The notes under the pieces are model-generated. The model worked only from the letters and a program-made list of their open reading frames with translations. It was not told the DNA's origin and searched no databases. 64,000 bases of DNA from Gemmatimonadota bacterium (GTDB lineage: Bacteria > Gemmatimonadota > Gemmatimonadetes > Palauibacterales > Palauibacteraceae). The DNA lies in NCBI GenBank assembly GCA_963666735.1, contig OY762926.1:2688001-2752000 (forward strand), in the 5' to 3' direction. Made by a program: the position numbers and the translations under genes. The first letter of the stretch is position 1. Every line of letters starts with the position of its first letter. Below, in pieces: positions 1-64,000 of the stretch.

Positions 1-48
1 TACCTTGCCTTGCTTCGGATCGAACGTCTCTGGGCTGGCGGCGTGGAG

Positions 49-78
49 ACTATACCCGAGCCGCGAGCCGGGCGTCAA
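49..78 (-). promoter_or_regulatory. Putative sigma70 promoter pointing out of the window
   Basis: Minus strand TTGACG-N18-TATAGT. Confidence 0.5.
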
Positions 79-89
79 GCAACCCGCCG

Positions 90-815
90 CTAGTCGCCGG
101 AAGCGAGTCTTCGCCGGGCCTTGCGGTCCTTTCTGATCCGCTTCCGCGCGTCCCTCGCGCTCTCGCCCGGGTGTCGCTCGACGACGTCGACGCCTCCCAT
201 GCAAACGAGACCGGTGAGGCGGATGACCGGGGCGTCCGGGGCCGGCGGCGTGTCGCGTTCCGGCGTGCTCACGCCCCCCATCAGCGCGATGCCGCCCCAC
301 TCGACGCGGACCCCCGGCGGAACGACGATGTCCACGCCTCCCATCAGCGCGAGGAGCCGGACCGAAACCGTGCCCGTCGCGAACGTCGCCTGCCGGAAAT
401 CGAGGTCCGTACCGCCCATCACGGCGATCGCGGTGAGCTGGCGGGGGGGGACCCAGCTTCCCTTGCGCTCCGTCGCCCCCCAGATCGAGACGATGAGGTC
501 GTTCTCCTGGACGGGTCGCGACGGGTCCACCGGCACGGAGGGAGCCGCCGGGGATGCGGCGACGTCCGCTGCGACGGACGCTGCGTCGGGCGTCGTCGCG
601 GGCACGGGGACGGCGGGGCGCCTCTCGCTCCGCAGCGCGGGCAGGTCCTGCTCGAGCGCAACGAGTTCGGCCCGGGTGCGCGCGGCGTACGCGATGTCCA
701 GGCGGCGTTCCAACTCCGTCGTGTTCATGGCGTCGCGCGCGAAATGGGCGCAGAGACGGTCCACCGTCGCCTGCCGCTCCTCCGGCGACAACGCCCGCTG
801 TTGGCTGTCCGTCAT
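90..815 (-). CDS. DUF1707 (SHOCT-like) protein with LiaF/DUF2154-like C-terminal domain
   Basis: N-terminal 'ERQATVDRL..H...ELERRLD.A..A.TR.EL..L..DLP'; C-terminal repeats 'AVMGGTDLDFR', 'ALMGGVDIVVP', 'CMGGVDV'. Confidence 0.8.
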   Translation of the reverse strand: MTDSQQRALSPEERQATVDRLCAHFARDAMNTTELERRLDIAYAARTRAELVALEQDLPALRSERRPAVPVPATTPDAASVAADVAASPAAPSVPVDPSRPVQENDLIVSIWGATERKGSWVPPRQLTAIAVMGGTDLDFRQATFATGTVSVRLLALMGGVDIVVPPGVRVEWGGIALMGGVSTPERDTPPAPDAPVIRLTGLVCMGGVDVVERHPGESARDARKRIRKDRKARRRLASGD

Positions 816-990
816 CTCCTCCTCGCCGTCTGGCCGGCCTGATTCTCACGCAAGGTGACAGGTCGAGCAACAGGTCGAGCAACGCGAAAAAGCTTGAAAA
901 AACTTGCAGCACGGGCGGACGGACGGCATCATGGCGTACAACAGGTGCTTTCATGCCCTATCCGTGAACCCCTTGGAAGGAGGTGATCTA

Positions 991-1056
991 GTGTCTGAAG
1001 GATGTAGAACCGGGTCTGACTCGGCACGGGCAAGCGATCGCCTCGAGGCTGCGTAA
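991..1056 (+). CDS. Putative 21-aa peptide MSEGCRTGSDSARASDRLEAA
   Basis: GTG start 7 nt after AGGAGG inside a 12-nt match to the anti-SD; TAA at 1054-1056; too short for the ORF track. Confidence 0.4.
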   Translation: MSEGCRTGSDSARASDRLEAA

Positions 1057-1150
1057 CCGGTCTTGAACCGGTGGCGCTCGAGACATGCGCCGACCTGAAA
1101 GCTGCGGCGCCTCGCCGGCGTCGCGTCGAGTCAGGTTGCGGTTGAGACAA

Positions 1151-1191
1151 GAGCCGGCCGCGGGCTTCACGCTCGCGGCCGGTTTCCTTTT
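1151..1191 (+). terminator. Rho-independent terminator
   Basis: GAGCCGGCCGCGGGC-loop-GCTCGCGGCCGGTTT followed by CCTTTT. Confidence 0.7.
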
Positions 1192-1211
1192 CGCCCTCCC
1201 TCCGCCCTAAG

Positions 1212-2015
1212 ATGTCGTTATTCAGCAAATACACCGGAGCCGGCAACGACTTCGTGATCGTGCGCGGTGAAGAACTGGGCCTCCGGGATGCGGGGGCTCT
1301 GGCCGCCGCGCTGTGCCCCCGCGCGACGGGTGTCGGCGTGGACGGCCTGATCACGGTCCGAAGCCTGAGCGAAGACGTCGTCCGTCTCCGGTTCTTCAAT
1401 CGCGACGGCTCCGAGTTCTCCACCTGCGGGAACGGTTCGCGGTGCGCGGCGCGCTACGCGGTGGACCGGGGGCTCGTGCCCCCCGAACACATCCTCGTGA
1501 CGGACGACGGTGAGATCCTGGCGCGGGTACGGGAGGACGGCGTGGCCCTCGAATACGCGCTCGATGCCCGCGTGGAACGCGAGTTGAGCGCGCGCGTCGG
1601 TACCGGGAAGCGGCGGGAACGCGACGCGTGGCTCGTGCGGATGGGGACGGCGCACCTCGTGATCCCCGTCCGGTCGGTGGACGTGGAGGATTTCGACAAT
1701 CTCTGCCGGCCCCTGCGGTGGCGAGAAGATGTCGGTCCGGGAGGGGCGAACGTGCACCTTGTCGCCCGCGACGGAGAGACCGCGGTCATCCGTACCTTCG
1801 AACGGGGCGTGGAGGCGGAGACGCTCGCCTGCGGCAGCGGGTGCATGGCGGCTGCGTTCGCGCTTCGGGCCGCGGGCGAGGCGGGGGACCGGGTCGAGTT
1901 CCTCGCCCGGTCCGGGGCCCGGTTGACGGTGGAGTTCATCGAGGCGGAGCGCATCCGCCTCACCGGACCGGCGGTGTTCATCTTCGATGGCGTCTTCCCC
2001 GAAGCCACGCGCTGA
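1212..2015 (+). CDS. dapF: Diaminopimelate epimerase
   Basis: KYTGAGNDF, CGNGSRC, ERGVEAETLACGSG with both catalytic Cys. Confidence 0.95.
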   Translation: MSLFSKYTGAGNDFVIVRGEELGLRDAGALAAALCPRATGVGVDGLITVRSLSEDVVRLRFFNRDGSEFSTCGNGSRCAARYAVDRGLVPPEHILVTDDGEILARVREDGVALEYALDARVERELSARVGTGKRRERDAWLVRMGTAHLVIPVRSVDVEDFDNLCRPLRWREDVGPGGANVHLVARDGETAVIRTFERGVEAETLACGSGCMAAAFALRAAGEAGDRVEFLARSGARLTVEFIEAERIRLTGPAVFIFDGVFPEATR

Positions 2016-3120
2016 CCCGGAGGCGCCCGCGGTGGCGGCGCCGCTGCTGGAATGGTTCGACGCCCGGCAGCGGGACGACATCGCCTGGCGCGGAGAGCGG
2101 GACCCCTACGCGATTCTCGTGGCCGAAGTCATGGCGCAGCAGACGCGCGTGGAAACCGCGGCGCCGTACCATCGGCGGTTCATGCATCGCTTTCCCGACG
2201 TGCGGACCCTCGCGGAAGCGGAGGAGGACGAGGTTCTCGGCCTCTGGGAGGGGTTGGGGTACTACGCGCGGGCCCGCAACCTGCGGCGTGCGGCGCGGCG
2301 CGTGGTTTCGGAATTCGGCGGTCGGATCCCGAGGGCGGTGGCGGAGCTGCGGACGCTCCCGGGGGTGGGCCCGTATACGGCGGGCGCCGTCGCCAGTGTG
2401 GCGTTCGGGCTGCCGGAACCCGCCGTCGACGGCAACGCCCGCCGCGTTCTGTCGCGCTTGGGGGATCTTGAGACGGCCTCTCCGTCCGAACTCGATCGCG
2501 CCGCGCGCATCCTCCTCCGCGAGGCCTCGGAGCGACCGGGCGATCTGAACCAGGCGCTGATGGATCTCGGGAGCGCGGTCTGTACGCCGCGCCGCCCGGG
2601 GTGCGGCGTGTGTCCGCTATCGACGCGATGTCTGGCACGGCGGCGGGGCACGATCGGCCAGCGGCCCCCGAGGAAGAGGCGCGCTCGATCTCCGGAGCGG
2701 GTCGAGGCGGCGGCCGTGGTCCGTCGCGGCGGACGGGTGCTCGTGCTGCGGCGGCCGTCGGAGGGGCTCCTGGGTGGCCTGTGGGATTTCCCCTCCGTCG
2801 GGCTGCCCTCGCCGACCCCGCCGACCTCGCCGGCGGCGGTGCTCACGAGCGCTCTCCGGGAGGATCTCGGCCTCGATTGTCGCGTGGCCGGGGAGAGTCG
2901 CGTGCTGCGACATACGTTCAGCCACTTCCGTTTGCGGCTCGCGGTGCACTGGGCCCGGTGGCGGTCCGGCGAGGTCTCGACGCGGCGGCCGCACCGCTGG
3001 GTCGGTCCCGGGGAGTTCGACGACCTCGCTTTTCCCGCCTATCTCCGGCGGCTGATCGATGAGGATGTCTCCCCGAAAGCTGTCTCCTCGAAAGCTGTCT
3101 CCTCGATAAACGCGAGGTAG
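1987..3120 (+). CDS. mutY: A/G-specific adenine glycosylase
   Basis: EVMAQQT, GLGYYARARNL, HhH LPGVGPYTA, VDGN, 4Fe-4S motif C-X6-C-X2-C-X5-C, NUDIX-like C-terminus. Confidence 0.95.
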   Translation: MASSPKPRADPEAPAVAAPLLEWFDARQRDDIAWRGERDPYAILVAEVMAQQTRVETAAPYHRRFMHRFPDVRTLAEAEEDEVLGLWEGLGYYARARNLRRAARRVVSEFGGRIPRAVAELRTLPGVGPYTAGAVASVAFGLPEPAVDGNARRVLSRLGDLETASPSELDRAARILLREASERPGDLNQALMDLGSAVCTPRRPGCGVCPLSTRCLARRRGTIGQRPPRKRRARSPERVEAAAVVRRGGRVLVLRRPSEGLLGGLWDFPSVGLPSPTPPTSPAAVLTSALREDLGLDCRVAGESRVLRHTFSHFRLRLAVHWARWRSGEVSTRRPHRWVGPGEFDDLAFPAYLRRLIDEDVSPKAVSSKAVSSINAR

Positions 3121-3875
3121 GCGCGGATCGTAAGGTCGGCCGCCGCGTGGTGGGAGGCGGGAAGGTCCCCGTAGACGGCGGCCCGGATGCGGGCCGGGGT
3201 TCGGGCGCCGGCCTCCAGCGCCCGCCGGACGGCCGCCACGCGCCGGAGACGGTGCGCGCGGCATTCCTCGAGCCGTGCGAGCGCGTCCCCGACCGGTGGA
3301 CCGTGTCCGGGGAACAGGCGCCCGGGACGGAGGGCCGCGAGACTCGCGAGACTCGCGAGATAGGCCCCCACGGAACCGTCCGGGTGGGCAATCATGGTGC
3401 TTCCCTCTCCGAGCACGAGATCCCCCGTGAAGAGGGCGCGCGAGGGTTCGAGCAGGTAGCAGAGGTGGTCCGCGGAATGTCCGGGCGCCGGGACCGCCCG
3501 CAAACGGATTCCCTCCCCCGTCTCCATGGCCTCGTCATCGGCGAGCGCGCGGCCCGCCAACTCCAGGCGGTCGAGGGTGGCGGCGGCGGCGCGGAGTTCT
3601 CCCCAGCGGGCCGCCGCGGCGGCGGCGGACGCGGAGTGGTCCGCGTGCGCGTGGGTCAGACAGACGGCCGCCACGGATCTTCCGGCGATCACCTCGTCGA
3701 CACGGCCGAGGTGCGCTTCATCCCGCGGCCCGGGGTCCAGCACGACCACGGGGCCGGTCCCGATCACATACGTCTGCGTCCCGGTAAGCGTGAGCGGGCC
3801 CGGGTTGTCGGCGCGAACCGCCGTGATGTCCGATCCGTGCCGGACGATGCGGGACGGGCGCACGCTCGAGATCAC
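3039..3875 (-). CDS. MBL-fold metallo-hydrolase (LACTB2-like)
   Basis: ADNPGPLTLTGTQTY, THAHADH, PGHSADH, FTGD, PGHG; GTG start overlaps the upstream TGA. Confidence 0.88.
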   Translation of the reverse strand: MISSVRPSRIVRHGSDITAVRADNPGPLTLTGTQTYVIGTGPVVVLDPGPRDEAHLGRVDEVIAGRSVAAVCLTHAHADHSASAAAAAARWGELRAAAATLDRLELAGRALADDEAMETGEGIRLRAVPAPGHSADHLCYLLEPSRALFTGDLVLGEGSTMIAHPDGSVGAYLASLASLAALRPGRLFPGHGPPVGDALARLEECRAHRLRRVAAVRRALEAGARTPARIRAAVYGDLPASHHAAADLTIRAYLAFIEETAFEETAFGETSSSISRRR

Positions 3876-4645
3876 CGGGCTTCGTCGTATCCGGGATCTC
3901 CGGGCGCGAGCGGCGTCTCTCCAATGCCACTGACGCCGAGTCTGACCAGCGCGGGCTCCACTTGCACGTCGCTGAGCGCCGTCATGGCGTCCTCGACCGA
4001 GCGGAAGCCGGCGAGGCGCTCGATCGTCCTCGCCGTCGGGAACATCATCGGCAGCGTACCGGAGGAAGAGCGCCGGAGCGCCGAGGCCGGCGTCGTCCAG
4101 AGGGCCGCGTCGTGTTCCTGCGTCAGACTCACTGGGCGCGGCCGCTCCTCCAGCGAGAGGAGGAAGAAACGGGTGTCGAACCGCAGCGCCGCACCGCGCG
4201 GCGTGATCCAGCGTGAGAAGTACGCGATGCGCGTGGCCGAGAAGTCGAGGTCGAGACGCTCCGCCACGTGCGAGAAGGGGATCCGCTCCGTGAGCAACGC
4301 TCGACGCGCCTCGGCCACCGCGTCCGGGTCGAGGCCGCGCAGCGGCGCCGGCATGATGCCCGTCTCCTCGAACAGTTCCCGCAGCGCCGCCACGCACGCC
4401 GCGGCTTCGCCCACGCCTGGCAGTCGGTTCGCCCACATCGCGCGGGCGTCATCCTCGTCGATCGCACCCCCCGGGAAGGCCCACGCCCCCGCCCCGAACC
4501 TGGCGGCGCCGGGCCGCTGAAGGAGGAGGAACTCCAGCCCGGACGGCGCCCGGGTCGCGACGACGACGGTGGCGGCGGGCCGCGGAGTCACGGCGACCGG
4601 CCCGGGATTCCTGCCGGACTCATGCCGTCCGGAGGGGGCGCTCAA
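3872..4645 (-). CDS. NUDIX hydrolase (NUDT19-like); start uncertain
   Basis: PRPAATVV, AFPGG, ALRELFEETG, WITP...RFDTRFF. Confidence 0.85.
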   Translation of the reverse strand: MSAPSGRHESGRNPGPVAVTPRPAATVVVATRAPSGLEFLLLQRPGAARFGAGAWAFPGGAIDEDDARAMWANRLPGVGEAAACVAALRELFEETGIMPAPLRGLDPDAVAEARRALLTERIPFSHVAERLDLDFSATRIAYFSRWITPRGAALRFDTRFFLLSLEERPRPVSLTQEHDAALWTTPASALRRSSSGTLPMMFPTARTIERLAGFRSVEDAMTALSDVQVEPALVRLGVSGIGETPLAPGDPGYDEAR

Positions 4646-5403
4646 ACTCCGCTGGCCACACGGGCGATGACCAGCAGGACCCCCAGCATCAGCAGGGCGA
4701 CCGGGAGGGCGGCCGCCAGCAGCCAGGCCGCCAAGGCTCTGCCGGTCGTCGTCCGGTGCGCTTCCCGCAGACCGATCACCGTCAGCACGACTCCCCAAAC
4801 GCCCGCCACCCAGCCGCCGACGAACGGGATGATGGCGAAGACGCCGGGTCCGCACGCATAGCAGATGGTGCGAACCGTGGCGATGAGGCTTCGACGCCCG
4901 GGCACCACCACCAGGACGAACACATGGAGGAGCAGGCTCGCAATGATGAGGTACAGCACCGCCCAGAAGGGGGTGAGGAAGAAGTCCGCGAGCCTGCCGG
5001 TAGAGCCGGCGCCGTCCGCCGCTTCCGGCAGCACCACGTTCATGATCTCGGCGAGCGTTTCTACGGCGCCCGGCTGTCCCGTCGGCAGCAACGTGCCCCA
5101 GGTCAGCGAGAGCGTCGCCGCGAGGACGCTGACGAGGAGATAGTAGAGGATTGGACGCACGGCGGGACGATCGAAGGGGCCGTCCGCAAAGAACGCCCCG
5201 GGCTCGAACACGCTCCGGCGCCACGTTTCCACCAGGTTGAGCGGGAACGGTACCGCCGGATCCTCCCATGCGGGCAGGTTGACGTCCGTCGCGCTCTCCC
5301 CGCCGCCCGCACGCTCCCCCTTGATGGTGGCCGCAGCCTCTCCACAGAACGGACAGCGGTCGAACGCCGCACTCTCGTGCCCGCACTTCGCGCACGTCAT
5401 CAT
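4642..5403 (-). CDS. YIP1-family membrane protein with N-terminal zinc ribbon
   Basis: CxxC...CPFCG, LPAWE, about five hydrophobic segments. Confidence 0.75.
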   Translation of the reverse strand: MMTCAKCGHESAAFDRCPFCGEAAATIKGERAGGGESATDVNLPAWEDPAVPFPLNLVETWRRSVFEPGAFFADGPFDRPAVRPILYYLLVSVLAATLSLTWGTLLPTGQPGAVETLAEIMNVVLPEAADGAGSTGRLADFFLTPFWAVLYLIIASLLLHVFVLVVVPGRRSLIATVRTICYACGPGVFAIIPFVGGWVAGVWGVVLTVIGLREAHRTTTGRALAAWLLAAALPVALLMLGVLLVIARVASGV

Positions 5404-5414
5404 GCGTTCGCGCC

Positions 5415-6542
5415 TCAGTCGAGGATGCGCAGCGGCATGACGAGGCAGAGGTAGTCGGGTTCGTCACTCGCGGGGGAGAAGGTCGCCGCTCGTTCCGGCG
5501 CCTTGAACGTCATCCGAACATCCTCCTCCGGCATGTGACGCAGCACCTCGAGGAGGTACGTCGCATTGAACCCGATCTGGATGTCCTCGCCCTCGTAGTC
5601 CAGCGACAGGGCGTCCTCCGCCTCCCCGAGATCCGGCGTCTGAACCTTGAAACCGAGGTCGCCGGAACGGAAAGAGAGGCGTACGCGCCTCGTCGAATCG
5701 TCCGCCATCACCGCAACGCGCCGCACCGCGGTCTCGAGGGCCGCGCGGTTCACGATCGCAACCTTGTCGTTGTCGCTCGGGATGACCTGCTCGTAGTTCG
5801 GATACGGCCCCTCGATCAGCGACGTGAAGACCTCCCGATCCTCGGACCGGAACGCCAGATGGTTCTCCGAACGCGCGATCTGCAGTACCGTGTCGGCCGG
5901 ATACAGCTTCTGCACCTGGCCCAGCGCTTTCGGCGGGATGATGAGGTCCGCCTCGGCCGGCGGCCCCCTGACATCGAGTTCCCGTGACATCTTCGCGAGG
6001 CGGTGGCCGTTCGTTGCGACCATGACGGTCGCCGCACCGCGCAACTGCCACAGGATCCCGTTGAGAATCGGTCGGCTGTCCTCCGTGGATACGGCGAAAC
6101 TCGTCCGCTCGATCAGCGTCTGGAGCTCGCCGGCGGACATCTCCCAGCTGTCGGCGAAGTCGATCTCCGGGAAGTCCGGGAACTCGTCCGGGGCCTGCCC
6201 GTAGAGGCGGAACTTGCTCCGGCCGCACTCGATATCCACGCCCATGGCGGCTCCGTCGCGATTCCCATCCGCAGCCGCGAACTTAACCGGCGCATCGTCG
6301 AGCACGCGCGAGATCTCCAGGAGTTGTCTCGCGGGCAGCGCCACGACGCCCGCCTCGGAGATTTCGGTCGGTACGGACAGCGAGACGAAGATGGACATGT
6401 CCGTGCCGCTCAGCCGCACGGCGTCGTCCTCCGCATGGATCAGGATGTTCGAGAGAACCGGGAGAGCGGCTCGGGTCGGGACGGCGGCAGCGCTTGCCGC
6501 CAGACCCTTCTGGAGTGCCTCTCGGGTGATGGAGAATCTCAT
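5415..6542 (-). CDS. dnaN: DNA polymerase III beta sliding clamp
   Basis: LPVLSNILI, SRPILNG, VATNGHRL, IEGPYPNY, IGFN, LVMPLR; downstream of dnaA. Confidence 0.98.
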   Translation of the reverse strand: MRFSITREALQKGLAASAAAVPTRAALPVLSNILIHAEDDAVRLSGTDMSIFVSLSVPTEISEAGVVALPARQLLEISRVLDDAPVKFAAADGNRDGAAMGVDIECGRSKFRLYGQAPDEFPDFPEIDFADSWEMSAGELQTLIERTSFAVSTEDSRPILNGILWQLRGAATVMVATNGHRLAKMSRELDVRGPPAEADLIIPPKALGQVQKLYPADTVLQIARSENHLAFRSEDREVFTSLIEGPYPNYEQVIPSDNDKVAIVNRAALETAVRRVAVMADDSTRRVRLSFRSGDLGFKVQTPDLGEAEDALSLDYEGEDIQIGFNATYLLEVLRHMPEEDVRMTFKAPERAATFSPASDEPDYLCLVMPLRILD

Positions 6543-6855
6543 TTCAACTCCGGCGGTGTCGGTTCGGGTTTTCCACCCTGGGTTCTACGGTGGCGTATGA
6601 TATACGTATCAACGAAGTAGTAGTAGGGCCTGTCGAAGTGTCGAAAATTCGGGGTTTCCCTTGTTTCCCGTGGCCTGCGACGCAGCCGGCCGCTGTCGAC
6701 ACCTGTCGAGACGCGGACACGGGTTGTGGAAGCTCCGGCGAAACCCCGCCGCCGCCGCGGAGACCCTGCACCCGATGGTGCGCATGAGGAGCGAGTCTTC
6801 GTCCGGTTTTGCACAAATGGTGGCACATGTGGGACATGGTAATGGACGGGGGGCC
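6543..6855. other. oriC: Chromosomal replication origin (oriC) in the dnaA-dnaN spacer
   Basis: AT-rich patch 6596-6612, DnaA-trios AAG TAG TAG TAG 6615-6626, GGCC spacer, tandem DnaA-box-like sites 6631-6647, further box-like sites at 6694, 6704, 6725, 6807 and 6828. Confidence 0.85.
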
Positions 6856-8237
6856 TCAGGTTCGGAATAACTCTTGCTGCAGCTGGCCGACGCGGCCGCG
6901 AAGCGTGGGATCGGAAGCCATGTCCGCCTCGACCTTGTTGACGGAGTGGATGACGGTGGAGTGATTCCTGCCGCCGAAGAGGTGGCCGATGTCGGAGTAG
7001 GGAAGGTCGAGATGTGTTTTGATGAGGTACATCGCGACCTGCCGCGGCACGGTCACGGTCCGGTTCCGCCGTTTTGAAACGAGCGCTTCCACGGAGACGC
7101 CCCACGAAGCGGCGATGCGGGCACGGACTTCCTCCGCGGACACTTCGATCACCTGCTCATCGGTGCCGTTGCCCTCCGGCCCCAGCGCGTCGCGTGCCAT
7201 GTCGAGCGAAATCTCGCGGCGCGTGAGCGAGCTGAAGGCGAGGAGCTTGATCAGGGCCCCCTCGAGTTGCCGCACGGACGTCCGCCGACTCCGCGCCACA
7301 TACTCGATGACATCGTCGTCGATCTCGATCCCGTCCTCCTCGGCCTTCTTCCGCAGGATGGCGGAGCGCGTCTCGAGGTCCGGGGGCTGGATGTCGGTGA
7401 CGAGACCCCACTCGAAACGGGAAACGAGGCGCTCCTGGAGCCCGGGGATGTCCTGCGGAGGCCGGTCGCTCGTGATGACGATCTGTTTCTTGGCGTCGTA
7501 GAGCGCGTTGAACGTGTGGAAGAACTCCTCCTGAGTCCTTCCTTGTTCGCGATGAAGTGGACGTCGTCGATGAGCAGGACGTCGATCCGGCGATAGCGCT
7601 CGCGGAAAAGGGCGGTCTGCCCGGTCCTGATCGCATCGATCATCTCGTTAGTGAACTGCTCCGAGGGGACGTAGGCGACCCGGCAATCGGGGAGTCGGTC
7701 GAGAATCGTGTTGCCGATGGCGTGCATCAGGTGTGTCTTGCCGAGACCCGTGCCGCCCCAGATGAAGAGCGGGTTGTATGTCGTGGCCGGTGCGGCGGCC
7801 ACGCGGTCCGACGCCGCGGCGGCGAGTTCGTTGCTGCCGCCGATGACGAAACGCGCAAAGGTGTAACGTTCGTTCAGCGCCGCCGCCGCCGGCAGGCCGC
7901 CGCGATTCGGCGTCTGCGAAGCCAGCGCGTGACCCGGGTCGCCGGGGTAGGGTTCCGTGATTTCGGGGAAGTCGAGACGCTCCTCGGCTCCCTTGTGCTC
8001 GAAGCGGAGTCGAAAGCTCGCGCCGAGCTCTCGCTCGGAGATCTCCCGCAGCAGCGGCCCGTACTTATCCTCGACCCATTCGACCGCGAACCTGGTCGGG
8101 GCGGAAACGACGAGCGTGTCGTCGGATAGCGAGACAGCCTCGGTCGATCCGAGCCAGGTGCGATAGGTCTGCTCCGGGAGCACGAGCTTCGCCGATGCGC
8201 GAATCTTGATCCAGGCCTCGTGTGCAGTCAGCTCCAT
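6856..8237 (-). CDS. dnaA: Chromosomal replication initiator DnaA, with a 1-nt deletion near 7537-7539 (probable sequence error)
   Basis: YNPLFIWGGTGLGKTHL and LLIDDVHF; after the shift TQEEFFHTFN, RLVSRFEWGL, GGRNHSTV; about 460 aa when repaired. Confidence 0.95.
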
Positions 8238-8283
8238 CCGTGACGCGCCGGCATGAGAAAAAGACGGTGGGATAGGGGTTCTG

Positions 8284-8313
8284 ATCTTAGGCGAAACCGC
8301 CGACGAGTGTCAA
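8284..8313 (-). promoter_or_regulatory. Putative sigma70 promoter of dnaA
   Basis: Minus strand TTGACA-N18-TAAGAT. Confidence 0.65.
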
Positions 8314-8401
8314 CGAAGGGGAAGGGGCTCGCGCCGCGCCGCGTGGAGGGCTGGCGGCAGACGGCGGAGGCGGGTGCCGGGGCCGGCGTCGACGGGCCGA
8401 A

Positions 8402-8430
8402 TTGACAGTATCCGGCGTCACGTCTAGACT
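8402..8430 (+). promoter_or_regulatory. Putative sigma70 promoter of rpmH operon
   Basis: TTGACA-N17-TAGACT. Confidence 0.7.
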
Positions 8431-8486
8431 CCCGGGCTGGCCTCGAAAACTTGACGAGATGACCGGAAAGCCTCGGGTGATGTGAG

Positions 8487-8660
8487 ATGGGAAAGCCCAC
8501 ATACAGCAAGCCGACCAACAGGAAGCGCGTTCGCGATCATGGATTCCGGGCGCGCATGAAGACGAAGGCGGGCCGCCGCACGCTGTCGCGCCGCAGAAGG
8601 AAGGGTCGAACTCGGCTCACCGTCAGTGACGCGTTCCGTCGCAAGCGACGAAGCCGCTAG
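8487..8660 (+). CDS. rpmH: 50S ribosomal protein L34
   Basis: Hand translation [47 protein letters not shown]...; HGFRARM signature; canonical position. Confidence 0.95.
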
Positions 8661-9030
8661 CGGGCGTCCGCCCGAAGGCTTTCGACGGCCTCGCGCGGCT
8701 CGGCTGCGCACAGCACGGGAGATTCGCCGAACCATCCGTGGGGGCCGATGCAGCCGGGGCCGCATCGTGGACGTGTTCTTCGTTCCGTCTCCCGCCGGTC
8801 GCTCCAGAGTCGGGGTTGTGACGCCTCGCCACGGGCGCGACGCGGTCGCGCGAAACCTTGTACGCCGACGTCTGACCGAGATCGCTCGCATTCACATCTT
8901 GCCCGCCCTTGAAGCCCGCCGGCTCGACCTCGATCTGGTCGTGAGAGCGAAACCGGCCGCCTATGACGCCTCGTATCAGAGGCTTCAAGTGACGTTGATG
9001 GATTCGCTGGAGGCCGTATGCGCAGGATGA
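8626..9030 (+). CDS. rnpA: Ribonuclease P protein component
   Basis: [16 protein letters not shown] (RNR-like motif), DLVVRAKP; between rpmH and yidD. Confidence 0.9.
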
Positions 9031-9239
9031 TCATCGGAGCGATTCGCGGCTACCAGCTGGTCGTTTCTCCCTGGTTGCCGCCCGCCTGCCGATACGAGCC
9101 GAGTTGCTCGGAATACGCCTTGACCGCGGTGCGGCGCTTCGGCGCCGGCCGGGGGGCGTGGCTGTGCGTGCGGCGTCTTCTTCGCTGTCACCCCCTCGGG
9201 TCGTGCGGCTACGACCCGGTTCCCGCACGGGAGCACTGA
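9018..9239 (+). CDS. yidD: Membrane protein insertion efficiency factor
   Basis: CRYEPSCSEYA, RLLRCHP, GYDPVP. Confidence 0.95.
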   Translation: MRRMIIGAIRGYQLVVSPWLPPACRYEPSCSEYALTAVRRFGAGRGAWLCVRRLLRCHPLGSCGYDPVPAREH

Positions 9240-10960
9240 TGGAACGCAGGCTCCTTCTGGCCATAGCGCTGATGGTCGGCGTGATGATCCTCTCCAACGT
9301 GTTCTTCCCGCCGGCCGAAAGGCCGCTGGAACCGGTGTCGCCCGACCGCGTGGAGACGCCGGAAACCCCGAGCGTGGAGGACGAGGTGAGCCGTCTTTCC
9401 GCCGAGGAAAGGGCGGCCCGGGAGGTGACGGCGGCTCTGGCCGAGGCGGAGGAAACACCCGCAGTGGTGCAGGGGACGGAGGAAGCCGCTCCCGCAGCCG
9501 GGGAAAGCTCGATCGTCACGGTTCGGTCGGAACTGTACGAGTACCGGTTCGACACGCGGGGCGCGCGACTCGTGGGCGCGACGATGCTCGCGCACGAGAA
9601 CTTCGCCGAGGGTGGACACGGCGGCCGCAACGTCGAGCTGGTGCGGCCCGACGATTCGATCCTCGCCTACGCGTTGACGCTGCGTGGCGACACCGTCTCT
9701 CTTGCCGCGCTTGCGTTCACTGCGTCGACGTCCAGGCTCGAGGTGAGGGACGGACCCGCGGAACTGCGTTTCGAGACGGTCATCGGCGAGGTCACCTTCG
9801 ATGTTTCGTATCGCTTCCAACCGGACGATTACCGGATCGACGCGAGCGGCGGTCTGCGCGGAGTGGGAGACGTGGGGCACGTCGTTCTCGTAGGCCTCGG
9901 CCGCGGGATCGAGCGAAACGAGGCCGTGCCCCGGGACGACAGGGCCGCGATGTCGCTCGTCACCCGCAGCCGCTCGGGACAGATCGCGGCCGAGCGACTG
10001 GACCGCGTGGACAGCGACGAGACGAGGCCGGCCTCCGGCGCTCCCTTCAGTTGGGCCGCGTCGAAATCGAAGTACTGGCTCGCCGCCGTTGTGGCGGCCC
10101 CGGAGGGCCCGGGCATCGGCGGGGTGATGCTGCAGGGCGCGCCCGAGGAGGACGCAGCGGAGATGCACGCGGCGCTGCCGGTACCCGCGGGCAGTTCCGG
10201 CTTCGAGTACGCGGCGTACGTCGGGCCACAGGATTTCGCGCGGCTACAGGCCATGGGGCAGGAACTCCACAACGTGAACCCCGTCGGCTGGCGCTGGCTC
10301 CGGTGGTTCACCCGGCCGTTCGGGAACCTGATCGTCGGGATCCTGATCTGGATGCACGAGTCGTTCTCGCTGGCGTACGGCTGGGTTCTGATCCTGTTCG
10401 GCATAGGGTCGCGGATCATCCTGTCGCCGCTGTTCCACATCTCGGGCCGCGCGCAGATGAAGCAGATGGCGCTGCAGCCGGAGGTCGAGAAGCTGAAGGA
10501 ACGTTACAAGGGCGACCCGCAGCGACTGCAGCAGGAGCAGATGAAGCTCTTCCGGGAACACGGGGTCAACCCGCTGGGCGGCTGTCTGCCCATGTTCCTG
10601 CCTCTCCCGATCCTGATCACGCTGTTCTTCGTGTTCCAGAACACGATCGAGTTCCGGGGCGTCCCCTTCCTGTGGCTTACCGACCTGTCGCTGAGAGATC
10701 CGCTCTTCATCGTCCCGGTCCTGATGGGCGGCTCAATGCTCGGGTTGAACTGGATCACCCAGCGGGGCATACAGACGAACGCGCAGATGAAGATGATCTC
10801 CTACGTGCTGCCCGTCGTCTTCACCTTCTTCTTCGCGAACCTCGCGGCCGGGCTGAACCTGTACTACACGGCCTCCAACATCATGTCGCTCCCGCAGCAG
10901 ATGTACCTCTCCCGGGCACGAAGGAACGCACAGCCGCCGTCAGCCCGAAAGAAGGGATAG
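9239..10960 (+). CDS. yidC: Membrane protein insertase YidC
   Basis: MERRLLLAI start, periplasmic domain, NPLGGCLP, FLWLTDLS..DP, AGLNLYY. Confidence 0.95.
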   Translation: MERRLLLAIALMVGVMILSNVFFPPAERPLEPVSPDRVETPETPSVEDEVSRLSAEERAAREVTAALAEAEETPAVVQGTEEAAPAAGESSIVTVRSELYEYRFDTRGARLVGATMLAHENFAEGGHGGRNVELVRPDDSILAYALTLRGDTVSLAALAFTASTSRLEVRDGPAELRFETVIGEVTFDVSYRFQPDDYRIDASGGLRGVGDVGHVVLVGLGRGIERNEAVPRDDRAAMSLVTRSRSGQIAAERLDRVDSDETRPASGAPFSWAASKSKYWLAAVVAAPEGPGIGGVMLQGAPEEDAAEMHAALPVPAGSSGFEYAAYVGPQDFARLQAMGQELHNVNPVGWRWLRWFTRPFGNLIVGILIWMHESFSLAYGWVLILFGIGSRIILSPLFHISGRAQMKQMALQPEVEKLKERYKGDPQRLQQEQMKLFREHGVNPLGGCLPMFLPLPILITLFFVFQNTIEFRGVPFLWLTDLSLRDPLFIVPVLMGGSMLGLNWITQRGIQTNAQMKMISYVLPVVFTFFFANLAAGLNLYYTASNIMSLPQQMYLSRARRNAQPPSARKKG

Positions 10961-11007
10961 CGCCGGGGCATGCCGGAGGGGGTCGTCGCCGGGTCGTCAG
11001 CGCCTCG

Positions 11008-11859
11008 TCACCGCACGTGGGAGACGGAGAGCCCGATCAGGCGCTCGGACTGCCGGAGGAACTGCTCCGCGCGGGACGGACCGAAGCCCAGGAGCAATCC
11101 GACGCGCGTCCCCCGACCCAGCCCGGCCCCGAGTTCCGCCGCAATGGCGGGCTCCCACTCCAGTTCCGCCCAGCCGAAGTAGTCGACCGAAGCGTGGAAA
11201 CGCGCCCGCGCACCCGGCGCCGATTCCCAGACGGCGCCCGCGCGCAGCGACAGGGGCTCGAAGTCCGGGGTGGCGCGCAGCAGCACTCCCGGGCCTCCGT
11301 AGACGGTGAGGCCGGATGCCGGAGATCCCTGGAGCATGAGCTCCAGCCCCTCGCGGCTCGTGCTGATGGGACGGGCGCCCGTGTCCAGGAGGAATTCGTC
11401 TCCGAGATGCGAACTCACGTGATAGAGTTCGGCACGAGCCGCAACCTCCCCGAAACGCGCGCGGAAGAGAGCCCCGATCCGGTAATGCACTTCGATGAGG
11501 GCCTGATCCGGACCGCCGAGGTCGAAGCGGGAGAACGCACCTCCGTGAATCGCTCCCGCGTACTCCACCTCCCCGGTCGGATCGCGCCGGATCCAGAACG
11601 CGAGGCGGTCGCCGACATCGGCGAGAGCAATGCCGTCACGGAGCGAGTCACGCGTCGCGCCCAGCAGCGCGAGACGATGCACGGGCTCGAGGGGGGAGCC
11701 CGCAGGGGTGCGGAACGGGTGGCCGCTCGCGTCCCGGATGCCGCTTGCCGCACCGCGGTGCGCCTGCCCGGCAAGCGGGCGCACCGCGGCGACGGGCACG
11801 GCCAGCAGGAACAAGCCGACCGCGAGACCGCGCTGGAGCTTCAAGCGGCGCGCTGACAC
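11008..11859 (-). CDS. Secreted DUF1207-like (probable beta-barrel) protein
   Basis: Signal peptide; YHVSSHLGDEF motif; amphipathic beta strands. Confidence 0.65.
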   Translation of the reverse strand: MSARRLKLQRGLAVGLFLLAVPVAAVRPLAGQAHRGAASGIRDASGHPFRTPAGSPLEPVHRLALLGATRDSLRDGIALADVGDRLAFWIRRDPTGEVEYAGAIHGGAFSRFDLGGPDQALIEVHYRIGALFRARFGEVAARAELYHVSSHLGDEFLLDTGARPISTSREGLELMLQGSPASGLTVYGGPGVLLRATPDFEPLSLRAGAVWESAPGARARFHASVDYFGWAELEWEPAIAAELGAGLGRGTRVGLLLGFGPSRAEQFLRQSERLIGLSVSHVR

Positions 11860-12638
11860 CTCGGGCAGAGCACGGTTTTCCGGCCGGTCACGCGGACGGA
11901 CGTCAACTCATGTCGGCACCGCGGGCAGGCGCCCCCCGACGAGCGTGAGTTGATCAGCCACCCGGGATCGGAATGGGCCGCACTCCAGTGAAGTGTGGCC
12001 CGCCTCAAAACCCGCTTCAGGTAGCGGTGAAGCCGATCGAGCTGCGCAGGCTCCAGTTGGCCGACCCGACGGTCGGGGCGGACGCCGGCCTGGAAGCAGA
12101 TTTCGTCCGCGTAGTCGTTGCCGATCCCCGCAATCGCTTTCTGGTTCAGGAGAAAGCCCTTGACGCTGGCGCGGGCATTCCCCTCCGCAAGCGCCTCGAA
12201 GCGCGCAAGCGTCAGGTCGTCGCTCAGCGGGTCTACCCCCAAGCTCTGGAGCGTCCCCTTCTCGTTGAATTCGCTTCCCGCTACGGCCTGGACCGTCCCC
12301 TGCGAGCCGGATGACGAAAAGCGGAGTTCTCTGCCGGCCGCAAACTGGAAGCGGATCCGCGTCCGATCGGTGGGAGGAGCCGTCTGGGATTCGAGGCGCA
12401 AGAGACCGTCATCCCCCATGTCGAACATGAGGCTGTAGTCCGAACGGAAGCGGAGGACGACGTAGCGACCGTGGCGTTCAACGGAGTCTACGGCGTGGTT
12501 CTCAAGGTGATTCTCGACGATATCGCGCTCGATCGAGGCGACATCCGGATCGTCGATCCGGATTATGGAGATCGTCTTGCCGGTCGTGTAACCGGCAATG
12601 CGCTCGATCATTCTCTCAACATCGGGAAGTTCTATCAT
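11841..12638 (-). CDS. Fpg/Nei-family DNA glycosylase-like protein with atypical N-terminus (MIELPDV)
   Basis: ELPDVE, LGVDPL, H2TH LLNQKAIAGIGNDYADEI, C-terminal zinc finger CPRC...CPRCQ. Confidence 0.85.
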   Translation of the reverse strand: MIELPDVERMIERIAGYTTGKTISIIRIDDPDVASIERDIVENHLENHAVDSVERHGRYVVLRFRSDYSLMFDMGDDGLLRLESQTAPPTDRTRIRFQFAAGRELRFSSSGSQGTVQAVAGSEFNEKGTLQSLGVDPLSDDLTLARFEALAEGNARASVKGFLLNQKAIAGIGNDYADEICFQAGVRPDRRVGQLEPAQLDRLHRYLKRVLRRATLHWSAAHSDPGWLINSRSSGGACPRCRHELTSVRVTGRKTVLCPRCQRAA

Positions 12639-12852
12639 TGCATCACGGCTCCGGTAGGCAAGACTGAGTGCAGATAGCCGTACCCCCGTACGGAAGAAAA
12701 GTGCCCCGTGCTTCACGAGAGGCCGAGCAACGAGTATCGCCATCGGGTCTCAACGCCGTGTCAACGCTGCCGCGAAACTCCGGGCGTCCGGAGTTTCGGT
12801 AATGTCCATAACCGTAGGTACAATAACGGGTTATGGTACTTGCGATGCGCGA

Positions 12853-13590
12853 TTAGGGGACCCGTCGAAACCAGGCGGATATTCTCTCCTGAACCGACGC
12901 CGCGGCCCGTGCGGGATCCGCAGCGTTTCGGATGGGTCGGCCCATGACGATGTAGTCGGCCCCGGCCTCGAACGCGGTCTCCACATCCACGGTGCGTTTC
13001 TGGTCATCGGCGCCGGCTTCCGTCGCCGCGCGGATGCCCGGGACGACGATGCGAAACGGATGGGACACCGCCGCGCGAATTGGAGCCGCCTCATGACCGG
13101 AACTGATGACACCGGCGCAGCCGACACTCTCCGCCCGACGGGCGCGCGAGAGGACGACGGCCCCAATGTCGGCTTCAAAGCCCAGGTCCTCCATGTCCGC
13201 CCGGTCGAGACTCGTGAGAACGGTCACCGCCAGGATTCCGAGGTCGCCGTCCGCGGCGTCGCAGGCCGCACGCAGGATTGCATCGTTGCCGTGCACGGTG
13301 ACGAAATCCACGTCCCGGGTTCGCAGCTGTCGGACAGCGGAGCGGACCGTCTGGGGAACATCGAAGAGTTTGAGGTCGGCAAACACTCTCTTGTCCCTGG
13401 AGCGAAGCCAGTCGGCCAGCTCGAAGTACCCGCCGGAAAGGAAGAGCTCCAAGCCGATCTTGTAGAAGGAAACGGTGTCGGCCAGCGAATCGACGATCTC
13501 ACGCGCCTCCGAGGCAGTGGGAACATCGAGCGCGAGGATCAAGCGGTCGGTCGCGGGGATGGTTGTGGAGATGTCGGCCTCCCGAAACAA
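12853..13590 (-). CDS. pyrF: Orotidine-5'-phosphate decarboxylase
   Basis: LILALD, YKIGLEL, FADLKLFDVPQTV, VPGIR, DDQKR, VMGRPI. Confidence 0.95.
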   Translation of the reverse strand: MFREADISTTIPATDRLILALDVPTASEAREIVDSLADTVSFYKIGLELFLSGGYFELADWLRSRDKRVFADLKLFDVPQTVRSAVRQLRTRDVDFVTVHGNDAILRAACDAADGDLGILAVTVLTSLDRADMEDLGFEADIGAVVLSRARRAESVGCAGVISSGHEAAPIRAAVSHPFRIVVPGIRAATEAGADDQKRTVDVETAFEAGADYIVMGRPIRNAADPARAAASVQERISAWFRRVP

Positions 13591-13703
13591 GTTGCCGCGG
13601 TGGTGGTTGCCGGTGGAGCCAAAGAGCCAACCAGGGCGAGTGGAGGACGAAGCTCTTTCTCGGCGTGCATGCCTGCAAGGGGCCGACGCCGATGTCGAGT
13701 CAT

Positions 13704-13719
13704 GGTTTCACGTGAAACA
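13704..13719. promoter_or_regulatory. parS: parS centromere-like site
   Basis: GGTTTCACGTGAAACA, 15/16 match to TGTTTCACGTGAAACA, about 200 bp upstream of parA. Confidence 0.9.
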
Positions 13720-13920
13720 TGTCCCCGGGCCTGATTCCCGGTCGCCCGGGTTGCGAGAGCGCCGTATATTGGATTTCTCATGGGAGATGACGTTCCGTAG
13801 CGCGATGACCCCACTCCCCGCGCTCGATCGTCATGGCACTAATTCGTTACGAAGTATACGCTTACAAGTGCATGTCGGTTCACATCGCCACGTGCGGCGA
13901 TCAGCAGGGGGCGGATTGAT

Positions 13921-14694
13921 TTGGGTCGGGTGATCGCGATTGCAAATCAGAAGGGTGGGGTCGGCAAGACCACCACGGCGATCAACCTCGGCGCCTCGCT
14001 GGCGATCGCGGAGCGCAGCACGCTCGTCATCGATTGCGATCCGCAGGGGAACGCGACGTCCGGGTTCGGACTGCGCAAGGATGGGGATGTCCCCAGCGTG
14101 TACGACTGCCTCGTAAACGGACAGCCGCTTCAGGCTGCGGTGCGGCCGGAAGTCCACTTCCCGTGCCTGTCCGTGGTGTCCGCGAGCCGGGACCTGACCG
14201 GTGCCGAAGTGGAGCTGATCGACCGGTCGGATCGCCAGCGAATCCTCGGCCGGAAGATCGAAGCGCTGCGGGATGACTTCGAATACATCCTGATCGACTC
14301 ACCGCCGTCCCTCGGACTCCTCACGCTGAACGCGCTGGCCGCCGCGGACGCCGTGCTCATCCCGATTCAGTGCGAGTTCTACGCGCTGGAAGGGCTCAGC
14401 CAGCTCCTGAACACCGTGCGGCTGGTGCAACGCAGCATCAACCCCGAACTCGAGATCGAAGGGGTGCTGCTGACGATGTACGATTCGCGCCTCAACCTCG
14501 CCAAACAGGTCGCCGCCGAGGCGCGCGAGTACTTCGGGGGCAAGGTCTTCGACACCATGATCCCGAGGAACATTCGGCTCGCCGAGGCCCCGAGTTTCGG
14601 AGAGCCGATCGCCCTGTACGACGTCCTGTCGAGTGGGGCCCGGGGATACCTGAGTCTGGCCCGGGAACTGATCGATCGGCACAGGAGTTCGTAG
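13921..14694 (+). CDS. parA: Chromosome partitioning ATPase ParA/Soj
   Basis: NQKGGVGKTTT, DPQGNATS, DSPPSLG, QCEFYALEG, PRNIRLAEAPS. Confidence 0.97.
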   Translation: MGRVIAIANQKGGVGKTTTAINLGASLAIAERSTLVIDCDPQGNATSGFGLRKDGDVPSVYDCLVNGQPLQAAVRPEVHFPCLSVVSASRDLTGAEVELIDRSDRQRILGRKIEALRDDFEYILIDSPPSLGLLTLNALAAADAVLIPIQCEFYALEGLSQLLNTVRLVQRSINPELEIEGVLLTMYDSRLNLAKQVAAEAREYFGGKVFDTMIPRNIRLAEAPSFGEPIALYDVLSSGARGYLSLARELIDRHRSS

Positions 14695-14695
14695 G

Positions 14696-15592
14696 TTGGC
14701 CAGGAACGAACGCCGGCTGGGCAAGGGCCTTGCGGCCCTGTTGAGCGAAAACCTCGGAGCGGAGCGCGTCGCGGGGGAAGCGGAAATTCCCGTGGAGGCC
14801 ATCCAGGCGAATCCGTTCCAGCCTCGCGGCGACTTCGATCCGGCCCGCCTCGCGGAACTCGCGGACTCCATCCGCGAAAACGGTCTGCTGCAGCCGGTCG
14901 TCGTCAGGCCCGTGGGGGAAGCGTTCGAGATCGTCGTGGGCGAGCGACGATTCCGGGCGGTTCAGAGTCTTGGATGGACCTCGATTCCGGCCCTGGTTCG
15001 GACGCTGGACGATGAGCAAATGCTTGTGGTCGCTCTCGTCGAAAACCTGCAACGTCATGACCTGTCAGCACTTGAAGAAGCTCATGGGTATCGTCGACTG
15101 ATGGAGGACTTCGGTCTGACGCAGGAGGAAGTGGGGCGGCACGTGGGGCGGGACAGGTCGACCGTGTCGAACGCTCTTCGACTGCTCGCCCTGCCGGAGG
15201 CGGTGCTGGGTTTGCTCGCGAATGGGCAACTCTCCGCGGGTCACGGCCGCGCCCTCCTGACGTTGTCCACACCGGAAGAGCAAGCCCGGGTCGCGCTGGC
15301 AGCGGTGGAGCAGGGGTGGTCGGTACGGGAGACGGAACGTCGTGTGCGCCAGGGCCGCCCGGCGCGACGGGGGCGGAGGAAGATCGGGAAGAAAGGGCCG
15401 GCGGGGTCGGGCGATCCCTTTGTGAGACGGGCCGAACTGGGGCTGGAGCGGGGCTTCGGAACCCAGGTGCGGATCCGGACGCGACCGGATGGGGCCGGCG
15501 AAGTTGTCGTGCGTTTCCACGATACGGATGATTTTCTGCGGCTCGTCGCCTTGATGGGCGGGGACGAACTCGCGGCGGAGCTTCGTGAATGA
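14696..15592 (+). CDS. parB: Chromosome partitioning protein ParB/Spo0J
   Basis: LGKGLAAL, NPFQPR, GERRFRA, ENLQR, RSTVSNALRLL. Confidence 0.97.
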   Translation: MARNERRLGKGLAALLSENLGAERVAGEAEIPVEAIQANPFQPRGDFDPARLAELADSIRENGLLQPVVVRPVGEAFEIVVGERRFRAVQSLGWTSIPALVRTLDDEQMLVVALVENLQRHDLSALEEAHGYRRLMEDFGLTQEEVGRHVGRDRSTVSNALRLLALPEAVLGLLANGQLSAGHGRALLTLSTPEEQARVALAAVEQGWSVRETERRVRQGRPARRGRRKIGKKGPAGSGDPFVRRAELGLERGFGTQVRIRTRPDGAGEVVVRFHDTDDFLRLVALMGGDELAAELRE

Positions 15593-16401
15593 CCGTTTTC
15601 CGGCGATGGACGCTGCAGTTGGTCCGGCGGGATGGCCGGCGGGTGCGGTCTCTGTCGCTCGGCCGCGCGCGGCTGCTTCTCTCGGTGGCGGGCACGATCA
15701 TCGGCCTGGCAGGCCTGGGGTTTCTGGGAGGTTTCCTGACGGCTTCGCGGGCCGAGTCCAGGCGGGTCCTCGAACTGGAGGCGGAAGTCGCGACGCTCGA
15801 GAGCGAGCGCGAACGGACGAACCGGTTGGCGGTCCGTTTGAACGAACTCGAGGAAGAGTTCGGTCTCCTGCAGGATGCGGTAACCGCGGGACGCCCCGCC
15901 GAATCCCCTGCGGTGAACGTCGTCCTCGGGAGAGGTATCGAAGTGAGGTCGCGGACCTCGGCCGAGGCGGCGACCCCCGCCTGGCCCCTCACGCAGCGCG
16001 GCTTCATCACCCGGCATTTCGGCTCACGGCCTGCCGATTCACGCGAAGGCCACACGGGGTTGGACATTGCGGTATCGACGGGCTCGTACGTGCGGGCGAT
16101 TCAGGCGGGACGGGTCGAGGAGGCGGGCGAAGACCCGATCTACGGAAAATTCCTGCGGATTGCGCACGCCGACGGGCTAACGTCATTGTATGGCCACAAC
16201 GCTTGGCTGTTCGCCGCGGCCGGGGACGCAGTGGAGCGGCTCGAGGTTATCGCCCTCACGGGGAACACGGGAAGATCCTCGGCCCCTCATCTGCACTTGG
16301 AACTGGCCCGGAACGGCGTACTATTGGACCCGCTCTCGCTGGTGGCGGACCACAGCGGTCGCGACAACACCGGGGCCCCGGCGGTGAGGCAACCGGAATA
16401 A
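15589..16401 (+). CDS. Membrane-anchored M23 metallopeptidase with coiled coil
   Basis: N-terminal TM, coiled coil, HTGLD (HxxxD) and PHLH (HxH) zinc motifs. Confidence 0.9.
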   Translation: MTVFRRWTLQLVRRDGRRVRSLSLGRARLLLSVAGTIIGLAGLGFLGGFLTASRAESRRVLELEAEVATLESERERTNRLAVRLNELEEEFGLLQDAVTAGRPAESPAVNVVLGRGIEVRSRTSAEAATPAWPLTQRGFITRHFGSRPADSREGHTGLDIAVSTGSYVRAIQAGRVEEAGEDPIYGKFLRIAHADGLTSLYGHNAWLFAAAGDAVERLEVIALTGNTGRSSAPHLHLELARNGVLLDPLSLVADHSGRDNTGAPAVRQPE

Positions 16402-16413
16402 GGATTGGAGCAA

Positions 16414-16848
16414 ATGGCTAGAGATTCTCGACATGGCGGGCACACCCGTGAGCTGAGCGACGTCGTTTCGGTCATCGCGCCCGGAATGACGATCCTCGGG
16501 GACGTAAAGTGCGATGGTACGGTCCGGGTCGAAGGCAAGATCGAAGGGTCGATCAAGGCAACGAAGTCCGTTGTCGTCGGCAAGGGCGGACGTATTACCG
16601 GGGATATCGAGACGCAGGACGTCGTGGTCGCCGGCACCGTGGTGGGCACCGTGGTGGGAGCCAGCCGCGTGGAATTACAGGAAACCTGCAAGATCGAGGG
16701 TGACATCCGGAGCCGCCGGGTGAAGCTCGAGGAGGGTGGCCAGATCGAGGGTCGTCTCCAGATGACGGTCAAGGCAGCTGACAAGAAGCCGACTGCCGCT
16801 CCATCGATCCAGCCGAAGAAGCCTCAACACTCGGCCGGGCGCAGCTGA
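16414..16848 (+). CDS. Bactofilin (polymer-forming cytoskeletal protein)
   Basis: Beta-helix repeats SVIAPGMTILGDV, VEGKIEGSI, GRITGDI, IEGDI. Confidence 0.92.
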   Translation: MARDSRHGGHTRELSDVVSVIAPGMTILGDVKCDGTVRVEGKIEGSIKATKSVVVGKGGRITGDIETQDVVVAGTVVGTVVGASRVELQETCKIEGDIRSRRVKLEEGGQIEGRLQMTVKAADKKPTAAPSIQPKKPQHSAGRS

Positions 16849-16934
16849 AGCGAGGCTTCCACCCGGCCTCCCGACCGCCGGGGTCGCGCCGAACCGGGGC
16901 GGGCGATCCGGTTGACGGAATTCCGTAATCGCGG

Positions 16935-17930
16935 ATGAGGGACACCCTCCTCTTCGCCTTCGCGCTCCTGCCCCTCACACTCGGCGCGGACTGGCTCGTC
17001 CGCGGCGCCTCCGGCCTGGCGCAGAGATTCGGCGTCAGCCCGCTCGTCGTGGGCCTTACCGTGGTCGCTTTCGGCACCTCGGCCCCGGAGTTGGTCGTCA
17101 GCGCAATTGCATCGCTGGAGGGTCAACCGGACGTAGCCGTCGGCAACATAATGGGCTCCACGGCGGCGAACGTAGGCTTGATCGTGGGGGTCGGCGCCCT
17201 GATTCGGCCGATCGAGGTCCACCGTCGCGTCATCGTGCGCGAGACGCCGCTCGTCATCATCGTACTCTCTCTCGTGATGGTGCTGTCCCTAAACGATGCC
17301 GTCGGGCGCCTGGACGGATTCGTGCTCGTATCCGGATGGGCGCTCTACCTGTTCTTCCTCCTGAGGTGGGAACGAGTAGGCCTGTTCGGGAAGGCAGGTC
17401 GCGCGCAGGATTCGGGCGATCCGGACCCGTCTCCGCCGGGTGGCGGCGCCGACCCCGAAGCGGCCGCCGCGGCGGCGCCGGGAGTCTGGTGGTTGCTCGT
17501 ACGGATCGGCCTCGGCCTGACCTGCCTCACCTACGGCGCGACCTGGCTGCTGGAGGGCGCGGAGGGAATCGCCAGGTCGCTGGCCGTCCCGGAGGCGGTG
17601 ATCGCCGCCACCATGATCGCGGTCGGCACTTCTCTTCCGGAATTGGCTTCCACGCTGGTCGCCGCCTTCCGGCGAATGGAAGACATTGCGATCGGAAACG
17701 TGATTGGCTCGAACGTGTTCAATCTCGGCCTCGTGCTCGGGACCGCCGCGCTCGTCCGCCCGCTCGTACTCCATCCAAGCATTGTGGTCGGCTACGTGCT
17801 TCCGGCCCTCGCCTTCTCCGTTATCCTCATCCCCCTCGCGCTGCACCGGGGAACGGTGCAGAGGTGGGAGGGCGGACTGCTCCTGCTCCTGTACCTCGCC
17901 TACATCGTGCTCGTCTGGTTGTTCAACTGA
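16935..17930 (+). CDS. Calcium/sodium antiporter (YrbG-like)
   Basis: Two alpha repeats GTSAPEL and GTSLPEL; GNVIGSNVFN. Confidence 0.92.
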   Translation: MRDTLLFAFALLPLTLGADWLVRGASGLAQRFGVSPLVVGLTVVAFGTSAPELVVSAIASLEGQPDVAVGNIMGSTAANVGLIVGVGALIRPIEVHRRVIVRETPLVIIVLSLVMVLSLNDAVGRLDGFVLVSGWALYLFFLLRWERVGLFGKAGRAQDSGDPDPSPPGGGADPEAAAAAAPGVWWLLVRIGLGLTCLTYGATWLLEGAEGIARSLAVPEAVIAATMIAVGTSLPELASTLVAAFRRMEDIAIGNVIGSNVFNLGLVLGTAALVRPLVLHPSIVVGYVLPALAFSVILIPLALHRGTVQRWEGGLLLLLYLAYIVLVWLFN

Positions 17931-18003
17931 CCTGAAACGTCCCCCCAGGTCCGCTTTGGGCATCCGGTTGCCAAGCGACACCGTAAAGGGCTAGCGTTGC
18001 CGC

Positions 18004-18228
18004 ATGGTCGTCTCGGTAAAGATGAGCAGCAAGAACCAGATCGTGGTTCCGAAAGCCGCCAGAGAAGCGCTGGACCTGGCGCCCGGCGACCGGCTCGCGG
18101 TGTCCGTGGACGGGGACACCGTAAGGATGGAAAAGCTGCCGCCGGACCGGGAGGATCGCCTGCGGGGCATGCTTCGGGATGTGGTGGTGGACGCCGGAGA
18201 CCTCTGGCCCGAACTCGAGGAGGCCTGA
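18004..18228 (+). CDS. AbrB/MazE/SpoVT-family DNA-binding protein (antitoxin-like)
   Basis: KMSSKNQIVVPKAAREALDLAPGDRL. Confidence 0.88.
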   Translation: MVVSVKMSSKNQIVVPKAAREALDLAPGDRLAVSVDGDTVRMEKLPPDREDRLRGMLRDVVVDAGDLWPELEEA

Positions 18229-18699
18229 ATGGCGGACGCCCCGAACCACGCCGGCCTCGAGGAACGCCTGACCCGGGCCGCGCTGGTTCACGTCGACGCT
18301 CGCGTGTTCGCACTTCACCTGATCGGCCGAGGTCCGACGAGACAGACGAGACAAACGGATCTCGCCTTCTCGGGCATTGCGAGCGGCAGCATCAGGGCCC
18401 AGACGTCGAGCCTGACGCTGTACCAGATCCTCGTGGAAGTGTATCGGCAGGGAAGACCGGCATCGGCTCGCGATGTGGCGCGGAACGTGCGGCTCTACCC
18501 TCGGTTGGACATCGTCGAGGCCAGCGCCGAGATCGCCGTTCAGGCCGCCGAAGTGCGCGCGCGGCTTGGCGGTCGGCCGGAACGAGCCCTGCAGATTGCA
18601 ACGGCGCTCGTTGCGGGCGCCGAGGTGTACCTCACATCAGGTTCGGGACTCCGCCGGATTGCCGGAATGCACGTATTGAACGTCGAAGATTTCGGCTAG
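18229..18699 (+). CDS. PIN-domain (VapC-like) protein, degenerate active site
   Basis: VHVD, AAEVRAR, ALQIATAL, YLT; directly abuts the AbrB gene. Confidence 0.75.
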   Translation: MADAPNHAGLEERLTRAALVHVDARVFALHLIGRGPTRQTRQTDLAFSGIASGSIRAQTSSLTLYQILVEVYRQGRPASARDVARNVRLYPRLDIVEASAEIAVQAAEVRARLGGRPERALQIATALVAGAEVYLTSGSGLRRIAGMHVLNVEDFG

Positions 18700-18711
18700 C
18701 ACGACACTAGC

Positions 18712-20583
18712 CCTAAAACAAGCGAGTAGGGCTGGCGAGGCGTCACTTGGATTTCGGGCGGCGGATTATGGGCGGAGGAGGCCGCCGGGAAGCCGTGTTT
18801 CCGTGGTTCCGAGGCGGGGATTCGGGGTTTGTCGCTCGGCGGAAGGAGGGTGCGGGGCCGGCGTTTTGCGCGGGGAGACACCGGTCCCCGGGGAGGCGGT
18901 TGACGCCTTCGGGCGAGCCGGGCCCGGCGGCGGGTGCTACGTGAAGCCGGTCCGCTCGATGGTGTTCCAGGTGCTGAACAGGCGGGTCCACCGAGGGCCG
19001 CCAGCCGATGATGCGCAGGGTCGTGCGGCGGGCGCGGCGGATGACTTGGCAGGGCACGAGGATCATCTCGCGGACGAAGCGCCTGAACTCCATGGCGGTG
19101 TATTTCCGGCGGTCGGCCTTCAGGTGCATCATCATCGCCAGGAAGCTCTTGAGGTTCCACGCCAAGGCCGCCATCACCATGTAGGCCCAGTTGCTCACCA
19201 GGTCGTAGACGGGCACGCGCAGCGCGTTCACCCCGTTCTTGAGCTGCGCGATCACGTTCTCCTGGCCGCACCGGGCGTTGGCCAGCCGGACGACCTCGGC
19301 CGCGCTCACGTCCCTCCGGGTGGTGATGTGGAAGAAGTGGCGGATCTCCTCGATGAGGGCGAGTTCGCCCCTCATCTCGCTGATGTTCTTGCGCACCACC
19401 ACCATCCGGTACGTCTTGCGGCACTTGACGGGCCGGTGGTCGAACTCGGCCACCTCCTCGAAGTTGAGCCGCTTGTTCACGTAACCGCGCTCGCGCACGA
19501 TCCGCCCCTTCACGTCCTCCCGCCCACTCCGCGTCTTCCCCGTCCGGGACACGTGGCGGGGCTTGCGCTCCAGAGGCTTCCAGTCGTCCTCCTCCAGCGC
19601 CTCGGCCCGCCGCACCAGCGCCGAATGGGCGTCGTAGCCGAAGATGAAGTCCGCCCGCTCGCTCCAGCGGTCGAAGTTGACGGTCAGCGAGAAGTCCGTG
19701 TCCCCGCGCACGCACACCCGCTCCGCGTACGGCGCCACCAGGTCGATGGCCCGGTCGATCCACTCCGCCGCGCCGGCGTGGCTCACCGCGTTGCCCGGCC
19801 GGTTCACCACGTAGAGCACCTCGGCCGTGTTGGCCAGCGACACGACCAGCGGGTGGTAGCCCCACACCTTCTTGTAGGACATGTCCATGCCCGCCTTCTT
19901 GCGGCCCAGCGTGGGCGCCAGCGTCCCGTCCACGTCGATATGGGCCACCGGCTCCAGCAGATCCCGGCCCCGGCCCCGCCACAGCTTGGGCCTGACCGCG
20001 TTGACGCACTCCATGAGCTCGACCACGTCCGACTCGGAGAAGCGCCGCGTGAAGTCGCCCGCCGCCGTCGGACTGGGGATCACGTCCGCGCCCAGGGCGT
20101 CCATGTACGCCGCGTCGTGGCGCAGGCCGTTCAGATCCTCCAGCCGCGCGCCCCCGCACAGCAGGTTGTAGGCGATGTTCAGCACGTGGTCCGACTCGTG
20201 GTACGGCAGGTGCCGCTTCAGAAGATCCAGTCGCCGGTCGATCTCCCGCGCCAGCGAAAGCTTCGACACCAGGCGCCGCACGGCGCCGATGCCCCCGAAG
20301 CTCATCGCGCTCGTCCGCGCCCCGATCTCGTAGCGGAGCCCGCCCGCCGAAAACACGGGCTTCGGCCGGGAGCCCCGCCGCCTCGCCCCCGCCCGCCGCG
20401 ACTCCACTCTCCGCTTCCGCCGGGCACTGTTCCTTCGGCTCTGCCTGTGCGATATTCCGTTCACCGGAAAGGCCTCCTGGTTGGGATCGGGCGTCCATCG
20501 TTCGAATCCGCTATCGACAATCAGGATAAGCCTTTCCGGTACCTTTTAACAAGGGTTCGCGCGTGGATCGCGCCTGTTTTAGG
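18712..20583 (-). mobile_element. IS1380-family insertion sequence
   Basis: Terminal inverted repeats CCTAAAACA(A/G)GCG at 18712 and 20583; flanking direct repeat ACTAGC at 18706-18711 and 20584-20589. Confidence 0.9.
18937..20464 (-). CDS. IS1380-family DDE transposase (apparent +1 frameshift at 18984-18986 near the C-terminus)
   Basis: HLPYHESDH, IDVDGT, GYHPL, RGDTDF, RCGQENVIAQLK; removing one C gives the ending VDRLFSTWNTIERTGFT-stop. Confidence 0.88.
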
Positions 20584-20584
20584 A

Positions 20585-21325
20585 CTAGCGTCTCCGCACG
20601 AGTCTCACGAGCGCCTTCACCGGGTCGTAGAAGCGGTCGACCACGCGCTCCTTGAGGGGGATGATCGCGTTGTCCGTGATCGTGATGTGCTCGGGGCACA
20701 CTTCCGTGCAGCACTTCGTGATGTTGCAGTAGCCGATTCCCGCCGCGTCCCGGAGGAACTCGCTGCGGTCCTCCACGTCGATCGGATTGAGGCTGTATCC
20801 GGCCGTCCTCACAAGGTAGGTGGGGCCGATGAACTCCTCGTGCTTGCTGTGCGACCGGAGGACGTGGCAGACGTCCTGGCAGAGGAAACACTCGATGCAC
20901 TTCCGCATCTCCTGCGCCCGGTCGACCTCGAACTGCTGCATGCGCCAGCCGTCGTCCGCATCGCGCGGGCGCGGTTTGAAACGCGGGATGGAGGCGTTGT
21001 TTCGGTACGCCTGAGAGACGTCGGTGACGAGGTCCTTGATGACGGGAAAGGCCTTCATCGGCGTGACCGTGATCGGTTCTTCGTCCTCGTAGTCCGAGAG
21101 CCGCGTCATGCAGGTCAGGCGGGGCCGGCCGTTGACCTCGCAACTGCAGGATCCGCACTTGCCGGCCTTGCAGTTCCAGCGCACCGCGAGATCCGGCGCG
21201 TGCTCCGCCTGGATGCGGTGGATCGCGTCGAGCACAACCATGCCCTGATCGATCTCGACCGTATAGGATTCGAGCTGACCGTCGTCGTCGGACCCGCGGT
21301 AAACCTGGAAAGTTCGTTCCGCCAC
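20585..21325 (-). CDS. sdhB: Succinate dehydrogenase/fumarate reductase iron-sulfur subunit
   Basis: NCKAGKCGSC, CIECFLCQDVC, CNITKCCTEVCP. Confidence 0.93.
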   Translation of the reverse strand: MAERTFQVYRGSDDDGQLESYTVEIDQGMVVLDAIHRIQAEHAPDLAVRWNCKAGKCGSCSCEVNGRPRLTCMTRLSDYEDEEPITVTPMKAFPVIKDLVTDVSQAYRNNASIPRFKPRPRDADDGWRMQQFEVDRAQEMRKCIECFLCQDVCHVLRSHSKHEEFIGPTYLVRTAGYSLNPIDVEDRSEFLRDAAGIGYCNITKCCTEVCPEHITITDNAIIPLKERVVDRFYDPVKALVRLVRRR

Positions 21326-21329
21326 CTCG

Positions 21330-23126
21330 CTACACCCCTTCCTCGATGAGCTGCGTCAGATCGGCCGGCGGTTCCGATACCGGTTCCGGTTCCGTCACCA
21401 TACGACCGTCTGACGCCTTGATGACGAGATTGACCCGCCCGAGCGAGGCGTCCGAGTCCGGATAATCGATCCGTGTGTGCGCGCCGCGGCTCTCCCGGCG
21501 TTCGAGCGCGGAAAGGACGACCGCCTCGGCCACGGTGAGCATGGCGTGGAGATCGACCCAGGTGTGCCAACCGGGGTTGAAGGCTCGTCCGCCGTGGAGC
21601 GAGCAAATGTCGAGCGCCCCGCGCAGTCGGCGTACATCCTCGAGGGCTTCGCGGAGTGCGCCCTCCGTGCGGGCGATTCCGACCTTGTCCTGCATGATCT
21701 GCTGCAGCTCCTCCTGCACGCCGAACGGATTGCGGCCGTCCTCGCGCGCGAACGGCGCCGTGGCGGCGTCGGCGGCGTCGGACAACTCCGAGGCCGGAAT
21801 GTCGGCAAGTTCCACTCCCTTCGCCTCTTCCGCCGCCGCCGCGCCCGCCCGCTGCCCGAACACGATGAGATCCGAGAGCGAATTCCCGCCCAGCCGGTTT
21901 CCGCCGTGCAGGCCCGCGGCGACTTCGCCCGCGGCGTACAGGCCGGGAACGCGTGTCGCGGCGGTCTCCGGGTGGACCTTCACGCCGCCCATCGCGTAGT
22001 GGGTCGTCGGCCCCACCTCCATGGCGTCGGTCGTGATGTCGACGCCCGCGAGTTCCCTGAACTGGTGATACATGCTCGGGAGCTTGGCCTTGATGTATTC
22101 GGGGCTCCGCTTCTCCGAGATATTCAGGAAAACGCCGCCGTGCGGACTCCCGCGCCCGGCCTCGACCTCCGCGACGATCGCCTTTGCCACGACATCCCGC
22201 GTGAGCAGTTCGGGCGGGCGGCGGTTGGCCACGCGGTCGCCTTCCACCCACCGGTCGGCCTCTTCCTCGCTCTCCGCGTAGTCCCCTTCGAACATCTCCG
22301 GGACGTACCGGAACATGAAGCGGTCGCCGTCCCGGTTCGTGAGCACGCCGCCCTCGCCGCGGACCCCCTCGGTCACGAGAGTGCCGCGCACGCTGGGCGG
22401 CCACACCATGCCCGTGGGGTGAAACTGGACGAACTCCATCCCCATGAGGTCGGCCCCCGCGTCGTACGCGAGCGCCACCCCGTCGCCGGTGCACTCCCAG
22501 GAGTTGGAGGTCACCTTCCAGGCCTTCCCCAGTCCCCCGGTGGCGAGAATGACGGTCCGGGCCCGGAAGAGCACGAACTCCCCCGTTGCACGCCAGTACG
22601 CGAGCGCGCCCGCCACGCGGCCATCCACCACGATCAGCCGGAAGACCGTGCACTCCATGAAGACGTCGGCGCCTTCGTGCACGGCGTGGTCCTGGAGCGT
22701 CCGGATCATTTCCAACCCGGTCCGGTCGCCGACATGCGCCAGCCGTCCGTAGGTGTGGCCTCCGAACGGGCGCTGATTCATGCGTCCGTCTTCCGCCCGG
22801 TCGAAAAGAGCGCCCCAGGCCTCGAGCTCTCGCACGCGGTCCGGCGCCTCCCTGGCGTGGGCCCGGGCCATGCGCCAATCGCACAAGCCCTTTCCGCCCC
22901 GCATCGTATCGCGGAAGTGTACCTGCCAGTTGTCTTCCGGGCGGTTGTTGCCGAGCGCGGCGGCCATGCCGCCCTCGGCCATGACCGTGTGCGCCTTGCC
23001 GAGCAGCGACTTGCCGACGAGTCCCACCGATGCGCCGGCCTCGATGGCCGCGATCGCGGCGCGAAGCCCCGCCCCCCCGGCTCCGATCACGAGGACGTCA
23101 TGCTCGTGGCGTTCTGAAATCTCCAT
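21330..23126 (-). CDS. sdhA: Succinate dehydrogenase/fumarate reductase flavoprotein subunit
   Basis: GAGGAG, AHTVMAEGG, QFHPTG, TEGVRGEG, HYAMGG, HGGNRLGGNSL, ESRGAH. Confidence 0.95.
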   Translation of the reverse strand: MEISERHEHDVLVIGAGGAGLRAAIAAIEAGASVGLVGKSLLGKAHTVMAEGGMAAALGNNRPEDNWQVHFRDTMRGGKGLCDWRMARAHAREAPDRVRELEAWGALFDRAEDGRMNQRPFGGHTYGRLAHVGDRTGLEMIRTLQDHAVHEGADVFMECTVFRLIVVDGRVAGALAYWRATGEFVLFRARTVILATGGLGKAWKVTSNSWECTGDGVALAYDAGADLMGMEFVQFHPTGMVWPPSVRGTLVTEGVRGEGGVLTNRDGDRFMFRYVPEMFEGDYAESEEEADRWVEGDRVANRRPPELLTRDVVAKAIVAEVEAGRGSPHGGVFLNISEKRSPEYIKAKLPSMYHQFRELAGVDITTDAMEVGPTTHYAMGGVKVHPETAATRVPGLYAAGEVAAGLHGGNRLGGNSLSDLIVFGQRAGAAAAEEAKGVELADIPASELSDAADAATAPFAREDGRNPFGVQEELQQIMQDKVGIARTEGALREALEDVRRLRGALDICSLHGGRAFNPGWHTWVDLHAMLTVAEAVVLSALERRESRGAHTRIDYPDSDASLGRVNLVIKASDGRMVTEPEPVSEPPADLTQLIEEGV

Positions 23127-23162
23127 GCAGAGTCCGCTGTGCCTCAGTTGTGCCTCAGTTAG

Positions 23163-23945
23163 TCAGAAGAGCCGGGGGTCCTCGAACACGCCCATGGCGA
23201 CCAGCCGGATGTACAGATCCGTAACGCAGACGAAGACGAGGCTCAACCAGGCCCAACCCATGTGACGCCTGTTGAACCAGCTCACGCCCTTCCACGCCTT
23301 GTATCGAGCCTTGCCGCCGAGCGTGCACGAGTAGCAGTCGACGTTGCCGCCGATCAGATGACGGAGCGAATGGCAGCCGAACCAGTAACCCGACAGCAGG
23401 ACAAGGTTTATGAGCAGGACGACCGACCCGAGCCCGATGCCGAAGCCGTCCTCGAAGAAGAAGCCGTGCACCGTGTCGTACGTCAGGAAGAGCCAGATGA
23501 TGATCGAGGCGTACAGGAAGTACCGGTGCAGGTTCTGGAGAACCCACGGCAGCCGGTTCTCGCCCGCATACCTGTCGCCGCGGAACTCGCCCACGGCGCA
23601 GGCCGGCGGGTCGAGGAAGTAGGCGCGGTAGTACGCCTTCCGGTAGTAGTAGCAGGTCCCCCGGAACCCGAGGATCACGCCCATCATCAGTATGGCCGGA
23701 GAGAACGGCCACCACTCGATGCCCAGCAGGCGGATCTGCTCCGGACAGCTGGCGGCGATGCACGGCGAGTAGAGGGGGGACAGGTACGGGTCGGCGAAAT
23801 AGTTGCCGCCCTGCAGGACCGACCAGGTGGCATAGCCTCCGAAGAGGCCGAGCCCCAGCGCTACGCTCAGGGGCGGTACCCACCAGCGATCCCTGCGGAG
23901 GGTCTTGCCGAACCCGCGCTCTCGAACCGCGACCGAGCTTTCCAT
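23163..23945 (-). CDS. Succinate dehydrogenase membrane anchor, Rv0249c/Sdh1 type
   Basis: YLSPLYSP, TCYYYRKAYYR, DPPACAV, QNLHRYF, GCHSLRH; upstream of sdhA. Confidence 0.85.
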   Translation of the reverse strand: MESSVAVRERGFGKTLRRDRWWVPPLSVALGLGLFGGYATWSVLQGGNYFADPYLSPLYSPCIAASCPEQIRLLGIEWWPFSPAILMMGVILGFRGTCYYYRKAYYRAYFLDPPACAVGEFRGDRYAGENRLPWVLQNLHRYFLYASIIIWLFLTYDTVHGFFFEDGFGIGLGSVVLLINLVLLSGYWFGCHSLRHLIGGNVDCYSCTLGGKARYKAWKGVSWFNRRHMGWAWLSLVFVCVTDLYIRLVAMGVFEDPRLF

Positions 23946-24023
23946 CGTCTATCGTCGACTCTTCGTGGGGTGGGGCGGGACCTTGGAGGACGCGGCCAGC
24001 CTACCGGGCCGTCAGGATGACTG

Positions 24024-25481
24024 TCAAGCGGAGTCGTCCGGGAAAGCTTCGAGGTATTCCTGGATCCGGTTGAGGAAAAACGCCGCCATGGCGCCGTCCA
24101 CCACGCGATGGTCGTAGGAAAGACCGAAGTAGGCCCGGTTGCGGATCGCGATCACGTCGTTGCCTAATTGGTCCTGAACGACGACCGGCCGCTTCTCGAT
24201 CACCCCGGTGCCGAGGATGGCCACCTGAGGCTGGTTGATGATCGGGGTCCCGAACAGGTTTCCGAAGACGCCCACGTTCGTGATGGTGAACGTCCCGCCC
24301 TGGATGTCGTCGAAATCCAGGGCCTTGCCGCGGGCCTTCTCGGCGAGCTCGTTGGAGCGCTGCGCGAGTCCCAGCAAGCTGAGCTGGTCCGCGTCCTTGA
24401 GCACGGGCACGATGAGTTCGCGGCCGTCGTTGATCGCCACCGCGATCCCGAGATTGATGTTGCCGTGATACACGATCCGCGATCCGTCGACGGACGAGTT
24501 GAGGATCGGGTATTCGCCCAGGGCCTCGATCACGGCGCGATAGATGAAGGGGCCGTAGGTGAGCTTCACGCCCTGATCGGCGAAGCGCGACTTGAGTGAA
24601 CGCCGGAGTTTGACGATCCGCTCGAAGTCCACCTCGGTCACCGACGTCACATGCGCGGAAACGCGCTTGGACATGAGCATGTGTTCCATCGTCCGCAGGC
24701 GGACTCTGCTCATCTCCTCGACCCGGTCGCGCTCCCGAATCGGCACGGAACCGAGCCGGACATCGAGCGTGGCCCCGTGGATCGGGATCCGAAGCGTGCC
24801 GGGGGTCGCCGGCGCGGGCGCCGACGTCTCGGGCAGCGCCGGCGCCGGCGCCTTCACATCGGGGGCCGGGGCCGGCGGCGGGACCACGGCGGGCGCCGCG
24901 GTGGCAACGGGCGCCGCCTCCGGCCCGCCGGCCGAGATGAACGCCAGAATGTCATCCCGGGTTACCCGGCCGGAGGTACCCGTCCCGGGCACCTGGTGGA
25001 TGTCGACCCCGTGCTCCGCGGCGATTTTCCGCACCAGCGGCGTCGATCGTGTCCGCAGCCGCTCATCCCGGCTGGCCGGTGGCGCCTCCGCCGGCGACTC
25101 CGGGGATACGGGCGTGGCGCCCGCTGGCCGTACGGCGGGGATTGCCGCCGCCGCGGTCGAGGTCACGGGGTCCGCGACCCTCGCCTCCGCCGGCGGGTCG
25201 GCCGCGGGCGCCGACGGTGCGGCGGATGTCGCGACCGCGGCGTCGGTCTCGATGCGGGCGACCACGGTGTTGATCTCCACCGTCTCCCCGCTCTGCACCA
25301 GAACCTCGGCCAGCACCCCTCCCGCCGGGGACGGAATGTCCGCGTCCACCTTGTCGGTGGATATCTCGAACAGATCCTCGTCCCGCTCGACCGCATCCCC
25401 GACCCTCTTGAGCCAGCGCGTCAACGTCCCCTCCGCGATGGACTCCCCCATCTGCGGCATGATGACATCCACTTTGGACAT
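24024..25481 (-). CDS. 2-oxoacid dehydrogenase E2 (dihydrolipoamide acyltransferase)
   Basis: Lipoyl domain EISTDKVD, E3-binding TPLVRKIA...GTGTSGRVT, catalytic SYDHRVVDG. Confidence 0.95.
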   Translation of the reverse strand: MSKVDVIMPQMGESIAEGTLTRWLKRVGDAVERDEDLFEISTDKVDADIPSPAGGVLAEVLVQSGETVEINTVVARIETDAAVATSAAPSAPAADPPAEARVADPVTSTAAAAIPAVRPAGATPVSPESPAEAPPASRDERLRTRSTPLVRKIAAEHGVDIHQVPGTGTSGRVTRDDILAFISAGGPEAAPVATAAPAVVPPPAPAPDVKAPAPALPETSAPAPATPGTLRIPIHGATLDVRLGSVPIRERDRVEEMSRVRLRTMEHMLMSKRVSAHVTSVTEVDFERIVKLRRSLKSRFADQGVKLTYGPFIYRAVIEALGEYPILNSSVDGSRIVYHGNINLGIAVAINDGRELIVPVLKDADQLSLLGLAQRSNELAEKARGKALDFDDIQGGTFTITNVGVFGNLFGTPIINQPQVAILGTGVIEKRPVVVQDQLGNDVIAIRNRAYFGLSYDHRVVDGAMAAFFLNRIQEYLEAFPDDSA

Positions 25482-25513
25482 GGTGTTCTTCCCCGGCGTA
25501 AAGCCGCGTGGTT

Positions 25514-26488
25514 TCAGTAACTCAATTGCAGGCGCGCCATCGAGACGACGTCCGCGACCTGGGGCAGATGAGCCTCCTCCAGCTCCGCCGCATAGGGCAC
25601 CGGCGTGTCGAGCGCGGCGACGCGCCGGATCGGAGCGTCGAGCCACTCGAACGCATGCTCGGAAACGAGCGCGGCCACCTCGCCGCCGAACCCGCCGAAC
25701 TGCGGCGCTTCGTGCAGGAGGAGAAGTCTCCCCGTCTTCTTCACGCTCTCGAGGATCGCCGCGCTATCAAGCGGTTGCAGCGTCCTCAAGTCGATGATCT
25801 CGATCTCTGCGCCATCCTCCGCGGCCAACTGCGCCGCAGCCTCCTGCGCCGTGTGGACCATGGCGCCATACGTGACCAGCGTCAGGTCCGTTCCTCCGCG
25901 GTGCGTTCGGGCCTTCCCCAGCGGAGTCAGGAACTCCTCGCCTTCCTCCAGCTCTTCACGGAGTCTTCGATACAGGTACTTGTGCTCGAAGAAGAGAACC
26001 GGATCAGGGTCCCGAATCGCGGCTTTGAGCAGTCCTTTCGCATCCCTCACGGTGGCCGGGGCCACCAGCTTGAGGCCCGGCACGTTGGCGAAGTACGACT
26101 CGACATTCTGGGAGTGAAACGGCCCTGCGCGTACACCCGCGCCGCAGGGTCCCCGAATCACCAGCCCGGCCCCCGCCCCCGTCCGGTACCGGACCTTGGC
26201 GGCGAAGTTGACGATCACGTTGAACGCCGGCGCGATGAAGTCGATGAACTGCATCTCGCACACCGGCTTGAGGCCCATCTGCGCGGCCCCGATCGCCGCG
26301 CCCACGATCGCTGCCTCGCTGATCGGCGTGTCGATGACGCGATCCTCACCGAATTCCGCGAGCAGGCCCTCCGTAATCTTGAAGGCGCCGCCGTAGGCGC
26401 CAATGTCCTCGCCCATGACAAAGACATCGTCGTCCGCCCGCATCTCCTCACGGATCGCCTGTCGGATCGCCTCAAGATAGGTAGCCAC
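25514..26488 (-). CDS. 2-oxoacid dehydrogenase E1 beta subunit
   Basis: GEDIG.YGGAF, DTPISE, EMQFIDF, GPFHSQ, FFEHK. Confidence 0.95.
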   Translation of the reverse strand: MATYLEAIRQAIREEMRADDDVFVMGEDIGAYGGAFKITEGLLAEFGEDRVIDTPISEAAIVGAAIGAAQMGLKPVCEMQFIDFIAPAFNVIVNFAAKVRYRTGAGAGLVIRGPCGAGVRAGPFHSQNVESYFANVPGLKLVAPATVRDAKGLLKAAIRDPDPVLFFEHKYLYRRLREELEEGEEFLTPLGKARTHRGGTDLTLVTYGAMVHTAQEAAAQLAAEDGAEIEIIDLRTLQPLDSAAILESVKKTGRLLLLHEAPQFGGFGGEVAALVSEHAFEWLDAPIRRVAALDTPVPYAAELEEAHLPQVADVVSMARLQLSY

Positions 26489-26544
26489 GGCGCAAAGAAT
26501 AACCGCGCGCCGTCCGCATCAGCAACGCCTCGCGTTGCGTCCCT

Positions 26545-27633
26545 TTACCCGTGAGTAAAGGGCACATCCGTCACACGCAGCGCAACTCCGGGATGGTCTA
26601 TCGGCTCGAGTACGGCGCCGAGGGCGATCTCCCGCCGAACGTAGCCCAGGCCGATGGGGCCGAATCGTGGAGAGTGAACCGCGGACGTGACGACCCCGAC
26701 GGGCCTGGCGCCATCGGAGGGCGCGTGAAGGTCGGCCCCCACGAGGTCGCCTGCCTGGCGGAGGGCGTCCGGGGCCCAGCGGAGCCCCCTCAGATGACGG
26801 TTCACATGGCCGCGGTAGTGGATGCGGGCGACGACCTCCTGCCCCGTGAAGCACCCCTTGGAGAAGCTGATCGCCCGGCCATCCTGGCCCGCTTCCTGCG
26901 CCAGCCGCTCCGCGCCCAGCTCGGACCCGAAGACCGGCAATCCTCGCTCCAGGCGCAGGATCTCCCAGTCTCCGCAACCGGCGGCGGCTCCCCCGGCCCG
27001 CGTAACGGCCTCGTCCAGCTGTCTCAAGAGCGGTCTGGCGTCGCGCGCGTCGCCAGCGTGACCGACATACAGGTCGAACCCGACTCCCTCGATTTCCTCC
27101 CGGCGAGCCGCGAGGGCTGCCTTGCCCCCGACATGTACGGTGGTCGCTTCGAGAGGGGCCAATTCGCCGGCGGGGCGCAGGAACGAGACTCCCGCAGCCG
27201 CTCGCCAGCGGTCGAGCGCCTCGGTCGCCCGGGGTCCGATGAGCGAATGCACGGCAACGTTCGTCATGCCGTGCTTTGCAAGCATCGGGGGCACGTACTT
27301 CCGAAGGTGATCTTCAAGGGCCGGCAAGGCATCGCCCGGGGTATCCAGCCACAGCGTCTCCGTTGCCGGTGCCGAGTCTCCGGCGCCGCGCTCGAAGCCC
27401 GGCGCGGGGAGAATCCGGAGATCGACGACGACGCGGCCGCGGCGATCCAGAAGGAAGGAATAGACGCCCCGGCCCGACGGGACATCCTTCACATCGTTCG
27501 AGGCGAGGCCGTTCACGACTTGCAGCGCCCCCGGACCCGATACCGCGACGACACCGCGCCGAGAGCTCGAGAACAGTCCCACGCGTTCGACCGCGGCACG
27601 ATACCCTTCCGACCCGGAGCCCCCCCGCATCAC
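26545..27633 (-). CDS. YgfZ/GcvT-like folate-binding protein
   Basis: KGCFTGQEVVAR signature. Confidence 0.88.
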   Translation of the reverse strand: MMRGGSGSEGYRAAVERVGLFSSSRRGVVAVSGPGALQVVNGLASNDVKDVPSGRGVYSFLLDRRGRVVVDLRILPAPGFERGAGDSAPATETLWLDTPGDALPALEDHLRKYVPPMLAKHGMTNVAVHSLIGPRATEALDRWRAAAGVSFLRPAGELAPLEATTVHVGGKAALAARREEIEGVGFDLYVGHAGDARDARPLLRQLDEAVTRAGGAAAGCGDWEILRLERGLPVFGSELGAERLAQEAGQDGRAISFSKGCFTGQEVVARIHYRGHVNRHLRGLRWAPDALRQAGDLVGADLHAPSDGARPVGVVTSAVHSPRFGPIGLGYVRREIALGAVLEPIDHPGVALRVTDVPFTHG

Positions 27634-27666
27634 GTCGACGCAGCCCGCCGGGTCAGGCGATGCGGC

Positions 27667-27697
27667 AAAAAAAGCTCCCGGGCCGAAACCCGGGAGC
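27667..27697 (-). terminator. Rho-independent terminator of the porin/OmpA pair
   Basis: Perfect 9-bp stem GCTCCCGGG/CCCGGGAGC followed by T7 on the minus strand. Confidence 0.85.
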
Positions 27698-27742
27698 CTG
27701 ACTCCGACCTGGCCATGAAGTGCAGCTCAGGACATCGCCGAT

Positions 27743-28381
27743 CTAGTTCGAGCCTGATCCGGCCCACTCGACCACGAACGTCGCACGTCGGTTCTCGATC
27801 CCGCTCTGGCGATCGTCGACCCCGGTGTCCTCGTTTATGAGGCGGGTTTCACCCATGGCCGCAATGCCGATGTTGTCGGCGTTCATTCCCGCGGTCTGCA
27901 CGAGATAGTCCCTCACGCTCTCGGCGCGCTCCCGAGCCAGGCTCAGGTTGTACGCCTCGGATCCGGCCCGGTCGGCAGAGCCTTCCACGGTGACTCGGGC
28001 TTGAGGGAAGGACCCCAGGATCGCCGCCGCGAACGCATCCAGAATCGGGCGGTCGACCGACCGCACCTCGGAACTGTTGAAGTCGAAATGCACCGGCAGG
28101 GAAACGGCGAGTCCCGCCCCGTGCATGTCGTCGTCGCTGACGTGTCCTCCGAACTCCTGCTGCAGACGATCAAGCTGACTCCGCAACTCCTCTATGTCGC
28201 CCTGAAGCGCCTCCACCGCAGCCGTATTCGCGGCGATGCGGGTCTCATGATCGGCAAGTTGCCCGTGCACGGGCTCCATGACGCGATCGAGTTCCCATTG
28301 GCGTACGAGCTGCATGCAGCCCGCAGACAGGAAGGCTAGAGTCACCACAACCATCGGGACCCACACCCTGTTCTGGCGCAT
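27743..28381 (-). CDS. OmpA/Pal-family lipoprotein with coiled coil
   Basis: Lipobox LSAGC, VHFDFNS, YNLSLARERAESV, NRRA. Confidence 0.9.
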   Translation of the reverse strand: MRQNRVWVPMVVVTLAFLSAGCMQLVRQWELDRVMEPVHGQLADHETRIAANTAAVEALQGDIEELRSQLDRLQQEFGGHVSDDDMHGAGLAVSLPVHFDFNSSEVRSVDRPILDAFAAAILGSFPQARVTVEGSADRAGSEAYNLSLARERAESVRDYLVQTAGMNADNIGIAAMGETRLINEDTGVDDRQSGIENRRATFVVEWAGSGSN

Positions 28382-28406
28382 CCTTACTACTCCTTCTTTT
28401 CTCGAC

Positions 28407-29078
28407 TCAAGGGAAGTTGACCCGGAGGCCAACGGAGAGCGGTATTTCCATTATGGAGCTGAACCCGGGCGAGTTGTTGAGTGCACCGTACACGGCCGTC
28501 GCCGACGCGTCGGCCATGACGTAGCGAAGGTCGGCCGACGCGAAGAGCGTGACCATCGGAACTCCGCTCTCGGCGTGTCGGGCGAGGTTGAACCCCGCCT
28601 TGATGCCGGCGTTGACGGAGGGATACGACCCGTTTACGAGACCCACCTTATGGCGTCCCGGACCCGGGTTGTTCAGCAGCAGAATCGGGTCCGAGTCGAG
28701 CGTCGAAGCACCCACGCCGAAATCGACCGCCACGGTGGCGCTCCCCATCGGATCCGTGAGGTGATATTCGATCCCGCCGGTCAGGTGCAGGATCTGAAAG
28801 TTCGGGTCGACCGCTCCCTTCGTGCCGAGCATGTCCAGCGCTCCCTCGGCCCGCAGCGCCAGCCGCGGACGCAGGAAGTAGGATGCCGCGCCCGAGAACG
28901 AGGGACCCGACTCGGCGGCATCGGCGATGTCGCCCATCGGCATGGCCAACCCGACTCCGCCCTCGAAAGACCAGAACATTGGAGAGTAGGGACTCTGGGC
29001 CTCGGCCCGGATCGGCAGAAAAGCGAACGCAGCCATCGCGCCAACCGCCAACACCAGCTTCTTGAACACATCCTTCAT
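28407..29078 (-). CDS. Outer-membrane beta-barrel protein
   Basis: Signal peptide ending AEA; about eight amphipathic strands; C-terminal VGLRVNFP. Confidence 0.7.
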   Translation of the reverse strand: MKDVFKKLVLAVGAMAAFAFLPIRAEAQSPYSPMFWSFEGGVGLAMPMGDIADAAESGPSFSGAASYFLRPRLALRAEGALDMLGTKGAVDPNFQILHLTGGIEYHLTDPMGSATVAVDFGVGASTLDSDPILLLNNPGPGRHKVGLVNGSYPSVNAGIKAGFNLARHAESGVPMVTLFASADLRYVMADASATAVYGALNNSPGFSSIMEIPLSVGLRVNFP

Positions 29079-29322
29079 ATCGACCTCCTGCGAGTTGTGA
29101 GGCCGCCGAGGAACGCGCGGGCTGTCTGATTCGCCACGCAAACCAAGCACGAACATCCAACTGCAACCAACGGCACCCGGCCTCCGATGTCGCTGGAAAA
29201 ATCAATCCAAGCTAAGCCCTATGTCGAATAACATGCAAGATATCCAACGCGTACTCCGGCGCGTGCCGAAGCCTCGTTCGGGGATGGCCGGCCAGGCTTC
29301 CGAACATGCGAAGATCCGCGGT

Positions 29323-30234
29323 TCAGGTGCGGGAGACGTACTCCGCCAATCCCGTCGCGAAGTCGCGCGGACGGAACGCCGGAAAGCGCCGCCGGGCCAG
29401 GTCTGAATCGGCGACCCCATCCTGGGTTACGAAGTCCACGGCGTCGCGCGACAGGATCTGGCCGGGGAGAAGCTCCGCACACGCGGCCGCGAGCCTTGCG
29501 AGACCCGCCGGGATGTGGAGAATCGCCCGGCGCCGTCCGAGCGCCGCCATGGCCGTTCGAACGACGTCGTCCAGCGACAGGACATGCGGACCGCCCGCCT
29601 CCAGCGTGAGTCCGTCTCCGGCCGAACCCAGCGTCGCCTCGCACACGAGGTCCGCCAGATCATCCACGTGGATCGGGGTGATCCGCCCGGAGCCGTCCCC
29701 GAGCTGGGGAAAAACGAGCGGAATCCCGCGAATGAGCGCGATGAAGCGATTCAGGCTCCGGTCCTCGGGGCCGTAGACCCATGAGGGTCGGACAATGACG
29801 TGGTCGAGGCCCGAGTCCCGCACGGACGCCTCCGCCAGCCCCTTCGCGCGATACCAGGTCCGCGCGGAGCCGGGATCGGCACCGACCCCGGACAAATAGA
29901 CGAGCTTGCGCACGCCCGCCTCCGCGGCGGCCTCCACCAGGGCGGCGGTGCCGCGGGCGTCGACCTCCATGAACGTCCGGCCCCGCGCGGGCGCCTCCAC
30001 CGGATAGCCCGGGAACTGGACGGAAAGGATGGCTGCGTCCACGCCGCGCATCGCCGCTGCGAGCGCGCCGGCCCGACGCACGTCCCCCCGGGCGTATTCC
30101 GCCGGGAGCCCGAGGCGCCCCGCGCCGGCGGGGTTTCGGGTCAGCACGGCAACCCGCGCCCCGCGATGGTGCAGCCCCCGGACAAAGGCCCGCCCGAGGA
30201 AGCCGGTCCCGCCCGCGACGAGGACCCGCGGCAT
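29323..30234 (-). CDS. NAD(P)-binding atypical SDR (NDUFA9-like)
   Basis: VAGGTGFLG, YRAKG, RPSWVYG. Confidence 0.85.
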   Translation of the reverse strand: MPRVLVAGGTGFLGRAFVRGLHHRGARVAVLTRNPAGAGRLGLPAEYARGDVRRAGALAAAMRGVDAAILSVQFPGYPVEAPARGRTFMEVDARGTAALVEAAAEAGVRKLVYLSGVGADPGSARTWYRAKGLAEASVRDSGLDHVIVRPSWVYGPEDRSLNRFIALIRGIPLVFPQLGDGSGRITPIHVDDLADLVCEATLGSAGDGLTLEAGGPHVLSLDDVVRTAMAALGRRRAILHIPAGLARLAAACAELLPGQILSRDAVDFVTQDGVADSDLARRRFPAFRPRDFATGLAEYVSRT

Positions 30235-30285
30235 CACTTCACCTCCCGACTGGCGCCGGGGCGCGCATCACCTGAACATCCTCCG

Positions 30286-32064
30286 ATGACGTTCGACATC
30301 GTATTCGTGCTGGCATTGGCGCTCGCGGCCCTGGTCCTGTTCGCGATCGACCGGCTCCGCCTCGACCAGGTCGCCATGGCGATTCCCGTCGCCCTGCTCC
30401 TCGGCGGCATCCTCACGCCGGCGGAGGCGGTGTCGGGCCTTTCCTCCACCGCCACGGTCACGGTCGGCGCGATGCTCGTCCTCGGTCTGGGGCTCCGCAA
30501 GACCGGCCTTGTGGCCGCCATCGGGACCTGGGCGCGGACCGCCCCGCTCGGCGGGCCGCACCGCCGCATGTTCGTCCTCTGTCTCATCGTCGCCCTCCTG
30601 TCCCCCTTCCTCAACAACACCGCCGTGGTGATGGTGTTCATCCCCGTCTTCGTTTCGCTCGCGGAACAGGCGGAGGAACCGGCGTCAATGTACCTCATGC
30701 CGCTGTCGTTCGTCTCGATCCTCGGGGGCACGGTCACGCTCATCGGCACCTCCACGAACCTCGTCGTCCACGGAGAGGCGGTGCGGAGGGGATACGACGA
30801 CCTCGGCATGTTCTCCATCGCGCCGCTGGGGCTGATCATGCTCGCGATAGGTCTCCTCTACATGTTCACGATTGGCCGGGCCCAGATGCCGCGGCGCACG
30901 CGGCCGCCCGACCTGTCCAGCAAGTACGACGTCCGGCGCTTCGTCACCGAACTCCTCGTGACGCCGGACTCGCCCGCCGAGGGTCGGTCGCTGGCGGACC
31001 TGAAGTGGGGTGAACGGTACGGCGTCACGGTGCTGGGGATCGAGAGGGGTGAGCAGGACATCACCACGCCGCGCGGCGAACGCCACATCCGGCCGGACGA
31101 CATCCTCTATGTACAGGGCGCGGCCGATCGACTGCTGGACCTTGCGCGTCGGCAGCGCCTCGTGACCCCGAGGGAGCGCACGCGGCGCCAGCTCAAGCTC
31201 ACGTCCGGCGGCGGCCGCATGGTGGAGGTCATCGTCGCCCCGGGCTCGCCCCTTGTGGGCCGAACCCTGCGAGACCAGGGCTTCGCGCAGCGCTACGATG
31301 CGACGGTGCTCGCGATTCAGCAGCACGGCGTCACCGTGACCGAACGGCTCGCAGAGATCGAGTTCGGCGTCGGCGATCTCCTCCTCGTGCATGGTACCAC
31401 GGCGTCCCTCGAGCGCCTCGCGGACGACCCGGCCTTCATCCCGATGTCGGAGGTAAAGACGCCTTCGGGAGACCGGCCGCGCGCCGCCGTGGCCGCCGCG
31501 ATCATGGTCGGGGTCGTCGCGATGGCGGGGTTCGGCGTTCTCAACATCATGACCGCCGCCCTGACGGGCGTGGGTCTGATGGTGTTCACCAGCTGCGTGA
31601 AGGTCGAGGAGATCTACGAGGAGGTGGACTGGCTCGTGATCTTCGTCCTCGCGGGGCTGATCCCCCTGGGCGTAGCCCTCGAGTCCACCGGAGCGGCCTC
31701 GTGGCTGGCCGGGTGGGTGGTGATACTCACCGCGAACCTGGGCGAGGTCGGTCTCATCGCCGCCTTCTACCTGGTGACCGCGATCCTCACGGCCATCGTC
31801 TCCAACGCGGCGACCGCCGTCATGCTCACGCCGGTCGCGATCCTCACCGCAATAGAAGCGGGCGTGAATCCGTACGCCCTGCTCGTCGCCGTGATGTTCG
31901 GGGCTTCGGCCTCCTTCGTCACACCGTTCGGGTACCAGACGAACGTCATGATCTACGCGCCGGGCGGGTACCGTTTCTCGGACTTCGTGAAGGTGGGCGG
32001 GGTGCTCAACCTCCTCCTCCTCGTGGCGGCGGCCATCTTCATCCCGATCTTCTGGCCCAGTTAG
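30286..32064 (+). CDS. SLC13/CitMHS-type permease with TrkA-C domains
   Basis: FLNNT, GGTVTLIGTSTNL, two RCK-C domains, SNAAT, TPFGYQTN. Confidence 0.9.
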   Translation: MTFDIVFVLALALAALVLFAIDRLRLDQVAMAIPVALLLGGILTPAEAVSGLSSTATVTVGAMLVLGLGLRKTGLVAAIGTWARTAPLGGPHRRMFVLCLIVALLSPFLNNTAVVMVFIPVFVSLAEQAEEPASMYLMPLSFVSILGGTVTLIGTSTNLVVHGEAVRRGYDDLGMFSIAPLGLIMLAIGLLYMFTIGRAQMPRRTRPPDLSSKYDVRRFVTELLVTPDSPAEGRSLADLKWGERYGVTVLGIERGEQDITTPRGERHIRPDDILYVQGAADRLLDLARRQRLVTPRERTRRQLKLTSGGGRMVEVIVAPGSPLVGRTLRDQGFAQRYDATVLAIQQHGVTVTERLAEIEFGVGDLLLVHGTTASLERLADDPAFIPMSEVKTPSGDRPRAAVAAAIMVGVVAMAGFGVLNIMTAALTGVGLMVFTSCVKVEEIYEEVDWLVIFVLAGLIPLGVALESTGAASWLAGWVVILTANLGEVGLIAAFYLVTAILTAIVSNAATAVMLTPVAILTAIEAGVNPYALLVAVMFGASASFVTPFGYQTNVMIYAPGGYRFSDFVKVGGVLNLLLLVAAAIFIPIFWPS

Positions 32065-32093
32065 GGCGGAGTACAACCAGGGCGGAGTACAAC

Positions 32094-34118
32094 ATGCTGG
32101 AACATCTGCTCGAGACCGAGGTGGCGAAGCGCCCGCCGACCGTGCGCCTCAAGGGCCGGATCCTCTTTCTTACCGAAGATCCGGACCTCATCCGCCGCCA
32201 ACTCGCCGGGGAGGACCTCGACTGGGATCCGTCGATCCCTCTGCGCGACGACATCTCGACCGATGAGATCACGCCCGGCTGGGTCTGCTACCACTTCGAC
32301 GAGAAGTTGGGGGAATACCCGTATGTGGGCCTCCTGTGCAGCGACGAGCGTCCGATCGGCCGCAACGACATCCGGAAGGGCGGCTTCGTGTGTTCCGTGT
32401 CCGGGAAGAGGCGCGGGAAAGGGTCGAGTCGGGAGGCTTCGCCGTATGCCGAGCGCGCCGCGGGCCTGCGCGTCGTCATCGGAGAGAACATCGAGCGCAT
32501 CTACGGGGAGAATTGCGCGAACATCGGCCTCCTCGCATCGACGGACTTCTCCCTGATCGAGAAGATCCGGCGCGGGGAGGAAATCCCGCTCGACGCGTTC
32601 ATCGGAGACGCGGGGCGCATTCAGCGCGACATCATCGAATACGGCGGGTTGCTCGACTACGCCGTGGCGAGGCTGAAGGGACTCGTCGCGCTCCCGGACA
32701 TCGCGACCCCCGCGGACCGCCCGCAGACGATTGCGGAAAAGATCGTGGCGCGGCACTGGGTCACCGACGCGGCCTCCGGCAGGCTGGGCGTTCCGGCCGT
32801 GCAGCCGGGCGACACGGGCTTCCTCCGGGCCGATCTCCGCTTCTCCCACGAGTACGTGACCCCGATGGCGTCGACGTTCTGGGAGGATTTTGCGGGCGAT
32901 GCGGGACTGAATCACACCGAGTCCATCGTATTCTTCCGCGACCACCTCGCGTTCCTCGACGAGGTCATTACGGAGGAGAGGAAGGCGGCCGGCCTGCTCG
33001 ACGCGGCCCATGCCCTGCACGACCGCCAGCGTGAGTTCGCCGCCGCCAAGGGCGTGCGCCTGCACGGCGAACTGCCCGACCGCACGGGGAGCGAGGGGAT
33101 CTGCCATATCGTGGTGCAGGACCGCTACGCGCTCCCCGGCCAGGTCATCATCGGCAGCGATTCGCACACTCCGCATTCGGGTGCGCTCGGATGCGTGGCC
33201 TTCGGCGTGGGGACGTCCGCGATCGTCAACGCCTGGGCGACACGCGACGTTCGGCTGGAGGTGCCGGAATCGATCCGCGTGAACATCACGGGCCAGCCGC
33301 CGCCCGGAGTCGTGGCGAAAGATGTCATCCTCGAACTGCTGCGTCACCCGACCGTCAGGAGCGGCGAGGCGATCGGACGGATCATCGAGTTCACGGGGGA
33401 GGCCGTGGAGGCGCTGTCCATCGACGAAAGGGCGACGCTGACGAACATGGCGGCCGAGGTCGGGGGATTCACCGGCATCATCGCCCCGGATGCGAAGGCG
33501 GTGGCCTGGATCGCCGGGCGGCGGGGAGTGGCGGTCGAAGAGATCCGGGCGTTGTGCGATGGACTCTACAGCGACGCGGGGGCGGACTATGCGGCGACGA
33601 TCGAGATGGACGCGAACGGCATCGAACCGATGGTCGCGACCCCCGGCGATCCCGGGAACGGGGTGCCGGTCGCGGCGCTCCGCGGGGACGTGCGTGTGGA
33701 CACCGTGTTCGTCGGGGCCTGCACGGGGGCGAAGCGGGCGGACTTCGAGATGTACGGGACGGTAGCGCGCGAGGCGGTCGCGGCGGGGAAGCGCGTGCCC
33801 TCGGCCGTCCGCGCCTATGCCCAGTACGGTTCCATCGATGTCGAGGCGTGGAGCCGCGAGCAGGGCCACGACCGGGCCCTCAGGGATGCGGGATTCGACG
33901 TCCTCGCTCCCGGCTGCGGTGCCTGCATCAACGCCGGGCCCGGGGTGTCGACGGCGGCGGAGCAGGTCACGATCAGCTCGATCAATCGGAACTTCCCCGG
34001 CCGCAGCGGTCCGGGGCAGGTGTACCTGGCGAGTCCGCTGACGTGCGTGGCCTCGGCGATCGAGGGACGGATCGTGGCGTACGGCGAGCAGGCGTGGAAC
34101 CGCGAGTCGGCCGGCTAG
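32094..34118 (+). CDS. Aconitase-family hydro-lyase, swivel domain fused N-terminally (LeuD-LeuC-like fusion)
   Basis: DDISTDEI and GKGSSRE (swivel); GSDSHT, VGACTG, PGCGACI, NRNFPGR (large subunit). Confidence 0.88.
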   Translation: MLEHLLETEVAKRPPTVRLKGRILFLTEDPDLIRRQLAGEDLDWDPSIPLRDDISTDEITPGWVCYHFDEKLGEYPYVGLLCSDERPIGRNDIRKGGFVCSVSGKRRGKGSSREASPYAERAAGLRVVIGENIERIYGENCANIGLLASTDFSLIEKIRRGEEIPLDAFIGDAGRIQRDIIEYGGLLDYAVARLKGLVALPDIATPADRPQTIAEKIVARHWVTDAASGRLGVPAVQPGDTGFLRADLRFSHEYVTPMASTFWEDFAGDAGLNHTESIVFFRDHLAFLDEVITEERKAAGLLDAAHALHDRQREFAAAKGVRLHGELPDRTGSEGICHIVVQDRYALPGQVIIGSDSHTPHSGALGCVAFGVGTSAIVNAWATRDVRLEVPESIRVNITGQPPPGVVAKDVILELLRHPTVRSGEAIGRIIEFTGEAVEALSIDERATLTNMAAEVGGFTGIIAPDAKAVAWIAGRRGVAVEEIRALCDGLYSDAGADYAATIEMDANGIEPMVATPGDPGNGVPVAALRGDVRVDTVFVGACTGAKRADFEMYGTVAREAVAAGKRVPSAVRAYAQYGSIDVEAWSREQGHDRALRDAGFDVLAPGCGACINAGPGVSTAAEQVTISSINRNFPGRSGPGQVYLASPLTCVASAIEGRIVAYGEQAWNRESAG

Positions 34119-36838
34119 GCGGGTTCGACCCTCACGGGGCACACCTTCAGTTCCGCCGTGTGCGTGACCGGATCGTAGCCGCCTCCGGTGAGGAAGTTCA
34201 CCGGCACGTCGTTGAAGCTGAATGAGGCGAAGACGGTGCCGGGTGGGGATCGGTCGTTGGCCTCGACCTTGATCCGTACCTGGCCGCGCGGGCTCGACAT
34301 CGTCGCCCAGCCGCCGTCCACGAGACCCCACTTCGACACATCCGCCGGGTGCATCTCGAGGCGCTCCTCCGACAACAGGTACTCGATGCCGGCCGACCGC
34401 CCCGTCTGCGTCCTCGTGTGATAGGCCGGCAGCCGGCGCCCGGTCGTGAGCCAGATCGGATACTCGTCCGAGATCGTCTCGGCCGGATCCCGGTATCGGA
34501 TCAACTGGAAGATCCCGCGCCCGTTCTCGAACTCGCCTTCGTGAAGGATGGGAGTGCCGGGGTGACCGCGCTCCGGCACCGGCCAGTGGTACTCGCCGTG
34601 TTCGATGAGGTCCCAGTCCAGGCCGGCGTAGATCGGTGAGAGCGAGCAGAGTTCGTTGAACACCTGTTTTGCCGACTCGAACTCGAAGCCCTCCAGCCCC
34701 ATGCGCTGCGCGATCCGGGACACGCACCACCAGTCGGGTTTCGCCTCGCCCGGGGGATCCACCGCCTTCCGCAGGCGCTGGACGCGCCGCTCCGTGTTCG
34801 AACACACGCCGTCCGTCTCCGCCCAGGCAGTGGCCGGCAGCACGACATCGGCCAGTTGCGCCGTCTCGGTGGGGAAGATGTCGATCACGACGAGGTGGTC
34901 GAGGCTCCTGAGCGCGTGCTCGCAATGCTTCCGGTCGGGGTCGGTGACGACCGTGTTCTCGCCGTTGATGATCATGGCGCGGATCCGGTCGCCGCACATG
35001 TCGAGCGCCGTGACCTTGGTGGGCCCCAGTTCGAGGTCCGTCTCCCGGCCGTAGGCGGCGGCGAACTTCGCCTGAGACGCCGGGTCGAGCACATCCTGGA
35101 AACCGGGGTAGTTGTTCGGCAGCGCCCCGCAGTCTCCCGCGCCCTGGATGTTGTTCTGGCCGCGCATCGGATTGATCCCGGTTCCCTCGCGGCCGACGTT
35201 GCCCGTCATGAGGGCCAGATTGCAGAGGCTCTGCACGTTGTCCACGCCGCAGATGTGCTCCGTGATCCCGAGCGTGTAGTAGATCGCTCCGCGTTCGGCC
35301 TTCGCATACCAGCGCGCCGCCTCCGCGATCAACTTCGCGTCCACCCCGCTGATGGATTCGGCCCATTCCGGCGGGTACTCCAGGACGTGCTCCATGAAGT
35401 CGCGGCCTTCCGTCGTGCGGTCGGCCACGAAGCCCTCGTCCATCAGCCCCTCGCGCACGATCACGTGGGCCATGCCGAGCAGGAGCGCGACGTCCGACCC
35501 GACGCGGAGCGGCAGGTAGATGTCGGCCATCTCGGCCAGCGGAATCCGTCTCGGATCGGCGACGATGAGCTTGGCGCCCCGGGCCACCGCGCGCTTGATG
35601 CGGGTGGCCGCGACGGGGTGGCACTCGGTCATGTTGGTCCCGATGCAGAAGATCACATCGGGCTTTTCCATGTCCGCGAGCGGATTCGACATCGCGCCCC
35701 GTCCGATAGAGGCCGCCAGACCGGCGACCGTGGGGGCGTGTCAGGCACGGCTGCAGTTGTCGATCTGGTTCGTACCGAACGCGCCCCGGATGAACCGCTG
35801 CATCATGTAGGCCGCTTCGTGCGGCGCCCGTCCGGAGGCGACGCCGTACACGGAGTGTCTGCCGTGGTTCTCGACCGCCGCCGTGAACCCCGCCGCCGCG
35901 CGGTCGAGCGCCGTGTCCCAGTCGGTCTCGTGGAGTTCGCCGTCGTCGCCGCGCACCATCGGATAGGCAAGCCGGTCCGGGTGCTGCACGAAGTCGAACG
36001 CGAACTGCCCCTTGACGCAGAGCGCGCCCTCGTTGGCGGGCCCATCCATCGCCGGCTGGACGCCGATCAGCTTGTCATCCCGCGACATGAGGTCGACGGA
36101 ACAACCGACGCCGCAGTAGGGACAGACGGTCCGCGTCTTCTTCGTCTCACCCGGGACGGCGGCGTTCGCGAGCGCCTTGATGTCCGCGAGGGCCCCGGTC
36201 GGGCAGGTCTGCACGCACTGGCCGCAGAACGTGCAGGCGGAGTCCCCGAGCAGGCCTTCGAATTCCGTCGTGATCCGCGTCTCGAACCCGCGGTTCATGA
36301 TCGAGATCGCGTAGTCGCCCTCCTGCTCCGCGCAGACCCGCACGCAGCGATAGCAGGAGATGCAGTTGTCGTAGTCGCGAAGGATGAAGGGGTTGTCGTC
36401 GTCCGGCCGGCTGCGGCCGGAGGTGACCCCGGCGAAGCGGCCCGTCCGGGCCTCGTAGCGGTCGAGCAGCACCGCCATCTCCTGCGAGGCGTATCCGGAG
36501 AGCGGGTCGACGTCCGTGTCGCGGTTCTCGGAGGCGACCATCTCCATGAGCACCCGGCGGTGCATGTCGAGCCGCGCCGAGCGGGTCGTGATCCGCATCC
36601 CGGGCTCCGCGCGCATCGTGCAGGAGGCGACCGGATTGCGGGCGCCCTCGAGTTCCACGATGCAGAGGCGACAGGCGCCGAAGGCCTCCAGGCGCGGGTC
36701 GTAGCACAGCGTCGGGATCTCCTTGCGGTGCCGCTCGGAGACCTCGTACAGGCTCTCGCCGCGACGGACGCCGACCCTCTCGCCGTCGAGCGCGATCTCG
36801 AAATCGAAGCCCGTGCTGTTGCCGGAATTGTCGCTCAA
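34115..36838 (-). CDS. fdhF: Selenocysteine-containing formate dehydrogenase alpha subunit (in-frame UGA at 35741-35743)
   Basis: TTG start after GGAGGT; N-terminal Fe-S domains; CPYCGVGC; IDNCSRA-U-HAPTVAGL; RGQNNIQG; the two track ORFs are in the same frame across the TGA. Confidence 0.92.
35711..35729 (-). promoter_or_regulatory. Bacterial SECIS element
   Basis: GGTCGCC-GGTCT-GGCGGCC hairpin starting 11 nt after the UGA. Confidence 0.88.
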
Positions 36839-36954
36839 ACCCACCTCCGGAGGCGCGAGAACCCCGCACCGCTGGAAACTGCCGGGCCCACTAACATGAC
36901 GCGCCGCGGCCGCCGCGACAAATCCGGGCGGCGTCCAGGTCCGGCCTCGTGCGC

Positions 36955-38619
36955 CTAGGCGGACCCGGTGACGTGGCTCGACACGCGATCCGGGAAGTAG
37001 CGGATCAGGCTCTCCGTGATGAGGGGGGCCGCCTGCCCGAGGCCGCAGGCGCTCGTCTGCATCATCGTGTCGCCCAGATCGTGCATCTCGTCGATCCAGG
37101 CGCCGATGTCGGGCGGGCCATCGCCGTGCAGGCGCTCCGTCAGGCGCTGTGTGCCGATGCGGCAGGGGAAACACTTGCCGCAGGACTCCTCGGCGAAGAA
37201 CTCCATGGCGGAACGCGCCACCTCGATCATGTCCCGCGAGTCGTCGAAGACCATGATCCCGCCCGCACCCAGGAACGACCCCTTCGCGCGGATGCCGGGC
37301 TCGTCGAGCGTGACATCGAGATCATCCCCCGCCAGGAAGCCGCCCGAGAGCCCCGCCATCGTCACCGCCCGGATCCTGCGACCGCCCGGGACGCCGCCGG
37401 CCCAGTCGTCGATCAGGGTCAGCAGAGGGAAGCCCATGGGTACTTCGTAGTTGCCGGGGCGAGCGATGTCCCCGGAGAGCGAGATCACCTTCGTGCCCGC
37501 GTGGTCGCCGAGCCCGAGATCCCGATACCAGTCGGCGCCGTGTACGAGGATATGGGGGACGGAAGCCAGCGTCTCGACGTTGTTCACGACGGTGGGAAGG
37601 TCCTCGTACCCGTGCGTCACCGGAAACGGCGGCCGGTTCCGGGGGAACGGGTGCTTGCCCTCGAGGCTGTTGAGAAGAGACGTCTCCTCGCCGCAGATGT
37701 AGGCGCCCGCGCCGCGGCGTACCCAGAGGTCGAACGGTCGTCCGGGCCCGAAGGCCTCCGGTCCCAGCAGCCCGTCGCCGCGGGCTTCCTCCAGGGCCGT
37801 CTCCAGGATGCGGAACGTGTCCGGATACTCGTAGCGGAGGTAGATGAACCCGCGCGTGGCCCCCGTCGCGAAGCCGGCGGCGATCATCCCCTCGATCACC
37901 GCGTGCGGGTCGTAGTCCATCAGCGCCCGGTCCTTGAAACAGCCCGGCTCCCCTTCGTCCGCGTTGCAGACGATGGTTTTGGGCTCCCCCGCGGCCTCCG
38001 ACACGGCCCGCCACTTCCGCCCCGTCGGGAAGCCGGCGCCGCCCCGCCCCGCCAGGCCGCTCGCGTCGATGGCATCGAGAAGCGCTTCGGGCCGCCCGCG
38101 AAGGGCGTTCTCGAGCCCGGAATAGCCGCCCGTCGCCCGATAGCCCGCCAGCGTGGCGCGTCCCGGAGTCCGGATGTGCGCGAATACACATTCCTCGATG
38201 TCCGGGTGTGGAGCGGGCGGGAGCGGAGAGGGTCGGGAGTGGAGCGCCCCGACCGTCGTTCCACAGAGCACCCGGTCACGATCCAGGACGGGAATCGGCT
38301 CATCGCACCGGCCCGGGCACGGCATCGCCTTCGCCTTCGGCAGCCCGGACAGAAGTCCGTCCGCCCCCAGCAGGGCGCAGATGGGTCCCGTACATACACG
38401 CGCGCGAGCGTAGCCCTCCGGGTCTCGCGAAAAGTGATGATAGAAGGTCACCGTGCCGAACAGGTCCGCGATGGGAATCCGAAGATCATCGGAGACGGCC
38501 CGCAGCGCTGCCTCGGAGAGGAACCCGTCCCTCTCGTGGAACTCGTGCAGCAGGGGAAGCAGGGGCGCCGGCTCGTCCCGCCATCTCGCGAGGAGCTCTG
38601 CGTCCGAAGGCGTGTTCAT
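36955..38619 (-). CDS. Fused NuoE/NuoF-like diaphorase subunit of formate dehydrogenase
   Basis: TFYHHF, VCTGPIC, CPGRCD; GRGGAGFPTG, NADEGEPG, GAGAYICGEET, ESCGKCFPCR. Confidence 0.92.
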   Translation of the reverse strand: MNTPSDAELLARWRDEPAPLLPLLHEFHERDGFLSEAALRAVSDDLRIPIADLFGTVTFYHHFSRDPEGYARARVCTGPICALLGADGLLSGLPKAKAMPCPGRCDEPIPVLDRDRVLCGTTVGALHSRPSPLPPAPHPDIEECVFAHIRTPGRATLAGYRATGGYSGLENALRGRPEALLDAIDASGLAGRGGAGFPTGRKWRAVSEAAGEPKTIVCNADEGEPGCFKDRALMDYDPHAVIEGMIAAGFATGATRGFIYLRYEYPDTFRILETALEEARGDGLLGPEAFGPGRPFDLWVRRGAGAYICGEETSLLNSLEGKHPFPRNRPPFPVTHGYEDLPTVVNNVETLASVPHILVHGADWYRDLGLGDHAGTKVISLSGDIARPGNYEVPMGFPLLTLIDDWAGGVPGGRRIRAVTMAGLSGGFLAGDDLDVTLDEPGIRAKGSFLGAGGIMVFDDSRDMIEVARSAMEFFAEESCGKCFPCRIGTQRLTERLHGDGPPDIGAWIDEMHDLGDTMMQTSACGLGQAAPLITESLIRYFPDRVSSHVTGSA

Positions 38620-38744
38620 GCCGTCATAGTTACCCGACAAGCCCCAAGGCGGCAAACGACTTGAACCCGCGCGGCGTGACCATCCGGGGAACCCGGGGAA
38701 CCGTTGCGCCGACGCCGTCAGCGTCGACACCGTACCTTCGCCCT

Positions 38745-39578
38745 ATGATCACACCGCGCAGGAACACGGCCCGCGTCGAGATCGATCGCGTCTCCGAGGC
38801 ATCGCGCCGAAGAAGGCGGGATGCCGTGGCGGTCGAGGAGCCGCTCGAGATCCGGATCGCGACCGTTGAAGGCGAGGAACACCAGGTGGCCGTGACGATG
38901 CGCACGCCGGGGGACGATTTCGATCTCACGGCAGGGTTCCTCTTCTCGGAGGGGCTGCTGTCACACCGCTCGGATGTGGCCGACCTGCGATACTGCGTCG
39001 ATGTCGAGACGCAGGAATACAACATCATGACGGTGTACCTGAGCGAAGCGGCCCGCTTCGATCCGGCGGAGCTGACCCGGAACTTCTACGCCACCTCCAG
39101 TTGTGGCGTCTGCGGCAAGGCGTCTCTCGAGGCGATAGAGATCCGGGGTTGCGCCCCGATCCCGGCGGGAGCGACGGTATCCGCAGACGTCGTGCGATCG
39201 CTCCCGGACGCCCTGCGTCGCCGGCAGCCGGTGTTCGAGCGAACCGGGGGACTCCACGCGGCCGGCCTGTTCGACCCGACGGGCGAACTGCAACTCCTCC
39301 GTGAGGATGTCGGTCGCCACAACGCGCTCGACAAGGTGATCGGCGAGCGGTTCCTGGGCGGGGCACTCCCCCTGGGCGAGTCCGTGCTCGCGGTGAGCGG
39401 GCGCGCCTCGTTCGAGATCATGCAGAAGGCGCTCGCCGCCGGAATCCCTATCGTCGTCGCCGTCGGCGCGCCGTCCAGCCTCGCGGTGGATGTGGCGAAG
39501 GAGTTCGGGATGACGCTCATCGGTTTCGCGAAGCCGACGGGGTTCAACGTCTACACGGGCCGCCACCGCATCGACTGA
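38745..39578 (+). CDS. fdhD: Formate dehydrogenase accessory sulfurtransferase
   Basis: EEPL, TMRTPG, SSCGVCG, TGGLHAA, EDVGRHNALDK. Confidence 0.95.
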   Translation: MITPRRNTARVEIDRVSEASRRRRRDAVAVEEPLEIRIATVEGEEHQVAVTMRTPGDDFDLTAGFLFSEGLLSHRSDVADLRYCVDVETQEYNIMTVYLSEAARFDPAELTRNFYATSSCGVCGKASLEAIEIRGCAPIPAGATVSADVVRSLPDALRRRQPVFERTGGLHAAGLFDPTGELQLLREDVGRHNALDKVIGERFLGGALPLGESVLAVSGRASFEIMQKALAAGIPIVVAVGAPSSLAVDVAKEFGMTLIGFAKPTGFNVYTGRHRID

Positions 39579-39588
39579 AGCACCGGGT

Positions 39589-41058
39589 TCACGGCGGCAG
39601 CGTTCTCCCCACCTTCAGCGCCAGATCGACGGCGGACTTCCTCCAGCCCGTCAGCGTCGATCTGCGGTAGGCGTCAGCGGTACGCTTCACCCCCTCGCTC
39701 ATCGTCGGATAGGGGTGAACCAGCGACCCGAGCGTCCCCAGCTTCACCCCCGCCTTCATGGCGAGCGAGATCTCCGCGATCATCGTCCCCGCGCCCGGGG
39801 CGAGGATATGTCCGCCCAGGATCCGGCCTCCCTTCCCGACGACGATCTTGACTCGGCCCATTGCGGCGCGCTCGGCGATGGCGCGGTCCAGGTTCCCGAT
39901 GTCGTAGGCGTGCGCGGACACCGCGGACCCGTGGCGATCCACGGCCTCGGCTTCAGTGAGCCCGACATGCGCGAGTTCGGGCTCCGTGTACGTGCACCAC
40001 GGGATCACGCCGTAATCGATGTTCGCGCGCACGGGGAAGAGCGCGTTCTGCACGACGGTGCGCGCTTCGTGGTCGGCGACGTGCGTGAACAGGAAGCCGC
40101 CGATGACATCGCCGGCGGCGAAGATGTGTTTCCGGGAGGTGCGCAGCTTCGAATCGACGGTGACCCAGCCTTTCGCGGTCTCCACGCCCGCCGCGTCGAG
40201 TCCCATGTCCTCCGTGTTCGGCGCGCGCCCCGCGGCGACCAGCACCTCGTCGACCTCGAACGTCTCGGGCGCGGCCGCCGGATGGTCGCCGACTGCGTCC
40301 CCGGCGGCGGCGATCGTCACGCGCCGCCGATCTCCCGCCCGGTCGACCCGCGTCACGACATGGCCGGTCCGGATCTCGATGCCCTCCCCGCGAAGCCTGC
40401 TCGTCAGCAACTCCGCAAGTTCGGGCTCTTCGCGCACCATGAGCCGGTCGAGCAACTCCACGACCGTGACCTCCGAGCCGAGGCGGCGGAAGGCCTGGGC
40501 GAGTTCGACGCCGATCGGCCCGCCCCCGACCACGGCGAGCGAGGCGGGAATCGTGTCGCGGTCGAAAGCCTCGGCGTGAGTGAGGTAACCCGCCTCCTCG
40601 AGCCCCGGGATCGGCGGCACCGCGGCCCGGGAGCCGGTGGCGACGACGAAACGGCGTGCACGGATGCGGCGGCCGTCCACCTCGACTTCGTGGGGCGAGA
40701 CGAAGCGCGCCGCTCCCTCGACCACATCGACGCCCATGGCGCGAAAACGCTCCGGATCGTCGTGCGGCTCGATCTCGGCCCGAGCGGCGCGGACGCTGGC
40801 GAGAACGTCCGGTCCCTCGATCGTCGGCTGGACGGGGCGCAGCCCGTGCGCGGCGGCGGCACGAAAATGATGCGCCACCCGGGCCGAGCTGATCAGGGCC
40901 TTGGAGGGCACGCATCCGGTCCAGAGGCAGTCGCCGCCCAGGCGGTCGCGCTCGATCAAGGCCACGCTCGCACCCAGCCCCGCGCTCCCCGCAGCCGTTA
41001 CGAGACCGGCGGTGCCCCCGCCGATGGCGACGATGTCCAACATCTGGTCTCGAGCCAC
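39589..41058 (-). CDS. Class I pyridine nucleotide-disulfide oxidoreductase (dihydrolipoamide dehydrogenase/MerA-like family)
   Basis: GGDCLWTGCVPSK, GGGPIG, HPYPT; no C-terminal Cys-Cys. Confidence 0.88.
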   Translation of the reverse strand: MARDQMLDIVAIGGGTAGLVTAAGSAGLGASVALIERDRLGGDCLWTGCVPSKALISSARVAHHFRAAAAHGLRPVQPTIEGPDVLASVRAARAEIEPHDDPERFRAMGVDVVEGAARFVSPHEVEVDGRRIRARRFVVATGSRAAVPPIPGLEEAGYLTHAEAFDRDTIPASLAVVGGGPIGVELAQAFRRLGSEVTVVELLDRLMVREEPELAELLTSRLRGEGIEIRTGHVVTRVDRAGDRRRVTIAAAGDAVGDHPAAAPETFEVDEVLVAAGRAPNTEDMGLDAAGVETAKGWVTVDSKLRTSRKHIFAAGDVIGGFLFTHVADHEARTVVQNALFPVRANIDYGVIPWCTYTEPELAHVGLTEAEAVDRHGSAVSAHAYDIGNLDRAIAERAAMGRVKIVVGKGGRILGGHILAPGAGTMIAEISLAMKAGVKLGTLGSLVHPYPTMSEGVKRTADAYRRSTLTGWRKSAVDLALKVGRTLPP

Positions 41059-41239
41059 GTTGCTACTCCCCGTAGAGGTTTCTCCGCGAACTCTCCCTCA
41101 CTGTACACCCGCTGTACACCCGCCGTGGCGAAACCGTGCCGAGCGTGGCCGATTTTCCTTGCCGGGCGTCCCGATTCACGCTTAGCTTCGCTTCGTGCAG
41201 AATCCTACACCCCAAGCTGCGGTGTCACGGTCGGGCTCA

Positions 41240-42442
41240 ATGAAAAGCCGCGTCCAGCCGCCTCCGATCCTTGACAAGTGTCGTGAACTAGCGACCGTGA
41301 ACGGTCTCCGCGAGGCCGGCCTCTATCCGTACTTCATGCCCATAGAGGCCTCGCACGACACCTGGGTCGTCATCGACGGCGCGCGCAAGATCATGGTGGG
41401 CTCCAACAACTACATGGGGCTCACGCACGATCCGCGCGTCCTCGAGGCGGCCCGTGACGCCCTCAACAAGTTCGGAAGCGGCAACACGGGCAGCCGGTTC
41501 CTCAACGGCAACCTCAATCTGCATGAGCAACTCGAGGCCGAACTCGCCGACTTCACCTGCATGGAGGCCGCGCTCGTATTCTCCACCGGCTACCAGACGA
41601 ATCTGGGTACGCTGGGCGCGTTGATCGGCCGCGCGGACACGGTCTACATCGACAAGCTGGACCATGCCAGCCTCCAGGACGGTGCACGCATGGGGCTCGG
41701 CCGCACCCGGCGCTTCAATCACAACGACTTCGCGACCCTGCGGCGCATGCTCGAGGCCGAGACGCCCTCGCGCGGCAAGCTCATCGCGGTGGACGGCGTG
41801 TACAGCATGGAAGGCGACATCGCCGATCTGCCCACCCTGGTCGAACTGAGGCGGGAGTACGGCGCGGCCATCCTGGTGGATGACGCGCACGCCGTGGGGG
41901 TGCTGGGCGAGACCGGGGCCGGGACCGCCGAGCACTGGGGACTCACCGGCCAGGTGGACCTGATCCTCGGCACCTTCTCCAAGTCCTTCGCCTCGATCGG
42001 TGGCTTCGTGGCGGGTCGCGCAGACGTCATCGACTACCTCCAGCACAACGCCCGCGCCCTCATGTTCAGCGCGAGCATGCCTCCCGCCTCCGCCGCCACC
42101 GTGCTGAAGGCGCTGGAGATCATCCGCGATGAGCCGGAGCGCCGGGAGCAGCTCTGGAAGAACACCTACAGGATGATGGAGGGCTTCAAGTCGATCGGGT
42201 TCGATATCGGGCCGACCGAGACCCCGATCATCCCCATCCTCATCGGACCCATGGAGAAGACCTTCGTGTTCTGGCGCGCGCTGTTCGAAGCCGGCGTCTT
42301 CACGAACCCGGTGGTTCCGCCCGCGGTTCCGGAAGGGAGTTGTCGCCTGCGGACGAGCTACATGGCGACGCACTCGGATGACGACCTCGATTTCGTGCTC
42401 GACCAGGTAGAGCGCGTGGGGAAGAAGCTCGGCGTCGTCTGA
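41240..42442 (+). CDS. spt: Serine palmitoyltransferase (alpha-oxoamine synthase family)
   Basis: SNNYMGL, GSRFLNG, DHAS, DDAH, PLP-lysine motif GTFSKS; neighbouring GNAT and SDR genes. Confidence 0.82.
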   Translation: MKSRVQPPPILDKCRELATVNGLREAGLYPYFMPIEASHDTWVVIDGARKIMVGSNNYMGLTHDPRVLEAARDALNKFGSGNTGSRFLNGNLNLHEQLEAELADFTCMEAALVFSTGYQTNLGTLGALIGRADTVYIDKLDHASLQDGARMGLGRTRRFNHNDFATLRRMLEAETPSRGKLIAVDGVYSMEGDIADLPTLVELRREYGAAILVDDAHAVGVLGETGAGTAEHWGLTGQVDLILGTFSKSFASIGGFVAGRADVIDYLQHNARALMFSASMPPASAATVLKALEIIRDEPERREQLWKNTYRMMEGFKSIGFDIGPTETPIIPILIGPMEKTFVFWRALFEAGVFTNPVVPPAVPEGSCRLRTSYMATHSDDDLDFVLDQVERVGKKLGVV

Positions 42443-42458
42443 ACCGGCGCCTCCCCCC

Positions 42459-43589
42459 ATGACGAGCCTCGCCTCCTCCGTGCGCGTCGTCCCCGTCGAA
42501 AGCCGCGCCGACCTCAAGCGCTTCATCGACCTGCCGTGGTCGATCTATCGGGGCGATCCCGACTGGGTGCCCCCGCTGAAGAGAGATGTACGGGCGGCCT
42601 TCGATCCCGCGAAACACCCGTTCCACCTGCACTCGGAGGTCCAGCCCTACCTCGCAGTGCGCGACGGCCGGGCAGTGGGCCGAATCTGCGCGATCCGGAA
42701 CCGGAATCATGAACGGATACACGACGAAGCCGTAGGGTTCTTCGGCTGGTTCGAGTGCATCGACGACCCGGAAGTGGCCGTGGCGCTGCTCGACGTGGTT
42801 CGGGTTTGGCTCCGCGCGCGCGGCCTCACCGCGATGCGCGGCCCCACGAGCTTCTCGACCAACGAGACCTGTGGCCTGCTCATCGACGGAGATCCCGGGC
42901 CGCCGGTCGTCCTGATGGCCTACAACCCGCCGTACTATCCGGGGCTGATGGAGGCTGCCGGACTGCGGAAGGTCAAGGATCTCTTCGCCTGGCTCATGAA
43001 GAAGGGCGATTGGCCGCCGCACCTGTTCCGCGCCGAGAAGGTCGTGACGCGCAGGTACGGCATCCGGATCAAGACGCTGGACATGTCGCGATTCGACGAA
43101 GAACTCGGCCGCGTCCAGCGCCTGTACAACGCGGCCTGGGAGAAGAACTGGGGTTTCGTCCCCATGACCGAGGCCGAGATGGATCACATGGCGGCGGAAC
43201 TCAAGCCCATACTCGACCCCGAACTCGCGCTCTTCGCGGAGACGCCGGAGGGCGAAACCGCCGGCTTCGCGCTCGCCCTCCCGGACTTCAACCAGGTGCT
43301 GCGCCGGATGAACGGCAGGCTCTTCCCCTTCGGAATCCTGAAGGCGCTCATCTACCGGCGCAGAATCACGTGCATGCGCGTCATCATCCTGGGGCTCGCC
43401 GAGGAATGGCGCGGCAAGGCCGTCGATGTCCTCCTCTACCTGTGGCTGTTCAGGAAGGGAATCGCCGCCGGAATGACGTCCGCCGAGCAGTCGTGGATCC
43501 TCGAGGACAACCAGAAGATGAACCAGGCCATCGAGCGGCTCGGCGGCAGGGTCTACCGCACCTACCGGCTGTACGAAGCGGCCCTGTAG
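42459..43589 (+). CDS. Tandem-GNAT N-acyltransferase, putative bacterial ceramide synthase (bCerS-like)
   Basis: WVPPL, GFFGWFE, RGPTSFSTN...GLL, YNPPYY, NWGFVP, SWILEDN; directly after spt. Confidence 0.78.
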   Translation: MTSLASSVRVVPVESRADLKRFIDLPWSIYRGDPDWVPPLKRDVRAAFDPAKHPFHLHSEVQPYLAVRDGRAVGRICAIRNRNHERIHDEAVGFFGWFECIDDPEVAVALLDVVRVWLRARGLTAMRGPTSFSTNETCGLLIDGDPGPPVVLMAYNPPYYPGLMEAAGLRKVKDLFAWLMKKGDWPPHLFRAEKVVTRRYGIRIKTLDMSRFDEELGRVQRLYNAAWEKNWGFVPMTEAEMDHMAAELKPILDPELALFAETPEGETAGFALALPDFNQVLRRMNGRLFPFGILKALIYRRRITCMRVIILGLAEEWRGKAVDVLLYLWLFRKGIAAGMTSAEQSWILEDNQKMNQAIERLGGRVYRTYRLYEAAL

Positions 43590-44542
43590 TGGGATCGGTC
43601 TTCCTGACGGGGGGGAGCGGGTTCCTCGGCAGCCATCTCGCCGCCGCACTCGTCGCCGCCGGACATCAGGTCACCGCGAGCGTGCGGCGAACGAGCGACA
43701 CGCGTCGTCTCGATCGCCTCGAACTGACGAAGGTCGAACTCGATCTCGGGCTGAGGGACGACGCGGCAGCGGCAGCGGCACTCGCGGATTGCGCCGCCAT
43801 CGTGCACTGCGGGGCGCTCACGCGGGCGCGCAACGCGTCGGAGTTCATGGCCGTGAACGCGGTCGGCACCCTGAGGCTCGCCAGGGCGGCGGCGGATGCG
43901 GGAGTCCCGCGGTTCGTGTTCATCAGCAGCCTCGCCGCCCGGGGCCCGGACGGAGCGGACGGACCCGTGAGCCCGTACGGCCGGTCGAAAGCCGAGGCCG
44001 AGGCCGCGCTCGCGTCCATCCGCGGGCCGATGAAGGTGACCGTGCTCCGGCCGGGGGGCGTGTACGGCCCGCGCGACTCCGACCTGCTGCCGCTCTTTCG
44101 GCTGGCGGCGCGGGGGTGGACCGCGATTCCGCGCAGCCGCGCGCCGCTGCAGCCGGTATATGTCGCCGATGTCGTCTCGGCCGTCCTGGCCGCCCTCGAG
44201 GCGGCGCCGTCTCCGTCTCCGCTTCCCATCGCCGCGGCGGAACGGCATTCCTGGCGCGCGCTGGCGGGAGCGCTGATGGCTGCCGTGAACCGCACCGGTC
44301 GCGTCCTGCGGCTACCGTCCGCCCTCTTTCTCACCGCGGGGGCGCTGTCGGAACTCGCGGGCCGCCTGACGGGAACCGCCCCCGCCTTCGACCGGAGACG
44401 GGCGCGGGATCTGTCCGCGTACGCCTGGACCTGCGACATCGAGGCGAGCCGAAGACATCTCGACTCGTGGCATCCGCGGGTCGGCATCGAAGAGGGGCTC
44501 GCGCGCACCGCCGAGTCGTATCGCCGCATGGGCTGGCTGTGA
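43589..44542 (+). CDS. NAD-dependent epimerase/dehydratase-family SDR, putative ceramide reductase (CerR-like)
   Basis: TGGSGFLG, ISSLAA, YGRSK, RPGGVYGP; start overlaps the GNAT stop. Confidence 0.78.
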   Translation: MGSVFLTGGSGFLGSHLAAALVAAGHQVTASVRRTSDTRRLDRLELTKVELDLGLRDDAAAAAALADCAAIVHCGALTRARNASEFMAVNAVGTLRLARAAADAGVPRFVFISSLAARGPDGADGPVSPYGRSKAEAEAALASIRGPMKVTVLRPGGVYGPRDSDLLPLFRLAARGWTAIPRSRAPLQPVYVADVVSAVLAALEAAPSPSPLPIAAAERHSWRALAGALMAAVNRTGRVLRLPSALFLTAGALSELAGRLTGTAPAFDRRRARDLSAYAWTCDIEASRRHLDSWHPRVGIEEGLARTAESYRRMGWL

Positions 44543-45426
44543 GCGACGGCGGCAGCGGACGACTCCTGCCCGTCGATCGCCTTGCCATCGGCTACTTCGG
44601 TGGCACGGGCCTCGTTTCCCTCGCGTTCGGCGGCCTGCCCGGGGCGGGAATCGCAGCGGCCCACGCGATCGCCATCTTCGGGATCACGCGACTTGCGGCC
44701 TGGCGCCCCCGCGCAGGCCTCGCAGTCATCGCGCGGGCGGCGTACGCCGTGTGCCTCACACCCCTGCTGTATGCGGAGCTCGCCGTCATCAACCGCTTCT
44801 TCACGCAACGGTACTTCGACGCCACGGTGCAGGCGTGGGACGCCGCCGTGTTCGGCGGACAGCCCAGCATCGGCCTCAGCGCGCTGTTCCCCTGGCTCTC
44901 CTTCTCCGAGGTGTTGCACCTGGGCTACTTCGCCTACTACGCCATCATCCCCGCCGCCATCCTGGGCGTGTTCGCGACACGCGGCGCCGAGGCCCTGCAG
45001 CGCACCGCCCTCGCCGTGGCCGCCGCCTTCTTCGTCTCCTATCTCATCTTCATGTTCTTCCCGGTCGCCGGCCCCCGGTACGAGTTTGCCCAGATCGGCG
45101 GCGGGATCGGCGAGGGCACGCTGTTCGGGATCGTGCACGGGATCCTGGAGGCCGGCTCGTCGAAGGGCACGGCCTTCCCCAGCTCCCACATCGCCGCCTC
45201 CCTGGCGGCGGTCGTGAGCGCCGGACGCGAGGATCGGCGCTGGTTCTGGCTCCTCATCATCCCGGAACTCGCGTTGACCGCCGGGACGGTGTACGGTCGC
45301 TTCCATTACGCGACCGACGCCCTCGCGGGCATCCTGCTCGGACTGCTGGTCTGCGCCGTACTGCATGCGTCCGGATCCGGGGCCGGGGGCGCCCGGGAAG
45401 CCGAGGGCGGGCAACCCGCGGCCTGA
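44539..45426 (+). CDS. PAP2-superfamily membrane phosphotransferase/phosphatase (AUR1/IPC-synthase-like)
   Basis: FPVAGPRY, AFPSSH, GRFHYATD; multiple TMs; GTGA overlap with the SDR gene. Confidence 0.8.
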   Translation: MSDGGSGRLLPVDRLAIGYFGGTGLVSLAFGGLPGAGIAAAHAIAIFGITRLAAWRPRAGLAVIARAAYAVCLTPLLYAELAVINRFFTQRYFDATVQAWDAAVFGGQPSIGLSALFPWLSFSEVLHLGYFAYYAIIPAAILGVFATRGAEALQRTALAVAAAFFVSYLIFMFFPVAGPRYEFAQIGGGIGEGTLFGIVHGILEAGSSKGTAFPSSHIAASLAAVVSAGREDRRWFWLLIIPELALTAGTVYGRFHYATDALAGILLGLLVCAVLHASGSGAGGAREAEGGQPAA

Positions 45427-45475
45427 GCCGCGCATCAAAGCGGTGGATTCGGAAGGTGACCTTCAGAGGGATGAC

Positions 45476-46033
45476 GTGGACGAACGCGACCTGATCGCCT
45501 GCGCCAAAGCGGGAGAGCGATCCGCGATGGGGGAGTTGTACGAACTCCACGCGCGGCGCGTCTACACCGTGATCCGCCGCCTCGTGGGCGACGATCACCT
45601 CGCAGAGGATCTGTCCCAGGAAGCCTGGATCCGTGCGTTCGAGAAGCTCCACCTTTTTCGCGGGGACGCGGCCTTCGGCACGTGGCTCTACCGGTTGGCG
45701 ACGAACGTGGCGCTCAACCGGCTTCGCAGGTCGTCGAAGCGACGGCCCGTGGAGTCCGCCGCCGAGCTTCCCCGCGTGACGCGGGCGCACGACGACGTGA
45801 TCGTGACCCGGCGGGTCCTGACCAAGGCGCTGGACCAGCTGCCGCCGGGGTACCGGAAGGTCCTCGTGCTGCACGACGTGGAAGGCTGGACGCACAACGA
45901 CATCGCCGAGTTTCTGGGTTGTTCGCCCGGCACGTCGAAGTCGCAGTTGCACAAGGCGCGGGCGCGCATGCGGAAGCTCATCGCTCCGGAAGATTCCGGG
46001 AACGGCGGTGCGCGGGGCGAAGCGCGCCTGTGA
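45476..46033 (+). CDS. ECF sigma-70 factor
   Basis: AEDLSQEAW, FGTWLYRLATN, LVLHDVEG, GTSKSQLHKAR. Confidence 0.93.
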   Translation: MDERDLIACAKAGERSAMGELYELHARRVYTVIRRLVGDDHLAEDLSQEAWIRAFEKLHLFRGDAAFGTWLYRLATNVALNRLRRSSKRRPVESAAELPRVTRAHDDVIVTRRVLTKALDQLPPGYRKVLVLHDVEGWTHNDIAEFLGCSPGTSKSQLHKARARMRKLIAPEDSGNGGARGEARL

Positions 46034-46067
46034 GAGGGATGGAAGAGGGATAGAAGGGATAGAAGAA

Positions 46068-46763
46068 ATGGCGAACCACATGGATGCCGAGCGAATCTCG
46101 GCACTGCTCGACGAGCCGTGGGCCGACCAGGACTGCCGGGCCCACCTCGATGCGTGCGGGGATTGCCACGCGGAGTTCGAGAGATTGAGCCGGCTGCGCA
46201 TGGCGTTGTCCGCACTCCCGGATGAGAAGGCGCCGAGCGGGCAGTGGGCCGGGATCGAGGCCGCGCTCGATGCGGGTGAGACGCGGGCCGGCACCGGCTG
46301 GATCGGCCGAGGCGTCGCCGGCCGTCTCTTCGTCCCGGGACCGCTCCAGGCCGCCGCCGCCCTCGTGTTGTTTGCCGGCGGCGTGATCGCCGGCCTGCAG
46401 TTCACCGGCGGCGGCGTCGCGAACTCGCCGGATCCGGCCTCGGATCCTCCAGCCGTCGTTTCCACCGATGATGGTCGCACCCTCGTGGACGGTCTCAGCC
46501 GGATGGAATCGCTGCGGTCGCCGCTCAGACAGGTGGGAGAGGGGGGGACGGGTCCCGCGTCGGAAGGCGGGTTGGGGGAGAGAGATCCCCTGGCGGCGGC
46601 ACAGAGATTGGCGAGGCTGGAGGGATCGATCCGGGCACTGCGGGACCGCCTCGAGACGAATCCCGACGATCTGCTCGCCAGCGCCTACTTGCTGGAATTC
46701 GTGGAGACGCGCGATCGACTCGCGGAGGAACTCGGCCGCGCAAGCGGGACGCGGACCTGGTGA
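46068..46763 (+). CDS. Putative zinc-binding membrane anti-sigma factor
   Basis: H...HLDACGDC (HxxxCxxC), one TM, follows the sigma factor. Confidence 0.8.
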   Translation: MANHMDAERISALLDEPWADQDCRAHLDACGDCHAEFERLSRLRMALSALPDEKAPSGQWAGIEAALDAGETRAGTGWIGRGVAGRLFVPGPLQAAAALVLFAGGVIAGLQFTGGGVANSPDPASDPPAVVSTDDGRTLVDGLSRMESLRSPLRQVGEGGTGPASEGGLGERDPLAAAQRLARLEGSIRALRDRLETNPDDLLASAYLLEFVETRDRLAEELGRASGTRTW

Positions 46764-47881
46764 CCATGCCTCTCTCGCGGTCCCCGCGCCCGCTCGCCGC
46801 GGCTCTCGCCGCGGGCGTCCTGTCGCTCACGCCCCTTTCCGGTGCGGCACAGGAGACCCCGGCGGCCGCCGCTCCCGGCTGGATCGGGGTGCGGGTCGAC
46901 GAGCGCTACAACTGCGGCTGGGAGACACCGGAAGATTGGAAGAACTGCACGCTCGTCGTCCAGGTTCGTGAGATTCAGGAAGACGGGCCGGCGGCGCGTG
47001 CGGGGCTCCTCGTCGGCGACCGACTGGCGGCGATGAACGGCGTGGGCATCTCCCTCGCCAACCTTTCCGAGCTGCTTGCATCGATCCGCCCGAGCGTCCC
47101 GGTACGATTGCAGGTCACACGAGACGGGGCTGACCGCACGCTGGAAGTCATTCCCGACACCCGGCCCCCGGATGCGGACGACGTACCGATGGAGGGCCGT
47201 CGGACGATCGTGACCACGACCGGGAACCGGCGGCGCGGCACGTTCGTCTTGTGGCTGACGGCCTCCGCCGGGCGCGACTCCACCGAGCGCGGCCGCGCCG
47301 GCGTCGCCCTCGCCTTCCGCGATACGGATGACACCGGCGTCGCCGTCGAGCCCTCCGCCGTGCGGGTCGTGGACGGCCGACTCAACGTGCTGCCCGTTCG
47401 CGACCGACCGGTCTCGGAGTTGCCGGCGGTCCGTGTGGAAATACTCCGTGATCTGCAGCGCGAGTCGGAATCGGCCTACCGGGACTTCACGCTGGCGCTC
47501 CAGCACGTCGGGGCTGTGCGGGCGCGCCTCTCGGCGACGGAGTTCCGGCGCCGCGTGGCGCGTGCCGCTCAGGTGGCGCGGCCGGAGCCCGGTCTCGCCG
47601 CCCGCCTCCACCGTACGTTCGCGGGGGCCGAGTTCGAGCCCGTGCGCAACTTTTCCGACCGTGTCGGTATGGATGGTCTCCTCGTGCTCAGGGTCGCGCG
47701 GGGGACGGTCACCGCCCGGCTCGGGATCAGGCCGGGAGATCTCCTCGTGAGAGCCGCCGACCGTCCGACACGGGACCTGGAGGAACTCGTCACCGCGCTC
47801 GATTCGGAACCCGGATCGGGCCCGAGCGTGGTGTGGGTCCGGGGAGGTCGCGAGATGAGCGCAGTCTGGCCCCGACGCTGA
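46760..47881 (+). CDS. Secreted double-PDZ-domain protein
   Basis: Signal peptide; GWIGV...GPAARAGLLVGD; ARLGIRPGDLLV; no protease domain seen. Confidence 0.75.
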   Translation: MTMPLSRSPRPLAAALAAGVLSLTPLSGAAQETPAAAAPGWIGVRVDERYNCGWETPEDWKNCTLVVQVREIQEDGPAARAGLLVGDRLAAMNGVGISLANLSELLASIRPSVPVRLQVTRDGADRTLEVIPDTRPPDADDVPMEGRRTIVTTTGNRRRGTFVLWLTASAGRDSTERGRAGVALAFRDTDDTGVAVEPSAVRVVDGRLNVLPVRDRPVSELPAVRVEILRDLQRESESAYRDFTLALQHVGAVRARLSATEFRRRVARAAQVARPEPGLAARLHRTFAGAEFEPVRNFSDRVGMDGLLVLRVARGTVTARLGIRPGDLLVRAADRPTRDLEELVTALDSEPGSGPSVVWVRGGREMSAVWPRR

Positions 47882-47966
47882 CAGCGTTGGCGTGCTGGTC
47901 ATTGGCGCCTGGCCACGGATGGCTTTCTGCATGGCTCGAACGCGTCCGCGAGAGTCGACGGGGATT

Positions 47967-48385
47967 ATGCGAAAAGGGCCAGTGCGCCTCCGACTCGACG
48001 CGCTGGCCGTCATCGGGGCCTTCCTCATCGGAATCGGGCCGGGCACGGCCGTTCAGCCCTGTCCGAAGCATCGGGCGGCGCACGGCGACGAGCCGGAGCC
48101 CCGGACTGCCACACTCCATGAGACGCATGCGGAGGCCGCCCCCGCACACAGCCCGCGCGGGGCACGCCCACGCCGATGGCGCCAGCGAGAACCCGCATCC
48201 GCACTCGGGCGGACCGTGTGACTGTCTCGGCACCTGCCTGACCTGCTGTGGTCCGGCGCTCGTGGCCTCCTCCCCGCGCGCCGCCCAGATCACCTCTGCA
48301 GGCTACGCATCGCGCGGGACGCGGCCCTACCTCCGGCCCGCCCCGGACCCGGCTGCCTACCTCAGACCGTTCGGCCAACAGTGCC
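47967..48385 (+). pseudogene. Frameshifted His/Cys-rich exported protein (DUF2946-like)
   Basis: Signal peptide, PCPKH and His-rich stretch, then in another frame CDCLGTCLTCC and YLRPF(AN). Confidence 0.5.
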
Positions 48386-48724
48386 ATGGACCACATCACG
48401 CGCGCGGGCGGGTCGTTCACGACCGAGTCAGCCGGCATGGGTGACGGCCGGGGTTCGGCTGGTCGCCACCCGGACCGGTAACATCGACGGGAGAGATGCC
48501 GCGCCCAGCGTGAACCCGCAACTGGTGCCCACGGCCCGCACCGGCCTCCGCGCCGGCACCGTGGTCGAAGGAGGGCTGAGCCTCAACCTCTACATCCCCC
48601 GGGCCAAGGCCTTTAGGGTCGCCGGCGAGGTGCTCCTGCCCCTCGTGCGCGACCTCGACGGTCCCAACTCGAGACCGATCCGACCTTCGTGCTCGGCCTG
48701 CGGGTCGTACCAGTAAGCCATTAG
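48386..48724 (+). pseudogene. Remnant of an outer-membrane transporter-like gene
   Basis: Fragments MDHITRAGGSFTTESAGMGD and GNIDGRD...LPLVRDLDGP(QLETD)...VLGLRV in changing frames; no N-terminus. Confidence 0.45.
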
Positions 48725-48950
48725 ATGTCAACGCGTTATGTACGGGAGTCGCTCCGTTGCGGCCCCCGTGGCGCCCTGCCCTGAGAATCTACTTGAAGTC
48801 CCGGCCACGAGCGATTCGTATACGTAACATGTTACCGTATACACCGTATATCGTTTGTCAGCGGCGAGGGCCGGTCGTACTCTCCCCACCTGCCGCCACC
48901 GATCCCGGTGAGCGAAGAAGGATCCCCGGAACCATTCGAGAGAACCCCCC

Positions 48951-50204
48951 ATGTCCGACGCGCCTCCCGCATACGACACCCTGTCCACCCCAGCGGGCGG
49001 GGAAAACATCCGCATGGCGGGCAGCCGCCTCGACGTGCCCGACCGTCCGATCATTCCCTTCATCGAAGGCGACGGGATCGGTCCCGACATCTGGCACGCC
49101 GCGAGCGCGGTCTTCGAGGCGGCCGTCGAGAAGGCATACGGCGGCGCCCGCAGGATCGTGTGGTTCGAGGTGCTCGCCGGCCAGAAGGCGTTCGACCGCA
49201 CCGGGGACTGGCTCCCCGCGGACACGCTGCGTGCGATTCGGCATCACCTCGTCGCGATCAAGGGACCCCTCACGACGCCCGTGGGTGGAGGGATCCGATC
49301 GCTCAACGTGGCGCTGCGCCAGAAACTCGACCTGTTCGCGTGCGTCCGCCCCGTGCGCTGGTTCGAGGGTGTGCCGTCTCCGGTCCGGCAGCCGGACCTC
49401 GTCGACATGACGATCTTCCGCGAGAACACCGAGGACATCTACGCCGGCATCGAGTGGGAGGCCGGGAGCGAGGAGGCCCGCCGTCTGCGTGCCTTCCTGT
49501 GCGACGAGATGGGCGTCTCGACGATCCGTTTCCCCGACACCAGTTCCTTCGGTGTGAAGCCGATCTCGAGGGAAGGAACGCGGCGGCTCGTCCGCGCCGC
49601 GATCCGGTACGCCCGCGCCCGGGGATCCGGCAGCGTCACGCTGGTCCACAAGGGGAACATCATGAAGTTCACCGAGGGCGGCTTCCGCGACTGGGGCTAC
49701 GACCTCGCGAAGGACGAATTCGGGGCGGAGGAGTTCGGCGGCGGCCCCTGGTGCCGGACCCCGGACGGGATCGTCGTCAAGGACGTGATCGCGGACGCCT
49801 TCCTGCAGCAGATCCTCACGCGGCCCGCGGAGTATGACGTGATCGCGACCATGAACCTGAACGGCGATTACATCTCGGACGCGCTGGCCGCGCAGGTGGG
49901 CGGGATCGGCATCGCGCCCGGAGCGAACATCAATTACGAGAGCGGCCACGCGATCTTCGAGGCGACGCACGGCACCGCGCCGAAGTACGCCGGACAGGAC
50001 AAGGTGAACCCCGGTTCCGTCATCCTTTCCGGCGAGATGATGTTGAGGCACCTTGGCTGGAACAAGGCCGCCGACCTCATTGTATCTTCTTTGGGCGCAA
50101 CGATAAGCGAGAAGCGCGTGACGTACGACTTCGAGCGCCTGATGGAAGGCGCCACCCTCGTCAGGTGCAGCGAGTTCGGTCAGGCCATGATCGACCACAT
50201 GTGA
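48951..50204 (+). CDS. icd: NADP-dependent isocitrate dehydrogenase
   Basis: [53 protein letters not shown]. Confidence 0.97.
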
Positions 50205-50222
50205 CGGACCCGGCACAATCCG

Positions 50223-52988
50223 ATGGAGAAAGAGATGAGCAAGACAGGCAGGTTTGCGACGGTCGCTGGACTGGTGTCCGCGCTGGCGGTACCGGTCGCG
50301 GTCGAGGCCCAGCTTCCCGCGGGCATCACCGAGGTCGCGGGCGTCGAGGGCATCACGGAGTACCAGCTTGAGAACGGACTCCGCTTTCTGCTCTTCCCCG
50401 ACCAGAGCAAACAGCAGATCACGGTGAACATCACCTACCTCGTGGGTTCGAGGCACGAGGGCTACGGCGAGACCGGCATGGCCCACCTCCTCGAGCACCT
50501 CGTGTTCAAGGGCACGCCGGACCACCCGGACATCCCGAAGGAGCTCGACGAGCACGGCGCCTTCCCCAACGGCACCACCTGGTTCGACCGCACGAACTAC
50601 TTCGAGACGTTCCCGGCTACGGACGAGAACCTCGACTGGGCGCTCGATCTCGAGGCGGACCGGATGGTGAACTCGTTCATCGCGGCGGAGGATCTCGAAT
50701 CCGAGATGACGGTGGTCCGCAATGAATGGGAAGCAGGGGAGAACAGCCCCCAGGGCGTGCTCCAGAAGCGGGTGATGTCGGCCGCGTACGACTGGCACAA
50801 CTACGGCAACTCCACCATCGGGGCCCGCGCGGACCTTGAGAATGTGCCCATCGACCGGTTGCAGGCCTTCTACCGGAAGTACTACCAGCCGGACAACGCG
50901 ATCCTCGTCGTGGCCGGACGCTTCGAACCTGCGCGCGCGCTGGAGCTGGTCGCCGAGAAGTTCGGCGGCATCCCGCGGCCCGACCGCACCGGAGCCAATC
51001 AACTCTTCCACACCTACACGGCCGAACCCGCGCAGGACGGCGAGCGGACGGTGACGCTACGGCGCGTCGGCGACGTGCAACTCGTGATGGCGGCGTACCA
51101 CATGCCGCCGGGATCGCACGAGCAGTTCGCGGCCGTCGACGTGATGACGCACGTGCTGGCCGCCCGTCCGGCCGGACGTCTCTACCAAGCCCTCGTCGAA
51201 CCGGGACTCGCGGCCGGCGCCTTCGCCTTCAACTACCAGCTTAACGAGCCCGGCATGCTCCTCACCGCCGCCGAGGTGCGCGAGGAGGATTCCCTCGAGA
51301 CCGCCGCCGAGACGTTGCTGGAGACGGTCCAGGCGCTGGTCGACGAACCCCCGACCGAGGAGGAGGTCGAGCGCGCGAAGACCGACTATCTCTCCGGCAT
51401 CGAACTCGCGTTCAACAACCCGCAGGGGATTGCGCTGCAGCTGAGCGAGTGGGCCTCGATGGGAGACTGGCGCCTCTTCTTCCTGCACCGGGATCGCCTC
51501 GAGCGCGTGACCCCGGAGGCGGTACACCAGGTCGCGCAGGCCTACCTGAAGCCCTCCAATCGGACCATCGGTTACTTCTATCCGGCCGAAGAGACGCCGG
51601 CCCGGGCCGAGATCCCGCCGCCGCCGGACGTCGGGGCGCTGGTTGCCTCGTACACCGGACGCGAAGCGGTGGCGGAGGGTGAGGCGTTCGATCCGACGAT
51701 CGAAAACATCGAGGCTCGGACGGAGCGGTTCGAACTGCCCAGCGGCCTCAAGGTTGCGTTTCTCCAGAAAGAAAACCGCGGCGACGCCGTGAGCCTCCGC
51801 TTCACGCTCCGGCACGGCACGGAGAGCGCCCTCATGGGGAAGGCCACCGCCGCCTCCATGGCCGGATCCATGTTGATGCGGGGGACGACGATCCGATCCC
51901 GCCAGGACATCTCCGACGAGCTCGACCGGCTGAAGGCGCAGGGCTTCATCAACGGAAGCGCCCTCACGGCGGGCGGGTCGTTCACCACCGTGCGCGAGAA
52001 CCTCCCGGCTGTCCTGCGCCTCGGCGCCGAGATACTCCAGCAGCCGGCCTTCGACGCGGAGGAGTTCGAGTTGCTGCGCGAGGAACGCCTGGCTGGTATC
52101 GAGTCACAGATGTCGGAACCGCAGGCCCTCGTGATCCAGGCCTTCTCGCGCCACTTCAGTGATTACCCGGCCGATCATCCCCGCTACTCGGCGACTTACG
52201 AAGAGCAGATAGAGCGCCTGGAGGCCGCCACGGTGGACGAGGCGCGTGCCTTCTGGGAGGGCTTCTATGGAGCCGGGAGCGGTACAATGTCCGTGGTCGG
52301 CGACTTCGACGCCGCAGCGACCCGCGCGCTGATCGAAGAGCTCTTCGGGGACTGGACCGCGAGTGAACCCTACGCCCGCGTGCCGATACAGTACCGCGAC
52401 GTCGAAGCGCTGAGCCTGGACATCCAGACCCCGGACAAGGCGAACGCCATGATGTACGCGGGCATCCCGATTCAGATGCGCGACGATCACCCCGACTATC
52501 CGGCTCTGCTCCTTGGGAACCACATTCTGGGCGGTGGCATGAACTCGCGCCTCTTCAGCCGCATTCGGGGCGAAGAGGGCCTGTCGTACGGCGTAGGTTC
52601 CGGGTTCAACGCCCCGCCGATCGACGACAACGCGCAGTTCATCGGTTTCGCCATCTTTGCGCCGGAGAACGCGGACAAGGTCGTCGCGTCGTTCCGTGAC
52701 ATACTCGACACCACACTCGCCGACGGTTTTTCGGAGGATGAGTTCGAGTCCGCCAAGCGCGGATACCTGGACCAGCAGCAGAACGGTCGCACGAACGACG
52801 CCGCGGTCGCGATCATGCTGGCGAACGCCATGTTCGTGGGCCGTCCACTCTCGTTCACTGCGGACCAGGAAGCCGCGATCCAGGCGCTGACGGCCGAGGA
52901 AGTCGCGGCCGCGTTGCGGCGCCACATCGATTTGGCGAAGCTGACCATCATCCGGGGCGGCGACTTCGCCAACAAGCTCGTCCCCTGA
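50223..52988 (+). CDS. Secreted M16 (pitrilysin-family) zinc protease
   Basis: Signal peptide; inverted zinc motif HLLEH; two-lobed architecture; GLSYG. Confidence 0.93.
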   Translation: MEKEMSKTGRFATVAGLVSALAVPVAVEAQLPAGITEVAGVEGITEYQLENGLRFLLFPDQSKQQITVNITYLVGSRHEGYGETGMAHLLEHLVFKGTPDHPDIPKELDEHGAFPNGTTWFDRTNYFETFPATDENLDWALDLEADRMVNSFIAAEDLESEMTVVRNEWEAGENSPQGVLQKRVMSAAYDWHNYGNSTIGARADLENVPIDRLQAFYRKYYQPDNAILVVAGRFEPARALELVAEKFGGIPRPDRTGANQLFHTYTAEPAQDGERTVTLRRVGDVQLVMAAYHMPPGSHEQFAAVDVMTHVLAARPAGRLYQALVEPGLAAGAFAFNYQLNEPGMLLTAAEVREEDSLETAAETLLETVQALVDEPPTEEEVERAKTDYLSGIELAFNNPQGIALQLSEWASMGDWRLFFLHRDRLERVTPEAVHQVAQAYLKPSNRTIGYFYPAEETPARAEIPPPPDVGALVASYTGREAVAEGEAFDPTIENIEARTERFELPSGLKVAFLQKENRGDAVSLRFTLRHGTESALMGKATAASMAGSMLMRGTTIRSRQDISDELDRLKAQGFINGSALTAGGSFTTVRENLPAVLRLGAEILQQPAFDAEEFELLREERLAGIESQMSEPQALVIQAFSRHFSDYPADHPRYSATYEEQIERLEAATVDEARAFWEGFYGAGSGTMSVVGDFDAAATRALIEELFGDWTASEPYARVPIQYRDVEALSLDIQTPDKANAMMYAGIPIQMRDDHPDYPALLLGNHILGGGMNSRLFSRIRGEEGLSYGVGSGFNAPPIDDNAQFIGFAIFAPENADKVVASFRDILDTTLADGFSEDEFESAKRGYLDQQQNGRTNDAAVAIMLANAMFVGRPLSFTADQEAAIQALTAEEVAAALRRHIDLAKLTIIRGGDFANKLVP

Positions 52989-53030
52989 CGGGGTTCCCGG
53001 GCCCGCCGACAGGGGCGGCGGGCGGCCGGA

Positions 53031-55589
53031 TCAGCGGCCGCCCGTCTGCTCCCGCTCCACGTTCAACTGCGTAATGTCCACGGTCCAGCGCGTGTCGCCC
53101 AGCAGGTGCTTCACGAAGTACTCCGCGCGCAGCCAGAACCAGTAGTCGCTCATGTCCCCGTAGCCGTGCCGCTGGCCGGGGAAGACGAAGTAGTCGAAGC
53201 GCTTGTTGGCCCGGATCAGCGCCTCCGCCATGCGGTGCGTGCCGGCATGGTGGACGTTGTTGTCGATGTCCCCGGTCGTGAGCAGCAGGTGCCCCTTGAG
53301 GTTCGCGGCCAGGTCCGAGTTGCGCTCGATCTCGTACTCGAACGTCACGTTCCCGCTGTCGTCGACGACCTCGCGCACCCCGTGGTGCTTCTCCGACCAG
53401 TTCTGGTTGTACACATCGTTGTTGTGGTTTCCGGACGAGGAGACCGCGACCTTGAAGAAGTCCGGGTAGACGAGCATCGCCGCCGTCGACATGAAGCCGC
53501 CCCCGGAGTGCCCGTAGATGCCCACGCGGTCGATGTCGATGAAGTCGTGCCGGTCGACCAGTTGCTCGATCGCGGTCTTCTTGTCCGCCAGCCCGTAGTC
53601 GCGGAGGTTCCCGTACCCGTAGTTGTGGTACCACTTCGAGCGCGCCGGGTGGCCGCCCCGGTTCCCCACCGTAATCACGATCATCCCGAACTGGGCCAGC
53701 GCCGTCTCGTAGCGCGCGGTCGAGAACGACTTCGCGACCGCCTCCGTCTGCGGCCCCGGGTAGACGTAGGCCACGACCGGGTACGTCTTTGACGGGTCGA
53801 AGTCGAACGGCTTGTACATGACGCCGTACAGGTCCGTGACCCCATCGTCCGCCTTCACCGTGTAGGGCTCGGGGAATCCATACCCCGCCTCGTGCAGCTT
53901 CGAGAAGTCGGCGGTCTCGAGGTCGATGATCCGTCGTCCGTTGGCCGCATGGAGCGCCGCCGCCGGGGTCGTGTTGACGCGCGAATAGTTGCTGACGAAG
54001 AAGCGGTTCGACTCCCCCATCTCGACCCGGTGATCGAAGTCGCCGGGGTTCAGCAGCGTCAGCCCGGAGCCGTCCAGGTTCACCCGGTACACGTGCTGGT
54101 AATACGGATCCTCGCCCTCCTCGCGCGCGTTGGCCTGGAAGTAGACGACGCCGGCCGACTCATCGATCCCGACCACCTGGCGCACCGACCACGGACCCTC
54201 CGTGAGGCGGTTCCGAAGCGCGCCGTCCGGCCCGAACCGGTACAGGTGCGCCCAGCCGTCCCGCTCCGACCACCACAGCATGTCGCCCGACTCGAGGAGT
54301 TCGAGCCGCTGGAACTCCACGTAGGTGTTGAGCCGCTCCTCGAACAGCACGCGCGCCTCGCCCGTCGCGGCGTCCGCCACCATCACGTCGACGCGGTGCT
54401 GGTCGCGGCTCTGCCTCACGAAGTGGAGCTCGTCCGAGTTCTCCGCGAGCCACAGCGAGCGGAACGGCTCCTCGCTGTCCGGATAGCGAAACTGGCGCGC
54501 GGAGGTCGTGAACAGCCGGTGGTCCTTCCACTCCTCCGGCATCGCGACCTCGACCATGCCGCGTTCCTGGAGGTCGTAGATCAGGAGCTCGGGCTGGCTC
54601 ACGGTCTCCTCGCCCGGCATGTCGTATTTGTAGGACTCGAGTTCGGGCCGCTTGTTGCCGACCATGTGGATGACCCAGAGATCTCCCGTCTCCCGCCGGT
54701 CGCGGCGGATCAGGGAGAAGCGGCGTGAGTCATGCGACCACGAGATCGACACCCGCTTGCGCTCGTCCGCGTTCTCCTCCCGCTCGATGTCCGTGTCCCC
54801 GCGATCGAACACCGCGTAGCTGTAGTGCTCCTCGCCGTCCGTCGTGAGCTGGGTCTCCGCGACCTCGATCCCCTCCTCCGCCTCGTCCCCGCTCTTGCCG
54901 CGCCGCGCCTCGAGGAACTGCTGGTAGTCGTCGCCGCTCATCATGTACAGGTTGTGATGGCGGGCGAAGATCACCGTCTGCCCGTCGGGTGACACGCTGG
55001 CCCACGAGGGGTGGTTGTCCGGCGCCTCCCAGTCCTCGAGTTCGCGCAGCACGCGGGTGTTCACGTCGTACTCGAAGTGGAACACCTTCTTCCGGGCGCG
55101 CTGGCGCTGCTGTTCTCCCTCTTCCTCCTCCTCGTCAAGCTCCTCCATCTCCGATTCCGTCTCCTCCTCCTCTTCGTCCCGCGAGGACTCGACCTCGAAC
55201 TGGAGCGTGTTGGCGTCGATGAACTTGATCGAGCGGATCGGGAGGTGCCGGCCGTCCCAGGGATCGCGCGTGATGCGGGTGAGTTCGGCCGCGATCCGGT
55301 CGTTGTCGAAGATCTGGCGCTTCGTCCCCGCCACCGGATCCACGATGTAATAGAACGAGCCGTCCGAACTCTCCCATTCATACCAGAAGGACTCCGATTC
55401 CTCGATCCAGCGCGGATTGACGGAGGTGGAGTAGACGAGGTCCTGGATCTTGTAGGGCGCGAAGCGTGCCGCGAGACGGTAGTTCGCCGGGCCCTCGGCG
55501 GCCTCCTGAGAGGCGAGCGGCGTCGCGAGCAGGATCGCGGCGGCGAACGGGAGGAAAGGGCGGAGGCCGGCACGGTAGGCGGATTTCAT
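53031..55589 (-). CDS. Secreted S9B dipeptidyl peptidase IV-family protein
   Basis: YPGPQ, GHSGGG, DNNVH, GQRH catalytic triad; N-terminal propeller. Confidence 0.93.
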   Translation of the reverse strand: MKSAYRAGLRPFLPFAAAILLATPLASQEAAEGPANYRLAARFAPYKIQDLVYSTSVNPRWIEESESFWYEWESSDGSFYYIVDPVAGTKRQIFDNDRIAAELTRITRDPWDGRHLPIRSIKFIDANTLQFEVESSRDEEEEETESEMEELDEEEEEGEQQRQRARKKVFHFEYDVNTRVLRELEDWEAPDNHPSWASVSPDGQTVIFARHHNLYMMSGDDYQQFLEARRGKSGDEAEEGIEVAETQLTTDGEEHYSYAVFDRGDTDIEREENADERKRVSISWSHDSRRFSLIRRDRRETGDLWVIHMVGNKRPELESYKYDMPGEETVSQPELLIYDLQERGMVEVAMPEEWKDHRLFTTSARQFRYPDSEEPFRSLWLAENSDELHFVRQSRDQHRVDVMVADAATGEARVLFEERLNTYVEFQRLELLESGDMLWWSERDGWAHLYRFGPDGALRNRLTEGPWSVRQVVGIDESAGVVYFQANAREEGEDPYYQHVYRVNLDGSGLTLLNPGDFDHRVEMGESNRFFVSNYSRVNTTPAAALHAANGRRIIDLETADFSKLHEAGYGFPEPYTVKADDGVTDLYGVMYKPFDFDPSKTYPVVAYVYPGPQTEAVAKSFSTARYETALAQFGMIVITVGNRGGHPARSKWYHNYGYGNLRDYGLADKKTAIEQLVDRHDFIDIDRVGIYGHSGGGFMSTAAMLVYPDFFKVAVSSSGNHNNDVYNQNWSEKHHGVREVVDDSGNVTFEYEIERNSDLAANLKGHLLLTTGDIDNNVHHAGTHRMAEALIRANKRFDYFVFPGQRHGYGDMSDYWFWLRAEYFVKHLLGDTRWTVDITQLNVEREQTGGR

Positions 55590-55772
55590 GGCAAGACTCG
55601 CGGTTGTCGGGTAGAGAACGGGCGACGAGATCACGCCGGAGAACGTGGAGGAAGTGACGTCGGCCTGTCCAGATGGCCGCGACCGGCAGGGGCCCGGGCG
55701 CACCCTGCCGGCAGGAGCCGGTCAGGGCGACCGGCCCCGCACCGACAGGGGCTGAAGGGGATTCGCCGGCGG

Positions 55773-56180
55773 CTAGTCGCCGCGTCCGAGCATGATGCCG
55801 ACCGCGGCGCCGGCCGCGCCCCAAAGGACGGCCGTGACGACAACATCAACGACGGTCCAGGTGAGCGTCGAGATGTTCATCGTGCCCAGCATCACGAAAC
55901 CGAAGGCGATGGCGATGAGGGCGCCGACCTTGGCGCCCGCCTTGGCTCCGCCCGCGGCGTCCGTCGCGCCCGCCCAGCCGAGGACCGTGGCGAGCACGCC
56001 GCCCGAGGCGAGCTGGCCTACCGCGATCCAGAGGAAACTGGGAGACTCCTTCATGACGCCGGTGGCGGACCCCATGTTGGCTTCCATGAATCCCCCGAGC
56101 ACAAGCTCGTACAGCACGTAACCCCCCACGAAGAGGACGACGGCTCCGGCGACCGATGCGACGAGGCACTTCATGTTCAT
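55773..56180 (-). CDS. Four-TM membrane protein (DUF1761-like)
   Basis: Four hydrophobic segments; GGAGG SD upstream. Confidence 0.6.
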   Translation of the reverse strand: MNMKCLVASVAGAVVLFVGGYVLYELVLGGFMEANMGSATGVMKESPSFLWIAVGQLASGGVLATVLGWAGATDAAGGAKAGAKVGALIAIAFGFVMLGTMNISTLTWTVVDVVVTAVLWGAAGAAVGIMLGRGD

Positions 56181-56381
56181 GGCGTTACCTCCGCCTGAAA
56201 GTGCGTGGCCCCCCCTGACACGTCCCGTCCCCGATCCGGCGCAGGCTTGAGACCGAGCCTGCCGGATTGAGCATAGGAATCGCTAAAGGCAGCCGGCAAG
56301 AGAGGTTGACCGCAGGCGGTGAGGCTCGGAGTCGGGTATCCGTGCCGGCGGGTAGCCAACGCCGTTGGACAAGACGCAGAC

Positions 56382-56411
56382 TTGCGGTACTGTTGTGGGG
56401 GGGGGTAGAAT
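56382..56411 (+). promoter_or_regulatory. Putative sigma70 promoter with G9 tract in the spacer
   Basis: TTGCGG-N18-TAGAAT; G9 at 56397-56405. Confidence 0.6.
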
Positions 56412-56497
56412 CGGTTAACCCCACTGTGAAACAGCTCTTGGCTCAACTCCGTGGCGTGGGCCGAACGGTGGTCACACCGAGGCGGAAGGTTGACTCA

Positions 56498-56722
56498 ATG
56501 CCCAGCTTGCGCACGACTCTTCGGACTCTCCTGCTCGCCGTCATGATTGCGGTAACCGGCGTCGCAAACACTGCGGTGGCGGCGAGTAGCGGATCCTGCG
56601 ACGAGGATTGTCCCTGGGACGGGTCAGGAACTCTGGTCGCCTGCAATGACGACGATATCGGTGGGGTCTGGTGCGAATACTCGGATCCGCACTACTACTT
56701 CAGTTTTGGCGGTAGCTGCTGA
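56498..56722 (+). CDS. Small secreted Cys-rich acidic peptide (74 aa)
   Basis: ATG after GGAAGG; Sec-type signal ending AVA; mature part with five Cys. Confidence 0.7.
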   Translation: MPSLRTTLRTLLLAVMIAVTGVANTAVAASSGSCDEDCPWDGSGTLVACNDDDIGGVWCEYSDPHYYFSFGGSC

Positions 56723-56725
56723 GCC

Positions 56726-57778
56726 ATGGCTCGGCGATCGAACAATGTGATTTCCGTTCTGGCGTTTCGCCTTACCGTCCTCGGAAACGTCTGTCTGGCC
56801 GCTTCCGCCTGTGGCGACCAAGGGTCGGGGTCGCTTTATCGCGCGGTCACGCTTGAGCGCGTACGCACGGTAGTGCGTCAGGACGCGACTCCCGAGACTT
56901 CTTGGCTCAGCCGACCCTCGAATCTGATCCACGATTCAACCGAAGATCGGCTCCTTACCTTGGATCGAGACCGGCAGAGGGTGCTCGAGTTCACGACCTC
57001 TGGGGAGTTCGTCAGGGAATATGGACGACGGGGCGAGGGGCCGGGTGAAATGCGCAACGTCAAGACGGCGGCGGCTGTAGCTGGCCGCGTAGTCGTACTC
57101 GACCAGGGCAATAGGAAGATTGTCGTCTTTGATCGCGCCACTGCCCAGTTGGCACTGGAAATCCCTCTGCGGAATCAGATCCCGCAGAGCATGGCGGTGA
57201 TCGGCGACAGTCTCCTTGCCGTCGTTCCCGGCCCCGATGGGGCCCTGTTCGAACTGGTCTCTCCAGAAGGGGATCGTCGGGGCCAGTTCGGCGATGGTGG
57301 CTTTCTCGCAGGTGGTTATCCGGGCCATCTGGTCGCGCACATCGGTGACGAACGCCTCGTCGTGGTAAAGCCCTCACTTCCCGAGGGCAGGATCTATCGA
57401 CTTGACGGATCGCCGGTCGACATCTTCGTGTTCTCGGAACTGAGTCACGTGTTGTCCGAGTGGAGGGACCAGTTTACCGAGAAGGTGCGTCGGCGCATGG
57501 GCAGCCTCGGCACACGAGATCGTGGACGGATTGTCGCCGGACGGCTCTATTTCACCAGCATCGGCCCCACCGGAGATGGATCTTTCTTCCTGGTGGCCCC
57601 ACCGGAGAACCTCGATGTCGAACCGTGGGAGGTCTGGATTCTCGACCATCGAGGGCAAATCCGGCGGCGCTACGCGTTCGATCAACCGTGGATTGGCCGT
57701 TCGACTGCCTCCTTTCCGAGGATCTACGCGACCGGTCAGGGTGATCAGTACGGGATCTTTGAGTACCGGATCCCCTGA
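56726..57778 (+). CDS. NHL/6-bladed beta-propeller lipoprotein
   Basis: Lipobox-like ASAC; 'F...GEFVREYGRRGEGPGEM', 'VVVLDQGNRKIVVFD'. Confidence 0.8.
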   Translation: MARRSNNVISVLAFRLTVLGNVCLAASACGDQGSGSLYRAVTLERVRTVVRQDATPETSWLSRPSNLIHDSTEDRLLTLDRDRQRVLEFTTSGEFVREYGRRGEGPGEMRNVKTAAAVAGRVVVLDQGNRKIVVFDRATAQLALEIPLRNQIPQSMAVIGDSLLAVVPGPDGALFELVSPEGDRRGQFGDGGFLAGGYPGHLVAHIGDERLVVVKPSLPEGRIYRLDGSPVDIFVFSELSHVLSEWRDQFTEKVRRRMGSLGTRDRGRIVAGRLYFTSIGPTGDGSFFLVAPPENLDVEPWEVWILDHRGQIRRRYAFDQPWIGRSTASFPRIYATGQGDQYGIFEYRIP

Positions 57779-57859
57779 CTTCATCCTCCACGTCCTGCTT
57801 TTGGCTTCGTTCGCTCTGGGTTTGCCCAGCAGCAAAGCTAAGCGAGCGCCGGAGCAGAA

Positions 57860-59350
57860 CTAAGGGATCGGAGGCTTCTGGTCGGCGGGGATGGGAGATC
57901 TCCAAGGCCGGCCCGCGGTGGACTCCCGGTGCGCGGCCTGCGCGGCGGCGAGCAGGTCCGGGTCGGTGAGGAGGTCCATTCCCGTCATCGCCATGACTCG
58001 CGCGGCGACATCCGCGGCGGCCGCCGCCCACTCGGTCCCGTGCGAGGCGCTCGTGGCCCACGAGTGCCACGGGACGCCCTTCGGAGCGGACGTCACTTCA
58101 AGCTGGACGGTCGGCGTGATCCAGCTCACCTCCGCCACATCGGTGGATCCTCCCTGCGCCGGGGTCGCGCGGGCCGCGAGCGGCTGTACGTCGACGTCGA
58201 GTCCCGCCTGCTCGATGTCGAGGCCGGCCTGCATGTCGCGGCCCCAGGCCTGGAAGGCGTCCGGGAATTGCGGCCCCCCGACGGCTTCCAGGTTGGCCTG
58301 CATCGCCTCCTGAAGCGGACGGTTCAGCAGCAGCGCATGGACGCCGGTGATGAGCGAGACTTCGTGCTCGGTGCGGGTCGCCTGTGCGGCGGCGGCGGCG
58401 ATGTCGAGCAGCCACTCGTAGTACTCATCGACGTGCGCGCGCAGCGTGTCCCGCACGTAGTACCACGCCTTCGCGTACTCGGGGACGACGTTCGGCGCCT
58501 CCCCCGCGTTCGGCATCACGTAGTGGATGCGGGTGGAGGGCTGCACGTGCTCGCGCATCAGGTTCGCGCCGTAGTTCATCATCTCCACCGCGTCGAGCGC
58601 GCTGCGCCCGTTCCACGGATCCGCCGCCGAGTGCGCCGCCTGTCCCCGGAACTCCACCGTGAAGTTGTTCATCGCCTGCGTCGAGGCGTTCGTGACCCGG
58701 GTCTCCGTCATGGGGTGCCAGACGAGCGTCGCGTCGACGTCGTCGAAAACCCCCGCGTTGGCCATGTAGACCTTGCCGACGACCGTCTCCTCGGCCGGCG
58801 TGCCGAACAGCCGCACTTCACCCGGGATGTCCCGGTCCGCCATGGCGCGCTTGATCGCGATCGCGGCGCCGACCGACCCCGCCCCGAACAGGTTGTGGCC
58901 GCAGCCCTGGCCGCTCGTCACGCCGTCCGCCCGGGCCTCCCGATGCGGCACCGGTGCGTTCCCGACGCCCGGCAGCGCGTCGTATTCGGCCAGGACGCCG
59001 AGCACGGGCCCCCCGCTCCCGTGGCGGAAGGTCGCGACGAACGCGGTGGGCATGCCGGCGACGCCCGTCTCGACCTCGAACCCCTCCGCCTCCAGCAGGC
59101 CCGCCAGGTATTCGGCCGAACGGTGCTCGAGGAGGGCGATCTCCGAGTACTCCCACAGCGTCATCGACATGTCCCTGATCTCGTCCGCCAGGTCGTCGAG
59201 CGCTTCCAGCGCCGCCATCTTCCCGGGCGACACGTCCCGCATGAGGGTCGTCGGAACCTGCGACGTCAGGGGAGCGGCGATGAGAAAGAGAACCAACGCC
59301 GCCACCCCTGCCGTGAACGACGTGTGCCTCGGGAGGGAGATCCTGAGCAT
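57860..59350 (-). CDS. Secreted M20 amidohydrolase (AbgB-like)
   Basis: AEYDALPG, GQGCGHNL, GTPAEE, WHP, GGSTDV, HSW. Confidence 0.9.
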   Translation of the reverse strand: MLRISLPRHTSFTAGVAALVLFLIAAPLTSQVPTTLMRDVSPGKMAALEALDDLADEIRDMSMTLWEYSEIALLEHRSAEYLAGLLEAEGFEVETGVAGMPTAFVATFRHGSGGPVLGVLAEYDALPGVGNAPVPHREARADGVTSGQGCGHNLFGAGSVGAAIAIKRAMADRDIPGEVRLFGTPAEETVVGKVYMANAGVFDDVDATLVWHPMTETRVTNASTQAMNNFTVEFRGQAAHSAADPWNGRSALDAVEMMNYGANLMREHVQPSTRIHYVMPNAGEAPNVVPEYAKAWYYVRDTLRAHVDEYYEWLLDIAAAAAQATRTEHEVSLITGVHALLLNRPLQEAMQANLEAVGGPQFPDAFQAWGRDMQAGLDIEQAGLDVDVQPLAARATPAQGGSTDVAEVSWITPTVQLEVTSAPKGVPWHSWATSASHGTEWAAAAADVAARVMAMTGMDLLTDPDLLAAAQAAHRESTAGRPWRSPIPADQKPPIP

Positions 59351-59426
59351 TTCGATGTCCTTGTGCCTTGGGGTCACCGGGCGGCCGGGACGGACCCGCG
59401 CGGCACGGGACCACCCGCGATCCCGA

Positions 59427-60788
59427 CTAGAACCTGTCCAGCCGGGGGTTGACCACGTTGGAGTAGATCGACCCGAAGGTGTAGGAGAAGCCCACCGACA
59501 CGCCATACTCGAATCCGCTCTGCAGGACGCGCTGCCGGAGCAGCACCTCCTCCGTCGTGGCGTCGCCGGCGGGCACGTTGAGCTGGTCGCGGATGCGCGA
59601 GTAGTTCGCGTTCAGCCGGAGCGACAGGCCCCGGAAGATCCGGAAATCGGCCCCCGCGAAGGCTGTGAAGCGGTTCTTCGACGGATCGTGGAGGTACTGG
59701 GAGAAGGTCAGGAACCCGTACGATTCGCCCCACGGCTGTCGGACGCTGAGGCGGACGCTGAACCGGTGGTGGGGGAGGGTCTCCTCGTCCTTCAGGAAGA
59801 CGGTCTGCTCGATGTAGTCGTGGTACCGGAGGCCGATCGTGTAGAGGAAGTTGAACTGCCTGCGGGTCGACTCGGAGTAGGGGAAGATGTTGTACTCCAG
59901 CGCCGGCCCCACCTGGAGCTGCAGGTCTTCGTTGGCGAAGCTGGAGTATCCCAGCTCGTACGCCGCGCCCGCCGACCAGTGATCCGACAGGCTCCACACG
60001 CTGAGTCCCTCGGCATCGTAGCTCTCGCGGATGCTCGTCACGGACGTCGTGTCCGAGGTCTCGAAGAGTCGCCGGTTGTAGCTTCCGCCGATGGAGAACT
60101 CGAGCTTCAGGGCATCCGTGACGCGGTCGGCGGAGAACCCGCTCTCGAATTCGTACTCTTCAGTGCGCTCGTCCACCTCGAGGTCGGCTTCCGCGCGCAG
60201 CCGAAAGGTCCAGAAGTTCCAGGGGTCGTCCTCCGGCTTGGCGGCGATCTCGCCGTGTTCCGCTCCGTCGTAGTGGATATCGATGCTGGGAGCCTGACCG
60301 GTGCGCGCGATGTAGCGCAACAGCCCCAGTTCGAGCGTGTGCGCCACCTCGGTCAGCCGCTGTTCCACGGCGAGATTTGCGCGGGTCACGACTTCGAGGC
60401 GGTCCGTGACCTCGATGAACTCCTCGCGTCCGATGAAATCGAGCGTGAAGCGCTGGCCTCCGCTGCCCGTGCCCTCCGAGGTCATGAGCACGTGGACCTG
60501 CGCATCCTCGCGGTCGCGCGTGTAGTTCACGTACGGGATCTCGCGCCGGTAGAAGTCGAAGTCGCACATCCCGCGGCCGCCGTCGCAGTCGAAGAAGACG
60601 CGAAGCGCGCCGTTCCCGTTGGCGGCGGGCGGCTCCTCCTGGGCTTCGAGGGGGACGGCGGCCAGGCAGGCCGTGGCGAGGAGGCCGGCCGCCACCGCAA
60701 CCGCGCGCGTCCGGGGCAGGGCGGGGGCCGATGACGTTCCCGCGGGAACGCGGAGTGCGCGCCGCGTCGCGTTCGGAGAGGTGTTCAA
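59427..60788 (-). CDS. Putative outer-membrane beta-barrel protein (start uncertain)
   Basis: Signal peptide; VFFDC...CD; GPALEYNIFPY; C-terminal YTFGSIYSNVVNPR. Confidence 0.7.
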   Translation of the reverse strand: MNTSPNATRRALRVPAGTSSAPALPRTRAVAVAAGLLATACLAAVPLEAQEEPPAANGNGALRVFFDCDGGRGMCDFDFYRREIPYVNYTRDREDAQVHVLMTSEGTGSGGQRFTLDFIGREEFIEVTDRLEVVTRANLAVEQRLTEVAHTLELGLLRYIARTGQAPSIDIHYDGAEHGEIAAKPEDDPWNFWTFRLRAEADLEVDERTEEYEFESGFSADRVTDALKLEFSIGGSYNRRLFETSDTTSVTSIRESYDAEGLSVWSLSDHWSAGAAYELGYSSFANEDLQLQVGPALEYNIFPYSESTRRQFNFLYTIGLRYHDYIEQTVFLKDEETLPHHRFSVRLSVRQPWGESYGFLTFSQYLHDPSKNRFTAFAGADFRIFRGLSLRLNANYSRIRDQLNVPAGDATTEEVLLRQRVLQSGFEYGVSVGFSYTFGSIYSNVVNPRLDRF

Positions 60789-60811
60789 TTGAGGATTCCC
60801 TGGCAGATGGC

Positions 60812-61186
<375 letters not shown>

Positions 61187-61211
61187 GGAATCGCTCCGGG
61201 TTGAGGCCGCA

Positions 61212-62351
61212 ATGAGCGCGCTCCGCCTTTCGCTCCGCTCACCGCAGCTGCGGCGCGGGGCCGCGGAAGGGGTCCTCGACCCATCCGCGGCGGCGGCGGC
61301 TCGGGACGTGATCCGGGGCTGGCACGGGTACGACGCGACGCCGATGGTAACACTGCCGGACCTCGCCGCGTTGCTCGGAGTCGAAACCGTGTGGGTGAAG
61401 GACGAGTCGCCACGCTTCGGGCTCGGCTCTTTCAAGGCGCTCGGCGGGGCGTTCGCCGTCCTGCGTGCGCTGCAGGACGAGATCGAGCGCCGGAGCGGTA
61501 TCCGGCCGACGACGGCGGAACTGCGGGCCGGGCATCCGCTGGCGGCCGACATCACGGTCACGACCGCCTCGGCGGGGAACCACGGCCGGTCCGTGGCGTG
61601 GGGAAGCGCCGAGTTCGGCTGCCGCTGCGTGATCTTCCTCCCGGAAGGCGCGATCCCGGCGCGCGCCCGCGCGATCGAGGGGCACGGAGCGAAGGTGGTC
61701 CGCGTGCCCGGCGAGTACGACGGCGTTGTCGGGCACACCGACCGAGAGGCCGCGCGGAATGGCTGGATCGTCGTATCCGACACGGCGTACGAGGGCTATG
61801 AGGAGACGCCCCGCCGCATCATGGCGGGCTACACGCTTCTCGCCGCCGAGATGTTGGAAGACCTTGCCGATGCCGGCTCGGCGCCGCTCACGCACCTCTT
61901 CGTGCAAGCGGGCGTCGGCGGCCTCGCGACCGGAGTGTGCGGCCATTTCGCGCAGGCGTGCGGCGAGGGACGGCCGCGCTTCATCGCCCTCGAGCCGTGG
62001 CGGGCCGACTGCTTCGGCCGGAGTCTGCGACGCGGCCGGGCGAGCATCGCGGAACCGCCGTTCCACACCGCGATGGGCGGTCTCGCCGCCGGCGTCGCGT
62101 CGACGATCGCCTGGGACTGTCTGGCGCCCCTGCTCGACGCGGCGGTCGCGCTTCCCGAGCCGGTATGGAGCGCCGGCGCCGAGGCGCTCGAGTCCGGTCG
62201 GCTGGGCGCCCGCATCATCGCGGGCCCGTCCGGCGCCGCCGGCGTAGGGGCGCTCCTCGCCCTGGCCCGCCTCCCCGGCCTACGCCGGCTCCTCGGCCTC
62301 GATCGATCCGCCCGCGTCGGCGCGATCGTGACCGAGCAGCGCTTCGACTGA
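61212..62351 (+). CDS. Diaminopropionate ammonia-lyase-like PLP enzyme
   Basis: [44 protein letters not shown]. Confidence 0.85.
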
Positions 62352-62465
62352 CCCCCGGCCGCTTGCGCGGTCATCGCGACCGCTGGTTGATACCTCGTTG
62401 CGAACCGACCCTAGCATTAGGGCAGGCGATCCACGAGGATAAGAGGTGACGGAAGATGCAGGGAG

Positions 62466-63374
62466 GTGGAGGTGCCGCTGATCCAGACCGCGCTTGAGCT
62501 TTCCGCTCCCACCTACGCGTACGGCAAGTCTCGACTCCATACGGGCGACTGCCTGGACTGGTTGTCGGTCCAACCCGAAAACAGCGTTCACGGCGTCGTC
62601 ACGGACCCGCCTTATGGGCTCGTCGAATACAGCGAAACGCACAAGCGAAAGCTACGAAACGGTCGAGGTGGCGTTTGGCGTATCCCTCCGTCCTTTGACG
62701 GGAACCGACGTTCGCCGCTTCCGCGTTTCACCACGCTGACCAACGATCAACTCAACGAGTTGAACAGGTTCTTTCGGCGTTGGGCTGCAGCCCTCATGCC
62801 AATCTTGGTGCCGGGGGCTCATGTGCTCGTGGCTTCCCAACCACTTATCTCGTTTCGTGTGTCCGGTGCTTTGGCGGAGGCTGGCCTGGAGCGTCGCGGT
62901 GAGATCATACGCCTCGTGATGACGATGCGCGGCGGCGACCGACCCAAGAACGCGCACGAAGAGTTTCGAGAGGTCAGTGTCATGCCGCGCTCCAAGTGGG
63001 AGCCATGGCTCTTGTTCCGGAAACCGTTGGAAGGGCGTGTCCAGGACAATCTCCGCCGCTGGAGCACGGGCGGGTTGAGACGCCCCGCCGACAGCAAGCC
63101 CTTCTGCGACGTCATCAAGTCCAATCCGACGCAGAAGGCGGAGAAGAGCATCGCGCCTCACCCTTCTCTGAAACCCCAGGCGTTCCTGCGTCAGGTGGTC
63201 CGGGCAATCCTGCCGCTCGGCCAAGGAGTTGTACTCGATCCGTTCGCGGGTTCGGGCTCGACGCTCGCCGCTGCTGAATCGCTCGGCTACGCGAGTATAG
63301 GGGTCGAAATGGATCCGGAGTTCGTCAGAATTGCCGAGGAGGCCATCCCGAAGCTTGCCCGGCTAACGATCTAG
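62466..63374 (+). CDS. N4/N6 DNA methyltransferase, beta-class motif order
   Basis: VTDPPY near the N-terminus; HPSLKP; VLDPFAGSGST near the C-terminus. Confidence 0.92.
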   Translation: MEVPLIQTALELSAPTYAYGKSRLHTGDCLDWLSVQPENSVHGVVTDPPYGLVEYSETHKRKLRNGRGGVWRIPPSFDGNRRSPLPRFTTLTNDQLNELNRFFRRWAAALMPILVPGAHVLVASQPLISFRVSGALAEAGLERRGEIIRLVMTMRGGDRPKNAHEEFREVSVMPRSKWEPWLLFRKPLEGRVQDNLRRWSTGGLRRPADSKPFCDVIKSNPTQKAEKSIAPHPSLKPQAFLRQVVRAILPLGQGVVLDPFAGSGSTLAAAESLGYASIGVEMDPEFVRIAEEAIPKLARLTI

Positions 63375-63968
63375 ATACACCCAATTCTCCCGCATCCCCG
63401 AAAGTCCCTCGCGGTCGAGCGTTGCCGTCCGGGTCCCAAGTTCACCCCGAGGGTTCTTGCGGAAGTCCGTCGGCACAACGTGCGTCAGGTAGATTTCGCG
63501 GAAGGTCGTCGGCACCCGATCTACAGCCGGCTCCGTATCCTTATCGACCTCATACACAAGAACCCAGAGCCATTGTTCACGCGCGCCATGCATGTCCACG
63601 GCGCCGCCCCGTTTCTTCGTCGTCTTCACCTCAACCCCCTTCTCGCCCGCGCTCACGGAGTTGTTCGGATAGACTCCGTTGACAATGAGATCAGGGTGGC
63701 CGTTGAAGTATTGGTTCACGACAAGCGTCCGGGAATGGGTGGCGAGGCTTGAGGTGAGCATATCCGAAAGTACGCCGGACATGATTGCTGGGCGGAGCAT
63801 GTCGTCGAGTCTTTCCAGCCCCTTCGAAACGAGGAGGTTGTTTACGTCATGGAAGAAGTCGTAGACATCCTGCATCGCGATCTCGAAATCGCGAAGGCGG
63901 AGTTGATACGGCAACTCAAGGTCCGCGTTGAAGAGTGCAGGATCTGGGTGGTTGCGTTCGATAGCCAT
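63363..63968 (-). CDS. Putative type II restriction endonuclease (PD-(D/E)xK)
   Basis: GHPDL...GVEVK; convergent and overlapping with the methyltransferase; less GC-rich than the core genes. Confidence 0.65.
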   Translation of the reverse strand: MAIERNHPDPALFNADLELPYQLRLRDFEIAMQDVYDFFHDVNNLLVSKGLERLDDMLRPAIMSGVLSDMLTSSLATHSRTLVVNQYFNGHPDLIVNGVYPNNSVSAGEKGVEVKTTKKRGGAVDMHGAREQWLWVLVYEVDKDTEPAVDRVPTTFREIYLTHVVPTDFRKNPRGELGTRTATLDREGLSGMRENWVYLDR

Positions 63969-64000
63969 CGCGGGCGTTGATCCTTCGAGGTTTGAATGCT

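What the first reader, a model, noticed from the sequence alone, without database searches (positions are those of the whole stretch)
41240..45426. Complete four-gene sphingolipid (ceramide) biosynthesis-type operon
Seen: four tightly coupled plus-strand genes (16-bp gap, then 1-nt and 4-nt overlaps). They encode an alpha-oxoamine synthase with the GTFSKS PLP motif, a tandem-GNAT protein, an SDR with YGRSK, and a membrane PAP2 protein. Established: bacterial ceramide synthesis, defined in Caulobacter crescentus, uses Spt, a GNAT-type bCerS and an SDR-type CerR. GTFSKS is typical of bacterial SPT, whereas BioF and Kbl usually have GKA. Inference: this organism (probably Gemmatimonadota, a group not known to me as a characterised sphingolipid producer) makes ceramide from a single compact operon. 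No dedicated ACP or acyl-ligase gene is in the cluster.
Basis: partly seen in the sequence, partly recalled or inferred. Interest (0 to 1): 0.85.

Follow-up and report, generated by a model that had tools for sequence, protein, structure and literature searches.

The report
Ceramide operon with Aur1-like head-group enzyme
Four tightly packed genes in an uncultured Gemmatimonadota bacterium match the known bacterial route to the membrane lipid ceramide, and the fourth, predicted to fold like the yeast enzyme Aur1, likely adds a phosphate-linked head group (most likely inositol), so the pathway is known and only the host lineage and this untested fourth enzyme are new.

Summary
Confirmed: four coupled + strand genes at 41240-45426 in a Ca. 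Palauibacter genome (Gemmatimonadota). Gene 1 is a serine palmitoyltransferase homologue (best solved match Sphingobacterium SPT; tree groups it with E. coli B Spt, apart from BioF and Kbl; the genome's Kbl lies elsewhere). Genes 2 and 3 are the genome's best matches to the E. coli B bCerS-type and CerR-type proteins (34% and 31%). Gene 4 is probably not a plain phosphatase: its model matches yeast Aur1 best (Z 19), keeps the His-His-Asp triad and lacks the phosphatase arginine, but fails the cut-off for the Bacteroides BT_1522 family. The genome encodes inositol-phosphate and PIP synthases elsewhere. All four genes are colinear in 39 of 79 related loci; in 201 phylum genomes all 114 with a strong gene-4 match also have gene 2. 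Best reading: ceramide plus an Aur1-type head-group transfer, likely phosphoinositol. No activity or lipid was measured. The three-enzyme pathway is published and predicted in about 40 phyla, and this scan noted the same block on other DNA before. New variant of a known kind.

The parts
41240..42442 (+). spt: PLP-dependent alpha-oxoamine synthase, serine palmitoyltransferase homologue of the Bacteroidota/Sphingobacterium type (400 aa; PLP lysine K248 in GTFSKS)
   Evidence: NCBIfam SerpalmtaseCFB 519 bits (cut-off 640) against BioF 388 and Kbl 369; PDB best 8guh/3a2b 435 bits against Kbl 251 and cysteate acyltransferase 236; tree; 17 of 18 listed Sphingobacterium active-site residues identical
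42459..43589 (+). bcerS-like: tandem-GNAT N-acyltransferase (376 aa)
   Evidence: 34% over 378 columns, E 4e-74, to E. coli BL21(DE3) YghO, its only hit in the genome; tandem-GNAT fold
43589..44542 (+). cerR-like: extended SDR of the NDUFA9-like kind (317 aa; TGGSGFLG, YGRSK)
   Evidence: 31% over 311 columns, E 3e-35, to the E. coli BL21(DE3) epimerase-like gene beside acp-spt, best of its 4 hits in the genome; best PDB match 9g83_P, then NDUFA9 chains among others
44539..45426 (+). Aur1-fold membrane phosphotransferase candidate, Pfam PAP2_3 (295 aa)
   Evidence: PF14378 E 6.5e-12; model pLDDT 92.7; Foldseek best Aur1, E 1.6e-4, TM 0.61; VIA-align Z 19.0, rmsd 4.8, 269 aligned against LpxE Z 15.5, rmsd 2.8, 162 aligned
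45187..45318 (+). codons of the predicted catalytic triad of gene 4: H217 (FPSSH), H256 and D260 (HYxxD)
   Evidence: invariant in 64 of 64 rows, His-to-His spacing 39 in 64 of 64; aligned to Aur1 H255/H294/D298

Best explanation
The four coupled genes likely form one operon that builds a phosphosphingolipid, most likely inositol phosphoceramide. Inferred steps: (1) Spt condenses L-serine with a long-chain acyl thioester (probably acyl-CoA, as no dedicated ACP or acyl-ACP ligase was found) to 3-ketosphinganine; (2) the tandem GNAT N-acylates it; (3) the SDR reduces the 3-keto group to give dihydroceramide (order of 2 and 3 is disputed in Caulobacter); (4) the Aur1-fold membrane enzyme takes the phospho-head group from a glycerophospholipid onto H256, releases diacylglycerol and passes the group to the ceramide 1-OH. 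The likely donor is phosphatidylinositol, made by a PIP synthase and inositol-phosphate synthase pair encoded elsewhere in the genome. Shown: gene structure, homologies, conservation, motifs. Predicted: folds. Inferred: every activity. My odds by step: ceramide backbone about 0.88, gene 4 a ceramide head-group transferase about 0.7, inositol as the head group about 0.5.
For: Spt identity; the second oxoamine synthase of the genome is the Kbl (46% to E. coli Kbl, 4 kb from tdh) and no BioB or BioD was found. bCerS- and CerR-type homology to the E. coli B cluster named aca/yghO and epi in PMC9386255. Synteny: of 79 loci fetched by gene 2, 63 hold an Spt match, 60 an SDR match, 47 a gene-4 match; 46 hold all four and 39 in this order; rearranged four-gene sets occur in Desulfarculaceae, Solibacteraceae and Myxococcota records. 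Gene 4: Aur1 is the top structural match by two aligners and covers nearly the whole chain; the profile aligns colinearly to Aur1 over positions 73-286, to PgpB and LpxE only at the C-terminal motifs; 0 of 64 family members have R-x5-H-x3-D and 1 of 64 has K-x6-RP, while PgpB shows the arginine. In 201 phylum genomes, 114 of 114 with a strong gene-4 match also have gene 2 and 66 have neither. Donor: MIPS directly behind a PIP-synthase-family gene; no phosphatidylserine decarboxylase found. One Bacteroidetes locus (L045) has MIPS directly behind GNAT-spt-SDR. Precedent: BT_1522 deletion removes inositol phosphoceramide in Bacteroides (PMC9246714, PMC8791184).
Against: No enzyme or lipid data. 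Gene 1 is below the curated cut-off of all three NCBIfam SPT models, and many of the 17 shared residues are general PLP-site residues. The comparators for genes 2 and 3 are the E. coli B homologues, whose roles PMC9386255 words as 'might'; the validated Caulobacter sequences were not obtained. Gene 4 scores only 13.9 bits (cut-off 480) on the BT_1522 family model; by sequence profile PgpB (E 7.8e-5) outranks Aur1 (E 0.068); identity to Aur1 is 14-18% and rmsd 4.8-6.9 A; the triad is common to phosphatases and transferases (PMC13133130). MIPS and PIP synthase are near-universal in the phylum (190 and 194 of 201), also in genomes without the operon (78 and 81 of 87), so their presence does not single out inositol, and they are not linked to the operon here. 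PgsA-like genes are present, so phosphatidylglycerol is an available donor too. Gene 2 and gene 4 co-occur partly because they are linked and the genomes are kin; 21 genomes have gene 2 without a strong gene-4 match.
Confidence: 0.5

Rival explanations
1. Same ceramide backbone and same Aur1-type transfer, but the head group is not inositol; phosphoglycerol from phosphatidylglycerol is the most available alternative.
For: Two PgsA-like genes in the genome; gene 4 is far from the BT_1522 family; inositol genes do not track the operon; related sphingolipid synthases differ in donor (PMC13133130).
Against: The closest solved fold is the strictly PI-specific Aur1, well above SMSr (Z 19.0 against 11.3); PI pathway genes are present in 113 (PIP synthase) and 112 (MIPS) of the 114 genomes with gene 4.
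Confidence: 0.2
2. Genes 1-3 make ceramide, and gene 4 is a lipid phosphatase or phosphodiesterase (for ceramide phosphate, PIP or PGP), as its automatic name says.
For: Best profile hits in the PDB by E-value are PgpB and LpxE; no PgpA was found in the genome, so PIP and PGP need some phosphatase; database names read 'phosphatase PAP2 family'.
Against: The phosphate-binding arginine before HxxxD is absent in 64 of 64 and the K-x6-RP pattern in 63 of 64; a separate canonical PAP2 gene exists (48.9 bits, C1:3507918); 81 of 87 genomes without a strong gene-4 match still have PIP synthase, so gene 4 is not the housekeeping PIP phosphatase; the N-terminal helices match Aur1, not the phosphatases.
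Confidence: 0.15
3. The cluster makes a sphingolipid analogue from another amino acid (alanine or glycine to 1-deoxy bases, or cysteate to a sulfonolipid).
For: Sphingobacterium SPT accepts alanine and glycine weakly (PMC10196870 abstract); Ala79 next to the serine site is Thr83 here; 1-deoxy and sulfono ceramides are abundant in marine samples (PMC11334938).
Against: Cysteate acyltransferase 28eh scores 236 bits against 435 for SPT, and such enzymes form a separate branch (PMC13692747); a 1-deoxy base has no 1-OH for the linked Aur1-like enzyme.
Confidence: 0.08
4. Gene 1 is a housekeeping BioF or Kbl and the neighbours serve unrelated envelope functions.
For: E. coli BioF's best hit in this genome is gene 1 (222 bits against 187); gene 1 is under the SPT cut-offs.
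Against: Tree clade with E. coli B Spt excludes BioF and Kbl (98/92); a separate Kbl lies near tdh; no BioB or BioD found; four-gene linkage across phyla.
Confidence: 0.02

Closest known systems
Bacterial ceramide pathway Spt / bCerS / CerR of Caulobacter crescentus and its E. coli BL21(DE3) counterpart (aasR, epi, acpR, spt, yghO; PMC9386255, PMC11087976)
   Same: All three enzyme types present; full-length homology to YghO (34%), the epi/CerR-type SDR (31%) and Spt (39%); genes clustered.
   Different: No AcpR or AasR counterpart (AcpR no hit at E 1e-4; AasR best hits 24-26% generic ligases); no LptF/LptG paralogues beside it; the Spt is of the Bacteroidota type; head-group gene is Aur1-like and inside the block; one colinear run with short gaps or overlaps.
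Sphingobacterium multivorum serine palmitoyltransferase (PDB 3A2B, 8GUH; PMC10196870)
   Same: Best solved match, gap-free alignment over 385 residues; 17 of 18 listed active-site residues identical.
   Different: Ala79 is Thr83; below the NCBIfam CFB cut-off (519 of 640).
Saccharomyces cerevisiae IPC synthase Aur1 (PDB 9IVC, 9VJ4; PMC13133130)
   Same: Top structural match; H-H-D triad with the same 39-residue His spacing; FPxxxPxY, AFPSxH and TxYxxxHYxxD blocks align.
   Different: 14-18% identity; Aur1's auxiliary H293 is Phe here; shorter (295 aa); Aur1 works with Kei1, and no partner was looked for here; donor untested.
Bacteroides thetaiotaomicron BT_1522-1526 inositol lipid cluster (PMC9246714, PMC8791184)
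   Same: A bacterial Aur1-like enzyme with MIPS and a PIP synthase makes inositol phosphoceramide there; the same gene kinds are in this genome.
   Different: There the transferase is clustered with the inositol genes; here it is clustered with the ceramide genes, and the inositol pair lies about 1.76 Mb away on the contig. Gene 4 is not in the BT_1522 equivalog (13.9 of 480 bits); no PgpA (BT_1525 type) found.

Membership tests
Bacterial serine palmitoyltransferase (Spt) | Closer to validated SPTs than to BioF, Kbl, HemA or cysteate acyltransferase | tested here: met
   (tree holds only one validated Spt, one BioF and one Kbl, all long branches)
Bacterial serine palmitoyltransferase (Spt) | PLP and serine-site residues of Sphingobacterium SPT conserved | tested here: met
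   17 of 18 identical; not all are SPT-specific
NCBIfam SPT equivalogs (CFB, Beta, Alpha) | Score over the curated cut-off | tested here: not met
   519/640, 408/500, 329/670; the Myxococcaceae and Poribacteria homologues fall short in the same way (514, 535)
Bacterial serine palmitoyltransferase (Spt) | Forms 3-ketosphinganine from serine and an acyl thioester | not testable with these tools
   needs assay
bCerS (YghO-like) | Full-length homology to a bCerS-type protein and tandem GNAT fold | tested here: met
   34%, E 4e-74 to E. coli B YghO; fold; Caulobacter sequence itself not compared
bCerS (YghO-like) | N-acylates the long-chain base | not testable with these tools
   needs assay
CerR | NDUFA9-like extended SDR, homologous to the epi gene of a known cluster, linked to spt | tested here: met
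   SDRs are a large family, so the linkage carries much of the weight
CerR | Periplasmic location as in Caulobacter (PMC11087976) | not testable with these tools
   the frame starts directly at the Rossmann strand with no leader; no localisation test run
Aur1-type phosphotransferase | Aur1-like fold over the whole chain with H-H-D triad | tested here: met
   (predicted model)
BT_1522 phosphoinositol dihydroceramide synthase (NF052609) | Score over the curated cut-off | tested here: not met
   13.9 bits of 480; 26 of 64 family members match weakly at E up to 1, best E 4.3e-4
IPC synthase (functional class) | Transfers phosphoinositol from PI to ceramide | not testable with these tools
   donor pathway genes present; activity needs assay
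Canonical PAP2 lipid phosphatase | K-x6-RP and R-x5-H-x3-D phosphate-binding motifs (motif definitions recalled; the arginine is visible in PgpB) | tested here: not met
   1 of 64 and 0 of 64
Rhodobacterial five-gene cluster | Dedicated AcpR and AasR | tested here: not met
   none in the block; no close match to the E. coli B proteins in the genome (genome 94% complete); three PP-binding hits lie elsewhere

The most novel reading that the evidence does not exclude
A majority of sampled Gemmatimonadota genomes make inositol phosphoceramide, the signature sphingolipid of fungi and plants, with a stand-alone Aur1-fold enzyme family that is separate from Bacteroides BT_1522 and travels with the ceramide genes into Myxococcota, Desulfobacterota and Acidobacteriota; it would be a second bacterial IPC synthase family and a candidate for the unassigned enzyme behind myxobacterial ceramide phosphoinositols (those lipids are recalled, not from a call).
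Probability: 0.4. Interest if true: 0.62.

Novelty: new variant of a known kind. Interest (0 to 1): 0.4.

Why it matters
It predicts phosphosphingolipids in a phylum for which my searches found no sphingolipid paper, and it puts an uncharacterised Aur1-fold enzyme family next to a known substrate, which makes its function testable with one plasmid. If the product is inositol phosphoceramide, environmental and host-associated lipids now read as fungal or plant markers would have a further bacterial source, and a small bacterial Aur1 relative would help explain head-group choice in an antifungal target family. The three-enzyme core is not surprising: it is published, often clustered, and predicted in about 40 phyla.

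Tried and rejected
Expression: contigs of two RNA runs (X1, X2; shares 0.10 and 0.08, mostly 85-95% alike, so from relatives) cover parts of the four genes but cover the flanking genes as well; contigs cannot show transcription, strand or level, so this is no evidence. Promoter and terminator scan: 0 promoter-like sites and 4 terminator-like sites against 2.7 expected; operon ends not defined. Inositol genes as a co-occurrence test: uninformative because near-universal. PDB sequence searches with single proteins: nothing for gene 2, one chance hit for gene 4. Pfam and NCBIfam give no family for gene 2. ESM Atlas returned only PAP2_3 clusters and held no model. The original pathway paper (Stankeviciute et al. 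2022) is not held under either DOI tried, and the supplement of PMC11334938 could not be read, so I could not check whether Gemmatimonadota are among its 9 or 38-40 phyla. Caulobacter and Bacteroides reference sequences were not obtained; E. coli BL21(DE3) homologues stood in. The downstream ECF sigma, anti-sigma and PDZ genes follow in 22, 22 and 20 of 79 loci, all Gemmatimonadota records close to the query in the Spt tree where included, so I do not count them as part of the system. No complex prediction was run; no binding is claimed.
Full report
Observation. The four frames, their joins and their motifs are as described: 41240-42442, 42459-43589, 43589-44542, 44539-45426, all on +, with a 16-bp gap, a 1-nt and a 4-nt overlap. 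The window is G000:C1:2688001-2752000 (94% complete). The nearest named relatives of gene 2 are Ca. Palauibacter records at 94-99% identity, so the host is a Gemmatimonadota of that genus. That Palauibacter are sponge associates is recalled.

Gene 1. NCBIfam ranks the Bacteroidota SPT model first (519 bits; cut-off 640), ahead of BioF (388), Kbl (369) and HemA (267). In the PDB the best match is Sphingobacterium multivorum SPT (435 bits, gap-free over 385 residues), against 295 for a Sphingomonas-type SPT, 251 for Kbl and 236 for a cysteate acyltransferase. Of 18 active-site residues named in PMC10196870 (passages), 17 are identical; Ala79 is Thr83. In a 38-row IQ-TREE tree the query falls in a 32-row clade with E. 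coli B Spt (98/92) that excludes E. coli BioF and Kbl; the reference branches are long and only one validated Spt is in it. The genome has one other alpha-oxoamine synthase, 46% identical to E. coli Kbl and about 4 kb from a tdh match. BioB and BioD gave no hit. Against this: E. coli BioF's best hit in the genome is gene 1, and no SPT cut-off is reached.

Genes 2 and 3. I fetched the E. coli BL21(DE3) cluster, whose yghO and epimerase-like gene PMC9386255 names as the homologues of the Caulobacter N-acyltransferase and reductase (passages). Gene 2 is 34% identical to YghO over its whole length (E 4e-74) and is YghO's only hit in the genome; gene 3 is 31% identical to the reductase homologue (E 3e-35) and the best of its 4 hits. 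The gene 2 model is a tandem GNAT. Gene 3's PDB matches include NDUFA9 chains, and CerR is described as NDUFA9-like (PMC11087976, parts 1-2 of 4 read). AcpR gave no hit and AasR only 24-26% matches to generic ligases, so the acyl donor is probably acyl-CoA or housekeeping acyl-ACP (inference).

Gene 4. It belongs to Pfam PAP2_3. A 64-row alignment (50 database proteins of the 120 listed, counting the query, plus 14 locus frames) has H217, H256 and D260 invariant. Yeast Aur1 uses H255, H294 and D298 in a two-step phosphohistidine transfer from PI to ceramide (PMC13133130, passages). The His spacing is 39 in 64 of 64 rows, as in Aur1; 0 of 64 have the arginine pattern R-x5-H-x3-D and 1 of 64 has K-x6-RP. 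The model (pLDDT 92.7) matches Aur1 first by Foldseek (E 1.6e-4, TM 0.61; the only two hits under 0.001 are Aur1) and by VIA-align (Z 19.0, rmsd 4.8, 269 aligned; LpxE Z 15.5, rmsd 2.8, 162 aligned; SMSr Z 11.3). The sequence profile tells less: PgpB scores better (E 7.8e-5) but only over the last 75 positions, while Aur1 aligns over positions 73-286 at E 0.068. The BT_1522 family model gives 13.9 bits against a cut-off of 480. So gene 4 likely works like Aur1 and BT_1522 but is not a member of the BT_1522 family.

Donor. The genome has MIPS directly downstream of a CDP-alcohol phosphotransferase whose best models are archaeal, Bacteroides and actinobacterial inositol-phosphate lipid synthases (148, 136, 119 bits, all under cut-off; PgsA 29) and whose best PDB matches are PIP synthases (locus). 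The other two CDP-alcohol transferases are PgsA-like. No phosphatidylserine decarboxylase and no PgpA were found; a canonical PAP2 gene lies elsewhere; PLD-family genes exist and were not classified. LpxC is present, so the lipid would accompany, not replace, lipid A (inference).

Distribution. Of 79 loci fetched with gene 2 (the best 80 of 506 confirmed stretches), 63 hold an Spt match, 60 an SDR match and 47 a gene-4 match; 46 hold all four at a stricter cut and 39 are colinear; several loci end at a contig edge. Rearranged sets occur in Desulfarculaceae, Solibacteraceae and Myxococcota records. In 201 Gemmatimonadota genomes gene 2 is found in 135 and the gene-4 profile in 119. Dropping five weak matches (E above 1e-15) leaves 114, all of which have gene 2; 21 have gene 2 only and 66 neither. 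Distribution is patchy by family: 96 of 97 in f3, 10 of 11 in the own family, 5 of 38 in f4, 9 of 24 in f6. One genome of the same genus (G150, 94% complete) shows neither gene 2, gene 4 nor the Spt. These genomes are kin and the genes are linked, so no statistical test is claimed; only 11 candidates per genome were scored. PIP synthase (194 of 201) and MIPS (190 of 201) are near-universal (tallies include the unpublished G155), which means the donor is available but does not point to inositol.

Mechanism. Serine plus acyl thioester to 3-ketosphinganine, N-acylation, reduction, then head-group transfer with release of diacylglycerol. Each step is inferred from homology, fold and linkage. Odds: ceramide backbone 0.88; gene 4 a ceramide head-group transferase 0.7; inositol 0.5.

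Known and new. The three-enzyme pathway is established in Caulobacter (PMC11087976, PMC9386255; the 2022 Nature Chemical Biology paper was not held, and is known to me by recall and by citation in those papers). PMC11334938 (abstract and passages) says the genes are often clustered and extends predicted producers from 9 to 40 phyla; its main text does not name Gemmatimonadota and its supplement could not be read, so prior listing is possible. A bacterial Aur1-like IPC synthase is known in Bacteroides (PMC9246714 and PMC8791184, passages). PMC13692747 (part 1 of 5) places cysteate enzymes on a separate branch. Searches for Gemmatimonad or Palauibacter with sphingolipid terms returned no relevant paper; a search joining myxobacteria with Aur1 or IPC synthase listed none among the 15 shown. 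The library lacks most subscription journals. Earlier notes of this scan describe the same block in other genomes with the same Aur1 reading; I had written that reading down before looking, and they are not independent support.

Verdict. Real, well conserved and mostly expected: a new variant of a known kind. What is new is the host lineage and an untested Aur1-fold family coupled to the ceramide genes. Interest 0.4.

Noticed in passing
L152:7241-12828 (G077:C1) and L153 (G122:C1): In another Gemmatimonadota genus (g32, family f6) that lacks the gene-4 family, a divergent GTFSKS oxoamine synthase sits among an acyltransferase, a Tam41-like cytidylyltransferase (weak), a CDP-alcohol phosphotransferase and a DAGK/YegS-like kinase, while the bCerS-like gene (73% to gene 2) lies 40-50 kb away among unrelated genes. 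This may be a different head-group route (kinase plus CDP-alcohol transfer); its synthase does not rank SPT above BioF/Kbl models.
   Followed up: partly
L045:300-5032: A Bacteroidetes record has GNAT, spt (over the NCBIfam cut-off), SDR and MIPS in a row: ceramide and inositol genes directly linked.
   Followed up: partly
L035:1538-7119 (also L039, L044): Ca. Poribacteria records carry spt and the bCerS-like gene; in L035 they follow MlaE, ABC ATPase and MlaD genes, a possible lipid transport link.
   Followed up: no
L050:573-7840: In a cultured Myxococcaceae genome spt (518 aa, with a C-terminal extension) and the GNAT are flanked by an MMPL transporter, a gene-4 relative and MlaC; other myxobacterial Spt frames are similarly long.
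   Followed up: no
genome C1:965310-967330 (L112, L115), outside the window: PIP synthase-like and MIPS genes are adjacent here and found in 194 and 190 of 201 Gemmatimonadota genomes, suggesting inositol phospholipids across the phylum.
   Followed up: partly
window 45476-47881 +: ECF sigma factor, anti-sigma-like gene and double-PDZ protein follow 49 bp after the operon on the same strand; conserved there in 20-22 of 79 loci.
   Followed up: partly
window 34115-39578: Formate dehydrogenase-like genes on the - strand (a split large subunit and a NuoEF-like fusion, by inspection of translations) opposite fdhD.
   Followed up: no
genome C1:240048-245868 (L126, L127): An ACP domain inside a 3808-aa open frame and a small free ACP close by, probably a polyketide synthase locus.
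   Followed up: no
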